Shown: one piece after another, positions 1-64,000 of the stretch
How positions within the stretch are numbered: position 1 is the first letter of the stretch
How the letters are laid out: the number at the start of each line of letters is the position of its first letter
Assembly: GCA_964637135.1 (NCBI GenBank)
Contig: CAZWTX010000001.1
Location: 62,001 to 126,000, forward strand
Source: an uncultured Methanospirillum sp.
GTDB lineage: Archaea; Halobacteriota; Methanomicrobia; Methanomicrobiales; Methanospirillaceae
DNA: 64,000 nucleotides
Direction of reading: 5' to 3'
Program-made: the position numbers and the translations under genes
The notes under the pieces: model-generated
Told to the model about the DNA's origin: nothing
The model's database searches: none
Seen by the model: the letters and a program-made list of their open reading frames with translations, nothing else

Positions 1-134
1 AGGATCGGCACCACACCGAAGATGCCGACCGCGGTTGCATAGGCTCCACCAAGGGCACAACTATACCGCGGGGCCTCGATTGCTCCAAGACCATTTTCCG
101 TGGATGGTGCTTCTGCTTCTATAGGGGGTGTCAT
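1..134 (-). CDS. Nitrogenase component-1 beta-like subunit (NifK-like, group IV), 5' fragment; continues beyond the window
   Basis: Hand translation from ATG at 134 gives MTPPIEAEAPSTENGLGAIEAPRYSCALGGAYATAVGIFGVVPI.. PRYSCALGGA corresponds to the first P-cluster Cys motif of NifK-type subunits. The start overlaps the upstream stop (TAATG). Confidence 0.8.
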   Translation of the reverse strand, partial: MTPPIEAEAPSTENGLGAIEAPRYSCALGGAYATAVGIFGVVPI

Positions 135-1687
135 TATTCTGCCTCTTTTATCAGGTAGTAGAGCGGGTCAGGCTGGGCATAGAACCACTCCTTGTAACTG
201 TCGGCGGTCTTCTCCTTGAGAGTCTTCTGGAATGCCGAACTCTTCAGGGACTGGAGCAGGAAGTTACCGTAGGCGACTGCTCCCGTGTACCCGCTCTGGG
301 TGCTCCACGGGTGCGGATCTCCTCTCAGTGCATGAATCCTGGTCATTCCCTTCTCACGCTTGTACGCTCCTCCCTGGAACGGGCAGGAGAGGGTCAGGTC
401 GGGGTCAACCTTCCGAGTGATATGTGCCTGTTCGGCAGCCTGGAAGGTATTGATCAGGAGATCGAAGTCACCGATCCGTTTCACGAGATCCTCAAGCTCC
501 TCAAGGATCAGGTTGTCATAGTCCTGGGACATGGCAGCCGGCGATGCGATCCCGAGTTCGTCGAAGTACGGGAGCTGGGCAAGGAGCCGCCCCTGTCCGA
601 GGGATCCAAGAACCGAGAGTTTTCTCCCCTTTTCCTCGGCAATCCGGTCGAACTCTGCCCTGATGGCATGAAGTTTCGGCTTCCAGGTCGCATGCTCCTC
701 GGTGATGAGGTTCTCAATCTCTACTTCCTTTCCAGTGTATTTTCCGATCTCACGAAGCCATCCGTCGGTGTTGGCAAATCCCATCGGGGACGGGTAGAGG
801 AAGAACGGAACCCCGTGCTCCTGTTCAAGGCCGCGAGAGATATAGTCGGTATAGGTCGGGCAGAGCGGTGCCGTTACGGCAGCAGATGAGAGCTGCTGGA
901 ACTGCTCGACGGTTGCAAACTCCGGAACCAGGTTTGCCCGGAGACCTACTTTTCCGAGCAGGCGCTGCACTTCCATCCGGTCCTGCCAGGTATAGGAGAG
1001 CATGCTCGCGACGTTGACCAGGTCGGGCTGTTTCTCCGTGGGCTTCTTGACCAGGTACTTCAGGATGGCATGCCAGAAGGCATCGTATCCGGTCTGGACA
1101 AGCCGGGATCTGACTCCCTCACAATGAACCGGAACCAGGGTTGATTTGATGTGGGGCTGCACATCGGCAACCACTCCTTCAATATCCTCCCCGATGATCC
1201 CGGTCGTACAGGAGGTCAGGATGAAGATTGCCTTCGGGTCATATCTCCGCTCGGCCTCAAGGATCGCCTTCTTGAGCTTGTCTCCGGCCCCGTAGACCAC
1301 GTCCTGCTCCCGCAGGTTGGTGGTCATCCAGTGCATTTCGTAATTGGCTGGTCTGCCAAACTCGACTGGAACCCCCCGGTAGAGTTCCCGGTATCCAAGG
1401 GCGGAAGAGGAACATCCAACCGGTGCATGGAAGATCGTTGCCGCATCACGGATGGTCGAGATCCGGACCGAGAGGTAGAAGTTGAGGGAACAGCCGGACG
1501 TCTGCTGAAATCCCCGTTCATGGTTCTTCAGGCAGCCGCCTTTGGCCTGCTCCACGAGCTCGCTTGCCTTTCCGTAGAAGATGTTGACTCCTCCGGCACG
1601 TTGCTCCCGGTTTGGACAGGTCGGCTGGGAAAGATCGATCTTGCGCTCGAAGTACTCCTTCTCCGCCTCTTCAGTATTTTTGTACAT
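134..1687 (-). CDS. Nitrogenase component-1 alpha-like subunit (NifD/NifE-like, group IV nitrogenase-like reductase)
   Basis: 517 aa with three P-cluster-type Cys motifs (QTSGC, HAPVGC, TSCTTGIIGEDI), a cofactor-Cys motif (PLCPTY) and a late His (RIHAL). Lies directly downstream of the nifH-like gene. Confidence 0.9.
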   Translation of the reverse strand: MYKNTEEAEKEYFERKIDLSQPTCPNREQRAGGVNIFYGKASELVEQAKGGCLKNHERGFQQTSGCSLNFYLSVRISTIRDAATIFHAPVGCSSSALGYRELYRGVPVEFGRPANYEMHWMTTNLREQDVVYGAGDKLKKAILEAERRYDPKAIFILTSCTTGIIGEDIEGVVADVQPHIKSTLVPVHCEGVRSRLVQTGYDAFWHAILKYLVKKPTEKQPDLVNVASMLSYTWQDRMEVQRLLGKVGLRANLVPEFATVEQFQQLSSAAVTAPLCPTYTDYISRGLEQEHGVPFFLYPSPMGFANTDGWLREIGKYTGKEVEIENLITEEHATWKPKLHAIRAEFDRIAEEKGRKLSVLGSLGQGRLLAQLPYFDELGIASPAAMSQDYDNLILEELEDLVKRIGDFDLLINTFQAAEQAHITRKVDPDLTLSCPFQGGAYKREKGMTRIHALRGDPHPWSTQSGYTGAVAYGNFLLQSLKSSAFQKTLKEKTADSYKEWFYAQPDPLYYLIKEAE

Positions 1688-1695
1688 GTTTGCTC

Positions 1696-2598
1696 CTATC
1701 TGGCCCTGACCGACTCGGCAGACCGGGCATTGCCCGGCTGCACGGTCAGTTCATTATCTGTCTTCGTCTCGAGCAGCCGGTCAGACCAGGACTCTGCCCA
1801 TGCCTTCAATTCATCAGCCTCGAGTGGTTTTGGTACATACCGCTCCTCATTGCCGAGAATGGTTCTCGCCAGGATCCGGTATTTCTCTGCCTGTTCGGAA
1901 TCAGGATCGTATTCTACCGCCGTCTGTCCACGCAGTTCGCTCCTCGTGATCGTGGGAGACCGCGGGATGTATCCGGCTATGGTGGTTGAGGTCTTTGCGG
2001 CAAAGTCATCGATGATCTCCCTCTGGACATCGAGGACGACAGAGTTCGCGATCACTCCTGAGAAGAGTGCCCCGCCGCTGTTTGCATACTTGCGAATCCC
2101 CTTGAAGAGATTGTTTGCCGCATATACTGCCATGAAGTCTGCTGAGGTGACCGTATAAACCTGCTCGGCAACCCCTTCACGGATCGGAACCGAGAATCCG
2201 CCACAGACAACATCCCCGAGGACGTCGTACAGGACGACATCCGGCTTAAACAGCTCGAAGACCTTCTTTTGCCTGAGCAGTTCGATAGCCGCGATGATCC
2301 CCCGGCCGGCACAGCCGACTCCGGGCTCCGGACCGCCTGCCTCGATACAGAGGACGCCGCCAAATCCTTCATGGACGATGTCCTCCACCTCTACTTTTTT
2401 GCCACTTCGTATAGCATCGAGTACGGAGGGGATGGATGCACCGCCACGGAGGTTATTTGTGGAATCACTCTTCGGGTCACAGCCGATCTGCATCACGGTC
2501 AGGCCCATATCTGCAAGGGCTGCACTGATATTGGATGTCGTAGTCGACTTTCCGATTCCGCCTTTTCCGTAGATAGCGATGTTCCTCTGTTTTGTCAT
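1696..2598 (-). CDS. nifH: Nitrogenase iron protein-like reductase (NifH family)
   Basis: YGKGGIGKST P-loop, GCDPKSDST, EAGGPEPGVGCAGRG and DVLGDVVCGGF motifs; GGAGGG RBS upstream of the ATG. Confidence 0.95.
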   Translation of the reverse strand: MTKQRNIAIYGKGGIGKSTTTSNISAALADMGLTVMQIGCDPKSDSTNNLRGGASIPSVLDAIRSGKKVEVEDIVHEGFGGVLCIEAGGPEPGVGCAGRGIIAAIELLRQKKVFELFKPDVVLYDVLGDVVCGGFSVPIREGVAEQVYTVTSADFMAVYAANNLFKGIRKYANSGGALFSGVIANSVVLDVQREIIDDFAAKTSTTIAGYIPRSPTITRSELRGQTAVEYDPDSEQAEKYRILARTILGNEERYVPKPLEADELKAWAESWSDRLLETKTDNELTVQPGNARSAESVRAR

Positions 2599-2717
2599 AA
2601 ACCCTCCAGGGTCTTACCATACATTTGTCAGCCCGGTATGGGTTATAGAGCGGTAAATGAGCAAAAAATGGCGATACTTTCTAAAAACAGAAAAGATGCG
2701 GCAATACCTGCCTCCCG

Positions 2718-3020
2718 TCAGATCAGTTCGGCACTGTCACATATCAGGATGGAAAGATTGCAGCAGTGATCAGAAAAGTCGATGAAACTCAGAAGATTTG
2801 TTGAGATCTCGGCTTTTAAGGATGGAGGGAGGTAAATGCGGATCAGGAGGAGCGGTAGATTTTCTCTCCGCTGAAGGATGACCAGATCCCGGATCTCTCC
2901 TATCAGAATCGGGAGGGTCACCCGCCGGATGATCCTGATGTGCCCGGTGTTTTCGGAATCTATCCAGCATCGGAGGGAACCGGTCCGGCTGATGATTCTA
3001 ACCCCGTCCGACCCCTCCAT
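2718..3020 (-). CDS. Hypothetical protein (100 aa)
   Basis: Starts 8 nt after the larE stop on the same strand and fills the gap toward nifH; no recognisable motif. Confidence 0.4.
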   Translation of the reverse strand: MEGSDGVRIISRTGSLRCWIDSENTGHIRIIRRVTLPILIGEIRDLVILQRRENLPLLLIRIYLPPSLKAEISTNLLSFIDFSDHCCNLSILICDSAELI

Positions 3021-3028
3021 TCAGATCC

Positions 3029-3853
3029 CTACTCTCCGATGGCTTCGTCCATGCTTCCGGGGCGGTACCCGGTGAGATCCATACTGACATAGACAAATCC
3101 GGCTGCTTTGAGTGCGCTTAGGATCTTCTCCCGATGAGCGATCACGTTCGCAAATTCTGCTGGGAGAACCTCTATCCGGGCGATATCTCCGTGATGGCGA
3201 ACCCTGACCTGGCTGAAACCGATCTGTTTCAGGTACTCTTCGGCAGTCTCGATCATCCGGAGTTTCTCTTCGGTGATGGCAGTTCCGTATGGAATCCGGG
3301 AAAAGAGGCATGCAGCCGATGGCTTGTTCCAGAATGGAATATCCAGGCTTTTTGCGATCTCCCTGATATCCTGCTTGGTGATCCCGGCCATGATGAACGG
3401 ATGAAGAACTCCACAGGAGGTGAAGGCATCAATCCCCGGTCGGTGCTCGGAAAGATCGGATGCATTTGCCCCGTCAAAAATCCCTTCTGCCCCGATCTCG
3501 GTGGCTACGTTCTGTAACGCTGGGAAGATCCCGAGTTTGCAGTGCCGGCACCGGTCATGGGGGTTCTCGGCCATAATCTCCGGGGAGAGGGGCATTGTGG
3601 TCAGGACCCTGAGAGGTAGATGATAGGTCTCTGCGATCTGCCTGGCTGCTGCTGCTTCAGTCCGGGGTACTTCCGGACCATCGAGGAAAAGGCAGACAAC
3701 CCGGTCAGATCCGATCTCCTGTTCTGCAAGGATCGCAAGAAGGCTGCTGTCCACACCGCCGGAGAATGCGACGACCACCGGGGCATGGCCCCGGATAATT
3801 CCCCTGAGTATATTCAGTTTCTCTTCGATCGCCGTTCCAGTGGTTGTCATCAT
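3029..3853 (-). CDS. larE: ATP-dependent sulfur transferase LarE (PP-loop family)
   Basis: AFSGGVDS PP-loop, CRHCK, DGANASD..RPG, PSAACLFSRIPYG and RVRHHGDIARIEV motifs; ATGA overlap with thiI. Confidence 0.92.
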   Translation of the reverse strand: MMTTTGTAIEEKLNILRGIIRGHAPVVVAFSGGVDSSLLAILAEQEIGSDRVVCLFLDGPEVPRTEAAAARQIAETYHLPLRVLTTMPLSPEIMAENPHDRCRHCKLGIFPALQNVATEIGAEGIFDGANASDLSEHRPGIDAFTSCGVLHPFIMAGITKQDIREIAKSLDIPFWNKPSAACLFSRIPYGTAITEEKLRMIETAEEYLKQIGFSQVRVRHHGDIARIEVLPAEFANVIAHREKILSALKAAGFVYVSMDLTGYRPGSMDEAIGE

Positions 3854-4971
3854 CGCTCCCTGCCTTTCAGATCTGTAACCGCTGCTTCAAGTGCTTCTGC
3901 CTTCTCAGCCGTGCAGGTGGTCGCCGGTCTGAACGGAATCGTGCAGCAGCAGGACGGGACGGGAAGGATAGATGGTTCAAAGGTGCCTATCCTGCGGGCG
4001 ATCAGGATCGTCTCCTCCTTGTCAAACCCGATCAGGGGTCGGTATACCGGCAGGGAGACCGACCGGTCTATCGCAGCGAGGTTGTCTGCGGTCTGGGATG
4101 CGACCTGCGCCAGGGATTCCCCGGTGATGATACCGTTCGCCTTCCGTTCCCTGGCGATGGTTTCAGCCGTCCGGTAGAGATGCCTTTTGCAGAGGACGCA
4201 GGAATACCGTTCCAGGTCCATCTTTCTGAGGAGCATCCGGTTCTCGTAGACGGTGCTGTCTTCGATGACGATAAGATTTATCTCCGGCTGGTATACTTTC
4301 AGCACGTCCACGAGGATCCTGACCCGTTCTTCGGAACGGTCGTCATGGAACGGATGGATCCGGATATATACCGGAATGATAAAGACCCCCCGTTTCATCA
4401 TCAGGTAGGTCGCAACCGGGGAGTCGATGCCCCCGGAGAGGAGGCTGACCATCGTTCCGGCAGATCCGCCCGGAAGTCCCCCGGGGCCGACAAACTCCTC
4501 ATGAAAGAGATACGCATTATTCTCCCTGATCTCGATCCGGAGGGTGAAGTCCGGCTCTTTCAGGTTAACCCTGAGATCCGGCCACCTTGCGCAGACAGCT
4601 GCCCCGATCTCCCCAGCAATCTCCTGGGAGGTAAAGGGATGCGTCCCCACCCGGTGGACCCGGACGGCAAAGGTCCGGACATTCCCGCATCCTGCCTCCT
4701 CTGCATACCTGACCGCATCAGGGATGAGGGTCTTGACAGTTGTTTTTCTGCACGGGGAGTACGAGGCTATCCCGAAGGTGTGTTCCAGAACATCCTTCTC
4801 CACCGCTCCGGTAATCCATATACGGCCACGCTCCCGGGTGACCATGGCATCCGGCATCCGCTTCGCAAGAGCGGTCTGGAGCATCTTCTCCCATGACCGG
4901 CGGACGGGTTCACTTTTTAAGAAGATCTCTGAATATCTGACCAGCCAGAGATCCGGTGTCATATGAGTCAT
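3850..4971 (-). CDS. thiI: tRNA 4-thiouridine synthase ThiI (methanogen type, no rhodanese domain)
   Basis: VRYSEIFLKS N-terminus, THUMP region, LLSGGIDSPVA PP-loop, CVLCKR, TGESLAQVASQT, RPLIGFDKEE and a C-terminal CCC. Confidence 0.95.
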   Translation of the reverse strand: MTHMTPDLWLVRYSEIFLKSEPVRRSWEKMLQTALAKRMPDAMVTRERGRIWITGAVEKDVLEHTFGIASYSPCRKTTVKTLIPDAVRYAEEAGCGNVRTFAVRVHRVGTHPFTSQEIAGEIGAAVCARWPDLRVNLKEPDFTLRIEIRENNAYLFHEEFVGPGGLPGGSAGTMVSLLSGGIDSPVATYLMMKRGVFIIPVYIRIHPFHDDRSEERVRILVDVLKVYQPEINLIVIEDSTVYENRMLLRKMDLERYSCVLCKRHLYRTAETIARERKANGIITGESLAQVASQTADNLAAIDRSVSLPVYRPLIGFDKEETILIARRIGTFEPSILPVPSCCCTIPFRPATTCTAEKAEALEAAVTDLKGRER

Positions 4972-4981
4972 ACAGAAGAGA

Positions 4982-5052
4982 AGCCAGCGCCCGGAATCGA
5001 ACCGGGCTTCGCTGATCTGCAGTCAGCCGCATAGCCTATCTGCCACGCTGGC
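4982..5052 (-). tRNA. tRNA-Cys (GCA)
   Basis: Reverse complement folds as a cloverleaf: acceptor GCCAGCG/CGCTGGC, anticodon arm GCTGA-CTGCAGA-TCAGC, T arm CCCGG-TTCGATT-CCGGG, discriminator U, no encoded CCA. Confidence 0.97.
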
Positions 5053-5266
5053 ATCGCAGGATAATCTGCTGCGGAAACAGAGGTCGCTCTGACAGGGGAA
5101 AAAGCGTGAGATAGCGGTAAAAACTGCCGGCTTGCAGAAAAGCCTGGTTGTTCCTGACAGGGAACCGGTGCTCTCTTCATACATACTGAATATGTTTTTT
5201 CCGGGGATTTGATTCCTGGAAATTTCATGTATTGAACCCGTGAGGATACGAAAAAAACGGGATCTT

Positions 5267-6991
5267 TCAGCTCCCGTTCCCCGGGATAATCCTCCCTCCC
5301 GTTTCAGGGTGAACCGGTGTGGGCAGTACCTTTAGATATCCGATGAAGGCATCGACATCAAGAGGGCCATATTCAATGATCTCTCCTTCCTGCATCACGG
5401 TGTATCCGTCACCCCCGTATGCGAGGAAATCCTGTACTGCCACGGTATACCGGGTATCCATGCCGATTTCATTCCCATTGATGGTAATATTCAGGATCCG
5501 ATCTGCCGGATTCAGGGATGGATTGTACCGATACGAGAACCCTGAAATCTGGAGATAGTGGTCAGGTTTTACGGTCCGGGTCCACTGCTGGATCAGAAGA
5601 TCGCGGATTTGCCTGCCGGTGAGGCTGACGATCAGCACCTGGTCATGGAAGGGGAGGGCAGCATATGCCATACTGGTCGTGATATTTCCTGACGGGATAT
5701 CTGCCCGGACAGAACCGATATTCGTTATAGCGATATCGCTCTTCATTGACCATCGGAAGGCATCAGTCACGAGATTGTAGAGGGAAGATTCACCGGATTG
5801 ATCCAGATCCCGGGTCTGAGGTACATCCGAGATCGTAATACTCCCGTTCATGAGGGGACCCACCGTGGAAGTAACCCTATCAAGGAGCCTCTCTTCCCCG
5901 GGATACGGATCAGAACCGGGTGGCCGGTCGGCATATGCCGGGACAATCGTGGCTGAAGAAGCGATGATATCCCGTGTTTCAGGATCCAGGGAGAGACTGA
6001 TATCTGCATATGCCTTTCCCGCTGAGTACGCCTGGGTTACCAGGGTCCGGTTTCCACCGGCATTCGGGACAAACTGATTTGTAAATTCTTTCGAGTGGGC
6101 TGAAAGGACCACGTCGACATCCCCATCCAGGCGGGCAACAATATCGGCCGCTTTTCCGGAGAAATCCCCGTCCGATCTGGTCTGCCCGTCATACGGCGTC
6201 TGGTTCCCGCCTTCGTGAAGGAGAACGACAAATGCATGGATACCGCTGTGCTGTAGCTCCGCGATCTGCCGGTTGATGGAACCGGCTTCGTCCCGAATCC
6301 TGATACCGGCAACATTCTCATATTTTGAAATCTCCATCGTCTCGGTGGTAATTGCTCCGATGAATGCAATCGGGATTCCGTTGACATACCCGATCTCATA
6401 CGGAGTGAGATATAACGTATCAGAACCATTCAGGTACACATTCGCCGCTGTTACAGGCCAGAACGCTCCCGGGTAGGGATCAACAGGACGGGTGATCGTG
6501 GTACCTTCGTTTCCGCCGGAAAGAAGCCGGGATAATTCGATGAGGTTGCGGTCAAACTCGTGGTTTCCGAGGGTGGCGATAACCCGGACACCGGTCGGTT
6601 TTGCATTTTCAGGACTTGCCCAGTCAGACCTGACAAATCCGTTCCAGAAGAGGATGGTCGGTTCGTCAAGGAGCAGGGCCGATTCAGGAGGAGATCCACC
6701 GGTTATATCCCCCGGCAGAGCGATAAACGTGTTTTCGGCTCCGTACCGGTTGATCGTATCCCGAAGGCAGGCACCCAGGACCGGGGCACTGCCGGCAGGG
6801 ATCCCGTTCAGGGTCTGCCCGGAAGTGATCTGTCCCTGGAAATCATTTACTGCAAGAATATGGACCGGTACCGGCTCCCGGGCAATTCCGGCTGCTCCGG
6901 AGGAAACCAGGATGCAAAGAATCAGTATTGGTATGATAATCAGGGAATATCTCCTATTTCTGGTTATTCCGGGGAAGATTTCATATTCCAT
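5267..6991 (-). CDS. Secreted metallophosphoesterase / 5'-nucleotidase (UshA family)
   Basis: Signal-like hydrophobic N-terminus, NDFQG, GD, LGNHEFD and LLHEGG motifs, and a C-terminal 5'-nucleotidase domain (FLAYGGDGY). Start could be 6991 or 7045. Confidence 0.9.
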   Translation of the reverse strand: MEYEIFPGITRNRRYSLIIIPILILCILVSSGAAGIAREPVPVHILAVNDFQGQITSGQTLNGIPAGSAPVLGACLRDTINRYGAENTFIALPGDITGGSPPESALLLDEPTILFWNGFVRSDWASPENAKPTGVRVIATLGNHEFDRNLIELSRLLSGGNEGTTITRPVDPYPGAFWPVTAANVYLNGSDTLYLTPYEIGYVNGIPIAFIGAITTETMEISKYENVAGIRIRDEAGSINRQIAELQHSGIHAFVVLLHEGGNQTPYDGQTRSDGDFSGKAADIVARLDGDVDVVLSAHSKEFTNQFVPNAGGNRTLVTQAYSAGKAYADISLSLDPETRDIIASSATIVPAYADRPPGSDPYPGEERLLDRVTSTVGPLMNGSITISDVPQTRDLDQSGESSLYNLVTDAFRWSMKSDIAITNIGSVRADIPSGNITTSMAYAALPFHDQVLIVSLTGRQIRDLLIQQWTRTVKPDHYLQISGFSYRYNPSLNPADRILNITINGNEIGMDTRYTVAVQDFLAYGGDGYTVMQEGEIIEYGPLDVDAFIGYLKVLPTPVHPETGGRIIPGNGS

Positions 6992-7306
6992 TACTGGATG
7001 TTTCTGCCTGAAAGAGATGAAAGGGTGGGAAATGATCTCATGCAATGATCTCAGAAAGATAGGATCAATCGGGTGTTGAAGAATTTGTATAGGTAAAAGA
7101 CGACACTCCTTTCTGGTTTTAAGATCTATCAGTTGTATGAAGACCCGGTCTGATAAGGCTGGAGAAGATCATCGAATACAAATGATCCTCCTCCCTTCCT
7201 CTCCGGTATACCACAATGGAGATCCTATTCATCATGAACCGGGAACAATATGGGATTTTTCCGAGAAAAATGATATTTGGGTTATCCCCGCACATGAAAT
7301 TCAACT

Positions 7307-7651
7307 ATGATGGATCACCTGTACACCCTTCTGAAATTCATCGTCGCCGGCGGTATCATTGTGGGAGTTACCTACATCGCCCGGTATGTTGATCCAAAGT
7401 ACGGTGGGATCCTTGCCGCTGCCCCGATAACAACCACACTTGCCATTCTCTTTACATCTGTCGAGATTGGACACGAAGGAACACGGCAGCTGGTCATGGG
7501 ATCTTTTTATTTTGCCCTGCCATCGCTTGTCTTCCTCCTGGCACTCTTTCTCCTGATGGGCAGACTCTCCCTTCTCCCTGCCATCGGACTATCATATCTG
7601 GTCTGGCTTACCGGGGTTATCCTCATGCAGCGCTTTATCGCAAATTTTTAA
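7307..7651 (+). CDS. Small four-TM membrane protein (DUF3147/GlpM-like)
   Basis: 114 aa, four hydrophobic segments, KF..GG and GGILAAAP motifs. Confidence 0.75.
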   Translation: MMDHLYTLLKFIVAGGIIVGVTYIARYVDPKYGGILAAAPITTTLAILFTSVEIGHEGTRQLVMGSFYFALPSLVFLLALFLLMGRLSLLPAIGLSYLVWLTGVILMQRFIANF

Positions 7652-8454
7652 TCAGGATATTCCCCGCCAGGTATATCCTGTTCGCCTGCCCGCTCACCGA
7701 TGTCTGTTCTGAGCAGGTCTGAAATTTCACTGATTCTGTTTGAACAGGCTTCACCGGCCAGGTGCCTCGGGTGGCTCTCCTTAACCTGGATTTCTGCCCT
7801 GATGATCGCCGGTCTCGGGGAGAGGATGAGTATCCTATCGGCGAGGTATACTGCTTCCTCGGGGTTATGGGTGACAACAAGGAACGTGGTATCCAGATGA
7901 TCACGAATTCGGAGTACCTCATCCTGGAGTTCCCGCCGGGCCACAGGATCAAGGGCACTGAACGGTTCATCCATCAAAAGCACGTCAGGTTCGATGGCAA
8001 GCGCCCGGGCAACCGCAACCCGTTGTTTCATCCCTCCGGAGAGCTGGTGGGGATAGGCGTGTGCAAATTCTTCCATATGCACAAGAGAGAGCAGTCCGGT
8101 TATCTTCTCCGCCGTTCTATCAACCGGTTTTCTCCTGATCTTCATGTTCAGGCCATATGCAATATTCTCTGCAACCGTGAGCCAGGGAAAAAGCCCGTGT
8201 TCCTGGAAAACCATTGCAGTACTGATGGGTAACGAACGTGTTCCACCCCCGGAGACGATACCACAGTCCGCAGATTCAAGCCCGGCAAGAATTCGCAGAA
8301 CGGTCGATTTCCCACATCCTGACGGACCCATCAGGCAGACGATCTCCCGCTTCCCGATCGTACAGGAGATATCCCTGATGGCTTTCACCGAACCCTGCTC
8401 GCTGGTGAACTCCTTTGAGATACCCTCAAGGACGAGTGCTGCATCCATGCTCAT
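7648..8454 (-). CDS. ABC transporter ATP-binding protein (nitrate/sulfonate/taurine family)
   Basis: GPSGCGKST, VFQEHGLFPWLTV, YPHQLSGGMKQR and LLMDEPFSALD motifs. Confidence 0.95.
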   Translation of the reverse strand: MSMDAALVLEGISKEFTSEQGSVKAIRDISCTIGKREIVCLMGPSGCGKSTVLRILAGLESADCGIVSGGGTRSLPISTAMVFQEHGLFPWLTVAENIAYGLNMKIRRKPVDRTAEKITGLLSLVHMEEFAHAYPHQLSGGMKQRVAVARALAIEPDVLLMDEPFSALDPVARRELQDEVLRIRDHLDTTFLVVTHNPEEAVYLADRILILSPRPAIIRAEIQVKESHPRHLAGEACSNRISEISDLLRTDIGERAGEQDIPGGEYPD

Positions 8455-8467
8455 CGTGAACCTCCGG

Positions 8468-9238
8468 TCATTCCTTTCCCTGCCAGGAGAAGAGTCTGGC
8501 CTGGCCGAGCCTGAAGAGATAATCTGACACTATTCCGATGATCCCGATCATAATCATCCCTGCAACGATCACCTGGATCTGCCCGAGATTGTAGGCAAAC
8601 ATGATCAGGTACCCAAGTCCGGCACTTGTTCCGGGGAGCATCTCGGCAGCCACGACACACATCCATGCAACCCCGAATGCCAGGCGGAACCCGGTCCATA
8701 CTGCCGGAAGAGCCCCGGGGATGACCACCGTCTGGAACGTCTCCCCGGTTGTTGCCCCGAGCGACCGGGCAACATCCAGCCAGCTGGCCCTGACACTCCT
8801 GACACCCTCGATCGTACTGATCAGGATCGGGAAGAACGAACCGATCAGGATGATAAAGATGATCGAACCGAACCCGATCTTGAACCAGGCGATGGCGAGC
8901 GGCATCCATGCAATCGGTGGGACGGGTCTCAGGATCTGGATAAGCGGGTTCACATACTCCTCGGCATTCTTCGACCAACCGCACAGCAGCCCTGCCGGTA
9001 CGGCGATGATTACCGCCAGGACGAACCCGGTGAGTACCCGCTCCAGGCTGATAACCGCATTTTCGGTGAGTGATGCTCCCCCGAAGAGTGATACCTCCGG
9101 GTGAAGGAGCACCGGGAGAATCTCTTCCCACCCGGGGAGGATGAAACTGTTGTTCACCTGAATCGAGACTATCTGCCAGATGATGAGAACCAGTACCGGC
9201 AGAGCCAGTCCCTTGATGATCCTCCGGGGAAGAATCAT
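8468..9238 (-). CDS. ABC transporter permease (SsuC/TauC-like)
   Basis: SLERVLTGF, LRPVPPIAWMPLAIAWF, ARSLGA (EAA loop) and AWMCVVAAEM..GLGYLI motifs. Confidence 0.95.
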   Translation of the reverse strand: MILPRRIIKGLALPVLVLIIWQIVSIQVNNSFILPGWEEILPVLLHPEVSLFGGASLTENAVISLERVLTGFVLAVIIAVPAGLLCGWSKNAEEYVNPLIQILRPVPPIAWMPLAIAWFKIGFGSIIFIILIGSFFPILISTIEGVRSVRASWLDVARSLGATTGETFQTVVIPGALPAVWTGFRLAFGVAWMCVVAAEMLPGTSAGLGYLIMFAYNLGQIQVIVAGMIMIGIIGIVSDYLFRLGQARLFSWQGKE

Positions 9239-10437
9239 TGTACCACCCGGTCAGGAAGGCCGTATAGTGATGCGTGTATTCCTTCGTACATAAGTGCCTC
9301 GCGGATGATCTCTTCCTGGATGGAACTCTGCGGAATGGCCAGAATGACCGGCCTGTTCTGGGCGGAACGGTTCCGTGTCCAGGTGATAAATTCATCCCAG
9401 TTCTCACAGGGTGCCTCCTCGTCCACGACAAGACCGGTGCCACCGTCATTTATTGAATGAATGATGGAGGCATTGTTTCCGAGGGCAATCTGCATCTCTG
9501 CCGGGACACTTCCCAGGTACCCGACATCGATCGCCTCCTGTCCGATCCCGGTCATGATCCCCCCGCCAACCTGCCCGGGGAGGAGATGGACCCGTGCAAT
9601 GGTCCGGTTTTCAACGACCAGATCACACCAGTCAGGACGGAGCTGCTGGCCAGCCTCCGGAACCAGTGCAAATCCGTATGTGCTGTATATAAGCTCATGA
9701 TCAGTTATTGCAAGATAAAACGGGGCATTGTGATCACTTGACGGAAGATATCCGATCTCTATCACCGGACAGTCATCGGAGAGATTCGGCGGTGAACCGG
9801 CAAGCAGTTCATCTGCCCGAAGCGATACCGATCGGTTCATGAACGATTCCGGATCGGTTTCAGTATCCTCAGTGGTGTTGAGACCGGAGATGAAACCGGG
9901 AAGGTCCGATACCCCGGTGAAGTTGATACTCTGGAATGCCAGTTCTTCCACGTCACGGGGATTGAGAGAGAGGCCGGCTGATCGAATCGGTCCTGACCCG
10001 AAGACCCAGGATGCCGTGACGGTGATCGCATGGTCGCGGTCCTCGTTTGTCCTGGCGATACCGGCCTTCGTTATAGCAGAGATCAATGCGGCAATATCCG
10101 GGTACTCTTCGATGAATGCATTTCGCATGACAACGACACAACACGCAGAGGTATTCCATGCTCCCGGCGGGGGCATATCTGCCGGGGAGGCAATCTGCTT
10201 TCCAATCCCACCGAGTTCGGCGGTGGCAACAACCGGTTCCCATATGAGAAACGCATCCACCTGGCTGGTATTGAGCAGTTGCGGCATTATCCCTGCAGAG
10301 GCATAGACCAGAAGTATTTCAGGGGATTCATCCCCTGGAGCTTCACCACTCATCTCTCCCGGGTCCAAAAGACCAGTGAAGAACAGGATAAGAATAAAAC
10401 AGATTCCTGCGCCGCCAATTAGAAGGGAGAGTCTCAT
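9235..10437 (-). CDS. ABC transporter substrate-binding protein (SsuA/TauA-like), apparently circularly permuted
   Basis: N-terminal membrane anchor; DAFLIWEP and CCVVV motifs, then IGYLPSSDH, IDVGYLG and SSIQ motifs; ATGA-coupled to the permease. Confidence 0.85.
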   Translation of the reverse strand: MRLSLLIGGAGICFILILFFTGLLDPGEMSGEAPGDESPEILLVYASAGIMPQLLNTSQVDAFLIWEPVVATAELGGIGKQIASPADMPPPGAWNTSACCVVVMRNAFIEEYPDIAALISAITKAGIARTNEDRDHAITVTASWVFGSGPIRSAGLSLNPRDVEELAFQSINFTGVSDLPGFISGLNTTEDTETDPESFMNRSVSLRADELLAGSPPNLSDDCPVIEIGYLPSSDHNAPFYLAITDHELIYSTYGFALVPEAGQQLRPDWCDLVVENRTIARVHLLPGQVGGGIMTGIGQEAIDVGYLGSVPAEMQIALGNNASIIHSINDGGTGLVVDEEAPCENWDEFITWTRNRSAQNRPVILAIPQSSIQEEIIREALMYEGIHASLYGLPDRVVQ

Positions 10438-10874
10438 AAACTGGGCTCCGGTTCCAGAGATAACATAGAACTTCCTTCCTCATTGATATATCTGCCAGCC
10501 CGGGACGTGATAAACCGATATGGCTCCACCCTGATCAGCATGGTTTTAGTCGGTGGTCAGGATTATCCGGGGTAAAACACCAATTTGGTTATCTGGCGAT
10601 ATGGGGGATCCCGATCCGACCCACCCAAAAAACTGACACTCGATTACAGACTCCACCCGTCTGCAGAATACCCTCATAATCGTTTTTCCGGCTGAATGAC
10701 CCTGCTCGATGACGGTACTGGATGCCGAGAGCTGATCAGTTCCTGATATTATCCCGAATGGGGTATCTTCCCGGACATCCCCCGCGGGAAAAGACTCTCA
10801 ATGAATAGAATGAGTCAAACCGCGAGGTTTTAGGAAGCAGGAGAAATCCCCGTCGCGATGGCATAAAAGCCCGT

Positions 10875-12425
10875 TCATTCGTGGATGAGATCGCTCCTGA
10901 TCGTTTCCGATATGGTGGGATCGAGTTTTCGTGCCCTGCTCATGGTCCTGAAAGCTTCCTGTTTCAGGCCGAGATCTTCGAGAACGAGGGCTTTCTGCAC
11001 GAGATAGCGAACATCTGAGGGCTTTATCCGAAGTGCCTGGTTGAAACAGGAAAGAGCTTCCTGCAGCCGTATCAGCTCGCGGTACAGGATTCCGAGGAAG
11101 AACCAGGCCTCTGAATTTTCCGGGTTGATCCTGATGCCTTCTTTAAAGGACCGGATGGCATCTCCTGTGTGGCCAAGTGAAAGAAACGCTTTCCCGGTTT
11201 TGATATGGGCACGTTCGTCGTTCGGGTGACGGGAGAGGATCTGTTTAAAACTGCTGATGGCCTTCTCATATTCCCCGGCATTATTGAGGAGAATGCCCAT
11301 GTTATACCAGGCACGGCGGTCTTCAGGGTTCTTCTCGGTGGCAAACTGGTAATACTGGAGAAGATCCCCGTACCGTTTCAGTTTTTTGAGCGATAAAAGC
11401 CGGTACGATTGTATGATTGCATTGTCAGGGGTGATACGCAGTGCCCGTTCTAACGGGGGCAGGGCATCCTGGTACTGTTCAAGCCCCATGTAGGCAAGGC
11501 CCATCAGTCCCCACCCGGAACCGGTTCCAGGATCACTCCGGATCATCTCCCGTGCAGAGACGAGTGCATCATCAAACCGACGCATCTTGATGAGGGAAAG
11601 GGTCCTGCAGAAATATCCGGTCCGGTTCTGTGGACAAAGTGAGAGCAGTTTCCGTGACGAGGAGTATGCCTCCGGAAAACGTCCTTCCTTCAGGAGGGCA
11701 CGGGTCTTCATCTCCCACACCAGGGGATTTCTGTCATCAGACTCGAGGAGATGGTTCAGGGAATGAATTGCCGGTTCATACCGGCCGGCCTGGATCATGC
11801 AGTGACTCAGTAAGAAGAGGGCATTGGTATTACCAGGATCAGCCTGGATCACCTGCTCAAGATCATATATTGCAGCCCCATACTGTTTGAGACGTGATTT
11901 GCATAGCCCGCTCATGTATCGCGAACGGAGATGGCCGGGATCCTCTTTCAGGATCTCGTCAAGGATTGATATTGCACCGGTGTAATCCTTCCGGATATAC
12001 CTCCCGTATGCACGGAAAAACCGTGCAACGGTCCTGATGGCATCACCGGATTCAGCGTTCTGAAAACTGGTTTCAGATTCATGAACCTGATCGGTATTCT
12101 GCTCAACAATTCCCTTGTAAAACCAGGCAATCGGATTGTCAGGGTTCTGGTTCAGACTCATGCGAACAAACGGGCGTGCCTTCTCCCATTCGTGTTCCTG
12201 AATGAGCAGTTTAGCGGTATGGAGGGTGAGATCAGCTTCCGGGCAGCAGGGAAAATCGGTATCAGTCGGGCATGGAATCCTGACAGGTTCTTCTGCTGCT
12301 CCCCCGACTTCAGCACCGTCAAGATCCTCCGGATGGATCCGGTCAAATTCAACGGGAGTATGAATAAATTCCTCGGTGATTGGATCTGCCTGGAGGAGTT
12401 CATCATCAGGGGATTCCTGAACCAT
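10875..12425 (-). CDS. Tetratricopeptide repeat protein
   Basis: Many 34-aa TPR units (AWFYKG, AWYNMG, AWFFLG, ..P.N spacing) after an acidic N-terminus. Confidence 0.9.
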   Translation of the reverse strand: MVQESPDDELLQADPITEEFIHTPVEFDRIHPEDLDGAEVGGAAEEPVRIPCPTDTDFPCCPEADLTLHTAKLLIQEHEWEKARPFVRMSLNQNPDNPIAWFYKGIVEQNTDQVHESETSFQNAESGDAIRTVARFFRAYGRYIRKDYTGAISILDEILKEDPGHLRSRYMSGLCKSRLKQYGAAIYDLEQVIQADPGNTNALFLLSHCMIQAGRYEPAIHSLNHLLESDDRNPLVWEMKTRALLKEGRFPEAYSSSRKLLSLCPQNRTGYFCRTLSLIKMRRFDDALVSAREMIRSDPGTGSGWGLMGLAYMGLEQYQDALPPLERALRITPDNAIIQSYRLLSLKKLKRYGDLLQYYQFATEKNPEDRRAWYNMGILLNNAGEYEKAISSFKQILSRHPNDERAHIKTGKAFLSLGHTGDAIRSFKEGIRINPENSEAWFFLGILYRELIRLQEALSCFNQALRIKPSDVRYLVQKALVLEDLGLKQEAFRTMSRARKLDPTISETIRSDLIHE

Positions 12426-12722
12426 TGTGAAGATACATGGTACCAGGAATAGTAAGAACTATTCGCCGATCAAAGAACCATGAAATTCATTTCCTGATGA
12501 TGGCAATCCCGGGGGGACCCGGGTTTCCGAAACAAAATCACACAGCGTATTGTTCTGTGGGCGACCGGTACCGGTGGCATTCATGGCAGGCGGTCCGGGA
12601 GGTACCCCGCCGGAGTCATGATGCTTATCTGACCGAAGATCGCTCACCCACCGGGATACCGGCTGTGGATCGGGAACTATCCCTGCATATTTTTATCCCG
12701 TCAGGAGAAACTATGGATATCC

Positions 12723-14783
12723 ATGGTTTTTTCTCGTTCCCCGCTCTCAATACGTCTTGTCGCAGTAATCCTTTTTATTCTTCTCCTTTTCATGGGGATA
12801 TGCGGATACGGTATCTGGGAGGGTTCTCAGCCGTATCGGGTGGGAGTCCTCCTGCCGGCTTCCGGGGACAGCAACATGGATTTTTATCTCACCCTGCACC
12901 GGACCGTGGATGAACTGAACCGTGAAGGGATCGGCCGGCCGGTAGAACTGTTCTCCTATGACACGAGCATGATACCACTCCGTCAGGCAGCTGACGAACT
13001 CATTGTAAATCCGGATATCAGGGTCGTGATTGGACCCGCAACGAGCGATGAGATCTTTTCCCTGGCCCCGGATTTCATCAGGGCAAAAAAACTGCTTATC
13101 ACCCCGTCTGCGACTGCCGGGGATCTCTCACGGATGTTCGGGAAGTACGGGTATATCTGGCGGACCGCCCAGGGTGACCGGATCCAGACGAGGCTCATCA
13201 TGGATATCCTCTCCGGACAGGGATCCCGGAACGTATCACTCCTCTATGAAAACAGTACGTACGGAACGACATTCTATGAATGGGCCGGCTATTACGCAAT
13301 CGAGACCGGTATCACGATCACCAATCTCGTCCCCTTTACCCCGGGTACAGAATATACCCCGGCGGTGATGGCAGCCTGTGCTGATGACCCGGACTCGGTT
13401 ATCGTCGTTGCCAGGGGTTCCGATGCGGCGGCAATCCTGGAGATCATGGGGAATCTGAACCTCACCCCCCGGCCGTTCTTTACTGATGCTGCCCGGACCG
13501 CAACGTTTCCCGCGTATGCCGGACCGGATGCCGAAGGAATGGAAGGGGTCAGCCCGACGGGGGATCCGACGACCGGATTCCTCGCAGAATACCTCAGGGA
13601 TACCGGTTCGGTTCCGACTGATTATGCCGCCCCGACTCATGACGCCCTCATCCTCGCCGTTTCCACGCTCGCACGGATGGATTATAATCCCGGGGAATCT
13701 CCAGCAACCGCCATCCGTGCCGTTCTCTCAGGCCGGGATCGGATACAAATATGGGATGCAGAGGGAGCTGCTACTGCCATCAGGATGATCCGAAGCGGCC
13801 GGTCTCCGGACCTGATTGGTGCCTCAGGTCCCCTCGATTACCCGTCCGGCGGGATAGTCGATCCGGAAATGACGTGGTATGTACACTGGCGGGTTGAGAA
13901 CGGAACCTTTGTCTCCAGTGAATATATTCCCTGTTCTGCCGTAGAACAGAAACAGGATCAGGTTCTTGAAACCAGGAACCGGATTCGCCCGGAATCTGAT
14001 GAACCTTCCGGGGAAAAATATGCGGTGATCGTTACCACGTCGACAGACTGGGAGAATTACCGCCACCAGGCTGACGCCCTCTGGGTATACCGGCTTCTTA
14101 CCGATCAGGGGATTGAACCTGACCATATCACGCTCATCAGTCAGGAGGATATTCCGGTATCAGGCGATAATCCCCTGCCGGGAAATCTCCACCATACCAT
14201 CGGGGGTGAGAATATTTACCGCCCGGGTATTGCCATCCCCGGGCACCCGGTCAGCGGTTCCATCACCACGGAAAGCCTGGTATCGTTCCTTCTCGGTAAT
14301 GCCACTCCTGATATTCCCTCACCACTGAACACCGATGAAAACAGCACCCTCCTCCTCTACATCATCGGTCATGGGGGACCGGGATACTACGAATTTCCCG
14401 GTGAAGACCTCCCTCGTGAGCAGTTCCAGGAGACCATCCGGAAAATGGCAGAGAAGAACCGGTTTTCACGCATGCTCATCGTCGCCGATACCTGTTTCGG
14501 GGAGAGCATGGGAACCGGCCTTGACATCCCGGGAGTTGTCTACCTGACCGGTTCCGCCGCCGACGAACCTGCGAAAGGGACAGAATACGATGTTTCAATC
14601 CGTCAGTGGTTATCTGATGACTTCACTATGACCCTGACAGACATCATAGAGGAGCAGCCTGACCTGACACTCCGGCAGGTCTACGAGATGACGTCAGATC
14701 GGTTATCCGGGTCGCATGCACGGATCATCGCGGCAGATCCCGGTGATCTCGATATCCCCATCTCACAGTTTTTTTCCGGGTAA
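12723..14783 (+). CDS. Fusion of LivK-like (type 1 periplasmic-binding) domain and C13 legumain-family cysteine peptidase
   Basis: N-terminal TM; RVGVLLP, VIGPATS, LITPSAT and WRTAQGD ligand-binding-domain motifs; C-terminal YAVIV..WENYRHQAD, GHG (His) and DTCFGES (Cys) legumain motifs. Confidence 0.85.
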   Translation: MVFSRSPLSIRLVAVILFILLLFMGICGYGIWEGSQPYRVGVLLPASGDSNMDFYLTLHRTVDELNREGIGRPVELFSYDTSMIPLRQAADELIVNPDIRVVIGPATSDEIFSLAPDFIRAKKLLITPSATAGDLSRMFGKYGYIWRTAQGDRIQTRLIMDILSGQGSRNVSLLYENSTYGTTFYEWAGYYAIETGITITNLVPFTPGTEYTPAVMAACADDPDSVIVVARGSDAAAILEIMGNLNLTPRPFFTDAARTATFPAYAGPDAEGMEGVSPTGDPTTGFLAEYLRDTGSVPTDYAAPTHDALILAVSTLARMDYNPGESPATAIRAVLSGRDRIQIWDAEGAATAIRMIRSGRSPDLIGASGPLDYPSGGIVDPEMTWYVHWRVENGTFVSSEYIPCSAVEQKQDQVLETRNRIRPESDEPSGEKYAVIVTTSTDWENYRHQADALWVYRLLTDQGIEPDHITLISQEDIPVSGDNPLPGNLHHTIGGENIYRPGIAIPGHPVSGSITTESLVSFLLGNATPDIPSPLNTDENSTLLLYIIGHGGPGYYEFPGEDLPREQFQETIRKMAEKNRFSRMLIVADTCFGESMGTGLDIPGVVYLTGSAADEPAKGTEYDVSIRQWLSDDFTMTLTDIIEEQPDLTLRQVYEMTSDRLSGSHARIIAADPGDLDIPISQFFSG

Positions 14784-15084
14784 CCAGACCATCGGTTTAA
14801 ATAGAGATATTCCGGGTTCAGTAGACGATATTATCACCGGTTAATTCCTGATTGATGGAGAGGAAACCGCACCAAAAAGCCCTATATCCGGATATCGCTT
14901 GTCTTTTGAATCGGGTTTTTTTCTGGATCTTCAAGATACCAGAAAATTATATGATGACATGTCCATGGGATGCTCTCTCCCGTACGGTTCGAATAGGAAT
15001 ACCCCATTATCTGTATCGGGGTTGTTCGTTCGGATATTATCCCGATACCGGTTTAAATTTCATAATGAGAAGTGAAAATTCTCG

Positions 15085-15100
15085 TGAAAGGGTTATATAA
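15085..15100 (+). promoter_or_regulatory. Archaeal BRE/TATA promoter of the tetR gene (probably leaderless transcript)
   Basis: Purine-rich GAAAGGG followed by TTATATAA (15093-15100), ending 25 nt before the ATG at 15126; no RBS. Confidence 0.6.
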
Positions 15101-15125
15101 TTTCTTTCATCGAATGATCTACTGA

Positions 15126-15731
15126 ATGCCCAAGGTTGTTCCTGGTTACAAAGATGAGGCAAAACGGAAGATCATCCAGACAGCTGTTGATGTGATATCA
15201 GAACGGGGGTTTGCGATGACTACCATCGATGAGATTGCTCACCGGCTTGGTGTTAGTAAGGGAGCAGTATACTGGTACTTTCCGAATCGTGAAGCATTAA
15301 ACCGGGAAGTCTTCGCCTACATCCAGGATGATTTCAAGCGGATTCATTTCAATAAATATTACAACCAGTCTCTCGGGCAATTTTTACATCATCTCTTTGA
15401 TAGATTTACTCACAATGATTACAAGGTTCGTAATGTCTTCTTTGAGATGGTATCCCTCTCCCAGCGGAGTGCTCTTGAAAAGAATAGCCTAACCGGTTTT
15501 CTTACCGGTTTCGTGCAAAGTATCTCTGAGATAATTGCCGTTGAACAGAAGAATGGAAAGCTGGATGACGATATCGATCCGGAAATTTTTGCATTCCTGC
15601 TTGTCAGTCATTATTTTGGAATTCATCTTCTATCGATGATGTGGCTTCCTCAGGATAAGATGGATGCTATCTGGAAGGAATTTGAATCCCGGTTACTAAC
15701 CCGCAAAGCGGACTCCGATAATCTAGAATAA
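15126..15731 (+). CDS. TetR/AcrR family transcriptional regulator
   Basis: N-terminal HTH: IIQTA...ERGFAMTTIDEIAHRLGVSKGAVYWYFPNRE. Confidence 0.95.
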   Translation: MPKVVPGYKDEAKRKIIQTAVDVISERGFAMTTIDEIAHRLGVSKGAVYWYFPNREALNREVFAYIQDDFKRIHFNKYYNQSLGQFLHHLFDRFTHNDYKVRNVFFEMVSLSQRSALEKNSLTGFLTGFVQSISEIIAVEQKNGKLDDDIDPEIFAFLLVSHYFGIHLLSMMWLPQDKMDAIWKEFESRLLTRKADSDNLE

Positions 15732-15787
15732 TTAATAACACCGGGCAAATCAATTGATATATCCCCATACTGGATTTCTTTTCCATG

Positions 15788-15814
15788 GAAAAGATCCTTC
15801 GGGGCCTTTTTTTT
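15788..15814 (+). terminator. Probable terminator after tetR
   Basis: Imperfect hairpin closed by a C-TTCG-G loop, followed by a T8 run. Confidence 0.5.
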
Positions 15815-16010
15815 AATCAGGATATCTTTTGAGTCTTCCTAGGAAACCAGGATTTGATCACCTTTATACTATATTGAAACATACGATCACGAATGTTATC
15901 TGAACATATTGTATGTAAACAATGTAGACCAGATACCCAAGAACACCCTGGTATTCGGTCAGTAAGCACATCAAGAGAAAAAATGATTCAACAAAATTGC
16001 AGGTGAACAG

Positions 16011-16943
16011 ATGAGAGACCATGAGAAATTAACTGGAGATTCCCAGAATACATCATCTGTCACCAGAAATGGCCCGAGTTCCATGGCAGAGGGAATGGCT
16101 ATGCACCGTGCAGCCGAGTCACAGCTCCCTGAAGATGAACGGATATGTTTTGACCCCTATGCAGTTCATTTTATCAGGCCTGAAATCCTGCAGTTTGCAC
16201 AGGTTCATCCTGAAGAAGCGAAAAGGAACCTTGAAGAAATGGAACGTCTCTTTCCCGGTCTGTCAAATTCAATCCGGGTCAGGGTAAGATACTTCGATGA
16301 TGAGGTCATTGATGCTGTCACTGAAGGATTCAGCCAGGTGGTTATTCTAGGAGCAGGGTATGACACCCGTTCCCTTCGAATCGATGCTTTACAAAACGGG
16401 GTGACAATATTCGAAGTTGATCATCCGGATACCCAGTCTCATAAATGCCGAATCCTGCAAACCGTTCTTGGCACTCTCCCATCGAATACCAGGTACATTT
16501 CTGTTGATGTCACATCCGGTGATCTCTGGAAAAACCTTCAATCCAACGGATATTCGTCGGAGAAAAAAACAATATTCCTGATGGAAGGGTTGAGCATGTA
16601 TCTGGAGCCGGAGGCTGTTGATGCACTCTTCAAAGGAGTTCGGTTTCATTGCATGAAGGGTAGCAAAATTATTTTTGACTTTTTTCCTCAATCTGTCGTT
16701 GATGGTACTCATCCAAATGAAATGGTAAAGAACATGCTTCTTTTAACCATGATGTATGGGGAACCCCTGAAATTCGGGATCCCTGATGAAACGGCAGAAG
16801 AATGGCTTGAAAAATGTGGCTTTTCAAATATCTGCATCATGGACAGCGAGTCAATCAGGAATACATATTTCAAGGGAAAGGCAGCTGATAGGCAGATCTG
16901 TGACATTCTCCTGTTTGCGGAGGTGAGCGTGCGTGAACACTGA
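16011..16943 (+). CDS. SAM-dependent methyltransferase (leucine carboxyl methyltransferase-like family)
   Basis: RAAES, DPYA, RVRYFDD, QVVILGAGYDTR, FEVDHP and EGLSMYL motifs. Confidence 0.92.
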   Translation: MRDHEKLTGDSQNTSSVTRNGPSSMAEGMAMHRAAESQLPEDERICFDPYAVHFIRPEILQFAQVHPEEAKRNLEEMERLFPGLSNSIRVRVRYFDDEVIDAVTEGFSQVVILGAGYDTRSLRIDALQNGVTIFEVDHPDTQSHKCRILQTVLGTLPSNTRYISVDVTSGDLWKNLQSNGYSSEKKTIFLMEGLSMYLEPEAVDALFKGVRFHCMKGSKIIFDFFPQSVVDGTHPNEMVKNMLLLTMMYGEPLKFGIPDETAEEWLEKCGFSNICIMDSESIRNTYFKGKAADRQICDILLFAEVSVREH

Positions 16944-17154
16944 CTCCTACCTGAATGCCGATTACCTTGCCGGACGATCAACCGGGACCTGTTGTTTCAT
17001 CTGCGTGAAACGTGACGGATGCCCGTATGAAAATACAAGAAAATGCAGGCGGGAACCATCCGGGTGCACAGAATGCAATCATTGGAATTCACGTGGTTGC
17101 ATTCTGTTTCAGTTTGACCGAAAATTGCTGAAAACCGATCTCAGGGCACACTGA
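16933..17154 (+). CDS. Small Cys-rich hypothetical protein
   Basis: 73 aa with 8 Cys (CCFIC, GCPY, C, GCTEC, GC); GTG start preceded by GGAGGTGA and overlapping the methyltransferase end. Confidence 0.55.
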   Translation: MNTDSYLNADYLAGRSTGTCCFICVKRDGCPYENTRKCRREPSGCTECNHWNSRGCILFQFDRKLLKTDLRAH

Positions 17155-17523
17155 CCGATAATCCTCTCTGATCCTGATATTCCTTTTTGGAAGGATGCCC
17201 CAAAAATTCATGAAATTTCAGAGGTATTTCGATCAGAGAACTCTTATCGCAGGTCAACGGTCATGACAATCTGATCCATTGGTTCCCGCATAAACCCCTT
17301 TCGTAAAAAAGCAATAATCCTGCCTTCAGGATTCTCTTTCGGTTCTCATCATTTCTTCTCTTTTTTGGTATGATCGCTCATAATCAATGACCATTGGTGA
17401 TAATGACAGGAAGTCATGATATACCGTCGTATTAATGATCCCGCCTGATGGTATGGGAGATCGTTTCCAGTGATCGTACGGGCGGATTCGGATAGAAAAA
17501 AATGAAGGATCCTGCAGATTTTT

Positions 17524-17919
17524 TCAGGATATCCGCGGTTTCTTCCGGTACGCAAGACCCTGGAACAGGGCAATCTTCTCCCGGTCCTGGTTAAAGATCT
17601 CGACCACGTACGAGCCAAGTTTCGGATTCTTGGAAAACTCGGTGGCCTCTGCAATCAGATCTCCGCCGGTTGCTGCTTTCATATACGTAATGGAGGTATT
17701 AATCGCAACGGACGGAATACCGTCACTGTTACTCGCGATGGCAAATGCAACATCGGCAAGCGAGAAGATGACCCCCCCGTGTACCGTTCCGTGACTGTTG
17801 AGATGTTTCTCCGTAATGGAAAGTTTCAGGGTGGCGGTCCCTGGAGATGCGGATACGAGGGTAATTCCGAGCTCCCGGGAGAATGAATCGGATGCAAGGA
17901 ATGAAGAAGCAACATCCAT
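17524..17919 (-). CDS. paaI: PaaI-family hotdog thioesterase
   Basis: DSFSRELGI and HLNSHGTVHGGVIFSLADVAFAIASNS motifs; start chosen at ATG 17919. Confidence 0.88.
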   Translation of the reverse strand: MDVASSFLASDSFSRELGITLVSASPGTATLKLSITEKHLNSHGTVHGGVIFSLADVAFAIASNSDGIPSVAINTSITYMKAATGGDLIAEATEFSKNPKLGSYVVEIFNQDREKIALFQGLAYRKKPRIS

Positions 17920-18054
17920 ACTACCGGTATGATCTCCAGAGGTATCGAGGTATTCTTTTTTCATCAGACCGGGCGCCTGATGGATAGCCGGTGAAAGAAG
18001 CAACTACTTGAAGGACCGGGCGAAAAAAGTACCATTCTCTCTGGTTGGTCGCGA

Positions 18055-18867
18055 ATGAATATTCTTCGATATATATCAATAATTCTGCTCATTGCCTCCG
18101 TTCCCATTGCCGGTGTGCATGCGGACCGGCTCCCGAACGCCACCATGGAAAACCAGGTGATCTCCATCTCCACGATCATCGATGTCATTGGAATGGTTGA
18201 TACAGATACCTGGATGAGCTGGGATCTCTCCTCTGATCATCTCCATAACGGCGTGGTAAACCCGGGAGAATCAGCAGGTTCGCTGGTGTACACCGATTCG
18301 ATGATGACAAACGGCGGTCATCTGATGCTGAACAGTAATTTCGATTTCTCTTCAGGCAACAAGGCGGACGGCCTGAACAACCTGGACCGGGAGAAGGTAT
18401 ACACGTACGAGAGCATCGACGGCAGCCATCTCGTGGCAGACGAGGCCCTGACCATACAGACCACCGGGAATTATACCAATACAGGCGATTATCTCCGGTG
18501 TGTATTCTCCAGTTCCTCCTCATCAGTGATACCTGCCTTCTGTAACACGGTCACTGCGAAGAGTTCACTCGTGAATATCAACAGTGCCCAGGTATCCACC
18601 TCAGCGAAAGCACGCATGGTCAGCGATTCCGCTGCACCCGCCGGGCTTTCATACCAGATAGCAGTCACACCGGCATCAGATCATGAATTCGCAATCGGAA
18701 GTGTGAGCACTGCGTTCTCCGGACATGTCCTGGAGGCACGTGATGCCGGTGCAGGAACCTGGAACCAGACCGCTGCAGATAACACCTTTAAGGACGAGAC
18801 TGAGGTAACAGGAAGTATCCGCCAGTTCTCAAAGACCTTTGAGTACGGATCCGGGTTCAGGCTCTGA
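18055..18867 (+). CDS. Secreted beta-rich protein resembling the Methanospirillum sheath-protein (MspA) family
   Basis: Signal peptide ending in HA-D, Ser/Thr-rich body, GNK, C.F...IPAFCN Cys pair, EAR and a terminal F.K.F.Y.SG. Family resemblance is from memory of the sheath protein sequence. Confidence 0.6.
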   Translation: MNILRYISIILLIASVPIAGVHADRLPNATMENQVISISTIIDVIGMVDTDTWMSWDLSSDHLHNGVVNPGESAGSLVYTDSMMTNGGHLMLNSNFDFSSGNKADGLNNLDREKVYTYESIDGSHLVADEALTIQTTGNYTNTGDYLRCVFSSSSSSVIPAFCNTVTAKSSLVNINSAQVSTSAKARMVSDSAAPAGLSYQIAVTPASDHEFAIGSVSTAFSGHVLEARDAGAGTWNQTAADNTFKDETEVTGSIRQFSKTFEYGSGFRL

Positions 18868-19070
18868 TCCCTCATTATCATCCCGTTCTTCCCGTTTTTC
18901 TCAGGAAAGAAGGATCTCAGGCTACCGGATGAGGCCTGCAGCCGGTTCTCACTGCTCCTCTTCCGGGGATATCTGTCCGGATATTCCGGTTCATTGGTAT
19001 CATCAGACATTCATTCGGACATTTCTCCGGTATCATCCGATAGTTCCATGCAGACGAAGAATCGCTGTTT

Positions 19071-19490
19071 TTAACCGGTACCTGAATGATTCTCCCGTAC
19101 CTCCCGGTAATGGGGATTCTCCATTAATCCAAGGATGTTTCCGAAGGGATCGATCACCGATGCAGTGATGAAGCCGTTTCCCCGATCCATGATCGGTTCC
19201 CATTCCCGGGCTCCCATGGCGAGGAGACGGTCACGGGTACCTGCAACATCATCAACCTGCCAGTAGACAACGGCCCCGGCTGGTCCGGATCCCAATCCGG
19301 GAGGAGCATATGCCCGATCAATCAGGCCGAGTTCCTGCTGGAAGTCACCGAGACGAAATTCCACATAGCCCGGGCGTTCAAAATAGGGGGTGATTCCCGT
19401 GCATTCCATGTACCATTGCCTGGCGGCAGGAAGGTCTGCCACGTACAGGGTGATCGTAGCTATCCCACGTAGTACTGATCTGTTTTCCAT
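19071..19490 (-). CDS. VOC family (glyoxalase/bleomycin-resistance) protein
   Basis: YVADLPAARQWY, YWQVDDV and DPFGNILGL motifs; start chosen at ATG 19490 rather than the longer ORF-track start. Confidence 0.9.
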   Translation of the reverse strand: MENRSVLRGIATITLYVADLPAARQWYMECTGITPYFERPGYVEFRLGDFQQELGLIDRAYAPPGLGSGPAGAVVYWQVDDVAGTRDRLLAMGAREWEPIMDRGNGFITASVIDPFGNILGLMENPHYREVRENHSGTG

Positions 19491-19923
19491 TGCCGGATAC
19501 CTTTTCCCGGTGACAGGATTCCGGAGGTGAACCCGGATCTTCACCGTATCGTTTCTCTGCTGTAGTGGACGATAGGAATACCGATACGGATACCGGGAGT
19601 ACTCCCACCAGTCAGTCACACCGGCAGGTTCGAAATCTTCGGACGAGCAGGTACCGTGACACGTGCAGGTTCCTATCCTGAATGCGATCATGAACTGGTA
19701 TTGGACTGGGCTCCAGCCTAGAGATGTACAGAGATGTACATATCTGGTTACCCATAGATTCATAGGATTTCAGGCTAAAAACCGACAGAGAATGAACAAT
19801 CGGAATCTTCAATACAGTGGAAACTGATGGTGAATACGAGCAGTTTTTCCTGACATATGGATCCGGCATCCGGACGTACCTTTCATGGTTCTGAATCAGG
19901 CAAAAACGGGAACATAGGATGTA

Positions 19924-22146
19924 ATGAACAGAGTGCCCTCTCTTCTCTGCGTGGATATCGAAACCGGTAAAACGGAAATAGCCGGTCTGTTTCGAGAATG
20001 TCTGAAAGATTTCAGGATAGATGTATGCCCTTCTGCCGAGGAGGCACTTACAGATCCCTCCCTTTCGGAATACTCGGTTATTGTATCAGAATACGCCCTT
20101 CCGGGAATGAATGGGATCGCTTTTCTGAGAGAGATCCGAAACCGGTTTGGGAACATCCCATTCGGGTTTCTAACCGGCAGCGGTAATGAAGAGATTGCTA
20201 TCAGGGCGCTGGATGAAAAGGCTGACTTTTATGTCCGTAAGGAACCTGACCTCCCGGCAGCGATCTTGAGGCTGGCCGGGAAGGTTCGCCAGGTAGTATC
20301 GGGAAGAACAGCAGGAAATGTAATAGAGCTCGAAGAATCAAAATTCAGGGAACTTGCCGGTTTTATACCGCAGATGGCGTTTGAGACCGACACACATCTC
20401 CGGATTACCTATGCAAATCCCGCTGCCCTCGCACGGTTCGGATATTCTCATGATGACGATGTCCAGGGGATTGACGTTCTTTCCCTGATCCATCCCTCCG
20501 GGCATGAACTGATGAGAGAGAACGTGAACCGGATTATCAGAAAAGAATCCTTCGAACCCCATGAATACACAGCATTAACCCGTGACGGGAGAGCGTTCCC
20601 GGTGATCATCGATTCGGCTCCGATATATATAGATGGCAGGATCTCCGGATTCCGGGGAATTGTAATGGATATCACCACCCAGAAGAAACTTGAACAGACC
20701 ATCCGGGAAAACGAGGAGAAATTCCGGACTCTGGTTGATCATTCCCAGGATGGTATCCTGATCCTTGATCCGACCGGGACCATTCTTTTTGGAAACCGTG
20801 CAGCAGCGAAGATCATTGGAATAGAAGATCCCGGACCGGTAGTTCGTAGCAGAAACGTGATTGAATTTATCAGCCCTTCATCACGGGATGCTGTAATGCG
20901 CGATTTTGCAAACGTCGCAGGCGGCACTGACGGTTATCTGGCGAGATACCGGATTCTGACCCTGACCGGGGAAGAGCGGTGCGTTGAGAGTATTGGAAAA
21001 ACGATCCTCTTCCAGAATAATCCTGCGATCCTCATCTCACTTCGTGATGTCACTGACCGGCAGCAGTACGAAGAGAGACTGAAAAAGACCACGACTGACC
21101 TCGAGCAGATCATCAGGAACATGATCAACGGGTTTGTCATATGGGAGTCTGTCTTTGATACAGAAGGGAAATGCATCAGTTTTCGGTTTGGATTCTTTAA
21201 TGATGCATATGCCCGTATCTCCGGACTGAACTGTGAAGATGTGAAAGGAAAAGATGTCTTAGAGATCTGGCCGGATACCGAACAGAACTGGATTGAAGTG
21301 TTTGGCCGTGTTGCCATTACCGGCATGCCGGAGGTCTTTGACATGTATCACGGACCGACCCGGGGATGGTACCATTGCAATGCGTACCGCCCGAATAATT
21401 CGCCGGAGAAGATCTGTGTCATGTTTGAGGATATCACCGAACAGCGTCAGAATGAAGATGCCCTCCGGATGGCTAACAAAAAACTCAATCTCCTGTCCGG
21501 AATCACCCGCCATGACATCAATAACCAGCTCACCACCCTGAACGGGTATATCGATGTACTCTCCCAGTCGACTTCAGACCCTGCGGTCATGAAATACGCT
21601 CCCGGCATCACAGACGTAATCACCCGTATCACTGACATGATCCGCTTTACCCGTGAGTACGAGCTGATTGGGGTGAATGCTCCTCTCTGGCAGGATGTCC
21701 AGGTACTGGTGAACGGGGCAAAAGAGCGGGGGATCCCGAAAAAAATCCATTATCTTAATGAAATCCCGATGCATCTGGAGATTTTTGCCGATCCACTTAT
21801 CACGAAGGTCTTTTTCAACCTTGTGGATAATGCCATCCGTCACGGGGGTCCGGTCTCAATGATCCGGTTTTATGGTACGAATGAAGGAACCAGCCTGAAG
21901 ATCATCTGCGAGGATAATGGCGGGGGTATTCCCGACGATGAAAAGGAATTGATATTCTCCCGAAAATTTGGAAAGAATACCGGGTACGGCCTGTATATTG
22001 CACGGGAAATTCTGGATATCACCGGTCTTTCCATCAATGAAACCGGGATATATGGAACGGGTGCACGGTTCGAGATTTCTGTTCCAGAGGGATCCTGGCG
22101 GTACCGGAAAACGAAAAGAAGACAAAACAACCGTCCCCCGTCCTGA
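19924..22146 (+). CDS. Hybrid sensor histidine kinase (REC-like, 3 PAS, HisKA, HATPase)
   Basis: Degenerate receiver domain, PAS/PAC repeats, H-box ITRHDINNQL, NLVDNAIRHG, EDNGGGI and GYGLY motifs. Confidence 0.93.
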   Translation: MNRVPSLLCVDIETGKTEIAGLFRECLKDFRIDVCPSAEEALTDPSLSEYSVIVSEYALPGMNGIAFLREIRNRFGNIPFGFLTGSGNEEIAIRALDEKADFYVRKEPDLPAAILRLAGKVRQVVSGRTAGNVIELEESKFRELAGFIPQMAFETDTHLRITYANPAALARFGYSHDDDVQGIDVLSLIHPSGHELMRENVNRIIRKESFEPHEYTALTRDGRAFPVIIDSAPIYIDGRISGFRGIVMDITTQKKLEQTIRENEEKFRTLVDHSQDGILILDPTGTILFGNRAAAKIIGIEDPGPVVRSRNVIEFISPSSRDAVMRDFANVAGGTDGYLARYRILTLTGEERCVESIGKTILFQNNPAILISLRDVTDRQQYEERLKKTTTDLEQIIRNMINGFVIWESVFDTEGKCISFRFGFFNDAYARISGLNCEDVKGKDVLEIWPDTEQNWIEVFGRVAITGMPEVFDMYHGPTRGWYHCNAYRPNNSPEKICVMFEDITEQRQNEDALRMANKKLNLLSGITRHDINNQLTTLNGYIDVLSQSTSDPAVMKYAPGITDVITRITDMIRFTREYELIGVNAPLWQDVQVLVNGAKERGIPKKIHYLNEIPMHLEIFADPLITKVFFNLVDNAIRHGGPVSMIRFYGTNEGTSLKIICEDNGGGIPDDEKELIFSRKFGKNTGYGLYIAREILDITGLSINETGIYGTGARFEISVPEGSWRYRKTKRRQNNRPPS

Positions 22147-23352
22147 TCACCGGGTCATGATACTTCTGATGAATTCCATTATCCTTCCGATAAGCCCGAT
22201 ATCCGGACCCTCAAACTCCAGCCTGACCTGTTCAAGATAATCCCGGATCGGAATCTTCTGAGGACATTTCTTCTCACATCCTCCGCATTTTTTACATAGG
22301 GAAGCACCGGACTGGTTCAGGAAGACATGATGCGTCTCGTAAATATGCCGGTATGTGTACCGACCGGTGATATCAAAGATATGGGCACTATTGTAGAGAT
22401 CAAAACATTCGGGTATGTTCACTCCATACGGACAGGGCATACAATACCGGCAGGAAGTACAGGGAATGATCATGAGATTTTTGTACGTCTCACTCACCTG
22501 TCTGATAACATCGTGCTCCTCCCCGGTCAGGGAGCACGGATATCCCTCTGATGCGGTCTGTCGGTTTTCATCGATCTGCACGATTTCATTCATTCCTGAA
22601 AGGACCATGGTGACCTCCGGATGATCCCATATCCACCGGAGTGCCCATGCCGCAGGGGTTCGTGTGAGATCAGATTTCGCAAATATCGCTGTAACCGCAG
22701 GAGGAATTCTTTTTACCAGGCTGCCTCCCCTGAGCGGTTCCATTACGAAGACCCCGATACCCCGTTCAGCTGCATACTTCAGGCCACCAGTTCCGGCCTG
22801 AGTATTCTCGTCAAGATAGTTGTACTGAATCTGACAAAAATCCCAGGAATATCCGTCGATAATCTCCCGGAATGAATGAAATGTATCATGAAATGAAAAT
22901 CCCGCGTAGGAAATCCTGCCGTCAGCTTTTGCAGTCTCGAGAAAATCGCCGATTCCTAGACGAACCAATCGTTCCCAGTGCCCGCCGGTGAGGGCATGGA
23001 CAAGATAGAAATCGATATGACGAGTCCCCAGTTTCTCCATCTGGAGAGCGAGAAACCGGTCCATGTCCTCGCGGCAGGTTACCAGCCACTGGGGCATCTT
23101 GGTAGCAATCCTGACTTTTTCGCGGTATCCGTCCCGTAACGCTTCTCCGACAACTATCTCACTCTCGCCGTCATGGTATGTCCACGAGGTGTCAATATAG
23201 ACAATCCCCTGATCAATCGCATGCCTGATGATCCTGATTGCGTTTTCCCGATCGATCTTCCCGTCCCGTTCTGGAAGACGCATCGCCCCGAATCCAAGGA
23301 TAGGAAGTTCGTCATCGGTTCCCGGGAGCCTCCGGCAGGGGATGAAGTTCAT
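22147..23352 (-). CDS. Aldo/keto reductase with C-terminal 4Fe-4S domain
   Basis: LGFGAMRLP, DTSWTYH, IATK and QIQYNYLD motifs; CTSCRYCMPCP and CKKCGGCEKKCPQ clusters. Confidence 0.95.
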   Translation of the reverse strand: MNFIPCRRLPGTDDELPILGFGAMRLPERDGKIDRENAIRIIRHAIDQGIVYIDTSWTYHDGESEIVVGEALRDGYREKVRIATKMPQWLVTCREDMDRFLALQMEKLGTRHIDFYLVHALTGGHWERLVRLGIGDFLETAKADGRISYAGFSFHDTFHSFREIIDGYSWDFCQIQYNYLDENTQAGTGGLKYAAERGIGVFVMEPLRGGSLVKRIPPAVTAIFAKSDLTRTPAAWALRWIWDHPEVTMVLSGMNEIVQIDENRQTASEGYPCSLTGEEHDVIRQVSETYKNLMIIPCTSCRYCMPCPYGVNIPECFDLYNSAHIFDITGRYTYRHIYETHHVFLNQSGASLCKKCGGCEKKCPQKIPIRDYLEQVRLEFEGPDIGLIGRIMEFIRSIMTR

Positions 23353-23483
23353 GATAGTATCTGAACCGGTGTGGATTAATAGGAGACAGGATACCTCCCT
23401 TCAGTAAGGAACGAACCGGTAACCGGGGAGATTACTCACCCGGCCGAAAAAAGGGGTAACTCATAGCCGGTACAGACGATTAT

Positions 23484-26309
23484 TCAGGTGGTTTTGAATT
23501 TGCCCATTTCGCTTGATATCTTCTCTACAATTTCGATGATGCCTCCCATGATCTTCCCTATTTCATCAACGGATGCACTTGCTTCCTCGGTTGCGGCTAC
23601 CGCGTCACCAGCCTCGGTTGACGTGCTGAGGATCAGGTTTGACACCTCCTGGATGCTGGCAGTAACTTCCTCAACCGAAGCTGCCTGTTCTTCAGATGCC
23701 GATGCCACATCCATCGTGTTATTGTTGATCATCTCTATCGTCCCGGCGATCTGGTTGAATGCAGCCACGGTCTGTTCAAGGGCCCTGCTCCCATCGGTGA
23801 CCGCGATGGTGGACCGGCTCATGGCATCAGTTGCCTGTTTTGCCTGTTGCTGTAATGCGGCAATCATTTCAGCAATATCCTCGGCCGATTTCCGGGAATC
23901 CTGGGCAAGTGATTTCACCTCGGCTGCAACAACGGCAAATCCCCTCCCTGCTTCACCTGCCCGGGCTGCTTCAATGGCAGCATTTAATGCAAGCAGATTT
24001 GTCTGGTTCGCAATATCTGTGATGAGCCTGACGATCTTGCCGATCTCATCCATGCGGGAGTTAATGCCGCTCACGATAGTACCTACTTCGTTCGTGGAAC
24101 CGGTGATGTCATGCATTGCCTTTTCAGACTGACGGGAAAGCCCGATACCTCCCTTTGCAAGATCATTTGCTTCATTTGAAGCAACTGAAACCGATTCGGC
24201 TTTTCGTGATACAGATGCCACGGTCTCATTCAGGTCTTCCATCGCCCGGAGAACCTGTGCCATCCCGTCACCCCCCTGCTCGGCATTCTGGCTGACCTTT
24301 CCGGCATTACGGGTTATCTGCTGGGATCCGGCGATGACTTCCTCGATACTCGCATTTGCTTCCTCAGCACTCGTTGCAAGGCTCGTAATATTTGTATTAA
24401 TCAGGGATATTGCAGCAGAAATCCGGATCCCGATGTTGTTGAGTGCATCCTTAAACCGGATCCAGTCTCCCGTCGCGTCAATCCGGTCGTCAAACTGTTC
24501 TGCAAAATTATAATCCGCATATTCTCCTGCAATTCGCATGGACTCCCGGATCGGGATCATTATCGAATCAAGCGTCTGGTTCATTCCTGAGATGACTTTC
24601 CGGTAATCTCCCTCGTGAAGCGATGCGTCAGAACGAAAAGTGAGATCCCCTGCGATCGCAGCCCGTGCCAGGGCCTCAGATTCGTCTACCACCCGTGCAA
24701 TGGCACCGCGGGCCTCATCAAGAGCAGTGCTGATTTTTACAAACTGTTCGCGTGCCGATTCAGAATTCTCATCTGCATCGAGAACAGCCATTTTGAACGT
24801 AGTATCACCCCTGGAAAGTGAAGCAATACTCTTCTGTACGATCTCCACGGACTGTTCAAGATACCTGACCATCGCGGTTACTGCGGTCATATCAGAAAAC
24901 ACTTCCATGAATCTGATGATCTCTCCCTTTTGATCCAGCACGGGAATATACACGACTTCAAGATGCCGGATCCCGGCCGGACAATCGATCTTGATCCGTG
25001 CCCGGGCAGGCTTTTTGTTCTTTATGGCATCCTGAAACGATTCTCCGCTCCGCTCAAGAACAGTGATATCAGTCAGTTTCATCTTCAGGGTTTCTTCCTT
25101 GCTGTATCCAAGGATCTTCGTAAATGCGGGATTTATATCCGTAAACCGCATATCAGGATTCATCTTCAGGATGGCATGCGGGTTCTCCTGGATCAGGGTT
25201 TCTATCTCTTCGATGTAGGCAATCTGGTCTGAAACATCGATATACATCGCAACAAGGCTAACAACATCCCCGTTTGCATTGGTAACCGGGATGTAGGTAA
25301 AATCAAGGGTCTTCACGGCCCATCCGAAGTCAACAACCAGTTTACCTTTTGCAGTTTTCTTCGACACAAGAATTTCTTTCAGGGGTGTTCCTTCCCTTTT
25401 AAGGATATTGAATTCCTGTATGTTCATGGAGAGGAGTTTATCTTCAGGAATATGCGAGATATCAAGGAATGAGGGATTGACCGAGAGGATTTTTCCCTGG
25501 GGATCCATCGTGAGAATGGAAGCCGGGTTTTGCGCGATAAGTGAATCAGATTCATGTATCTTCTCGAACAGGCGGGTGAGATCAAGAAAGATATCATAGA
25601 TATGAACCAGGTTCCCGTCAGCGTCAAAAACCGGAATATATGAATATTCCAGGTTCTTTATGCCGGTTGGAAAATCTACTACAATATTTCCGGTAACCGT
25701 CTCTTTTTTCCGTATTGCTTCGCCAATCGTGGGTCCGTTCCGCTCAACCACCGTAAATTCCTTTAATGCTCTCCCGATCCATTCTTCCCGCTGATACCCG
25801 GACAATCCTAAAAATGCAGAATTAACATCGGCGATGGTATGATCCGGGTTGAGGGTAAGGATAGCGTATGGATTGTGCCGTGTCATGGCATCAATCTCTT
25901 CAACCCTGACAAAACCGGTGTAATCGGTGATCATGTACAGGATGTACTGCCCATCATCTGACCGGATCGTGTCAAGGGTTACCTTCGCATGGAAGGAATG
26001 ACCGGAAAGAGTCGCATGATCGAAGAAGAACGAGAGGGATCCCTGATCCTGAAGGGTTTGAAAGAACCGGTTACTTTCTCTCCGGGAATCATTCCCGTTT
26101 GTCTGGTTCACGGGATACAACCGGGCCGGTTCGCATCCGATAATCTCCTCCCGACTTGCTGCTCCGAAGATGCGGAGGGTTGCGTTGTTACAATCAACAA
26201 TGAGACCTGATTGCCCGATGATGAGAATGGCATCCGGGATAGCATCGATGATTGCCTTGAGCGGGGAACTCTTTTCAGTTTGAAAAAAAGGTTCGTTTGT
26301 ACCTGTCAT
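23484..26309 (-). CDS. Cytoplasmic methyl-accepting chemotaxis protein with four PAS domains
   Basis: [37 protein letters not shown] hairpin, repeated PAS units, no transmembrane helices. Confidence 0.95.
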
Positions 26310-26647
26310 ATCATCAGCCTGGTTAGTATTTCGGTATTACCGGTCGGGTTTTCTTATATCCTCATCTGTTGGGGGGAGTATTAAAGAGGATGGTGTTGTA
26401 CATCCGGTTTCTCATACTGGTTCTCCGGATTCATGATATCCGTGAATTACCGGAATATCAGGATGGTGCATGATACTCCCCATCATCCGGGGTCTCTAAT
26501 CCGGCCGGAGGGAGCGGATGAATGTGTGGTTCTGTCTTCACGATGAAACGAAGAAGATAAACCGGCAGTGTAAAACCGGGTGAACCGGGATTGACCGGTT
26601 GGAGTAATCCTGAAGCGGCGGGATGAACGGCAGATGCCGGTTCGGGG

Positions 26648-27301
26648 TCATCCTGATACCGGACCGGTCTGCAGGTACGGATACGCCGCGATCAACTCTT
26701 CGCGCCTGGCTCTTTTTTCTCCGATGAATTCATCAATCTGGCTGATATTCCCTGCAAGGTTCTCTCCTCCAGGTGAGGTCTCATCAGGTATGGTCCACGA
26801 GCTGATGACCTGCTTCATCTGTTCCATTGCCTTGATCTGGCGGGTAAGGGTCATCCATTGATCGCTGATTTCACAGGGAACACCGTTATCCTGTGACGAC
26901 CGGGCAAATGCAACTATCTGGTTATACCAGGAGAAGAACTCAGTTATCGTCTCACAGAATTCTGCCTCCATGAACGGTTTCGGGATGAAACCCCAAACCT
27001 GCTCCCCGTACCGCATCACTTCGTCAACGAGAAGTTTTTTTGCTGACGCAAGGAGGATCGGGGTTTTCAGATCCCCGGGAAGGACCTTGAAATGTTCAAG
27101 GGTATCCCATCCGTCAAGGGGATCCATCATGATATCGAGAAGAATGAGATCAAACTGCTTTGATTTTAATTTGATTAACCCTTCAGCCGGACTGTCAACC
27201 ATGATACTGGCATATCCACATGTCGCGAGGGCACTATGAATCGCCTCTCTGAACACGGCCTCGTCGTCAATGATCAGGATGTTTCGTATTGGTGCAGTCA
27301 T
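26648..27301 (-). CDS. Response regulator (receiver domain plus helical C-terminal region)
   Basis: ILIIDDE, DLILLDIMM.PLDGW, SA and KPF motifs. Confidence 0.9.
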   Translation of the reverse strand: MTAPIRNILIIDDEAVFREAIHSALATCGYASIMVDSPAEGLIKLKSKQFDLILLDIMMDPLDGWDTLEHFKVLPGDLKTPILLASAKKLLVDEVMRYGEQVWGFIPKPFMEAEFCETITEFFSWYNQIVAFARSSQDNGVPCEISDQWMTLTRQIKAMEQMKQVISSWTIPDETSPGGENLAGNISQIDEFIGEKRARREELIAAYPYLQTGPVSG

Positions 27302-27528
27302 GATCCGGTACCTTCAGGGATATCTGGTGCTCATCCCGATATATATGTCCATTGGTAATCTCCCGGTACTTTTCCCGGCACTATCTTCCGGCAGGATCCA
27401 TCCGAAGAAAAAAACCGGGACCCGTGTTCTCCTGACGATTGCCGAAAATAGGGGGGCCCGGATTATGCCTCATAGATGAACCGGCAGATGGATACCTTGA
27501 ACAGATCGCCATGGCAAGATGTAGATCA

Positions 27529-27855
27529 ATGGATAATGAGCAGAATGACCATGCGAGTGATCTCGGGCATCTGAAAACAGAAGCAGCCGGGGCGCTTGAA
27601 GCGATTGCACGAACCCTTCGTAGTGCTGACGCATCTCCCGGAGAGGAAGAGATCGCCCGTCTTCTCAATGATGCTGAAATCCTGATTACAGAACTCAAAA
27701 CAGCAGCTGATGCAGAGGTACAGAAGATTGAATCCGAATACCGGGGACAGGTGGAATCGGTCGAACAGGTTATCGCAGATCATCCCCTCCCCTCCGTACT
27801 CATTGCTGCCGGTGCGGGAATCCTGATGGGAATGCTTCTTTCAGGCCGACGGTAG
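27529..27855 (+). CDS. DUF883/ElaB/YqjD-like tail-anchored protein
   Basis: Helical N-terminus, then HPLPSVLIAAGAGILMGMLLSGRR C-terminal anchor. Confidence 0.75.
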   Translation: MDNEQNDHASDLGHLKTEAAGALEAIARTLRSADASPGEEEIARLLNDAEILITELKTAADAEVQKIESEYRGQVESVEQVIADHPLPSVLIAAGAGILMGMLLSGRR

Positions 27856-27859
27856 AACA

Positions 27860-28231
27860 ATGGGAGCGGTCACAGAACAGGAAGGAGAGGCGGATAGTGA
27901 GATAACCCGAATGATGGGATTCATCGGCATGTACATTGAGCAGAAGATCGATCTGCTCCTTCAGCATTACCTGCTTGACCCTGCCGACGCCCTCTTCAGG
28001 AGGCTCATGATCGTCTCCGTCATTATTACCTTCCTGGTTTTTGGCATTCTTGTTCTTGTAACCGGGTTTATCCTCCTTCTTGCCGAAGTGATCCCACTCT
28101 GGGCATCCCTCCTGGCTGTCGGAGGAATGGCATGTATTATCGGGGGAGGTATCGCGTACCATCTCTTCGCTTCTCCGATCATCCTCAAGACACCCCATGC
28201 TGAAGAACAGGAGCGTCATGACGTATCGTAA
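27860..28231 (+). CDS. Two-TM membrane protein (YqjE/holin-like superfamily)
   Basis: Two long hydrophobic helices with a PLWAS turn; starts 4 nt after the DUF883-like gene. Confidence 0.65.
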   Translation: MGAVTEQEGEADSEITRMMGFIGMYIEQKIDLLLQHYLLDPADALFRRLMIVSVIITFLVFGILVLVTGFILLLAEVIPLWASLLAVGGMACIIGGGIAYHLFASPIILKTPHAEEQERHDVS

Positions 28232-28625
28232 ACGGATTACCGAAGAAGATCTCAATTTCACGCGCAGCCTGATCGCCGGTTCATACGGAACCCTGAAACA
28301 ATCAGCACTGTCACTCCCGTCACAGGTTCTTTGCTCGACTGAGCGGACCATCCGCCGGTACCCGGCCGGCAGTGTCGTCATGCTCGTTATTGCCGGAGGA
28401 ATCCTGTACGGATTATTCAGGGCTGCACCCCGGTATGCACGGTCAGGGACGGTTCACGACCGGACAAATGCTGCTTCATCACCGGATAGTATGTTCCGTG
28501 ACATCCTTATCCGGACAATCCCATTCTCGGTACCATACCTCCTCGCGTTCATCCGATACGGCCTGAACAGAGTCAGACCGGATGTACCGGACGTTCATCT
28601 GACAAAAGAGAATAACCGGATTTAA
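28218..28625 (+). CDS. Hypothetical single-TM protein (YqjK/DUF883-like)
   Basis: Start preceded by CAGGAG and overlapping the previous ORF; IRRYP followed by a TM helix. Confidence 0.6.
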   Translation: MTYRKRITEEDLNFTRSLIAGSYGTLKQSALSLPSQVLCSTERTIRRYPAGSVVMLVIAGGILYGLFRAAPRYARSGTVHDRTNAASSPDSMFRDILIRTIPFSVPYLLAFIRYGLNRVRPDVPDVHLTKENNRI

Positions 28626-28649
28626 TGCGGAGGAATCCGAATTATTTTT

Positions 28650-29288
28650 ATGATGATCTTCCTTCTCCTCTGCGCCCTGCTGATAATCGGAGCGATTGTT
28701 CTCTGTTCCCTTGCCTGGCGGTACTGGTCACGACAGCGCTCACTGCCCTGTCCGGTCTGGATGAGATGGCTTCTAGATCCCCGGTTTTCAGAAAAACCCA
28801 GCCGGAGAACCAGAAAGACCATAGAACTGCTTGATATCACTCCGGGAATGGATGTCCTGGATGCCGGTTGCGGACCAGGGAGGCTTTCCCTTCCAATCGC
28901 ACGGATGCTCGGTGATACCGGAAGGGTAACCGCCATGGATATCCAGGAGGGAATGCTTGCGATCGTCCGCAGGCGGGCAGAGGAAGAAGGCATCCTCACC
29001 ATTTCGCTTCTCCAGGGCGGTATCGGTGAAGGAAAACTGGATCATAACCGGTACGACCGGGTTCTTCTCATCACGGTTCTTGGCGAGATTCCGGACCGGG
29101 ACAGTGCGTTACAGGAGATCTATGCTGCCCTCAGACCAGGTGGAATGCTCCTTATCGAGGAAACGATACGGGATCCCCATTTCCAGAGAGCGGGAACCGT
29201 TCGTGAACTCTCTGTAAAGGCCGGTTTTATTGAACGGATGTTCGATGGTACCCGGTTTAATTATACCATGCTTTTTCAAAAAAACTGA
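28650..29288 (+). CDS. Class I SAM-dependent methyltransferase with N-terminal membrane anchor
   Basis: VLDAGCGPG, AMDIQ and LRPGG motifs; hydrophobic N-terminus. Confidence 0.92.
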   Translation: MMIFLLLCALLIIGAIVLCSLAWRYWSRQRSLPCPVWMRWLLDPRFSEKPSRRTRKTIELLDITPGMDVLDAGCGPGRLSLPIARMLGDTGRVTAMDIQEGMLAIVRRRAEEEGILTISLLQGGIGEGKLDHNRYDRVLLITVLGEIPDRDSALQEIYAALRPGGMLLIEETIRDPHFQRAGTVRELSVKAGFIERMFDGTRFNYTMLFQKN

Positions 29289-29356
29289 TACCAGGACAGG
29301 AGTGAAGACCGGAAAAATCTGCTACCGGTATGATTTGCTCCGAGAATCCCGGTTCT

Positions 29357-29671
29357 TCAGATTTCGGGTATCATCGCGAAGAAATGGACAGAAACATTCT
29401 CGGTTCCGATCCAGTATCCCCGGTGATCTCTCTCCCACGATGCAGAGAACCCACCGGCTGTGAGAAACCCTTCCAGCCGGTAAAAATCGGTGAGAACATA
29501 GTACAGGGGCATTGAAAGCACGTCAATAATCCTGAACCGGGTATCTGAGATGACCACTTCATCTCCCGCTGTACCAAAAGGAGCAGGCAAGGTGATGGTG
29601 ACGCTCATTCCGGAAAGCAGGTTTTTCACATACCCTCGTGGGATATCTGCAGGAAACTGCACCTCACTCAT
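29357..29671 (-). CDS. Hypothetical protein, ASCH/PUA-like fold
   Basis: GD.V.I, I.DV, EGF, W..DH and VHFF pattern typical of ASCH-like proteins; GGGGGA RBS. Confidence 0.6.
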   Translation of the reverse strand: MSEVQFPADIPRGYVKNLLSGMSVTITLPAPFGTAGDEVVISDTRFRIIDVLSMPLYYVLTDFYRLEGFLTAGGFSASWERDHRGYWIGTENVSVHFFAMIPEI

Positions 29672-30662
29672 GGTATTCCCCCAGGCAGGAGCCGGTTCGT
29701 GAACGGAATATGACCAGTCTTACCGGTTCTCTCTCCGGATAAAACCGCCGTTTTCGGATGATACAGGCCGGTCCCCGCTCTTTTCTGCGGGGCACGGACA
29801 TCACCCACGCCATCATTATCACCGGTGACACGTATCAATCGGCATTCAGGGTTCTCTTTCCGGTACCTGATCTTCATGCCCTGCAGAAACCCCCTGTGAT
29901 CATCCAGAAAAACCATTATTGCCATCATTCTTCCTGCCGGGGATGAATATACTGGAGATCATCCCCGCTTCTCACACCTACAGTCCCCATCAGGTATTCC
30001 GGAGACGAACCTGCCTCATTCCCCCTGAATCTGGTGCATATGAGAGGGATAGTCATTTCTGCCCATGGCTCCTGATAGAACCCTTGTTTTTTACAGGATG
30101 ATATGTGCTGAGCGGGTACATCATTTATAGGTAACGAAATAGTCCTGCCGTACAGGATGCCAATCACTGATCTTTCACAGGCGATTATACCAGAATTTCT
30201 GAATCCCCCTATTAAATGAAATATCCGGATATCCTGCCGGGAATATCCCATACCCGATCCTGTGGAACACCGGGAGTGGACAGGGAGAACCGGTCAAATT
30301 TGCCGGATTTCAGATGGGTTCAAACGGGTACAGAGTACCAAAGAACCGGATCAATTCTTTCAGGCCCGTTCTCAATCCTGTCCGATCAGATCACCTTTAT
30401 GTTCAGGTTTCCTGCAGATGGAGGAGAACCCCGTATCATATCTGACGACAATCCGTCTCATCTCTCCGGTCCGTTTTCACTGTTTTATGAGAGAATCACC
30501 TTTGGAGATTTCCGTTCATGCCAGACCATGGACACTGACAGCAGGAAGCAATTGAATACCCTGGACGATATCTATTACATGTTCAGGAACAGAGTCGAAA
30601 CTAACCTGCCAGTATAACCCATTCTCCCGTTTCGGTGGAATTATTCCCCACGAATTCGAGAT

Positions 30663-33600
30663 ATGACCGATACTTCATTATCATCCCCCCCGGAGCAGCC
30701 AATAGCCGTCCTGTATATCAGGGAATCAGAAGATATCCATCAGGACGAATTAGAACAGGTAACCGGTGACAGATCTGTCACCCTGACCATACTGGAATCA
30801 GCAGAAGATGCCCTCTCTGTTGAAAATCTATCCTCGTACGATCTTATCGTATCAGGATACCACCTACCTGGGATGGATGGGATTGCCTTTCTGACAGCGA
30901 TCCGGGAGCGCTTTGGGAATATCCCGGTGATATTGTTCACCGGGGGAGATGATGAAACGGTGATGAATACCGCATATCACCAGGGTGCTGACTGGTTTGT
31001 CAAAAAAACCGGGAATCCCCGAGAACAATTCTCTCATCTCACAGATGCGATACGATCCGTGATTGCGAAAAGAAACGTGACCTATGAACCGGTTTCCTGT
31101 TCAAAGTCATCCGATATCCTGATCGGGGTTCCTGACCCCGTATTTGCCATCGACAAAAAAGGCCATGTTATTGCATGGAACCAGGCCATGGAAGAATTGA
31201 CCGGGGTCCGGTCCCCTGACATCATGGGAAAAGGAGAATATGAATATGCAATTCCGTTATACGGGTTTCGCAGACCTCTCCTCGTCGACCTGTTGACCGA
31301 AACGGATGACACCATCAGTCAATACTATCCCGGTTTTATCCGGACAGACTCGGTAATTACGGCGATCACGTATATCCTCTCCCCGAAAGAAAACCGCATC
31401 GCATTTATCAAAGCTGCTCTCCTTAAAGACGGGAGCGGCGAGACCATCGGGGCCATCGAGATTGTTCATGATATCACCCGGATTCCACGGTCAGGGTATG
31501 TTCACCATGGTACCACCGGGACATGCCGCAATATCGTGGATCTTATTCCTGAAAGCATTCTCCTGCTTGATATCACCGGCACTATCCTCTTCATCAACCA
31601 ATCAGGTCATCTTCTCATTGAAGAACCAGATCCCGGTACAATTTATGGGAAAAAAAGTCTCCTTGATTACGTTCATCATGATTTTCTCGAAAAGGCAATC
31701 GGGGATATGCACCAGGCGGTCCTGGAATCTGACGGATATCCTTCCCGTTATAAACTTATTTCAGCAACAAGTCGGGAATTCTGGGTTGAGAGCCAGGTTA
31801 GGAAGATCCCATACCAGTACTCGGAGGCGATTCTCGTTTCCATGCGGGAGGTCACGATACGGAAACAGGCAGAAGACGCCCTTCGGGAGAGCGAGGAGAA
31901 ATACCGATCCCTGGCAGAACTTCTTCCTCTGATGATTTTTGAGGTGAACCGGGATCTCAGGGTTACCTATACGAACCGGTTCGGCCTTGCACTGACCGGA
32001 ACAGACCCGGAAGAAATCGGTCAGGATATTTTTGCCCTTTCACTCATCCATCCCTCCTGTCATCACCGGATCAGGGAGAATATCCAGAAACAACTGAGCG
32101 GACTCAGGGTCGGTACTGATGAATATACTGCGGTCAGAAAGGACGGCAGTACATTCCCTATCACAATTTATTCCTCTCCAAAATACCGGGATGGCAGATA
32201 TGACGGGTTCCGCGGGGTCATCATCGATATTTCAGAGCAAAAGGCGATAGAAACCCGCCTGATGGAGAGTGAACAAAAATTCCGGGTTCTTATTGAACAA
32301 TCCCTTGACGGCATCATCATTGCGGATTTTTCCGGTAATCTCCTCTTTCTCAACCCGCGGATCGGCGAGATCATCCGGCACCCGGCAGTCACCGAACTTG
32401 CGGGAACGGCAAATATTTTTTCATTCATCAGTCCGGAGCATCACCACCGCGTCGTCGCGGATTTTACCGAGGTACAGGCAGGAAAAGACGGGTATCTGGT
32501 CCAGTACCCGGTCAATACCGTTGACGGAAATGAAATCTGGGTTGAATGTATCGGAAAACTAATCCTCTATGCCGGCGCTCCGGCCATACTCCTCTCGATC
32601 CATGATATCACCGAACGTAAACAGACAGAAGATGCCCTCCGTACTTCTGAAGAGAGACTTAGCACGATATTCAGGGATAATCCGGTTGCCCTCACGGTTG
32701 TATCAGCAGAGACGGGTGTTTTCATAGATATCAATACGGCGTTTGTCCGTGGGATCGGGTATTCCCGCGAGGAGATCATCGGATCCACGGCAGAAAAACT
32801 CGGATTATTTCCTGATCATGCCACATACCAGGAGATGCTGACCCTTCTCAGAGATAAAAAGCACCTCAACGGATTTGAGATCACCTGCCGGATTGCTTCC
32901 GGGAAATCACGGGTCATCCGGTTTTTTTCAAACATCACCATGATGAAGGGAAAACCATATATCCTCTCATCCATCGAGGACATCACTGAACGCAAAGTTG
33001 CCCGGGAATCCTTTGATGCTCTGGTAAGGATGATGGTCGGGACGACCGGGCTCAATGCTCTTCAGAAGATAACGTCAAATATCAGTTCATGGCTAAAGGC
33101 GGATTGTGTCATGGTGGGAGAAATTGAACCGGATCATACAACCGTCAGAGTTCTTTCCATGATGCTTGACGGGAAAGAGGTACCGGATTTCAGGTATACC
33201 CTGAAAGGAACCCCCTGTGAGAATGTGAGACAAAAGGGATACTGTACGTATTCTGATAATGTTTCAGAACTCTTTCCGGATAGCCCTGATCTCATCGCAA
33301 TGAAGATACGGGGATATATCGGCACACCCCTGCGAAATTCTCAGGGTTCTGTCTTCGGAGTTATGTGCATTCTGTTTCGGTATCCGATTCAACCGACATC
33401 ATCAATTCGTGAGATACTGGATATCATAGCAGTGAAAGCTGCCGCAGAAATAGAACGAACCCAGATCGAGCAGGATCTCAGTAAAAGCCAGTTTCTCCTT
33501 AGAGAGGCGATGAATCTCGCCAATCTTGTCAACTGGGAGTATGACGTGATATCCGACCGTTTCATCTTCAACGACCGGTTTTATTCCCTGTATGGAACCA

Positions 33601-34544
33601 CAGCAGAAGCTGAAGGCGGGTACCGGATGTCATCGGGCACCTATGCACAGGAATTTATCCACCCGGAAGATCGGCACCTGGTTTATGAAGAAATTGAAAA
33701 GTCAGTTAATACTCAGGATCCTTCGTTTGTCTCCTCACTGGACCACCGGATTATCCGGAGAGATGGGGATATCCGGCGTGTTCTCACGAAAATCGGGATT
33801 GTCAAGGACGCTGCCGGAAAGACCATCAAAACGTATGGGGCAAACCAGGATATCACCGAGTTAAAACAGGCAGAAGAAGCCATCAGAAGAGCACACCGCC
33901 AGCTCAACCTGCTGACCAGTATCACCCGGCATGATATCCTCAACAAGCTCTCCATCATCAAGGGAGCGCTCGCTCTCAGCGAGGATGAACCTGTTGATCC
34001 TGTCGTTGATAATTATTTCCAGCTGATCCGAAAAGCAACCGGCGATATACAGTCACAAATTGAGTTTACCCGGGTTTATGAGAATATTGGATCTGAAAAA
34101 CCGATATGGCAGACCATCAACGCAGTCATGCCATACGATGCACTCCCCCCATCGGTACAACTAACCGTAGAATGCGGGGATTTGTCGGTTTATGCCGATC
34201 CTATGCTGGAGAAGGTCTTTTTCAATCTCCTGGATAATTCTCTCCGGCATGGTGAGCATGTCACCCAGGTCAGGGTTTACTCCGAGATCAGGGGAGGAGA
34301 ACAGGTCATCGTATGGGAGGACAACGGGGTAGGTATCCTTCCAGAGGAGAAGGAATTGATCTTCGAGCGGGGATTTGGAAGAAATACCGGCTATGGGATG
34401 TTTCTGATCAGAGAGATCCTCTCCCTGACCGGAATTTCCATCCATGAGACCGGAACTCCGGGAACCGGTGTACGGTTCGAAATAACCATCCCAAGAGAGG
34501 GATATCGGAAAGGAGAATCAGGTTCCTCAAAGCCGGGCAGATAA
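30663..34544 (+). CDS. Hybrid sensor histidine kinase (REC-like, 5 PAS, GAF, PAS, HisKA, HATPase)
   Basis: Multiple PAS/PAC repeats, GAF (GTPCENV..GYIGTPL), H-box ITRHDILNKL, NLLDNSLRHG and EDNGVGI motifs. Confidence 0.95.
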   Translation: MTDTSLSSPPEQPIAVLYIRESEDIHQDELEQVTGDRSVTLTILESAEDALSVENLSSYDLIVSGYHLPGMDGIAFLTAIRERFGNIPVILFTGGDDETVMNTAYHQGADWFVKKTGNPREQFSHLTDAIRSVIAKRNVTYEPVSCSKSSDILIGVPDPVFAIDKKGHVIAWNQAMEELTGVRSPDIMGKGEYEYAIPLYGFRRPLLVDLLTETDDTISQYYPGFIRTDSVITAITYILSPKENRIAFIKAALLKDGSGETIGAIEIVHDITRIPRSGYVHHGTTGTCRNIVDLIPESILLLDITGTILFINQSGHLLIEEPDPGTIYGKKSLLDYVHHDFLEKAIGDMHQAVLESDGYPSRYKLISATSREFWVESQVRKIPYQYSEAILVSMREVTIRKQAEDALRESEEKYRSLAELLPLMIFEVNRDLRVTYTNRFGLALTGTDPEEIGQDIFALSLIHPSCHHRIRENIQKQLSGLRVGTDEYTAVRKDGSTFPITIYSSPKYRDGRYDGFRGVIIDISEQKAIETRLMESEQKFRVLIEQSLDGIIIADFSGNLLFLNPRIGEIIRHPAVTELAGTANIFSFISPEHHHRVVADFTEVQAGKDGYLVQYPVNTVDGNEIWVECIGKLILYAGAPAILLSIHDITERKQTEDALRTSEERLSTIFRDNPVALTVVSAETGVFIDINTAFVRGIGYSREEIIGSTAEKLGLFPDHATYQEMLTLLRDKKHLNGFEITCRIASGKSRVIRFFSNITMMKGKPYILSSIEDITERKVARESFDALVRMMVGTTGLNALQKITSNISSWLKADCVMVGEIEPDHTTVRVLSMMLDGKEVPDFRYTLKGTPCENVRQKGYCTYSDNVSELFPDSPDLIAMKIRGYIGTPLRNSQGSVFGVMCILFRYPIQPTSSIREILDIIAVKAAAEIERTQIEQDLSKSQFLLREAMNLANLVNWEYDVISDRFIFNDRFYSLYGTTAEAEGGYRMSSGTYAQEFIHPEDRHLVYEEIEKSVNTQDPSFVSSLDHRIIRRDGDIRRVLTKIGIVKDAAGKTIKTYGANQDITELKQAEEAIRRAHRQLNLLTSITRHDILNKLSIIKGALALSEDEPVDPVVDNYFQLIRKATGDIQSQIEFTRVYENIGSEKPIWQTINAVMPYDALPPSVQLTVECGDLSVYADPMLEKVFFNLLDNSLRHGEHVTQVRVYSEIRGGEQVIVWEDNGVGILPEEKELIFERGFGRNTGYGMFLIREILSLTGISIHETGTPGTGVRFEITIPREGYRKGESGSSKPGR

Positions 34545-34797
34545 TACCGGGAATATTTCCCGTATCGGCATCATCGGGTATCCTTTTCCGGGCCATTGCC
34601 AGGTCACCGTTTTTTAACTCCCACATCCAGGAGACCGTATGACACTCACGGATCTTGATCTTATTCGCTTCACAGTACGCACCAATCTCCTGTTTTGAGA
34701 TCCCGAGTTTTTCAGCGATTGACCATGCCTGAGAACAGGTGATCTGCGTGGTAATCCCTTCCTGTTGTATCATTGCTGCTATCTTTTCTGGTTCCAT
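34408..34797 (-). CDS. Small HTH-like hypothetical protein; C-terminus possibly frameshifted
   Basis: The first ~52 aa (ITCSQAWSIAEKLGISKQEIGAYCEANKIKIREC) look like a conserved small anaerobe protein. The rest runs 137 nt into the convergent kinase gene, so the end is uncertain. Confidence 0.55.
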   Translation of the reverse strand: MEPEKIAAMIQQEGITTQITCSQAWSIAEKLGISKQEIGAYCEANKIKIRECHTVSWMWELKNGDLAMARKRIPDDADTGNIPGIICPALRNLILLSDIPLLGWLFRTVHRFPEFRSHGWKFRSGRGSL

Positions 34798-35081
34798 GCA
34801 CTCTATTATTCATTTCAGGGAGATGGTTTTTCCGATCACCGGCCAGATGGACCAGGGGTATCCGATCTCCTGACATACAGGTACATATTTTTCCGGTGAT
34901 CATCCGCATACCCAGCGGTGGAGCGGACACCGTATCCCTATCTGCCCTCCGGGTGATGATCAGACTTATTCAGTCGGTATTCCAAAACCCGGCAAAATCT
35001 TTCCCTCGTTCCAGGATCGCTTTCACCCAAAAGATTTTCAGGTACTGGTGAGAACTGAACCGGTAATACCTGTCGAGGTGA

Positions 35082-35423
35082 ATGATGAAAATTACTGTGG
35101 TTTCAGATGTTGTTTCAGCCCCAAATCCCCATCATGTCGACGCTCGGAAGATCTATGACACCGATCACGCCCTCGCGGTGGTCATCACCTTGCAACCAGG
35201 AGAATCACTGAAGAAACATATCACTCCGGTTGATGTCTTCTTTTATGTACTCGAGGGAACGGGAATCGTTGAGATCGGTGATGAGAAGGCAACCTGTACA
35301 AAGGACATACTCATTGAGAGCCCGGCCAGGATACCACACCGGTGGATGAACGAGAGCACAACCCCCTTCAGAGTGCTCGTGGTCAAGGTTCCAAAACCCC
35401 GGGAAGAGACAAAACTCCTGTAA
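35082..35423 (+). CDS. Cupin domain protein
   Basis: LQPGESLKKHITP, FYVLEGTG and P..IPH motifs; GAGGTGA RBS. Confidence 0.92.
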   Translation: MMKITVVSDVVSAPNPHHVDARKIYDTDHALAVVITLQPGESLKKHITPVDVFFYVLEGTGIVEIGDEKATCTKDILIESPARIPHRWMNESTTPFRVLVVKVPKPREETKLL

Positions 35424-35743
35424 GAAACGCTCCACGTTCTGAACAACCATTTAACAATACCTGCCGGGAAAACCGGCGGGGAAGACCGGATGGTGAGCGG
35501 TACCCCGCTCACCGGATTTTTTCTGTCATCACTGCGATCTTCGCTATCCGGTATCCATGAACGGAACGGGCGTGAGTCCCCGGGTGTCGATACCCGGGAA
35601 TAGCCTCTGATCCTCTTCTTCACCTCATATTCTGACCGGCGGTTCATTATCAGGATAAGGAATCAACAGGTCTGCCGGTATACCCAGGGGGATCCTGCCG
35701 TGTCTGCCCCTCTTGTATGAGCACTCCGGCAGGAATTGCCTGA

Positions 35744-36451
35744 ATGAGTAATAATCCTCCTCATCCGGCCGGAGCATCCGTTCATGGCAGTTCTTCACTT
35801 TCACCCGGTTTGCCGGAACCTTATATTCCGGTCTGCCAAGGTCATAGCATGCTGGTGGTATCTCCATTATCCGGATTTTTTCCGCGGAACCAGTTCATCC
35901 TCTACATGGCTCCCGGAGATGAACTGCTCAGGATATGCCGGGATCTTCCCGGCCGAATGAAAAAACATCGAATATCCGGTATTACTGCAAATACCCCCTC
36001 CCTGTTTACGGGACTTTCGGATAACCCCGGGAACCGGTTTGAGTACAGGGTGGTGGAATCACTGACCGATCTCTTCGCAGTCATCGAATTTTCGCATCCG
36101 GGAATCCGGGTGATCGAGTTTTCGTCGTCATGGTTCTCTAATGACCCGGATCTTACCGCAGCTTTTGCCGCTCACTGCCATGAACAGGCGATGAAAACGG
36201 GATCCATCCTTCTTCTCGCACAGGACGGGGATATCGTGCCGGAGGTGATAGAAGAACAGGCACACAGATACATCGTATTCATGCCGGTAAATGAGAACGG
36301 GGATGAGATGTTTTTTTCGTCTCGTTTTCCGGGGATCGAACAGGATCGTGTTAAACCTGGGAAAATCAATGGAGAAATATCGTCCGGTACGGGAGAGGAC
36401 AGTGGGACCGGAACGGATTCAGCAGATCAGGAGACCCGGTACCCGGGATGA
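35744..36451 (+). CDS. Hypothetical protein (alternating alpha/beta pattern)
   Basis: 235-aa ORF occupying the gap between neighbouring genes; start uncertain; no intact catalytic motif. Confidence 0.55.
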   Translation: MSNNPPHPAGASVHGSSSLSPGLPEPYIPVCQGHSMLVVSPLSGFFPRNQFILYMAPGDELLRICRDLPGRMKKHRISGITANTPSLFTGLSDNPGNRFEYRVVESLTDLFAVIEFSHPGIRVIEFSSSWFSNDPDLTAAFAAHCHEQAMKTGSILLLAQDGDIVPEVIEEQAHRYIVFMPVNENGDEMFFSSRFPGIEQDRVKPGKINGEISSGTGEDSGTGTDSADQETRYPG

Positions 36452-36523
36452 CGTCAACGATGTATCCATTTCTCATCCCACCCGGAAACAGGTCAGGATT
36501 GTTCGGATAAGGAGAATATCCCT

Positions 36524-38311
36524 TCAAACACCATAGTCAGCCCGTACCGGCCCGGCGATCGCGTTGTAGATGAGATCCTGGTCCGGGAGGTACTGGAGCG
36601 ATGCATAGGCGCCGTTCCCGTAATTCTGATCCCCGAACGATGTCTCGTGGACCGTTTCCCCGGTATCCCAGTCAAGTCCGGTAACCCCCCAGCCATTCCC
36701 GGACCAGCCGCCCACCAGTACCATGTTCCCCGGTTCATAACAGAGAGGATTCATACTGGTGCATGAGATATCGCTCCGTGACCAGACCGGTGACCAGCAA
36801 TGCCTGACCGGGTCCCACTCAAACCGTTCAACCCCGAGAGGGGCCGGGTATGCTGGCCCGATCACAGAAACCTGAAGGATCCGGTTTACTCCCAGGAGAT
36901 CGGAACCAATCTCACCGGGAATTGAATTCACAACAAATGCCCCGGTTCCATGGATCACGACCGGTTGCTCTGACTGAACCCATTCGGGAAGGGGATCAAA
37001 GCCGCAGGTGACCGGGATGTAATCAGCCAGCCGCCGGGATCCTTTTGGGATCGCGTTTCTCCAGAATGCCAGAAGATGCATCTGCTGTTGACCATCCGTG
37101 ATCACAACGAGCTGGTCTTCACCAGGGCCAAATCCCATGAGTGCCGGGGATGAACCGGTTCCCGGACCGTCCTTGTTCACTGGCGGCAGATCCCCGCCTG
37201 CATACGGGCATGACCAGGCCCCGTCTGATTCGGCATCAGAGATTGCAAGCCCGGTCCAGACCAGTTTATACATGACCGTGTCGCTTGCCATGTAAATGCC
37301 ATTTTGTTCATCCATGATTGCCGGATGCCTGATGAAACCGGTCTCCGGAACCGGGTAAAACACCGCTGTTGCGATGTCAAACCAGCGGTTCATGATAGCT
37401 ACCCCGTTCGTGAAGGTAACGAGGAGATGCCCGTCATACGTCATCATGAGACCACATATTTCGACATTCTGGGGATGGTCTGCTCCCTGGATCACGGTGA
37501 CGGGGTCAGCAAGCATATGCCGGATGACGATCCCTGCTGATGGATTCGAGGGATCGACAAGTCCGAAGGCATAGAGATTACCACCGTAAGCCGTGTACAG
37601 GATGTTGTCTGAATCAACCACAGCATACCTCCCATTTCCGTACCGCCGGGCATAGGTATCACCAAAGAGGCCGGAGAGAGAGGCATCCATCGTTGAAACA
37701 TTCAGTCCTGTTGCCGTTGACTGTCCGAATTCCCGGAGGTTTTCATCCGGGATCGCGGGCAGGGAGTCATTCGTTGCCAGGGCAAGTGCTTGAAAGACTG
37801 CCTCTGCGTTCCAGCCATTGCCGGTAGCGTTTACATAACTGACACGGTCACTGCCGACTGCCCAGAAATAATTCTGCTCTGATGCAGCAGGAGTAAGGAT
37901 ATTAACCGGACCAGCGGGAACGGTCGGGCACGAGGAGAGGTCAATAGATCGGGTACCGGGTGGTGGCCCGTATGGAGACGCTCCCTCCTGGTACCCGATA
38001 AACGGGGTGCGATAATACCGGGACGAGGCAAGGTACTGGTTGGCTGCCGGATGGCTATTTCCGGTCTGCCCGGGGAATAGATTCGGACCGGGCGTCTCTA
38101 CGGGCGTGAGAGAGGGTTCCGGGTCTGTTCCGGTTTCCGGCACGATACGTGCCGGTCCGCTGTCCCCGGCGTGCATTGTCTGTAGCACGGGGATTTCAGG
38201 GCCGGTCGCGGCAACCGGGAAAATGCAGCAGATGAGGGTACAAATACACGTAATCATGAACAGCCTCATCGGCAATCCGTTAAGCAGGCACGTTCCCATC
38301 CCGGTGACCAT
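36524..38311 (-). CDS. Secreted hypothetical protein, beta-rich (possible propeller)
   Basis: Signal peptide, Pro/Thr-rich linker, then a long Gly/Trp-rich region. Confidence 0.8.
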   Translation of the reverse strand: MVTGMGTCLLNGLPMRLFMITCICTLICCIFPVAATGPEIPVLQTMHAGDSGPARIVPETGTDPEPSLTPVETPGPNLFPGQTGNSHPAANQYLASSRYYRTPFIGYQEGASPYGPPPGTRSIDLSSCPTVPAGPVNILTPAASEQNYFWAVGSDRVSYVNATGNGWNAEAVFQALALATNDSLPAIPDENLREFGQSTATGLNVSTMDASLSGLFGDTYARRYGNGRYAVVDSDNILYTAYGGNLYAFGLVDPSNPSAGIVIRHMLADPVTVIQGADHPQNVEICGLMMTYDGHLLVTFTNGVAIMNRWFDIATAVFYPVPETGFIRHPAIMDEQNGIYMASDTVMYKLVWTGLAISDAESDGAWSCPYAGGDLPPVNKDGPGTGSSPALMGFGPGEDQLVVITDGQQQMHLLAFWRNAIPKGSRRLADYIPVTCGFDPLPEWVQSEQPVVIHGTGAFVVNSIPGEIGSDLLGVNRILQVSVIGPAYPAPLGVERFEWDPVRHCWSPVWSRSDISCTSMNPLCYEPGNMVLVGGWSGNGWGVTGLDWDTGETVHETSFGDQNYGNGAYASLQYLPDQDLIYNAIAGPVRADYGV

Positions 38312-38437
38312 GAATGTTCCTATTTAGTATTTTTCATACCTGGAGGTAAAAGGCTAGTTATTTAGGATCAGATCATCCTCCTGAAAAGGGTTTTTCCCGA
38401 CGGATGGTTCTTCTCCCCGGGTGATGCAGTAATACTG

Positions 38438-39076
38438 GTGAACACCAGCTCCCCTGATCAACCATCTTCCCCGCTCCGGTTCGATTCTCCCGACCAGCTC
38501 CCAGGTGACACTATCATGGTGACCTGTGAAAGCGGTCAGAAATATCTCACGTTCCGGGTAGGAACCGAGATCTGTGCCGCAGTGCCGGAGACCATGGAAG
38601 TCTATCTCTGTAAAACCTGCGGAGAACTGGAATATCTGCCGACAATCACGTTCCTTGACGACATGGGGGACTGCATGCAGATGTACTGTCTCTACTATTA
38701 CGGGGAGGAGGCCCAGGAGTTTCCTGAATATTCAATACCTCAGGAGTATGATGGAGGGATGGTCGGGTCAGATCCCCTCGTCATGACCTGTTCTTCGGAG
38801 AACCAGTATCTCGTCTTCCTCGACCGGTTTACCGTCCGTGCTCTCGATGTAAGAACCGGGTACCGGTACGAATGCAGGAAGTACCTGGCATTCTCCGATA
38901 ATCCCGGGGATCATCCGTTCCCGTTCCATGATGACATGCGGGAATGTTACCAGAAGGCGGTCGAAATATATCATATCCCGGAGGACCATGACACGGCAGC
39001 ATACCTCGAATGGCGGAGATTCCGGATTCGGGAGATGGTGGAAGAACAACAGGAAAAACCGGATCCTGAAGTATGA
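38438..39076 (+). CDS. Hypothetical protein made of two diverged Cys-containing repeats
   Basis: MVTC..QKYLTF...YLC...FLDDMGDC in the first half and VMTC..NQYLVF...YEC...FHDDMREC in the second. Confidence 0.75.
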   Translation: MNTSSPDQPSSPLRFDSPDQLPGDTIMVTCESGQKYLTFRVGTEICAAVPETMEVYLCKTCGELEYLPTITFLDDMGDCMQMYCLYYYGEEAQEFPEYSIPQEYDGGMVGSDPLVMTCSSENQYLVFLDRFTVRALDVRTGYRYECRKYLAFSDNPGDHPFPFHDDMRECYQKAVEIYHIPEDHDTAAYLEWRRFRIREMVEEQQEKPDPEV

Positions 39077-39287
39077 TAATTCATTCCGGTGCTATATGAA
39101 AAAAACCCTGAACAGGGTGAACTGACCGGAAATTAATCCAGTTTCTCCCCGGCATCGCCTGGAGCGTTCCCGGACAGGCTGTTCCCTGATACCATTCACC
39201 CGTTCCCGGTTTATGGCCCGGCCTCATCCATGACCTCTTTTCATCGGGATTGACAAGAAGCCTGACGACTGGTATCAGGCAGATATG

Positions 39288-39308
39288 AAAAAGGGTTCTG
39301 ACCCTTTT
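39288..39308 (-). terminator. Hairpin terminator after the HdeD-like gene
   Basis: Perfect stem AAAAGGGT/ACCCTTTT with a 4-nt loop, about 10 nt past the stop at 39318. Confidence 0.65.
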
Positions 39309-39317
39309 CCGGTTTTA

Positions 39318-39830
39318 TTATTTCTTCCAGTACAGGAGACACATGATCAATGATATGATCCCGGTGATGATGAAGAAAATACCAAGGATCATGACAATAA
39401 AGGCCGTTCCCGCATCCGGATTGATAAAGAGATATAATCCGATGAGGAGACTGATCACGCCGGCCAGTCCGGTCAGGATCCGGTGCCGCTCCCAGGAAAT
39501 TGAGACCGCGTACGCAATGGTCAGCAGCCCGTTGATGACCAGCCAGATAGCAATGAGGTACCCGATAGCGATCGTTGCCACATACGGGGAGATTATGGCA
39601 AGTAACCCGAGTATGATACTGACAAGACCGGAACCGAGAAGCGTCATCTTCGAGGTACCACTCTCCGCTGACAGGCTGATGCCTGCCGTCAGGATACCAA
39701 CCAGAAGAAGGATGATTCCAACGACCATTACAAGAAAATCAAATACCGCACCAGGTGCAGATATCGCTACCATCCCGAAGAGAATGACAATAACACTCAG
39801 GATGATCTCAAGAAGCCTATCGGTATCCAT
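39318..39830 (-). CDS. HdeD/DUF308 family membrane protein
   Basis: Six TM helices in three repeated pairs (G..SIILG....SP). Confidence 0.88.
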   Translation of the reverse strand: MDTDRLLEIILSVIVILFGMVAISAPGAVFDFLVMVVGIILLLVGILTAGISLSAESGTSKMTLLGSGLVSIILGLLAIISPYVATIAIGYLIAIWLVINGLLTIAYAVSISWERHRILTGLAGVISLLIGLYLFINPDAGTAFIVMILGIFFIITGIISLIMCLLYWKK

Positions 39831-40241
39831 ACTGAAACATGGAAAGTATGAGGGATAATCATTTCTTTTTGTTCTCTTCTTTTACCCGGTACCCGGGAGA
39901 TCAGCACCGTTTGATCCGGTTTTCACCAGGGAGATCTGCAGATCGTGTCACCGCTTTCCATGAAACCTGACTGCCGGAACGCTGCATTACTGCCATCCGG
40001 CACCGGAACCGGGGAATATCCGGACCCTGGCTGTTCCTGTACGGACAGATCCGGTTTCCAGTCCCGGCAGATACATCTGAGAGGAATATCGTATCTTCCG
40101 GTTGTATCTGACAACTATTTTAATCCCGGTTCTTTTTCTTATCTGCCGGTATATTCTCCCCGGGTTCTGCCGTGAACGATCATCGGGATACCATGAATCA
40201 TAACCCCCTTCCCGATGATCTTCAGGCAGGCAGATGATACC

Positions 40242-41933
40242 ATGCATTCTCATAACCGAATAATTCGCGGAGGAGGTATCCTCCTCGTAATCATATACCT
40301 GCTCATGGCAGTATCCGGATCCGTCTTTGCGGAGGATACGGATAGCAGCCATGATCCTGATGCTGTTCCCGACTACGAACAGGTCTTCCCTGATGCGAAA
40401 ATCCAGGACATCTTCATCTCGGTCACGCCTGAATCCTGGAACGAGATGCAGGAAGACATGACAGAAACATACGGGGAATTTGGATCCGGTCAGGCCGGTC
40501 CGGGTACCCCCGGAGAAAACCCCGGCATGATGCCTGGGAACCGATCCTCCCTGATGGAACCGGGAGAACACCTGCCGGGGATGTCCGGGCAGGAGGATCC
40601 GGTCTACGTTCCTGCGACGATCTCATATAACGGAGAAACCTGGGACCATGTCGGGCTCAGGTACAAGGGCGTCAACTCGCTCATGACTGCCTGGAGCCAG
40701 GGGATTGGAAAGATCTCGTTCAAGATCGATATGGACCGGTATGAAGATGAATTTCCTGATACGAAAAACCAGAAATTCTATGGATTTAAAGAGCTGAACC
40801 TCCAGTCCGGAATGTCAGATGCCTCCGTCATCCGCGAGAAGATCGTCCCCGAGATTTTCCAGGATGCACAGGTCACGGCACCTGAGACCGCCTTTTACCG
40901 GGTATATCTTGATCATGGTGACGGGTTTTCCTACTTCGGCCTGTATACCCTCGTGGAAAGCGTAGATGATACCGTCATACAGACTCAGTATTCAAACGGA
41001 GATGGGAACCTGTACAAACCTGAAGGGGAAGGGGCTACCTTTGCTGCCGGGAAATTTAATCTCTCGTCATTTGAAAAGAAATCAAACGAAGATGAAGCGG
41101 ATTATTCTGATGTAGAAACCCTCTATGAAGCCCTTCATGCCGGTACAAGGACATCAGATCCAGAGACCTGGAGAGGGAACCTCGAGGAGATCTTTGATGT
41201 TGACGGATTTCTTACCTGGCTGGCCACCAACACCCTGATTAAAAATTGGGATACCTATGGTGGCAATTCCCGCAATTATTATCTGTATAATAATCCGGAT
41301 ACCGGAACCTTCAGCTGGATCCCCTGGGATAACAACTATGCCCTCATGGAAGGAATGGGAAGGCCGGGAGGAATGGCCGGAAACAACACACCCGGATCAT
41401 GGATGAACATGCCACCAGGAGAGGGAAACATCACCATCACAGGACCTGAAGGCATGGGAAGGCCGGGAGGAATGGCCGGAAACAACACACCCGGATCATG
41501 GATGAACATGCCACCAGGGGAGGGAAACATCACCATCACAGGACCTGAAGGAAGACCTGGTCAGATGGACCGGGGAGCCGGTCCGGGTGGTATGGGAAGT
41601 CAGGTCTCCTTCAGCATGGAGAATGTAACCGATCGCTGGCCGCTCATCCGGTACCTCATGGATGATCCCGTATACCATGAGCAATACGTGGAGACGCTCG
41701 GAAGGGTGGTACACGAGAGTTTCATTCCCGAGAAAATTTATGAACAGCTGGATCTCTACCATGATCTCATAGAATCTTCGGTGACCGGTCCTGACGGGGA
41801 ACAGGACGGATATACCTATCTCACCAGGGATTCTGATTTCGACCAGTCATATGAAGAGATAAAGCAACTCATCAGCTCACAGTACGAGAAGGCCCTGGCC
41901 TACCTCGCTGAAGAAGAGGCCCATACTGCCTGA
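40242..41933 (+). CDS. CotH family kinase, secreted
   Basis: Signal peptide; VGLRYKG.NS, KISFKID, GLYTLVE, GNLYKP, NWDTY..NYYLY and WIPWDNN motifs. Confidence 0.92.
   Translation: MHSHNRIIRGGGILLVIIYLLMAVSGSVFAEDTDSSHDPDAVPDYEQVFPDAKIQDIFISVTPESWNEMQEDMTETYGEFGSGQAGPGTPGENPGMMPGNRSSLMEPGEHLPGMSGQEDPVYVPATISYNGETWDHVGLRYKGVNSLMTAWSQGIGKISFKIDMDRYEDEFPDTKNQKFYGFKELNLQSGMSDASVIREKIVPEIFQDAQVTAPETAFYRVYLDHGDGFSYFGLYTLVESVDDTVIQTQYSNGDGNLYKPEGEGATFAAGKFNLSSFEKKSNEDEADYSDVETLYEALHAGTRTSDPETWRGNLEEIFDVDGFLTWLATNTLIKNWDTYGGNSRNYYLYNNPDTGTFSWIPWDNNYALMEGMGRPGGMAGNNTPGSWMNMPPGEGNITITGPEGMGRPGGMAGNNTPGSWMNMPPGEGNITITGPEGRPGQMDRGAGPGGMGSQVSFSMENVTDRWPLIRYLMDDPVYHEQYVETLGRVVHESFIPEKIYEQLDLYHDLIESSVTGPDGEQDGYTYLTRDSDFDQSYEEIKQLISSQYEKALAYLAEEEAHTA
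41349..41546 (+). repeat. In-frame 99-bp tandem duplication inside cotH
   Basis: Copies at 41349-41447 and 41448-41546 both encode EGMGRPGGMAGNNTPGSWMNMPPGEGNITITGP and differ at two synonymous Gly positions. Confidence 0.97.
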
Positions 41934-42088
41934 AGGGATGGGGTGATGAATCCGGGTCACGGGGATGTTCCCCTTTTCACCATCCCTCAACCCGGGATCA
42001 GTGGATATGATGGCTTTTTTTGAGAGCCGGGCGATCCCGGGCCCTGCGAATGGTCTGTTGCAGGTCATGACGGGGACCGGCATATCCA

Positions 42089-43309
42089 CTATGAGAATGC
42101 AGCCTTGAACGGCTCAATCGTGTTCAGGTCCACGTCAGAGTACCGGTTCCGAATGATCTCCTTGATCCGCCGGCGGTATATCTCTTCTATCTGTTCCTCA
42201 CTCCGTATATCCCGATTCAATTCCTGGGGCCGGCGGAGAAGCGAACCCTGGTATTCCCGGTTTGCATAATGGAAAACCCGGCCCTGGCCAAGGGTGAAGA
42301 CATATTTCCGTATCGCTATCCGGGAGACCCCCGGGGATCGTTCAGCCAGCCAGGAGACCATGTCTTTCATGGAAACCTGGGGGGTCTCATTGAAACAGTG
42401 GAGCAGGTTTCGTGCAAGAACAAGCCGTGCCTTCCTATCGGTCTGTAGTTTAAGCGTCTGCGTGATGAAGGATTCAATCGGTGAGAGATCTGACACCCGG
42501 TCAGGGTTTGCAATCTCGTCAATTGAACGGAACGCAACCTGCGGATGCCCGGTCGCAGAGTGGGCGATCTCTTCTATGACATCATCCTGGTATGACTCAA
42601 GAAACTTTGTGAAACTCTTGAACCCGTAATTATTCTCCGAGAACGATGGATCCAGCCTGAGCAGGTCAAGTTTTAATTTCGAGAGGAGGACTGGTTCTTC
42701 CGGATGATTTGATCTGATGTACCGGATCAGGAGGTTTCTTCCCCCCGCCGTGAGATCGGCCTGATCATCACGGTCCAGGATCGGTTCCTCGTCGGTATCA
42801 CTGGCGTGGATCTCACCGAGGAGATGGTTCAGTGAGTAGTACTCAGAGCAGTTTTCCCGGATAACATCCCCGACCGAGTCATCAAACCCGATGATATAGA
42901 CCAGTTTTCCCCTGGCCAGGACCCGTTTTATGACCGGTAAAAAGTCCGTATCCCCTGACCCGATGATAATCGCATCGATAATGGGAAAGAACTGGAGATC
43001 TTCAAGAATATCGATCACCATCTGGATATCTGCCCCGTTCTTCCCGGACAGGGAGGTCGAGGGAAGATACCGGAGATCAAACCCGTACCGGTTCAGGTTG
43101 CGGACATACCGGAGGCAGTCCGGTTTATTCCAGTCGGCAAAGGCACGTTTAATGCAGAGAATCCCCTTGCTGAGCGCGTAATCAAGGATCGGTCCGAGTT
43201 CAAGCGGGCGGTCGATATGGGAAAATGCCTGATCCGCCGATATCGCCAGGTTTTCAAAATCAAGGTACATGGCGATGTTCATCGAACGCGGTTGCCCGGC
43301 AAAGACCAT
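42089..43309 (-). CDS. NYN (LabA/DUF88) ribonuclease domain protein with OST-HTH/LOTUS domain
   Basis: YLDFEN, GKNGADI and GSGDTDF motifs; LOTUS motif LLRLDPSFSENNYGFKSFTKFLE. Confidence 0.92.
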   Translation of the reverse strand: MVFAGQPRSMNIAMYLDFENLAISADQAFSHIDRPLELGPILDYALSKGILCIKRAFADWNKPDCLRYVRNLNRYGFDLRYLPSTSLSGKNGADIQMVIDILEDLQFFPIIDAIIIGSGDTDFLPVIKRVLARGKLVYIIGFDDSVGDVIRENCSEYYSLNHLLGEIHASDTDEEPILDRDDQADLTAGGRNLLIRYIRSNHPEEPVLLSKLKLDLLRLDPSFSENNYGFKSFTKFLESYQDDVIEEIAHSATGHPQVAFRSIDEIANPDRVSDLSPIESFITQTLKLQTDRKARLVLARNLLHCFNETPQVSMKDMVSWLAERSPGVSRIAIRKYVFTLGQGRVFHYANREYQGSLLRRPQELNRDIRSEEQIEEIYRRRIKEIIRNRYSDVDLNTIEPFKAAFS

Positions 43310-43495
43310 GTATCAGGATCTGATATCATCATAGTTATGCTTCGTGCACCGGGCTGTCATACCGGAAGGATCCGGCCCGTTCATCGGGAAAACGTCATCC
43401 GGGCAGGAACATCCGGATTGTTCATCATGCCAGGGCCCGGTTCCCATCCCGGGATCATAAGACATTAATCAGCCGGGGTTTGAGAGATAATACGA

Positions 43496-44569
43496 ATGGA
43501 TACCCCGGCTGTCCCCCCGGTACGGTTGATCTCCTGGAATATCACCCTTCGCTGCCCGCTCAAATGCCCGCACTGCTACTCCGATGCCAGGGACGGAGAC
43601 ACTCCTGATTCCCTATCCACCCCTGAAGCATACCGGATCCTTGACCAGGTCCGTGCAGCGGGAACCCCGGTGGTGATCCTGAGCGGGGGAGAACCGATGA
43701 TGCGCAGCGATATCTTTGAAATTGCCCGGTACGGAACCACTATCGGCCTTCCGATGGCGATGGGAACGAGCGGGTACCTCATCACCAGGGAAACCCCGTC
43801 CCTGATGTCTGCCGCCGGAATCAGGAGTGTTGCCATCAGCCTGGATGCTGCAGACCCGGCATCACATGACACCTTCAGGGGATGCCGCGGATCCTGGGAA
43901 CGTGCCGTTGCAGCCATCAGGCTCTGTCTCAAAGAGGGAATTCGCGTCCAGATCAATACAACGGTAATAACCCCTGACCAGGATGCTCTTGACCAGGTGA
44001 TCAGGCTCGGACAGGATCTCGGTGTCCGTGATTTCCAGGTGTTTATTCCGGTGCCGACCGGGAGGTCAGCGAAGGAGAACTACGAACGGTACGGGACATA
44101 CGAACCCCTCATCAGGCATATCCTGAAGACCTGGACTGGTGAGGGGATATCACTTCGTCCGACCTGCTTCCCCCAGTTCCGCCGGATTGCCAGCGAAACA
44201 GGGGTGGAAAATAAATCCTGGGGGCGGGGATGTATCGCCGGGCGTTCGTACTGCCGGATCTATGCAGACGGTACCGTGACCCCCTGTCCCTACCTGCCGG
44301 TAATAGCCGGAGATCTCAGGGAAACCTGCTTTTCCGATATCTGGAACGATTCCCCGGTATTCACCGCACTCCGGGATGCAGGATCCCTGTCAGGAAAATG
44401 CGGTATCTGTGAATACCAGGAGATATGCGGGGGATGTCGTGCCCGTGCCTTCTCGGTGTACCAGAACATTACCGGGTCCTGTGGGAAACTGGTACCACCC
44501 GAAGAACCGATCAGCGAACTATGTGCCGACGATCCCCTCTGTCCCTATCAGCCGGGGGGATCCTCCTGA
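43496..44569 (+). CDS. ahbD: Radical SAM/SPASM protein, AhbD-like (heme b synthase)
   Basis: CPLKCPHC radical SAM motif, SGGEP, GCIAG, PCPYL and CGICEY..CGGCRARA motifs; lies in the ahb operon. Confidence 0.8.
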   Translation: MDTPAVPPVRLISWNITLRCPLKCPHCYSDARDGDTPDSLSTPEAYRILDQVRAAGTPVVILSGGEPMMRSDIFEIARYGTTIGLPMAMGTSGYLITRETPSLMSAAGIRSVAISLDAADPASHDTFRGCRGSWERAVAAIRLCLKEGIRVQINTTVITPDQDALDQVIRLGQDLGVRDFQVFIPVPTGRSAKENYERYGTYEPLIRHILKTWTGEGISLRPTCFPQFRRIASETGVENKSWGRGCIAGRSYCRIYADGTVTPCPYLPVIAGDLRETCFSDIWNDSPVFTALRDAGSLSGKCGICEYQEICGGCRARAFSVYQNITGSCGKLVPPEEPISELCADDPLCPYQPGGSS

Positions 44570-45048
44570 CCTGGTCCGAACGGGAAGATCTCCTGCTTCT
44601 TGATGCCATCCAGGGAGAACTCCCGCTGGTTCCCGATCCCTGGACGGCTATCGGAAAGGATATCGGATTATCAGGTGAGGACGTCCTCTCCCGGTTGCAG
44701 GAACTGGCTGATGCCGGTATCCTCCGTGGGATTTCCCCCATCCTTGAATCGAGAAGACGGAGCGGGGGAATTTCCACCCTCGTCGCCCTGAAGGTGCCGG
44801 AAGAAGATCTCAGGGCAGTTGTTGCACAGGTGAACAGGTACCCGGAAGTGTCCCATAATTTCCTCCGTGAACACCCGTACAACCTCTGGTTTACCCTGGC
44901 AGCAGCGACCCCGGACCGGGTGGAGGAGATTATCTCTGAAATTCTGCAGGTTTCGGCCATCCCTCCCGAAGATCTGCTTAACCTGGTAACAATCAGAAGG
45001 TACAAGATAGACGTGACATTTCCGTTCATCAGACAGGGGAGTGAGTGA
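44566..45048 (+). CDS. ahbA: Siroheme decarboxylase alpha subunit (AhbA/NirD-like)
   Basis: IQGELPLVPDPW, STLVA and VSHNFLREHPYNLWFTL motifs; best start is CTG at 44566 overlapping the ahbD stop. Confidence 0.85.
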   Translation: MTWSEREDLLLLDAIQGELPLVPDPWTAIGKDIGLSGEDVLSRLQELADAGILRGISPILESRRRSGGISTLVALKVPEEDLRAVVAQVNRYPEVSHNFLREHPYNLWFTLAAATPDRVEEIISEILQVSAIPPEDLLNLVTIRRYKIDVTFPFIRQGSE

Positions 45049-45530
45049 TGGACCCAGCCGATCAACGCCTTCTTCAGGTGCTTGCTCTGGGCATCCCCCT
45101 TGTTCCCCGGCCGTATCGCGAGATCGGATCGAGGATCGGGATATCTGAAGATGAGGTTATCAGCCGGATCCGTGACATGAAAGCTGCAGGCATCATCAGA
45201 AGAATCCGCTCACGGGTAAACCAGCGCCTGGTGGGTATCGGGGCAAATGCTCTTGTTGCCTGGATGGCGGGGAGAGATCCGGAGCGGTATGGAACGACTC
45301 TCGCATCATTTTCCGGGGTGACCCACTGTTATGAGCGACGACCCGTCCCCGGCCGGTGGGAGTATACCCTCTACACCGTCCACCACGGCTGGTCACGTGA
45401 TGATGTAATCCGGGAAGTCTCAGCAATTGCCGAACAAACCGGGCTTTGTGACTATCTCATTCTTTTCAGTACAGAGGAATTCAAACGGATACCCCACACC
45501 CGCCCTGAAGATATAATGGAGCATGTATGA
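45045..45530 (+). CDS. ahbB: Siroheme decarboxylase beta subunit (AhbB/NirH-like)
   Basis: GIPLVPRPY, ANALVAW and VTHCYER..W.YTLYTVHHG motifs. Confidence 0.88.
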   Translation: MMDPADQRLLQVLALGIPLVPRPYREIGSRIGISEDEVISRIRDMKAAGIIRRIRSRVNQRLVGIGANALVAWMAGRDPERYGTTLASFSGVTHCYERRPVPGRWEYTLYTVHHGWSRDDVIREVSAIAEQTGLCDYLILFSTEEFKRIPHTRPEDIMEHV

Positions 45531-46699
45531 ACCGGATAACACAGTGTATTCATGGAAAAGGAACCGTCAGTTCAATGATACCGGGATCTGCAAGGAAACG
45601 GGAGAATAATGCGTTTCTTGCATATCAACAGAATCCCCGTCCGGTCATCTTCTGGAACCTGACCAGCCGGTGCAATCTCTCCTGTGACCATTGTTACAAT
45701 GCATCAGGCCCGGAAAATCCCACAACAGATGAACTGACGACAGAGGAAGCACATGCGTTCATCGAGGATTGTGCCGGAATGAGCGTTCCCGTGCTTCTCT
45801 TTACCGGTGGAGAACCCCTTATGCGTCAGGATATCTGGGAACTGGCATCGCATGCCCGGTCCAGGGGAATAGCCACTTCACTGAGCACGAACGGGACACT
45901 CATCACCGATGCAGTTGCCAGAAATATCTCCTCATCAGGGATCGGGTATGTCGGGATCTCGCTTGACGGGGCTACGGCAGCGACCCATGACCGGTTCCGT
46001 AATTCACCCGGTGCTTTTGACCGGACTGTGGAAGCCTTTTCACAGTGCAGATCGGCGGGAATACGATGCGGGGTCAGGATGACCCTGACAAAAGAGAATT
46101 ACCCTGAACTCGGAGCGGTGATCGATCTTGCCCTCCGGGTTGGAGCCTGCCGGTTCTGCCTGTACTGGCTCGTCCCGTCAGGGAGGGGGAGCGCATCCTA
46201 CGGACGGCTTCAACTGAACCAGGAAGAGGTCTTTGGAGCCCTTGATCTCCTGTATCGCTCTGCATCAGAGATTGATCCCGCCACCATGGAATTTCTCACG
46301 GTTGACGGCCCCCAGGATGCCATCCACCTCCTTGCGATGATGGAGCGGGACCAGTCCGACGACCTTACTGAGGCTGGTTCCCTGATTGCTTCGATGAACG
46401 GGGGCTGCAGTGCCGGGGTCAGGGTTGCAAATGTCACCCCGTCAGGAGAGGTATACCCCTGCCAGTTTGCCCAGATTCCTCCCTTCCGGATCGGGTCTGT
46501 TCGGGAGAGAAAATTCTCTGAGATCTGGAATGATCCTGACAATATTGTTCTTAATCAGTTCAGAAAGAAAAAAGAGGTACTTACCGGGAGATGCCGGACC
46601 TGTTCATACCATGATCTCTGCGGGGGCGGATGCCGGGTGAGGGCATATCATGAGGCGAATGACTTCACGGCTGTGGATCCCTTCTGTTTCATCAGGTAG
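45527..46699 (+). CDS. ahbC: Radical SAM/SPASM protein, AhbC-like (Fe-coproporphyrin synthase)
   Basis: RPVIFWNLTSRCNLSCDHCY, FCLYWLVPSGRG, LTVD..D, VYPCQF and CRTC..CGGGCR motifs; ATGA-coupled to ahbB. Confidence 0.82.
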   Translation: MNRITQCIHGKGTVSSMIPGSARKRENNAFLAYQQNPRPVIFWNLTSRCNLSCDHCYNASGPENPTTDELTTEEAHAFIEDCAGMSVPVLLFTGGEPLMRQDIWELASHARSRGIATSLSTNGTLITDAVARNISSSGIGYVGISLDGATAATHDRFRNSPGAFDRTVEAFSQCRSAGIRCGVRMTLTKENYPELGAVIDLALRVGACRFCLYWLVPSGRGSASYGRLQLNQEEVFGALDLLYRSASEIDPATMEFLTVDGPQDAIHLLAMMERDQSDDLTEAGSLIASMNGGCSAGVRVANVTPSGEVYPCQFAQIPPFRIGSVRERKFSEIWNDPDNIVLNQFRKKKEVLTGRCRTCSYHDLCGGGCRVRAYHEANDFTAVDPFCFIR

Positions 46700-46890
46700 G
46701 GATTGTGACGGATTACCATCCCGGGATACTCCTCCGGGGGTGTATCCCGGTCTGATTCCCCCCCCAGGTATGTTACAATTTTTTATCAGATACAGGATGC
46801 TCATCATACTGATCTCTCCTGATCTCCCCGGGAACTTATAAATGAACCAACTTCTTAATTTCTCACCTGCAGATTACTCTGTATCGGTCT

Positions 46891-49800
46891 ATGTCCGAAC
46901 CCATTCTTTCCGTTCTGTATGTTGATGACGAACCGCTCCTTCGTGCTGCATCAACTGAATTTCTCCGGCTGTACAACCTGGATACTGATACGGCTTCTTC
47001 AGGAACTGAAGCACTTGAAAAACTGGCACAAAGCCAGTATGATGTGGTCGTTTCAGATTACCAGATGCCGGGAATGAACGGCATTGAACTGTTGAAAGAG
47101 ATCAGGAACCGGTATCCTCACCTCCCGTTTATCCTCTTCACCGGCCGGGGGAGAGAGGAAGTGGTTATCGAAGCGATCGAACATGGTGCCGATTTCTACC
47201 TCCAGAAAGGAGGCCGCCCCTCCCACCAGTATACGGAACTGATCCAGCGGATCAGGGTGGCGGTCGAGCGGCGGAGGGAGAACCAGATCCTAAAGGAGAA
47301 TGAACTCAGGTTCAGATCCCTGATCCAGAACTCTACGAATATCATCCTTATTCTCGATACAGAAGGCAGAATCATATATGATTCGCCGTCATCATTCCTG
47401 ATACTCGGGTACCCCGGGGGCACTCTTATCGGCACGCCTGCCTTCGATCTCATCCACCCCGAAGACCAGCCGGACATCATCACCGGTTTTGAGAACCTTC
47501 TCAGCCGGAAGAGGAATCACATTCCCTTTGAATTCAGGATACGATGTGTTGACGGAACCTGGATATGCGTGGATTCCATCGGTCTGAATCTGATAGGTAT
47601 TCCGGGCATTGACGGCATACTTCTGACCGCTTATCCGATACAGGAAAGAAAACAGGCCGAGATGGAGATCCAGAAAATATCTGCAGATCTATCGGCAGCA
47701 AACGAGAAACTGGCTGCCCGTGAGCGTGATCTCCGGAAAAAATACGAAAACCTTGAAACCCGGGAAAAAGCACTTCGGGAGAGCGAAGAACAATTCAGAA
47801 GCATGGCTGAACGGTCTTCTGACCTGATCATCATGCTTGACGATACCAGGGGCATCCTCTATGCCTCCCCCTCTTCCCGGATGATCACCGGGTACAGCCC
47901 TGAAGAACTGCTCGGATTGTCTTATGATGCAGCAGTAAAAATGGTATTCCCGTTTGATGAGACAGACCTGCTCATGAAGTATCCGCTCGTCATGGATGGG
48001 GCACAGGTCGATAATCAGGTGGTGAGGATCCTGAAGAAAGACCGTTCAGACGGATATGTCAGTCTGAACATCGTGCCGGCGTTTTCAAGCGGGAACGTTA
48101 CCGGGATGCAGATCTCCATCCGGGATATCACCGACAGAAAACGGGCAGAAATTGCACTCCGGGAGAGTGAACAGAAGTTTCGTGCACTGGTCGAGTATTC
48201 CCTTGACGGATTCTTCATTCTTGATCCGGTCGGGAATATCCTTTTTGCTTCGAATGGTTCGGCAAAAATCCTCGGAGCGCCAGATCCAAAAGCAGTTCTT
48301 GAAAAAGGGAATGTCATGGAATTTGTCTCCCCCGAATCACAGAAAGACGTGATCCGTGATTTCGTAACCGTTGCACAGGGAGTGGACGGTTACATCGCCC
48401 AGTACAAGATTATCACCCTCGACAGAAGGGAACGGTGGATTGAGAGTATCGGTAAAACGATCTCGTATGGTAATTCTCCTGCAATTCTCATCTCAATCAG
48501 GGATGTCACCGAACGGAAACGATCTGAGGAGGTGCTTAAAAAGACCTCGGCCGAGCTTCACCAGATCGTCCGGAACATGAGTAATGCATTCGTCATCTTT
48601 GAATCTGTCTTTGATGACACCGGCAAATGGGTCAGTGTCCGGTTCGGGTATATTAACGAGGCGTATTCCGCGACAACCGGGCTTCTCCTGAAGGATATAC
48701 GGGGAAAGGATATCTTTGAGGTCTGGCCGGATCTCGGCCAGGACTGGGTGGATACGTATGAACAAGTTGCAATTACCGGCATTCCGGAGGAATTTGAAAG
48801 GTTCCATGAACCAACCGGTCTGTGGTACCATTGCAATGTCTACCGTCCGAATGAATCGCCTGATCGCATCTGTGTGATTGTGGAAAACATCTCGAAACGG
48901 GTAGCCGATACCGAGGCATTTGCCACGTTAGTCAGAAGCATGGCGGGCTCTACCGGCATGAATTCCCTCGAGGAGATCTGTAGGAACATCAGTTCCTGGC
49001 TGAAAGCAGATGTCATGATGATCGGGGAGATTGAACCAGATAAAAAGAATGTACGGGTTCTTTCCATGATCCTGGACGGGGAGATGATCGATGATTACCG
49101 GTATTCCCTCGCCGGAACCCCATGCAATGATGTAACTACGAAGGGATTTTGCATCTACCCGGATGATGTCGCAGCCCTCTTTCCGGATAGTCAGGATCTT
49201 ATTCAGTTTCATATCAGGGGATATATCGGCACTCCTCTCAAAAATTCCCAGGGAGAGATCATCGGAATACTCTGTATCCTTTTTAGAAACCCGATCAATC
49301 CTTCCTCTTCGGTCCGGGAGATCATGGATATCATCGCGGTAAAAGCGGCAGCTGAAATCGAACGAAACCAGATCGAGAAAGATCTCATCCAGAGCCGGTC
49401 ACTCCTTATGGATGCGATGGACATGGCCAGGCTCTGTTCCTGGGAATACGGTGAGGACGGGCAATTTATTTTCGATAACCCGTTTTATGCCCTTTATGGC
49501 ACAACAGCCGAGCGGGAGGGAGGAACCCGGATGTCTCCGGAACAATATGTCAAAGAATTTGTGTACCCGGCAGATATCCCGGCTATGGTATCAGAAGTCA
49601 GGAATATCCTATCTACCGCCCATCCCGGGGATGTTCCCGAACTCGAACACCGGATCATCAGACGGGACGGGCAGATCCGCCATATGCTCGTCCGAATCCG
49701 GGTAATCAGAGCCGCAGACGGCACGGTTGTAAAGACATACGGGGTGAACCAGGATATCACCGAACGGAAAGCGGCAGAGGAAGCGATAAAGAAAGCCAAC

Positions 49801-50433
49801 CGCCAGTTAAACCTCCTGACAAGCATCGCCAGGCATGATATCCTGAACAGTCTCTCCCTCGGTCTTCTCCATCTCGATTCGGCGATTCCGGAATGCTCAG
49901 ATCCTCGTATATCGGCAAACCTGGAGAATATCCAGCATGCCCTTGAAAATATTCACTTTCAGATAGAATTCACCCGGGTATACCAGGATCTCGGATCCCA
50001 TGAACCACAGTGGTTTGTCCTGGATGATATTCTTCCCTGGTCTTCACTCCCTGATTCAATCTCCCAGGTCACCGAAACAGAAGGGGTTTGTGTGTATGCA
50101 GATCCGATGCTTCCGGCTGTTTTTTTCAACCTCCTTGATAATTCCATCAGGCATGGAAACGGAGTTTCCCAAATCCATCTCACTGCACGGATATCCGGAC
50201 CGGATCTCATCCTTAGCTGGGAAGACAACGGGACCGGGATTCCGGACGGGGTAAAGGAACAGATATTCACCCACGGGTATGGAAGCAATACGGGTATCGG
50301 TCTCTTCCTGATACGTGAGATCCTCTCCCTGACCGGGATCTCGATCACAGAGACGGGAGTTGAGGGAACCGGAGCACGATTTGAAATGCTGATTCCGGAC
50401 GGGAACTACCGGTTTGAATCACAGACCGGGTGA
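46891..50433 (+). CDS. Hybrid sensor histidine kinase (REC, 4 PAS, GAF, PAS, HisKA, HATPase)
   Basis: Canonical receiver (YVDDE, VSDYQMP, FTG, K), PAS repeats, GAF, ARHDILN, NLLDNSIRHG and EDNGTGI motifs. Confidence 0.95.
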   Translation: MSEPILSVLYVDDEPLLRAASTEFLRLYNLDTDTASSGTEALEKLAQSQYDVVVSDYQMPGMNGIELLKEIRNRYPHLPFILFTGRGREEVVIEAIEHGADFYLQKGGRPSHQYTELIQRIRVAVERRRENQILKENELRFRSLIQNSTNIILILDTEGRIIYDSPSSFLILGYPGGTLIGTPAFDLIHPEDQPDIITGFENLLSRKRNHIPFEFRIRCVDGTWICVDSIGLNLIGIPGIDGILLTAYPIQERKQAEMEIQKISADLSAANEKLAARERDLRKKYENLETREKALRESEEQFRSMAERSSDLIIMLDDTRGILYASPSSRMITGYSPEELLGLSYDAAVKMVFPFDETDLLMKYPLVMDGAQVDNQVVRILKKDRSDGYVSLNIVPAFSSGNVTGMQISIRDITDRKRAEIALRESEQKFRALVEYSLDGFFILDPVGNILFASNGSAKILGAPDPKAVLEKGNVMEFVSPESQKDVIRDFVTVAQGVDGYIAQYKIITLDRRERWIESIGKTISYGNSPAILISIRDVTERKRSEEVLKKTSAELHQIVRNMSNAFVIFESVFDDTGKWVSVRFGYINEAYSATTGLLLKDIRGKDIFEVWPDLGQDWVDTYEQVAITGIPEEFERFHEPTGLWYHCNVYRPNESPDRICVIVENISKRVADTEAFATLVRSMAGSTGMNSLEEICRNISSWLKADVMMIGEIEPDKKNVRVLSMILDGEMIDDYRYSLAGTPCNDVTTKGFCIYPDDVAALFPDSQDLIQFHIRGYIGTPLKNSQGEIIGILCILFRNPINPSSSVREIMDIIAVKAAAEIERNQIEKDLIQSRSLLMDAMDMARLCSWEYGEDGQFIFDNPFYALYGTTAEREGGTRMSPEQYVKEFVYPADIPAMVSEVRNILSTAHPGDVPELEHRIIRRDGQIRHMLVRIRVIRAADGTVVKTYGVNQDITERKAAEEAIKKANRQLNLLTSIARHDILNSLSLGLLHLDSAIPECSDPRISANLENIQHALENIHFQIEFTRVYQDLGSHEPQWFVLDDILPWSSLPDSISQVTETEGVCVYADPMLPAVFFNLLDNSIRHGNGVSQIHLTARISGPDLILSWEDNGTGIPDGVKEQIFTHGYGSNTGIGLFLIREILSLTGISITETGVEGTGARFEMLIPDGNYRFESQTG

Positions 50434-50617
50434 GCGGGAACCGATCATCCAAAAAATGTGCTATCGCTGCCTGGAGCAGCAGGGATATGACCCCTGGCCA
50501 TCGGGTGGACACATTCATCTGAAGAACAGAGAGATGGGTTCAATCTCTTTTCAAAGAGAAGTAACCCATGATTCTCATATCAGGAACCAGGAGCGTCCCT
50601 TTCAGATACCGTATGCC

Positions 50618-51274
50618 TTATTTCATCGTGATTTCGATGTTATTGTCAAACTTGTGGGTTGCAAAGATCTCCATGGTCTGGTCCTCAAACCCGGCGAGAG
50701 AGACGGTCAGGATGTGATCCCCTTCGCTGAGTTTTGGTACGGTCAGGGGGGTTACGCCCCGTTCGATATCATCGATGACAACCCGTGCACCGGAGGGTTT
50801 TGAATAGATTACCACCGACCCGGTGCGGTTTGCATCGATCTCTGTGGCTCCGGCTTCAATGCCTTTCACCGCGATTGCCTCACTTGTTGCAGGGCTGAAC
50901 TGATCATTGCCGCCGTACGTCACCCTGAGATATGCCGGTTCAGATTCGTTTGGACGGAAAAATGAAAAGAATCCCTCACGGTCGGTGGCCTTGTTAGCCA
51001 TCACTTCAAAAGATTCCTCATCCGCAGGGCCTGATTTTGAAAACTCCAGGATTACCCGCTTATTGCCAAGCGGACTACCATCAGTGGCTGAGAGGACACC
51101 GGTCAGGGTAAATGATTCATCGATACCCGGCTCTTCCGGAGTGATCGTGAGATTCAGGGTTGTTCCGGTCTTATCAGCGAAGACAGAATTCCCCGGAACG
51201 AGAAGGATCAGGGCACATACCAGGAGGAGCGGTATCCCCCGGTACGCACGGAACGAATGAAAACGGGATGTCAT
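50618..51274 (-). CDS. Secreted Ig-like plus PEGA domain protein
   Basis: Signal peptide; C-terminal SKPSGARVVID..GVTPL..L..G.H.L...GF PEGA motif. Confidence 0.88.
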   Translation of the reverse strand: MTSRFHSFRAYRGIPLLLVCALILLVPGNSVFADKTGTTLNLTITPEEPGIDESFTLTGVLSATDGSPLGNKRVILEFSKSGPADEESFEVMANKATDREGFFSFFRPNESEPAYLRVTYGGNDQFSPATSEAIAVKGIEAGATEIDANRTGSVVIYSKPSGARVVIDDIERGVTPLTVPKLSEGDHILTVSLAGFEDQTMEIFATHKFDNNIEITMK

Positions 51275-51369
51275 GAAAAAAAGGTTCGCCGTGTATCCCT
51301 ATGAAGGTTCTATCGTACATCCCTGACGGGGGTGAATCTCCAATCTCTCTCCTGGCCGGGGATACCCGG

Positions 51370-54300
51370 TTATTCACGGCGATTCTGCCCATCCACGAGT
51401 GAGTGGAGCATCATAAGGAACGTGGTATCGTCCCATGGGGGGAGATCGATGATGTTCCGATCCAACACGCCATAGAGGGCACCGTTCACCGGTGTCATCC
51501 CGAGGATCCCGGCCGCCCGCCGGTAGACCTCGACCTGGAACCGGTACGCGGGATGCACACCAAAACCAGGTACCTCAACCGGCCCGGTTTTATAATCGAG
51601 GACCAGCCAGGTTCCATCAGGGAGAAGACCGATGTAATCCATCCTTCCGGTGAGGGCAATCCCGTCCATAACCACGGTGAAGGCCAACTCCCGTTCTACC
51701 CCGGTCATCCCGGAAATAACCGGATCCGAAGAGAATTCCCGGAATACTGATCTGATGAGGGCACCCTGTCCCGGATCAGTGATCCCGTACTCGCCGATGA
51801 CCAGATCAGGGTCTTTTCCCCTGAGTGCTTCGTGTACCGCAGATCCGAAGACCGCCCCTTCGCCCCGGGTCTCCGCGAACCCGGGACAGGGGATGCTCCC
51901 GGCGAGATCGGTGACCAGAAACGGGATCCCGTCCCGCGATCCGCGGGGGAGGGGGATCCTGATAAACCGTCCCGTAACCCCGGCAAGAGAGGGGTCTACT
52001 ACCAGCGGGGGGATTTTTTGCGAAACGGCTGCGGCATCCGGTTCCGGGCAGATAATGGCGATCTCCTGCGATGGGCCGTTCTCTCCCGGGATGATGACCT
52101 GCCCCGTCCTGATGGTATGATCCCGGATACCAAGAGCCGGCAGAATCCAGTCAAACCGTGACGACCCCGCACCATCGGGGAGGGGGGTTGCCGTGGTTCC
52201 GCTCATGATCAGGTGGTCGGCTGCCCGGGTCAGTGCAACGTAGAGAAGCCGTTTCTTCTCAGCTGCACGTTTCTCCTCGCCTTCCTCGTACAGGATGGTA
52301 TACACCGGGGTCGGCCCGGTTTTATACGCATCTTCAGGATCCGGGATTCGTACCCCGAGGAGATCCCGCGGTCCGTCCATGAGGATTGGATCAGGTCGTG
52401 ACGGGGGATTATGTGCCATCTCGGGGACATAGACAATCGGAAACTCAAGTCCCTTCGCTGCATGGATAGTCATGATCGTCACGGCATCATGCCCGGGATC
52501 GTCAATCATGGCTTCCCCTTCCGGTTCTTCCCGATCAAGGGCATCATGAAGATCAGCGACGAGGTCGGGGAGACGGTACTGTCTGCTCTCCTCCCGTTTC
52601 CTGATCAGGTCAAGGAGTTTTTCAATGTTTGAGAGGATCTGGTCTCCTTCAGTCATACCCCCGTACACGGCAAGGATCCCGGATTCATCAAGGATTGACC
52701 GGATGAGAGGAACAAGCCGTTTGCGCCCGGATGCTGCAAGCCATCCGGAGAGGAGGGCATACACGCGGGCAAACGCCGGCCCGTCATCTGCTGCCCGTGA
52801 AAGCCGGTCATAGAGGGTGGAGCCGGGATACCGGGTGAGGTTTGTGAGATCGCAGTCTGATAGTCCGAAATACGGTGACCGGAGCAGCCCGGTAAGATGG
52901 AGATCGTCGTACGGCCGGTAGAGGACACTTAGCAGACTGATGAGGTCGAGAATCTCCTGCCGCTGGTACAGGCCGGATCCCTTATGCACATAGTAGGGAA
53001 TATTCCGTGCCGCAAGAGCATGGAGATACTGTCCGAGTTTTGTCCGCCGCTCCAGGAGAATTGCGATATCGCGATATGCTGCCGGCCGGGTTGTGAAGGT
53101 CCGCAGACCACTGGAATCCCGTGGACCCTCCTCGTATACCGGAATGCCATCACTGATGTTCTTTACAATCGCGTCTGCGACGGCTTCCGGTTCGGTAAGA
53201 GTACCTTCCGGATCAACAAGTATCACGGAGACAGAACCGGTATGCCCGGCCCTCTCGCTGCTGACCCTGATGCGGTCATACGTGAACTCCCACGGATGGA
53301 CGGCCTCTGCAAAGAGATCTGAGAAGAGATGGTTTACCAGGGCGATAACTGCCGGAGAACTGCGGAAACAGACATCCAGCGGTATTTCCTTCCCCCGGCA
53401 CGGACCGGTGATCATATCACTCGCCTGCCTGAACCGGGTTACGTCGGCATCACGGAAGAGATAGATGGACTGCTTTGGATCACCGACGATGAATAATCCC
53501 TTCACGGCAGGTGACGGATCCCCGATGATCGCGGTGACGATCTCAAACTGTGCCGGATCCGTGTCCTGGAATTCATCGATGAGGATAAACCGGTACCGTT
53601 CCCTAAACGCCGTTTCAACGAGGTCAGGCCGGGTTCTGAAGAGCCGCCGGGTATGCCTGATGAGATCGGAAAAATCCATTCCGCCAGCCGATGCCTTTTC
53701 AGCATCGACGATGGAACAAAAGAGGGTAAAGGTCTCCCCGAGATCAGAGAGAAACCGGAGAGAAGAGTCGCTGAACGGATCTCCGGGGGTGAACGAGAGC
53801 TGTGCCCATCTTCCGGCATTCCTGAGCACCTCACGAAGAACCTTGTTATCAGCCCTGAGATCCTTGATGGTGTCTTCTCCCCAGAGTTTGCCAGAACCTG
53901 AACTTCCCACGGATTTTACCCCGAGAAACGAGGTGGCTATCTGGAGGAAGGGGTCAGGTGCGGTTTCATCCCGCATGCCATACAGGAACGGGATAACTTC
54001 CTGCAACCAGGCCATCGCTTTATCCGTGGCCGGGACATCATGTCCGGCATACCCGATTAATGCCAGAACCGATCGGCTGAACCGGGGGTCTTCCCTGATC
54101 CTCCTGACCTGCTCGTTCCTGAACCGCGAGATCTCTTCCTGCCAGCACGAGATGATCGCCGTGGGATCACCGGCAAGACGGGAGAAAAACCGTTCACTCT
54201 CTTCCCGGCGGGCATACAGATAATGAAGCATCTTCTCCAGGGTGAACTGACCGGCCACGGCAAGAACCCGGACAAGTGACCCGGCCGCCGAACCGGTCAC

Positions 54301-54735
54301 CGGGGTGTGGATCAGATCCTGGAACGAACGGGAGAGGATACGGGATGCTTCCCGTTCATCGAGCACGGTAAACGACGGGTCAAGACCGGCTATCAGTGCA
54401 TATTCCCTGAGTACCCCTGAACAGAACGAATGAAAGGTCTGCACCGGGGCAGCGAGAAACTCTACCCGTGCCTTCTCCCAGAACGGTCCTTCTTTTCCTT
54501 CAAGGGCAGCCCTGATCCGCTCTTTCATCTCGGCTGCGGCCTTGTCAGTGAATGTCAGGGCAAGGATGTTCGGAACGGATACCTGACCGGCTGAGGGTAC
54601 ACCTGCCCCGAAGGTCTCAAGAAGGTGGAGGTACCGGTTGACAAGCACATACGTTTTCCCGGTTCCGGCCCCTGCAGAGACCACGAGCGATACATCGCAG
54701 GTTGTGATCGCTTCTTCCTGCCGGTTCACGGTCAT
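51370..54735 (-). CDS. addA: AddA-like UvrD helicase-nuclease
   Basis: SAGAGTGKT, LTFTDKAAAEMKER, IDEFQDT, VGDPKQSIYLFR, TIHAAKGLEF and YVALTRA motifs; C-terminal GRMD..LDYKT nuclease. Confidence 0.92.
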   Translation of the reverse strand: MTVNRQEEAITTCDVSLVVSAGAGTGKTYVLVNRYLHLLETFGAGVPSAGQVSVPNILALTFTDKAAAEMKERIRAALEGKEGPFWEKARVEFLAAPVQTFHSFCSGVLREYALIAGLDPSFTVLDEREASRILSRSFQDLIHTPVTGSAAGSLVRVLAVAGQFTLEKMLHYLYARREESERFFSRLAGDPTAIISCWQEEISRFRNEQVRRIREDPRFSRSVLALIGYAGHDVPATDKAMAWLQEVIPFLYGMRDETAPDPFLQIATSFLGVKSVGSSGSGKLWGEDTIKDLRADNKVLREVLRNAGRWAQLSFTPGDPFSDSSLRFLSDLGETFTLFCSIVDAEKASAGGMDFSDLIRHTRRLFRTRPDLVETAFRERYRFILIDEFQDTDPAQFEIVTAIIGDPSPAVKGLFIVGDPKQSIYLFRDADVTRFRQASDMITGPCRGKEIPLDVCFRSSPAVIALVNHLFSDLFAEAVHPWEFTYDRIRVSSERAGHTGSVSVILVDPEGTLTEPEAVADAIVKNISDGIPVYEEGPRDSSGLRTFTTRPAAYRDIAILLERRTKLGQYLHALAARNIPYYVHKGSGLYQRQEILDLISLLSVLYRPYDDLHLTGLLRSPYFGLSDCDLTNLTRYPGSTLYDRLSRAADDGPAFARVYALLSGWLAASGRKRLVPLIRSILDESGILAVYGGMTEGDQILSNIEKLLDLIRKREESRQYRLPDLVADLHDALDREEPEGEAMIDDPGHDAVTIMTIHAAKGLEFPIVYVPEMAHNPPSRPDPILMDGPRDLLGVRIPDPEDAYKTGPTPVYTILYEEGEEKRAAEKKRLLYVALTRAADHLIMSGTTATPLPDGAGSSRFDWILPALGIRDHTIRTGQVIIPGENGPSQEIAIICPEPDAAAVSQKIPPLVVDPSLAGVTGRFIRIPLPRGSRDGIPFLVTDLAGSIPCPGFAETRGEGAVFGSAVHEALRGKDPDLVIGEYGITDPGQGALIRSVFREFSSDPVISGMTGVERELAFTVVMDGIALTGRMDYIGLLPDGTWLVLDYKTGPVEVPGFGVHPAYRFQVEVYRRAAGILGMTPVNGALYGVLDRNIIDLPPWDDTTFLMMLHSLVDGQNRRE

Positions 54736-57700
54736 GCCTCTTCCTCCCCGCCGGCTTCTCCCTGTCTGAACCGGTCATACCGGCAGATACCGGCATACGG
54801 ACAGAATGTCTCTTTACAGGGATCGCGGGTAACCGGGAATATTCCTCCCCTGATCCCGGAGATATACCTGCCTGCTGCAGCAAGTGCCCCGGACGTCACC
54901 TCCCGAAACCCGTCCGTTCCCTGGGTTCGTGAAGACACCCCGGCGATCTCCTTCCGTTCAGGATCAAGAAGGGACCATGCCTGTTTAATCTCCTGGCGAA
55001 CCTGCAGGTATGAACCGCCGATCCCGGTAAGAGGCTGGCTATCTCCGGCATGTTCCTGCTCAAGGGCGAGCAGGTAGAGGGGGAGCTGGAGGGCTTTTCC
55101 CTCGATGATCCGCTGCCAGTTCGGGTATGTACTTCCTGTCTTGTAATCAATGATCGCGAATCCGCCTCCCGGTGCGATATCGACCCGGTCAATTCGTCCC
55201 CGGATCCGGATCGGTTCATCCTCCCCGGTGTCGAGGGTGATTCCGTCCGGCTCCCCGATCGGGACTTCAAAGAGAGACGGGACCAACGGGCCGTTCTTTC
55301 CTGCTTCGTACCGGATAAACCGCTCATACAGCCCGGGGAGAGAAGGCAATCCCTGTAGTGAGGCAAGAGTCGCATGCCAGGCAGGACTGTCGTACGGGTA
55401 TCGTCCGCTGTTCTCCTCCCCGATTGCGGTGAGGAGCGCCGTTGCCTCTTCGATATCCGGCATCTGTATCCGGCGTGGTCCGGTGGCTGTCCAGGACTGG
55501 TAGAACGAACAGAGGGTATCATGCACCAGGGTTCCTTTCCTGGCCGGCGAAAGGGTCGGATCGACTTCGGGGAGGGGAGATATGCGGCAAACCCGTTCCA
55601 TGAAGAACCTGAACGGACAGGTTGCATACATTTCAAGGTTCGTCGGCGACCAGATCGTGTCCGCCCCGAACTGCCCGGGCTGGTTCAGCCAGGAAATAAT
55701 CCCGTCGTCACCGGCGAGAATGCCGTCATATGCGGTCTCTGGATCGCCGGTCCGGTACCATTCCTCAACAAGGATGCGGGTCGCAACATGAGTATACTCC
55801 TGCGATGCCGAAAGCCAGTCCAGAGGATCTCTTTCATCCCCGGGACGGTTTCTCCCGGCAAGGAGCCGTCCGGCTCTGATTGCAGCCTCTCGGGAAGACC
55901 GGGTGATGGTCCGTTCAAAGCCGGTCGCACACAGCCGGGTCCTGGCCCGTTCAAAAAACGAGGAGGAAAGACAGGTACGTTCATCGCGGCTTGCCGGTGC
56001 AGAGAGGAAAAGGTCCCTTCCGGCGAGCAGGGCAGAGAGGAAGTAGTACTTCTCCTCCCTGAGCACCTCGTCCAGGCTCCGGCTGCCGAGCAGTTCAGAT
56101 TCGCGGGAGGTGAGGAGGGGGAGCCGGGTTGAGGGATGGGGAATGTCGCCTTCAACGAGGCCGGCGAGGAAGAGAACCGGGATGTCCAGTCCGACGGTTT
56201 GCCGAAGACCCATGAGCCGGACTCCTCCGCCGACATGCGACAGCCTGACCGGTTCTTCAAGGAGCCCGGAGAGGATACGCCGGTACCGGGCAGGAGAGAC
56301 TGGTTCTCCGGGAGGGAGGATAGACGTGATCTCACCCAGGGCAGCAAGAAACAGGCGGACTGCCTGGTATTCACGACCGTGGAGGGGATCTGATCCAGCC
56401 GGGTGCCTGATCTCAGGAATGGTCCACCGTTCGATCACCTGGTTTACGATCCCGGCGAGATCGGATGGTACGTGATTCCCGGAGAGCCGCCCGATATCTT
56501 CCTGGAGTTCCCGGATCCAGGTCATCACCCGGGAGATTTCATCATCGGAAAACCGGGGGGTCTCTCCTGCATCACCACCGGAGAATGCCTGCAGACGGGA
56601 TAGCTGTTCCTCCCAGCCAAAACCTCCTTCAATTCCCGCCTCCCGGCAGATGAGATCAAACCGGGAGAGCGGACAGGCCGGAAGGTCTGGCTGCCGGATT
56701 TTAAAATACGGACTTCCGAGAAGGGCGATAACCCCTTCCCGTGGCCACTGGTCGATGACCAGGGACAAAAAGAGGAGAAGAAAGGTGATCACCGGTTCCC
56801 GAGCGAGGGGTTCACCGGCATCGGCCTGCCAGGGTATCCCGAAGTCATCGAGCACTTCGGTGATCGGGGAGAGGACCGTGGTGATATCCGGATATGCGAT
56901 AACGATCTCCCCGGGATTGTGGCCCTCGGAAACCAGGTGATAGATCTCCTCGGCAATAGCTTCGTATTCATCGAGGGGGGTCGAGAAGATCGCTGTCCTG
57001 ATGCGATCATCAGGATTGACCGGAGCAGAGGTAAACAGGGCTGCCCTTCCGGCGGATTCCGGGAGTCCGGGGAGGATGACCCGGTCACCGGGAGGGATAC
57101 CATCCGGCAGGGAGAAGAGATCGCGATCTCCTCCCGGTGGAGATTCCCACCGGAACGTTGCCGACCGGGATGTTATTGCCCTGATAAGCCGTCTCTCCCG
57201 GGGGGCCGGCTCCGGGATATGGATCATCCTGACGGTCTCATACGCGGGGCCGATACCTGACCCAAGAGCAGTGATGGTCCACTCGATCAGGGCAGGGGTG
57301 TCAAGGAAATGACGGGATGACAGGTATTGCCGGTACGCATCACGAATTATCGAGAGCTGACGAAAGGTCAGGGATTCTTCAGAGCAGGCATGGAGGGCGG
57401 CCTCCATCTCCCGCTGGGAGATGACACCGAGGAGAGTTGACAGATCTGCAACCGTTCCTGCTGACGGGGGGCCGGCAGCGAAAAATAACGGGATCTCCTC
57501 CCTGATCTGTTCCAGGACCACTGCAAGGAGAACCGGTGCCTGGCTGTCCGGGATACTCCGGGTATCCATCCCGTATTCGGTATGAAATGACCGGCAGAAT
57601 CCATGCAGCGTGGTTATCCGATCAGGGTTGAACGGGATGGAACGCCCGGTCAGCGTGGAGCATACCTCGTCAACGAGGACTGCGGTTGGAAGGATGAGAA

Positions 57701-57755
57701 GATCCCGGGGGCCTGGCGGAGAGAGCAGCGGTATGGAAGAGAGGGAACGTGACAC
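54732..57755 (-). CDS. addB: AddB-like inactive helicase / PD-(D/E)XK nuclease with Fe-S staple
   Basis: WSPT.LE.Y..CPFRFF, GRIDRVD, IIDYKTG, LQLPLY and terminal C....CPY..IC motifs; GTG start; ATGA-coupled to addA. Confidence 0.9.
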   Translation of the reverse strand: MSRSLSSIPLLSPPGPRDLLILPTAVLVDEVCSTLTGRSIPFNPDRITTLHGFCRSFHTEYGMDTRSIPDSQAPVLLAVVLEQIREEIPLFFAAGPPSAGTVADLSTLLGVISQREMEAALHACSEESLTFRQLSIIRDAYRQYLSSRHFLDTPALIEWTITALGSGIGPAYETVRMIHIPEPAPRERRLIRAITSRSATFRWESPPGGDRDLFSLPDGIPPGDRVILPGLPESAGRAALFTSAPVNPDDRIRTAIFSTPLDEYEAIAEEIYHLVSEGHNPGEIVIAYPDITTVLSPITEVLDDFGIPWQADAGEPLAREPVITFLLLFLSLVIDQWPREGVIALLGSPYFKIRQPDLPACPLSRFDLICREAGIEGGFGWEEQLSRLQAFSGGDAGETPRFSDDEISRVMTWIRELQEDIGRLSGNHVPSDLAGIVNQVIERWTIPEIRHPAGSDPLHGREYQAVRLFLAALGEITSILPPGEPVSPARYRRILSGLLEEPVRLSHVGGGVRLMGLRQTVGLDIPVLFLAGLVEGDIPHPSTRLPLLTSRESELLGSRSLDEVLREEKYYFLSALLAGRDLFLSAPASRDERTCLSSSFFERARTRLCATGFERTITRSSREAAIRAGRLLAGRNRPGDERDPLDWLSASQEYTHVATRILVEEWYRTGDPETAYDGILAGDDGIISWLNQPGQFGADTIWSPTNLEMYATCPFRFFMERVCRISPLPEVDPTLSPARKGTLVHDTLCSFYQSWTATGPRRIQMPDIEEATALLTAIGEENSGRYPYDSPAWHATLASLQGLPSLPGLYERFIRYEAGKNGPLVPSLFEVPIGEPDGITLDTGEDEPIRIRGRIDRVDIAPGGGFAIIDYKTGSTYPNWQRIIEGKALQLPLYLLALEQEHAGDSQPLTGIGGSYLQVRQEIKQAWSLLDPERKEIAGVSSRTQGTDGFREVTSGALAAAGRYISGIRGGIFPVTRDPCKETFCPYAGICRYDRFRQGEAGGEEEA

Positions 57756-57947
57756 GATTTGCTCCAGAGGTATCGTGAAATATCCGGGTTACTCTGACTT
57801 ATGATGATCGAATGAGAACCGGACCCGGCCAGGGGGAAATTGCAATCCGGTTGTTTCATACCCGCGGGTTTCCAGTGATGCCCGCTGATCCGGACCGTTG
57901 CCAGGGCAAAGAGACACCTTTAACCGTTCCGGTTCGTACAAACCAGT

Positions 57948-58514
57948 ATGGAGTTTTCATTTTTTTCATCAGGTGATGAACTCTCCTCCAATATCACCGG
58001 GATCAATGAATACCGGGCAAAACTCGAGGAGGCAGTGCAGTCCTGTACCGATGTTATCGCCGGGGACCCGGAAAACCAGGACGCCTGGACAAACAAGGGG
58101 ATTGCACTCTATCTTCTCGGACAGTACGACGAAGCCATGGCGGCCTGCACGGCAGCCATCGCTCTCGACTCGCAGAATGTCACGGCACTGAACACGAAAG
58201 GATTAATCCTCACCGCCCTGGAACGATACGAGGAAGCAGTCGATACGTTTGTGATAGCAACCGGATTCTCGCCTGAATATGCCGATGCCTGGAATAACAA
58301 GGGGACTGCCCTTGTACATCTCGGGAAAATGGACGATGCACTTGCTTCGTTCGAAGAGGCCATCAGGATTGATCCTGAATATGCCGATGCCTGGACAAAC
58401 AAGGGCAATATCCTGAACTGCCTGGGACGATACGAGGAAGCACTGGAAGCCTACGACCGGGCCATCGTGTTCGGTGAGAACAGTCCCGAATCAGGCACCA
58501 ATACCATTGCCTGA
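57948..58514 (+). CDS. Tetratricopeptide repeat protein
   Basis: Four TPR units (AWTNKG/AWNNKG); CCTGAATATGCCGATGCCTGGA recurs at a 102-nt spacing. Confidence 0.92.
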   Translation: MEFSFFSSGDELSSNITGINEYRAKLEEAVQSCTDVIAGDPENQDAWTNKGIALYLLGQYDEAMAACTAAIALDSQNVTALNTKGLILTALERYEEAVDTFVIATGFSPEYADAWNNKGTALVHLGKMDDALASFEEAIRIDPEYADAWTNKGNILNCLGRYEEALEAYDRAIVFGENSPESGTNTIA

Positions 58515-58672
58515 TCCTGTTCACCGGTCGGGTGGAAGCGGCGGGGAAGACGACCTGTAATCTTTTTCATGATAAACCCTGATTGGTATACTATCGCAGA
58601 CTGGTTCATCAGCCTCCGCTGCCGGGGTACCCGGTAGACATATGATGACCGGATCCAGCCAGGAAAAACGGC

Positions 58673-60028
58673 ATGAAAAACAGTATTGTCCCGTTCATTA
58701 CCGGTATTCTCTGTAGTATCGGGATCATCACCGCAGCAGCAGCCGGTCTGCAGGTCATGCCTGAGACGGTTCTTGCCCAGACAGGTACCGGTATTCAGCC
58801 GTTCCCCCTGCTTTTTCCCGCCGCCATCCCGGTACCGGTAACCGGAACCGGGGGTACCACTCCCGGATTGAATAATACCAGCCTTATGACGGGATCATCA
58901 GGAACCGGGACCGGTTCTGACAGGTTCTTCACCGAGGCTGATATCAACCTGGTATCACAGGAGACGATCAACGGCCTGGTGATCGACGAGCGGATCACCG
59001 GCCCCGGTCTCCCCCCGGAAGGATGGGTTGAAACAAGCGATGTCGTCGATCTCTCCGATGTCTCGGTCAGCACGCTCCCGTCAGATGAGGTTCCGGCAAT
59101 GACCTGGTCATATGGCTGTTCCCCGACTTCAGCCACCATGATGTTCGGGTACTATGACCGGAGCGGGTATTCAAATATGTACACCGGCCCGACCGGCGGA
59201 GGAGTGTTTCCCCTGACGAATGCGGCCTGGGGGTCCTCATCCGAGGGAAACGGGCAGTGTCCGCTCACCGCCTCCCAACAGGGACTTGACGGACGAAGCA
59301 CGAAAGGACATAAGGATGACTACTATTACCTCTCTGAATCCTCGGTCGATCCATATTATGGATCCTGGACCGAGCATATCCCCCCTGACTGTATTGGTGA
59401 TTTCATGGGCACCAATATGTACCAGAAATATACGAATATCGACGGGAGCACGAGATTCTGGTATTATAACAACGGTGCACCGACCTACGATTTTACCCTG
59501 TATGACAGCACCAGCCGTGACGGAATGCACGGGATGAGACTATTTGCCGAATCAAGGGGCTATACCGTGACCACCAATTATAACCAGTATATCGATGCCA
59601 TGGGTCTCACGTACGGGTTCACGTATGCCCAGTACAAGGCTGAAATTGATGCCGGCTATCCCGTACTCATCCAGGTGAACGGGCATACGATGCTCGGGGT
59701 CGGCTACTCGGGAACAAACCAGGTGATTCTTCACAATACCTGGGATTACTCAAAACATACAATGACCTGGGGTGGATCCTATTCCGGGAGACAGCATTAC
59801 GGGGTCGGGGTTCTTCACCTGGGACCAATCCCCATCGAGGCACGGTTTTACGGAGTCCCGGGAGTGACGGTCAGACCCCTGACCATCCAGTTTTACGATG
59901 CGTCGGTCGGCACCGCGGCTTCATGGTACTGGGACTTTGGTGACGGGGAGAATTCAACCGAACAAAATCCCGTTCACACGTATGATGACCCCGGTACCTA
60001 CACGGTAAACCTGACTGTTGGAACCTGA
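58673..60028 (+). CDS. Secreted papain-like cysteine peptidase (C10/C39-like) with C-terminal PKD domain
   Basis: Signal peptide; GCSPTS (Cys), PVLIQVNGH (His) and HNTW motifs; PKD motif [26 protein letters not shown]. Confidence 0.82.
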
Positions 60029-61134
60029 TACTGGCAGGAAAGGCCTGAAGGAGTGCCATACCCCGCATCCGGTTTTTTGGGAGCGGAATAACCAGAAGCA
60101 TACCGGTTTTCTGCCCGGAACATCAGAGGAGGGTCTGTGGCAATACATCTGAATATCCTTTCTACATGAGAACCCCAGAGCAGAGGACGGTTTCAGGAGG
60201 GTACCCGGAATCGGATCATCCGGGTCAGGCTCCCTTTTCCATACCAGTGAATCACCCGGGTGTTTCATATTGCTTTCTGCAGGGCAGCCCGGTTCCTGTT
60301 TCAGACGGAGAACGGCTATGGAGACAATCCGACCCTGAACCCGGACGAATCGGAATACCTAAACCGGTTCACCGGTAATCAGGAGAAATCCATTCCGGAC
60401 AGGTGGTGAAGATCAGAGGAATTAATACCGCGTATCCCCGAATGGAACCGCCTCCTTTCCCTTCGATCATTTACTGATTCCTGATGGCATGACCCTGTGA
60501 TCAGGCTGCATGTCAGGATGACACCAGGCATGACTGATAGATCCACCTGGTAGCCCTGCGGAGAGTGACTGAGGAGAGCGGGAATCCGGCAAAGATTCTG
60601 CAGCGGTCGGGGAGCATGAACGAAAAAATAGTAGAGATGTGCTAACGGATTTTAAAATGGAAACATTTAATCCGGAGAAACTATTTTGGGCGGCAGATTC
60701 AGGATCACAGAAGAGAATATACTCAGGCCATCAAACAATCTGATGGGGCCCCGTGTGTTCCCTTTTTACCGCCCGCATAAAAAGATCTCATTAATAATCA
60801 CATTATTTTTTTATTCCTACCCTCTACTCTTCCGGATTCAGAGCGGAAGGTTCCGCTCTTCTGCTAAAAAATGCCTCTTTTCACCGCTCTCCCGCTCTGA
60901 CGATCCAGACCCGACTGCTTCTGCCAGAGGAGCAACCCGATAACCCGGGTGGAGAGAGATACCAATCTTCAATGGACCCGGAGTCCGGGATATCATGCAT
61001 CTTCGGCAGATCTGAAGGATATCTCCTTTGCTATCCTTATGGATACGTTTTCCTTTTTGTGTTAGTATGGAATATATATCACGCAGGAGCCGGAACGATT
61101 CCCGGCCGCTATGGAATTGATGAGGGCGGTATCA

Positions 61135-61971
61135 ATGAAACGGAAGATCATCTCAATTGACGATGAAAAATGTACCGGGTGCGGACAATGTATCCCGGAT
61201 TGTCCGGAGGGAGCCATCCGGATGATCGAAGGAAAGGCTCGTCTCATCAATGATCTCTTCTGTGATGGCCTTGGTGCCTGCATCGGTACCTGCCCGGAAG
61301 GAGCGATCACGGTAATAGAACGGGAGGCAGAAGCCTATGATGAGGCGGCAGTAATGGAGAATATCGTGAGGCAGGGCCCGGCAGTGATCGCTGCCCATCT
61401 TGAACACCTGCTCTCCCACGGAGAACAGAATCTCTATACCCAGGCGATTGAATTCCTTCATGAACACCAGATCCCGGTTCCCGGAAAACAGCCCGGAAGT
61501 TGCGGTGATTCCCACGGGCATCATCCGTTTGCAGGATGTCCGGGTGCTGCTGCACGAACTATTTCCCGCCCGGAGCAGTCTTCCGCTCCGTCAGGAGCAC
61601 CGAGAGTCTCAGAACTGAAGCAATGGCCCGTTCAGCTCCGGCTCCTCAATCCCGGGGCATCGTATTTCGATAATGCCGATATCCTGGTGGCTGCGGATTG
61701 TGTTCCCTTCGCGTATGCCGGTTTTCACGAGGATTTTCTGAAAGGGAAGATCGTCATCATCTTCTGTCCGAAACTTGATGCCGATATCACCGATTATATC
61801 GAGAAAATGACGGCGATATTCACAAACCATGCTGTCCGTTCGGTGACTATGGTTCACATGGAGGTTCCCTGTTGCAGTGGGATAACCCACGTGGTGAACC
61901 AGGCACTCGCCCGGTCAGGGAAGCATATCCCGGTGCATGATGTTACCATCACCATTACCGGAACGATCTAA
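61135..61971 (+). CDS. 4Fe-4S dicluster ferredoxin-domain protein
   Basis: CTGCGQCIPDCPEGA and CDGLGACIGTCP clusters; conserved C-terminal GCPG, QWPVQL, ADC, CPKLD and MEVPCC motifs. Confidence 0.92.
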   Translation: MKRKIISIDDEKCTGCGQCIPDCPEGAIRMIEGKARLINDLFCDGLGACIGTCPEGAITVIEREAEAYDEAAVMENIVRQGPAVIAAHLEHLLSHGEQNLYTQAIEFLHEHQIPVPGKQPGSCGDSHGHHPFAGCPGAAARTISRPEQSSAPSGAPRVSELKQWPVQLRLLNPGASYFDNADILVAADCVPFAYAGFHEDFLKGKIVIIFCPKLDADITDYIEKMTAIFTNHAVRSVTMVHMEVPCCSGITHVVNQALARSGKHIPVHDVTITITGTI

Positions 61972-62222
61972 TAACCGGGGGAGGATTGCCCGCTGATACC
62001 GCTGCTATCCGGGATGAAGACCTATCTCCGCTCCCCGATCAGATCCCTTCCATCCATCCCATACCGTGGTATCCGTCATGGGTGCCGGGATACACCGGAG
62101 TTCCTCCACCAGGACTCCCGGAATCCACGAGCAACGGGATGGACTATGGCCGGGGAGGAGCCGCTCAGGACCCAGGGTTCTGGTGGCTTTATCATCTCCC
62201 GGGGGAATACCCACAGGTAGTC

Positions 62223-62918
62223 ATGTCGCATATCCTCACTGCTCTCCTGATCTTCAGTCTCTGTGTCCTCTGTTCACCGGCGGCTGCCGCGTATTGCATC
62301 AATATATCAGACGAGATGGGCGGGGCGGCTGCCTGGCAGGGGATCGGTGATCATCCTGACTCTCCCTGGTACACGCCGTTTTCCCTGAACGATACACCTG
62401 ATACCTGTATTGTGATCCCGGTTCCTACGATGCAGCAGCATTCCGAGATCTCCTGTGGTGCCTGTGCTGCTATCAATAATCTCCGGTACTGGGGCGAGGA
62501 CGGAGATGAAATGACCATCGCCGCCGAGATGGGCACGGTCCCGGTGTACGGGGTGAACGTTGAGACTATGGCAGAATGGTTCGAGAACCGGGGATGGACT
62601 GTTCACTCAAGTACCCGGGACGAGGACGGCAGCCTGGAGATGCTTCGTGAGCATCTTGCAGCCGGAATTCCGACCATGGTTGCATGGGCAGACTGGGGAG
62701 GACACTGGATGGTCGTGACCGGATATGACACGATGGGCACCGAGAATGAGATCGATGACGTGATCATCTTTTCAGATTCCTATGATATGACCGATCATAA
62801 CCAGGACGGGTATTACCGGTTCCCGGCATCGCGGTTCTATTCGCTCTGGTTTGTTCCCCACTGGTCTCCGGACCCTGATGCGGTTCGTCCGTGGCTGACT
62901 GCGGTTCCACCGGAGTGA
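62223..62918 (+). CDS. Secreted C39-family cysteine peptidase
   Basis: Signal peptide from ATG 62223; QQ....SCG (Gln/Cys), WGGHWMVVTGYD (His) and IFSDS (Asp) motifs. Confidence 0.85.
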   Translation: MSHILTALLIFSLCVLCSPAAAAYCINISDEMGGAAAWQGIGDHPDSPWYTPFSLNDTPDTCIVIPVPTMQQHSEISCGACAAINNLRYWGEDGDEMTIAAEMGTVPVYGVNVETMAEWFENRGWTVHSSTRDEDGSLEMLREHLAAGIPTMVAWADWGGHWMVVTGYDTMGTENEIDDVIIFSDSYDMTDHNQDGYYRFPASRFYSLWFVPHWSPDPDAVRPWLTAVPPE

Positions 62919-63133
62919 GGGGAGTGAGGGGAGTCGATACGTTATCCGGCCGTTTCGTATGCCTGGATGAAATCTTCACGAGTTATACCAGCCTGGGTGC
63001 AGATTGCCCGGAGAGTGGAACTTTTAAGGGTGTTATATCCCTGTTTATTGAATAAAGGGAGATGATGAACAGGGAAAATCTGATGATCCAATAACTACAC
63101 CATATTTTAATAGTATGACCTGAATTGACAATT

Positions 63134-63334
63134 ATGTCATATGAGGAGATTACCTGCAGAACATGCTCCGGATCAGGGAATGTCTCCTGTTCTGATTGCC
63201 AAGGGAAAGGTTCGTGGATTGAAATAATTGGGGGAGAATCAATCACTCGTATATGCCCTTATTGTGAGGGAAAAGGATTTAAAACGTGTAATACATGTAA
63301 AGGCTGGGGAAAAGAAAAAATCTGGGTTGATTGA
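63134..63334 (+). CDS. Stand-alone DnaJ-type zinc-finger protein (66 aa)
   Basis: Four CxxCxGxG repeats: CRTCSGSG, CSDCQGKG, CPYCEGKG and CNTCKGWG. Confidence 0.85.
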   Translation: MSYEEITCRTCSGSGNVSCSDCQGKGSWIEIIGGESITRICPYCEGKGFKTCNTCKGWGKEKIWVD

Positions 63335-63728
63335 TCCAATGCATAACATTTTGACAAAAATTGGCTTTTTGAAGCTTTTTTTAATACCTTTGAATATTTG
63401 TTCGTGCAGGGGTTCTGATTTCAAAATTAATGATATATAAAAATTTTAATAGTGCTGAATGTTTTAAAAAAAGGAAGATGATGGTAAAAGAAAGTACTGT
63501 AAATTCAAACGGTCATGTGGTTTTTTTAGGTAGATAAGTGCCGTTGAATTATCGACAATTTCCGCATACTATAAGAAGGATCGAATATCTAAACGTTAAT
63601 GGACAAAAACACTGATTGCCGCATAATTCAATGAATCCGTATCTTCTAGACAATATCTAAACTCTCAACAGAGAATAGGAAAAAGCGGCTCTGAAAATAG
63701 TATGTATAGCTTTAGATTCAGGCCTTAA

Positions 63729-63801
<73 letters not shown>

Positions 63802-63855
63802 ACTGATTCTGCGTCAGGCGTTATGCCTTGCGCCTATACATGTAGGAAAGTCGGA

Positions 63856-63863
63856 CTTATAAA
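63856..63863 (-). promoter_or_regulatory. Probable TATA box for tRNA-Thr
   Basis: TTTATAAG on the minus strand about 55 nt upstream of the tRNA 5' end. Confidence 0.5.
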
Positions 63864-64000
63864 AATTGTGAATGCCGGAATAAACCCATCGCTTATACCA
63901 TGTGGACATCCATCTGGGGGAACGGAATGGTGATATTTGCTTTTTTGAATTCCTCGTCTATCCGGCAGTTGATGAAATCCTTCACCTCGAAGGTCTTATC

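Follow-up and report, generated by a model that had tools for sequence, protein, structure and literature searches.

A nitrogenase-like operon from a distinct, mostly archaeal Group IV clade in Methanospirillum, with a predicted role in sulfur acquisition

What does a second nitrogenase-like enzyme do in a methanogen that already encodes an ordinary nitrogenase? The genome of an uncultured Methanospirillum sp. holds a nifHI1I2DKEN operon and, elsewhere, a three-gene operon (nflHDK) at the left end of the window, the 64,000-nucleotide stretch of DNA analyzed here. Reviews regard uncharacterized Group IV clades as a main open problem, and the Group IV enzymes methylthio-alkane reductase (MAR) and isethionate reductase (Isr) are known from bacteria only.

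The operon and its relatives

All three genes are intact, confirming the nifH-like, alpha-like, and coupled beta-like genes of the preliminary description. The gene nflH (1696..2598, minus strand) encodes a predicted 300-aa ATP-driven reductase of the Fe-protein type with a GKGGIGKS P-loop, Cys96, and Cys132. It is followed by nflD (134..1687, minus strand), encoding the 517-aa alpha subunit, after the previously noted gap of 8 nt, which is too short for any nifI gene. The ATG of nflK overlaps the nflD stop codon (TAATG) with its start at position 134; the 5' end lies within the window (1..134, minus strand), and the reading frame of the 450-aa beta subunit continues intact to its 3' end at G000:C1:60782, left of the window. 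The nflH product scores below the cut-offs of both the nifH model (386 bits, cut-off 394) and the CfbC model (348 bits, cut-off 402), while nflD reaches 124 bits with the nifD model (cut-off 654) and 122 bits with the nifE model (cut-off 505). No GGAA-N6-TTCC box with at most one mismatch lies upstream of nflH, which had been offered as an argument against a nif operon. That argument fails its control, because a perfect box is equally missing at nifH of the real nif operon, at glnA, and at both amt genes of this genome, and the absence is therefore uninformative.

MAR is the closest characterized relative, as the best PDB match for both D (E 4.5e-68, versus 1.4e-27 for NifD) and K (E 3.6e-87), and Foldseek and VIA both ranked the MAR structure 9FMG first. 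However, D falls in a separate clade (13 rows, SH-aLRT 99) that is sister to Group IV-A/C/D/E proxies, K also forms a separate clade (98), and a joint clade of D with MAR is rejected (p-AU 9e-44). In these trees IV-C was represented by L163, L164, and P0137, picked by motifs of the 9FMG chain, and IV-A, IV-D, and IV-E proxies were assigned by visual comparison with the N-termini given in mBio Table S1. D also falls outside the IV-F-type proxies, which are those matching the Geobacter sp. Red53 row, IsrD itself and other IV-F rows lying outside the sampling. Its identity to MAR proxies (33%) is no higher than to IV-A (32–34%), IV-D, or IV-F proxies, and its identity to NifD of Mo-nitrogenase is 22–27%. 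The earlier proposal of a Group IV enzyme related to MAR thus stands in its broad form, but not as a specific kinship, since IV-A, IV-D, and IV-E are at least as close to D as MAR is.

Other assignments were also rejected. D lies outside the IV-A, IV-D, and IV-E clades and lacks their loop-I Arg-His; D and K lie outside the NifD and NifK clades (Nif/Vnf/Anf); and D stands apart from NifE. CfbCD (IV-B), the F430 synthesis enzyme, is a precedent for the nitrogenase fold in a methanogen, but CfbD is homomeric and shorter (354 aa; cfbC and cfbD of this genome lie on contig C3), whereas nflD has a K partner and is not an orthologue of cfbD. Trees and model scores together support the view that the operon is neither nif, nifEN, nor cfbCD. 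With HDK outside Groups I–III and V, P-cluster cysteines, and a cofactor cysteine, the locus is, by its sequence, an intact three-gene nitrogenase relative of a distinct, mostly archaeal Group IV clade and not a MAR.

The label "orphan" does not apply, as 345 relatives were found in methanogens and some bacteria, the best 120 at 65–80% identity. The clade is archaeal at 68 of 77 named loci and includes the cultured carriers Methanospirillum lacunae, Methanoculleus palmolei, Methanosarcina hadiensis, Sporomusa aerivorans, and Geotalea toluenoxydans. Carriers make up 19 of 401 genomes of the order (one of these matches comes from another clade) and 10 of 301 genomes of the phylum, with up to three copies per genome, a patchy spread that fits an accessory function.

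The predicted cofactor pocket

Six P-cluster cysteines are retained across D (Cys66, Cys92, and Cys160) and K (Cys26, Cys51, and Cys116), as in MarBHDK of Rhodospirillum rubrum (Group IV-C; PDB 9FMG, 9D9U), in Mo-nitrogenase (Groups I–III), and in Nfa of Endomicrobium proavitum (IV-A, part of the sister group). The cofactor cysteine is likewise present, as Cys276 in PLCPTY, and corresponds to Cys275 of nitrogenase and to Cys270, the mar2 cluster ligand of MAR, with which D also shares an N-terminal REQR motif. IsrDK differs in having four P-cluster cysteines only and no Cys270/His429 pair (PMC13474568). Among 120 homologues, Cys92, Cys160, Cys276, and His452 are invariant, Cys66 is kept in 119, and Cys435 in 118; the three K cysteines are kept in 74 of 74 homologues.

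The reported loss of Gln191 and His195, which is common to MAR, is borne out by a gapless alignment of GVRSRLVQTGYD with NifD GVSQSAGHH, where Val197 and Tyr201 take their places. Gly424 of nitrogenase is also lost, whereas the nitrogenase residues Val70 (in 99 of 120 homologues), Arg96, and Arg359 are retained in D. The proposed remodelling of the pocket is supported, as six MAR pocket residues are replaced. Around S2B, His194, Trp195, and His375 become Leu196, Val197, and Asp389; Phe199 becomes Tyr; and loop-I Arg428-His429 becomes the clade-specific Cys435-Pro436. Gaps around loop I are placed differently by hhalign, which likewise shows no Arg-His there. Loop-I Arg-His and a conserved Trp are features of IV-A, setting Nfa apart as well. 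Six Arg/Lys positions in the D pocket are invariant or near-invariant.

The histidine of RIHAL, previously placed near a cofactor ligand position, is present (His452, clade-specific in loop II) but does not occupy the MAR ligand position. It aligns instead with His442 of nitrogenase loop II by both MAFFT and hhalign, although the preceding segment is shorter, the structure model is unreliable there, and His452 falls two residues before His442 when counted from the preceding Gly. Reviews describe His442 as absent from Group IV. The predicted structure has low confidence around the pocket (mean pLDDT 66; residues 267–293 and 436–454 below 50), and because of this and the two-residue offset we leave the second cluster ligand as His452 or Cys435. 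No His ligand could be assigned to the MAR–nitrogenase ancestor, because the loops involved differ between MAR and nitrogenase (PMC12552129). The present clade is directly relevant to that question, being sister to the group of MAR and yet apparently keeping the loop of nitrogenase.

Sulfur genes and a two-box upstream element

Upstream of nflH lie a small conserved gene (2718..3020, minus strand; 100 aa), a larE-family ATP-dependent sulfur transferase gene (3029..3853, minus strand) in an arrangement repeated in Methanospirillum relatives, the tRNA sulfurtransferase gene thiI (3850..4971, minus strand), and a tRNA-Cys(GCA) gene (4982..5052, minus strand). The 100-aa protein has no Pfam family and no Atlas match at ≥0.8. 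A small winged-helix protein is also encoded in the neighborhood. All three tRNA-Cys genes of the genome fall within 17.3 kb around the operon, and the same contig carries cysE-cysK, a sufS-type desulfurase gene, sepCysS-metY-metX, and cysK-cysS. The operon thus sits in a cysteine/methionine gene island. Across the clade, metY is the commonest neighbor (22 of 78 loci, including this one). In counts made at the loci alone, with no genome-wide background, metY, cysK, cysE, metX, or sepCysS occurs at 26 of the 48 loci of at least 12 kb, and a sulfur gene or NMT1 binding protein at 37 of the 48. Group IV genes are known to occur beside sulfur genes (PMC13753814, PMC13474568, PMC11423573). This gene context makes a sulfur role likely, in line with the organosulfur substrate suggested earlier. 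The operon contains no nifI or nifEN genes, and no nifB or marB adjoins it; the single nifB detected is at G000:C3, on another contig, and nifB adjoins the clade operon at only 5 of 77 loci.

Between nflH and the 100-aa gene we describe a new, conserved two-box element, a candidate operator (2658..2712, minus strand). Box A, GGCAGGTATTGCCGCA, contains the core TTGCCGCA (2704-2697, minus strand), and box B, GCCATTTTTTGCTC (2672-2659, minus strand), contains TTGCT, with a TTGC-to-TTGC spacing of 39 (about 40 bp). A TATA-like hexamer, CTATAA (2643..2648, minus strand), follows box B by about 10 nt and may serve as a promoter. The site scores 35.2 bits with its own sequence left out of the matrix, ranking first among the genome's 1,969 genes; the next best reaches 22.1, and permuted matrices reach 18–23. 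The element ranks third at cysK and scores 18.0 at the divergent NMT1/thiF promoter, but is low at nifH (6.7), nifB (2.7), glnA (5.7), and both amt genes (4.8 and 0.4). Among Methanomicrobia loci, 13 of 25 D/K unit starts outside the training set have the element upstream, as do 5 of 17 NMT1/ABC starts, versus 8 of 198 other genes. The 100-aa gene co-occurs with the element and with the ABC importers that carry it, not with the enzyme alone. The enzyme operon therefore shares the element with some sulfonate-type importers and not with nif, glnA, or amt of this genome. Its tie to sulfur status is an inference, because the element is missing before all 16 unit starts for sulfur biosynthesis in loci of related Methanomicrobia, is not found at ≥15 bits before the genome's own metY or across C1:27–47 kb, three non-sulfur promoter regions of the genome reach 20.5–22.4, and training without any Methanospirillum narrows the margin to 28.7 versus 25.7. 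Methanobacteria loci with the same enzyme nearly lack it (1 of 251 starts).

Proposed function and alternatives

The element shared with uptake genes suggests sulfur release from an imported organic compound. We consider it probable, judging from sequence features, that NflHDK is a two-component reductase that cleaves the C–S bond of an imported non-volatile organosulfur compound to provide sulfur for cysteine and methionine. Cleavage of C–S bonds for sulfur is established for both MAR and Isr (PMC13753814, PMC13474568, PMC11423573), and IsrBHDK of Rhodobacter capsulatus (IV-F), encoded beside ssu/tau ABC and cysE/cysK genes, offers a precedent for cleavage of an imported sulfonate. The H dimer would pass electrons, driven by ATP, to the P-cluster between D and K. 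D would hold an [8Fe-9S-C]-type cluster, presumably made by the stand-alone NifB, with Cys276 as one ligand and His452 or Cys435 as the other at its far end. The six Arg/Lys positions and the missing MAR His194, Trp195, and His375 would favor an anionic substrate, for which a sulfonate or methylthio-acid taken up by NMT1/SsuA-type ABC importers is a candidate, although such ABC genes are no proof of a non-volatile substrate because they flank true MAR loci too (bioRxiv 10.64898/2026.08.20.746119). Released sulfide, sulfite, or thiol would feed CysK, MetY, and SepCysS, and the element would turn on operon and importers when sulfur is short or substrate is present.

The enzyme could instead be a functional MAR with a pocket built differently, converting dimethyl sulfide (DMS), ethyl methyl sulfide, or methylthioethanol to methanethiol and a hydrocarbon gas. 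The best PDB matches and the frequency of metY are in keeping with this, and in Methanoculleus-type loci the element is likewise found upstream of corrinoid methyltransferase clusters, for which methyl-sulfur substrates have been proposed (PMC10418091). The rejected joint clade, the six replaced pocket residues, and the undistinguished identity to MAR make it unlikely, as does an mBio screen that saw activity in IV-C only, bar one IV-A enzyme on DMS. Since the MAR clade is rejected, DMS and methylthioethanol turnover would probably be negative.

Slightly less probable still is reduction of an inorganic or selenium oxyanion, such as thiosulfate or a selenium analogue. The Arg-rich pocket would suit it, small anions are carried by NMT1/SsuA/NitT-family importers, and persulfide and sulfur-carrier genes (sufS, thiF-moaD, larE, thiI) are frequent near clade loci, but both characterized sulfur-acting Group IV enzymes cleave C–S bonds (PMC13474568) and nothing here points directly to an inorganic substrate. 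We give the same low weight to DK as a non-catalytic, NifEN-like carrier of a NifB-type cluster for another enzyme. Tandem DK-DK pairs (L068, L076, L078, and L103), the NifD/NifE-type Arg96 and loop-II His, and the use of L-type clusters elsewhere by methanogens (PMC13474568) speak for it; the complete P-cluster cysteines, the separation from NifE, the element common to operon and importers, and an own H with a sole DK pair in this genome and most relatives speak against it. A weak alternative nitrogenase comparable to Nfa, or a reductase of another nitrogen compound, is highly improbable: D retains a larger part of the nitrogenase first shell than MAR does (Arg96, Val70, Cys275, Arg359, and a His442-like His), but Gln191 and His195 are lost, D lies outside IV-A, a full nif operon is already present, the element is not shared with nitrogen genes, and the neighbors are sulfur genes.

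Returning to C–S cleavage, a bolder proposal, which we advance tentatively, is that this methanogen-rich clade binds a nitrogenase-type eight-iron cluster through the loop-II His of nitrogenase, perhaps with an additional Cys, rather than the MAR loop. It would then represent an extant form midway between MAR and nitrogenase, the first archaeal nitrogenase-like C–S cleaver, and, in Methanomicrobia, the center of a previously undescribed regulon for sulfur scavenging with a two-box operator.

Methanogens are thought to depend mostly on sulfide. If our reading is correct, an organosulfur-mining reductase would give them an added sulfur route, and in digesters, peat, and guts a gas might be formed as a by-product. 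The element narrows the co-regulated importers to a few candidates, and their ligands could identify the substrate.

An intact operon among sulfur genes

The nitrogenase-like Fe protein gene nflH (H; window 2598-1696, 300 aa), the alpha-subunit gene nflD (D; window 1687-134, 517 aa) and the beta-subunit gene nflK (K; window 134 to C1:60782, beyond the window's left edge, 450 aa) lie on the minus strand of a 2.8 Mb genome (completeness 98%), with intact frames, H and D 8 nt apart, and D and K overlapping at TAATG; the 8-nt spacing, the length of D and the coupling of D and K are as the preliminary description had them. DNA contigs of three other wastewater/digester studies span both junctions at a 99% match, and the nearest named relatives, Methanospirillum records with D 80-82% identical, have the identical gene order thiI-larE-small gene-H-D-K. 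The operon is real and intact, and it is not the orphan it was first called, since 345 relatives of D were found among 8,000 candidates scored, the best 120 sharing 65-80% identity.

Sulfur genes surround the operon. Contig C1 at 27-67 kb, left of the window, carries cysE-cysK, fdhD paired with sufS, sepCysS-metY-metX, another cysK opposite cysS, and DUF1890/1894 with a small winged-helix gene; larE and thiI stand to the right of H. The genome's three tRNA-Cys genes all fall inside C1:49.7-67.1 kb (C1:49767-49837, C1:54136-54210 and window 4982-5052), and with cysS and sepCysS near this cluster both routes to Cys-tRNA are present. By raw count over the 48 related loci that span 12 kb or more, metY, cysK, cysE, metX or sepCysS occurs in 26, and any sulfur gene or NMT1-type binding protein in 37; nifX-like genes occur in 14/77 loci and nifB in 5/77. 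Labels for cysK, cysS, larE, thiI, SepCysS-family and NMT1 come from HMM hits, and those for metY, metX, cysE, nifX, nifS, moaD and thiF from sequence reading. The DUF1890-DUF1894 pair (G000:C1:59176-60029, plus strand) adjoins the operon and recurs in sulfur islands of two other genomes (G405, G033).

We think it probable, on balance, that the system breaks a C-S bond in a non-volatile compound that the cell imports. Electrons would pass, driven by ATP, from H through the P-cluster to a NifB-type cluster, where the bond would be cut, and the sulfur product would feed CysK, MetY and SepCysS. The Group IV-C enzyme methylthio-alkane reductase (MAR) and isethionate reductase (Isr, Group IV-F) have the same architecture and purpose as proposed here, but our enzyme does not belong with MAR by clade position or pocket residues.

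Clade position and the remodelled pocket

The top PDB matches of D and K are 9FMG and 9D9U, both Rhodospirillum rubrum MAR (E 4.5e-68 for D, 3.6e-87 for K); NifD follows for D at E 1.4e-27, and 9FMG again ranked first in structure comparison with a modest predicted D structure (pLDDT 66). In a D tree (52 rows, IQ-TREE quick, outgroup NifD/E/AnfD) the query falls in a 13-row clade (SH-aLRT 99; 95 for 14 rows with protein P0123), whose sister, at support 100, is a clade of proxies standing in for Groups IV-A, C, D and E, with IV-F-type proxies outside both; a 92-row FastTree of D, with 35 low-scoring rows left out, agrees. MAR proxies were identified by motif from the 9FMG chain, and the IV-A/D/E/F proxies were labelled by eye against N-termini in the available part of mBio Table S1. 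K forms its own clade (support 98) in a tree that has no MarK, and H falls within neither NifH nor CfbC. A constrained tree uniting the query clade with MAR was rejected (p-AU 9e-44).

Named loci of the clade are archaeal in 68 of 77 cases (Methanobacteriales 34, Methanomicrobiales 13, Methanosarcinales 13, others 8) and bacterial in 9. Two of the latter, L053 (labelled Acidobacteriota) and L062 (labelled Planctomycetota), have D genes and promoters that hardly differ from those of Methanosarcina and are probably mis-binned Methanosarcina contigs. Occurrence is patchy: 19/401 genomes in the order gave a match, one of which falls to another clade, and 10/301 in the phylum did, with no more than three copies each. 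The available text of PMC9447857 has archaeal Group IV DK sequences already in trees and gives MAR as known only from bacteria; that of PMC13753814 assays bacterial systems only and confines MAR activity to IV-C, and our clade may already be, under some label, a leaf of its File S1 tree. Outside the proxies of Groups IV-A to IV-F lie further methanogen nitrogenase-like D clades, whose genes frequently form tandems with those of the query clade (L032, L037, L068:4682-6145, L076:5371-6864, L078:18365-19831, L154:3814-5274). In two bacterial genomes, G401 (L058) and G403 (L103), a single island contains numerous nitrogenase-like DK pairs that belong to different clades (22 and 17 PF00148 matches), and in locus L214 (G017) an AnfO-family gene lies directly downstream of one D-K copy of the query clade.

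Of the 120 D sequences compared, our query plus 119 homologues, 119-120 retain P-cluster Cys66/92/160 and cofactor Cys276; K Cys26/51/116 are retained in 74/74. The pocket is indeed remodelled, as first proposed: the MAR residues reported in the available part of PMC12552129 are all replaced (His194 by Leu196, Trp195 by Val197, Phe199 by Tyr201, His375 by Asp389, Arg428-His429 by Cys435-Pro436). MAR activity through a differently built pocket, in keeping with the structural match and at odds with these replacements and the rejected grouping, is unlikely. Arg75, 195, 367, 444, 450 and 455 of D are invariant or almost so, which at sequence level suggests an anion-binding site; an inorganic sulfur or selenium anion as substrate, which would agree with such a site and with the NMT1-type binding proteins of related loci, is quite doubtful. 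A role of DK as cluster scaffold is improbable too.

NifD-type Arg96, Val70 and Arg359 are retained as Arg100 (117/120), Val74 (99/120) and Arg367 (120/120, kept in F-type clades too), where 96 and 359 are what we take to be the NifD numbers matching D Arg100 and Arg367. His452 of D is invariant and opposite NifD His442 in MAFFT and hhalign alignments; among 92 full-length 50%-cluster representatives and the locus proteins, this loop-II pattern occurs only in the query clade and NifD, and the available part of PMC13474568 gives the histidine as absent from Group IV. The segment preceding His452 has fewer residues than its NifD counterpart, and the D model has pLDDT <50 there, so the cluster may be bound by His452, Cys435 or both.

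Weak nitrogen fixation, which the NifD-like histidine might recall, is very improbable: Gln191 and His195 of nitrogenase are absent from D, as had been noticed, and a genuine nifH-I1-I2-D-K-E-N operon lies on contig C32. H, D and K fell below the cut-off of every nif, vnf, anf, cfb and bch model in profile searches, and nifB, cfbC and cfbD are all on contig C3, so the assignment to neither nif nor cfbCD holds. The argument once drawn from a missing NrpR box is void, because neither the genuine nifH nor glnA nor either of the amt genes has a perfect box. The genome also has a second nifD(end)-nifK fragment (C113:1-1749), a paralogue or binning contamination, and a further divergent nitrogenase-like system, with H (C97:1835-2499) directly downstream of an iron/B12-type ABC transporter and D-K (C110:1-1941) on a separate short contig.

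The two-box upstream element

In Methanomicrobia a two-box element, a conserved candidate operator, stands upstream of H (consensus GGCAATTATTGCCGCA and GCAATTATTGCTG; TTGC-to-TTGC 39-42 nt, with a TATA-like stretch ~10 nt beyond). For the matrix, 21 upstream regions were examined and 4-5 poor fits excluded (L066, L067, L075, L112, later L079). With its own sequence left out of training, our site scores 35.2 bits against 22.1 for the genome's next best, ranking first among 1,969 genes (99th percentile 14.8); five column-permuted matrices give maxima of 18-23 bits, and a matrix from nine non-Methanospirillum sites still puts it on top (28.7 vs 25.7). The cysK/cysS divergent promoter reaches 21.7 and the NMT1-binding-protein/thiF divergent promoter 18.0, three non-sulfur promoter regions also reach 20.5-22.4, and nifH, nifB, glnA, amt and cfbC of the genome score <7 each.

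At a threshold of at least 18 bits, the element precedes 13/25 D/K (untrained), 2/4 untrained H and 5/17 NMT1/ABC unit starts in Methanomicrobia loci, with 8/198 for other genes and 0/16 for sulfur biosynthesis genes; the Methanobacteria loci give 1/251. In five genomes mapped in detail, no unit that starts with the clade's H or D is without it, and each of the three D copies of G017 has one; it also stands ahead of another clade's H-D-K, of a conserved 100-aa gene, of binding-protein genes and of a corrinoid methyltransferase cluster. From these scores and this distribution, the element is genuine and labels a module of nitrogenase-like and uptake genes; sulfur sensing by it is what we infer. 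Full-text searches of literature open without subscription brought up no account of the clade, of its loop-II histidine or of the element. With C-S bond cleavage as the favoured reading, the unusual ligand set and the candidate regulon open the substrate question to testing.

The 100-aa gene (window 2718-3020, minus strand) encodes a conserved protein without family. It occurs in 21/201 genomes of the order, including all 11 D-positive genomes of the sample, our own aside; in D-negative genomes it sits in ABC operons that carry the element. In many Methanomicrobiales a winged-helix subfamily neighbours the element, NMT1 importers and the 100-aa gene; it also stands next to K here and is a candidate regulator that would read the element. 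Its small gene here (G000:C1:60176-60460, L001:13176-13460, plus strand) is convergent with nflK; no in-frame ATG, GTG or TTG start was found, and because relatives keep GGG-ATC-GTT-TTT at that point, comparison suggests a start at ATC.

A NitT/SsuA-type ABC importer (window 7648-10437, minus strand), 5 kb from the operon, is without the element, and one H-D-K of the further D clades carries it. Beside the HDK operon in L217 (G033), L048 and L049, an mlp-type cluster under the element comprises genes for a RACo activator, a corrinoid protein, a UROD-type methyltransferase and DUF1847.
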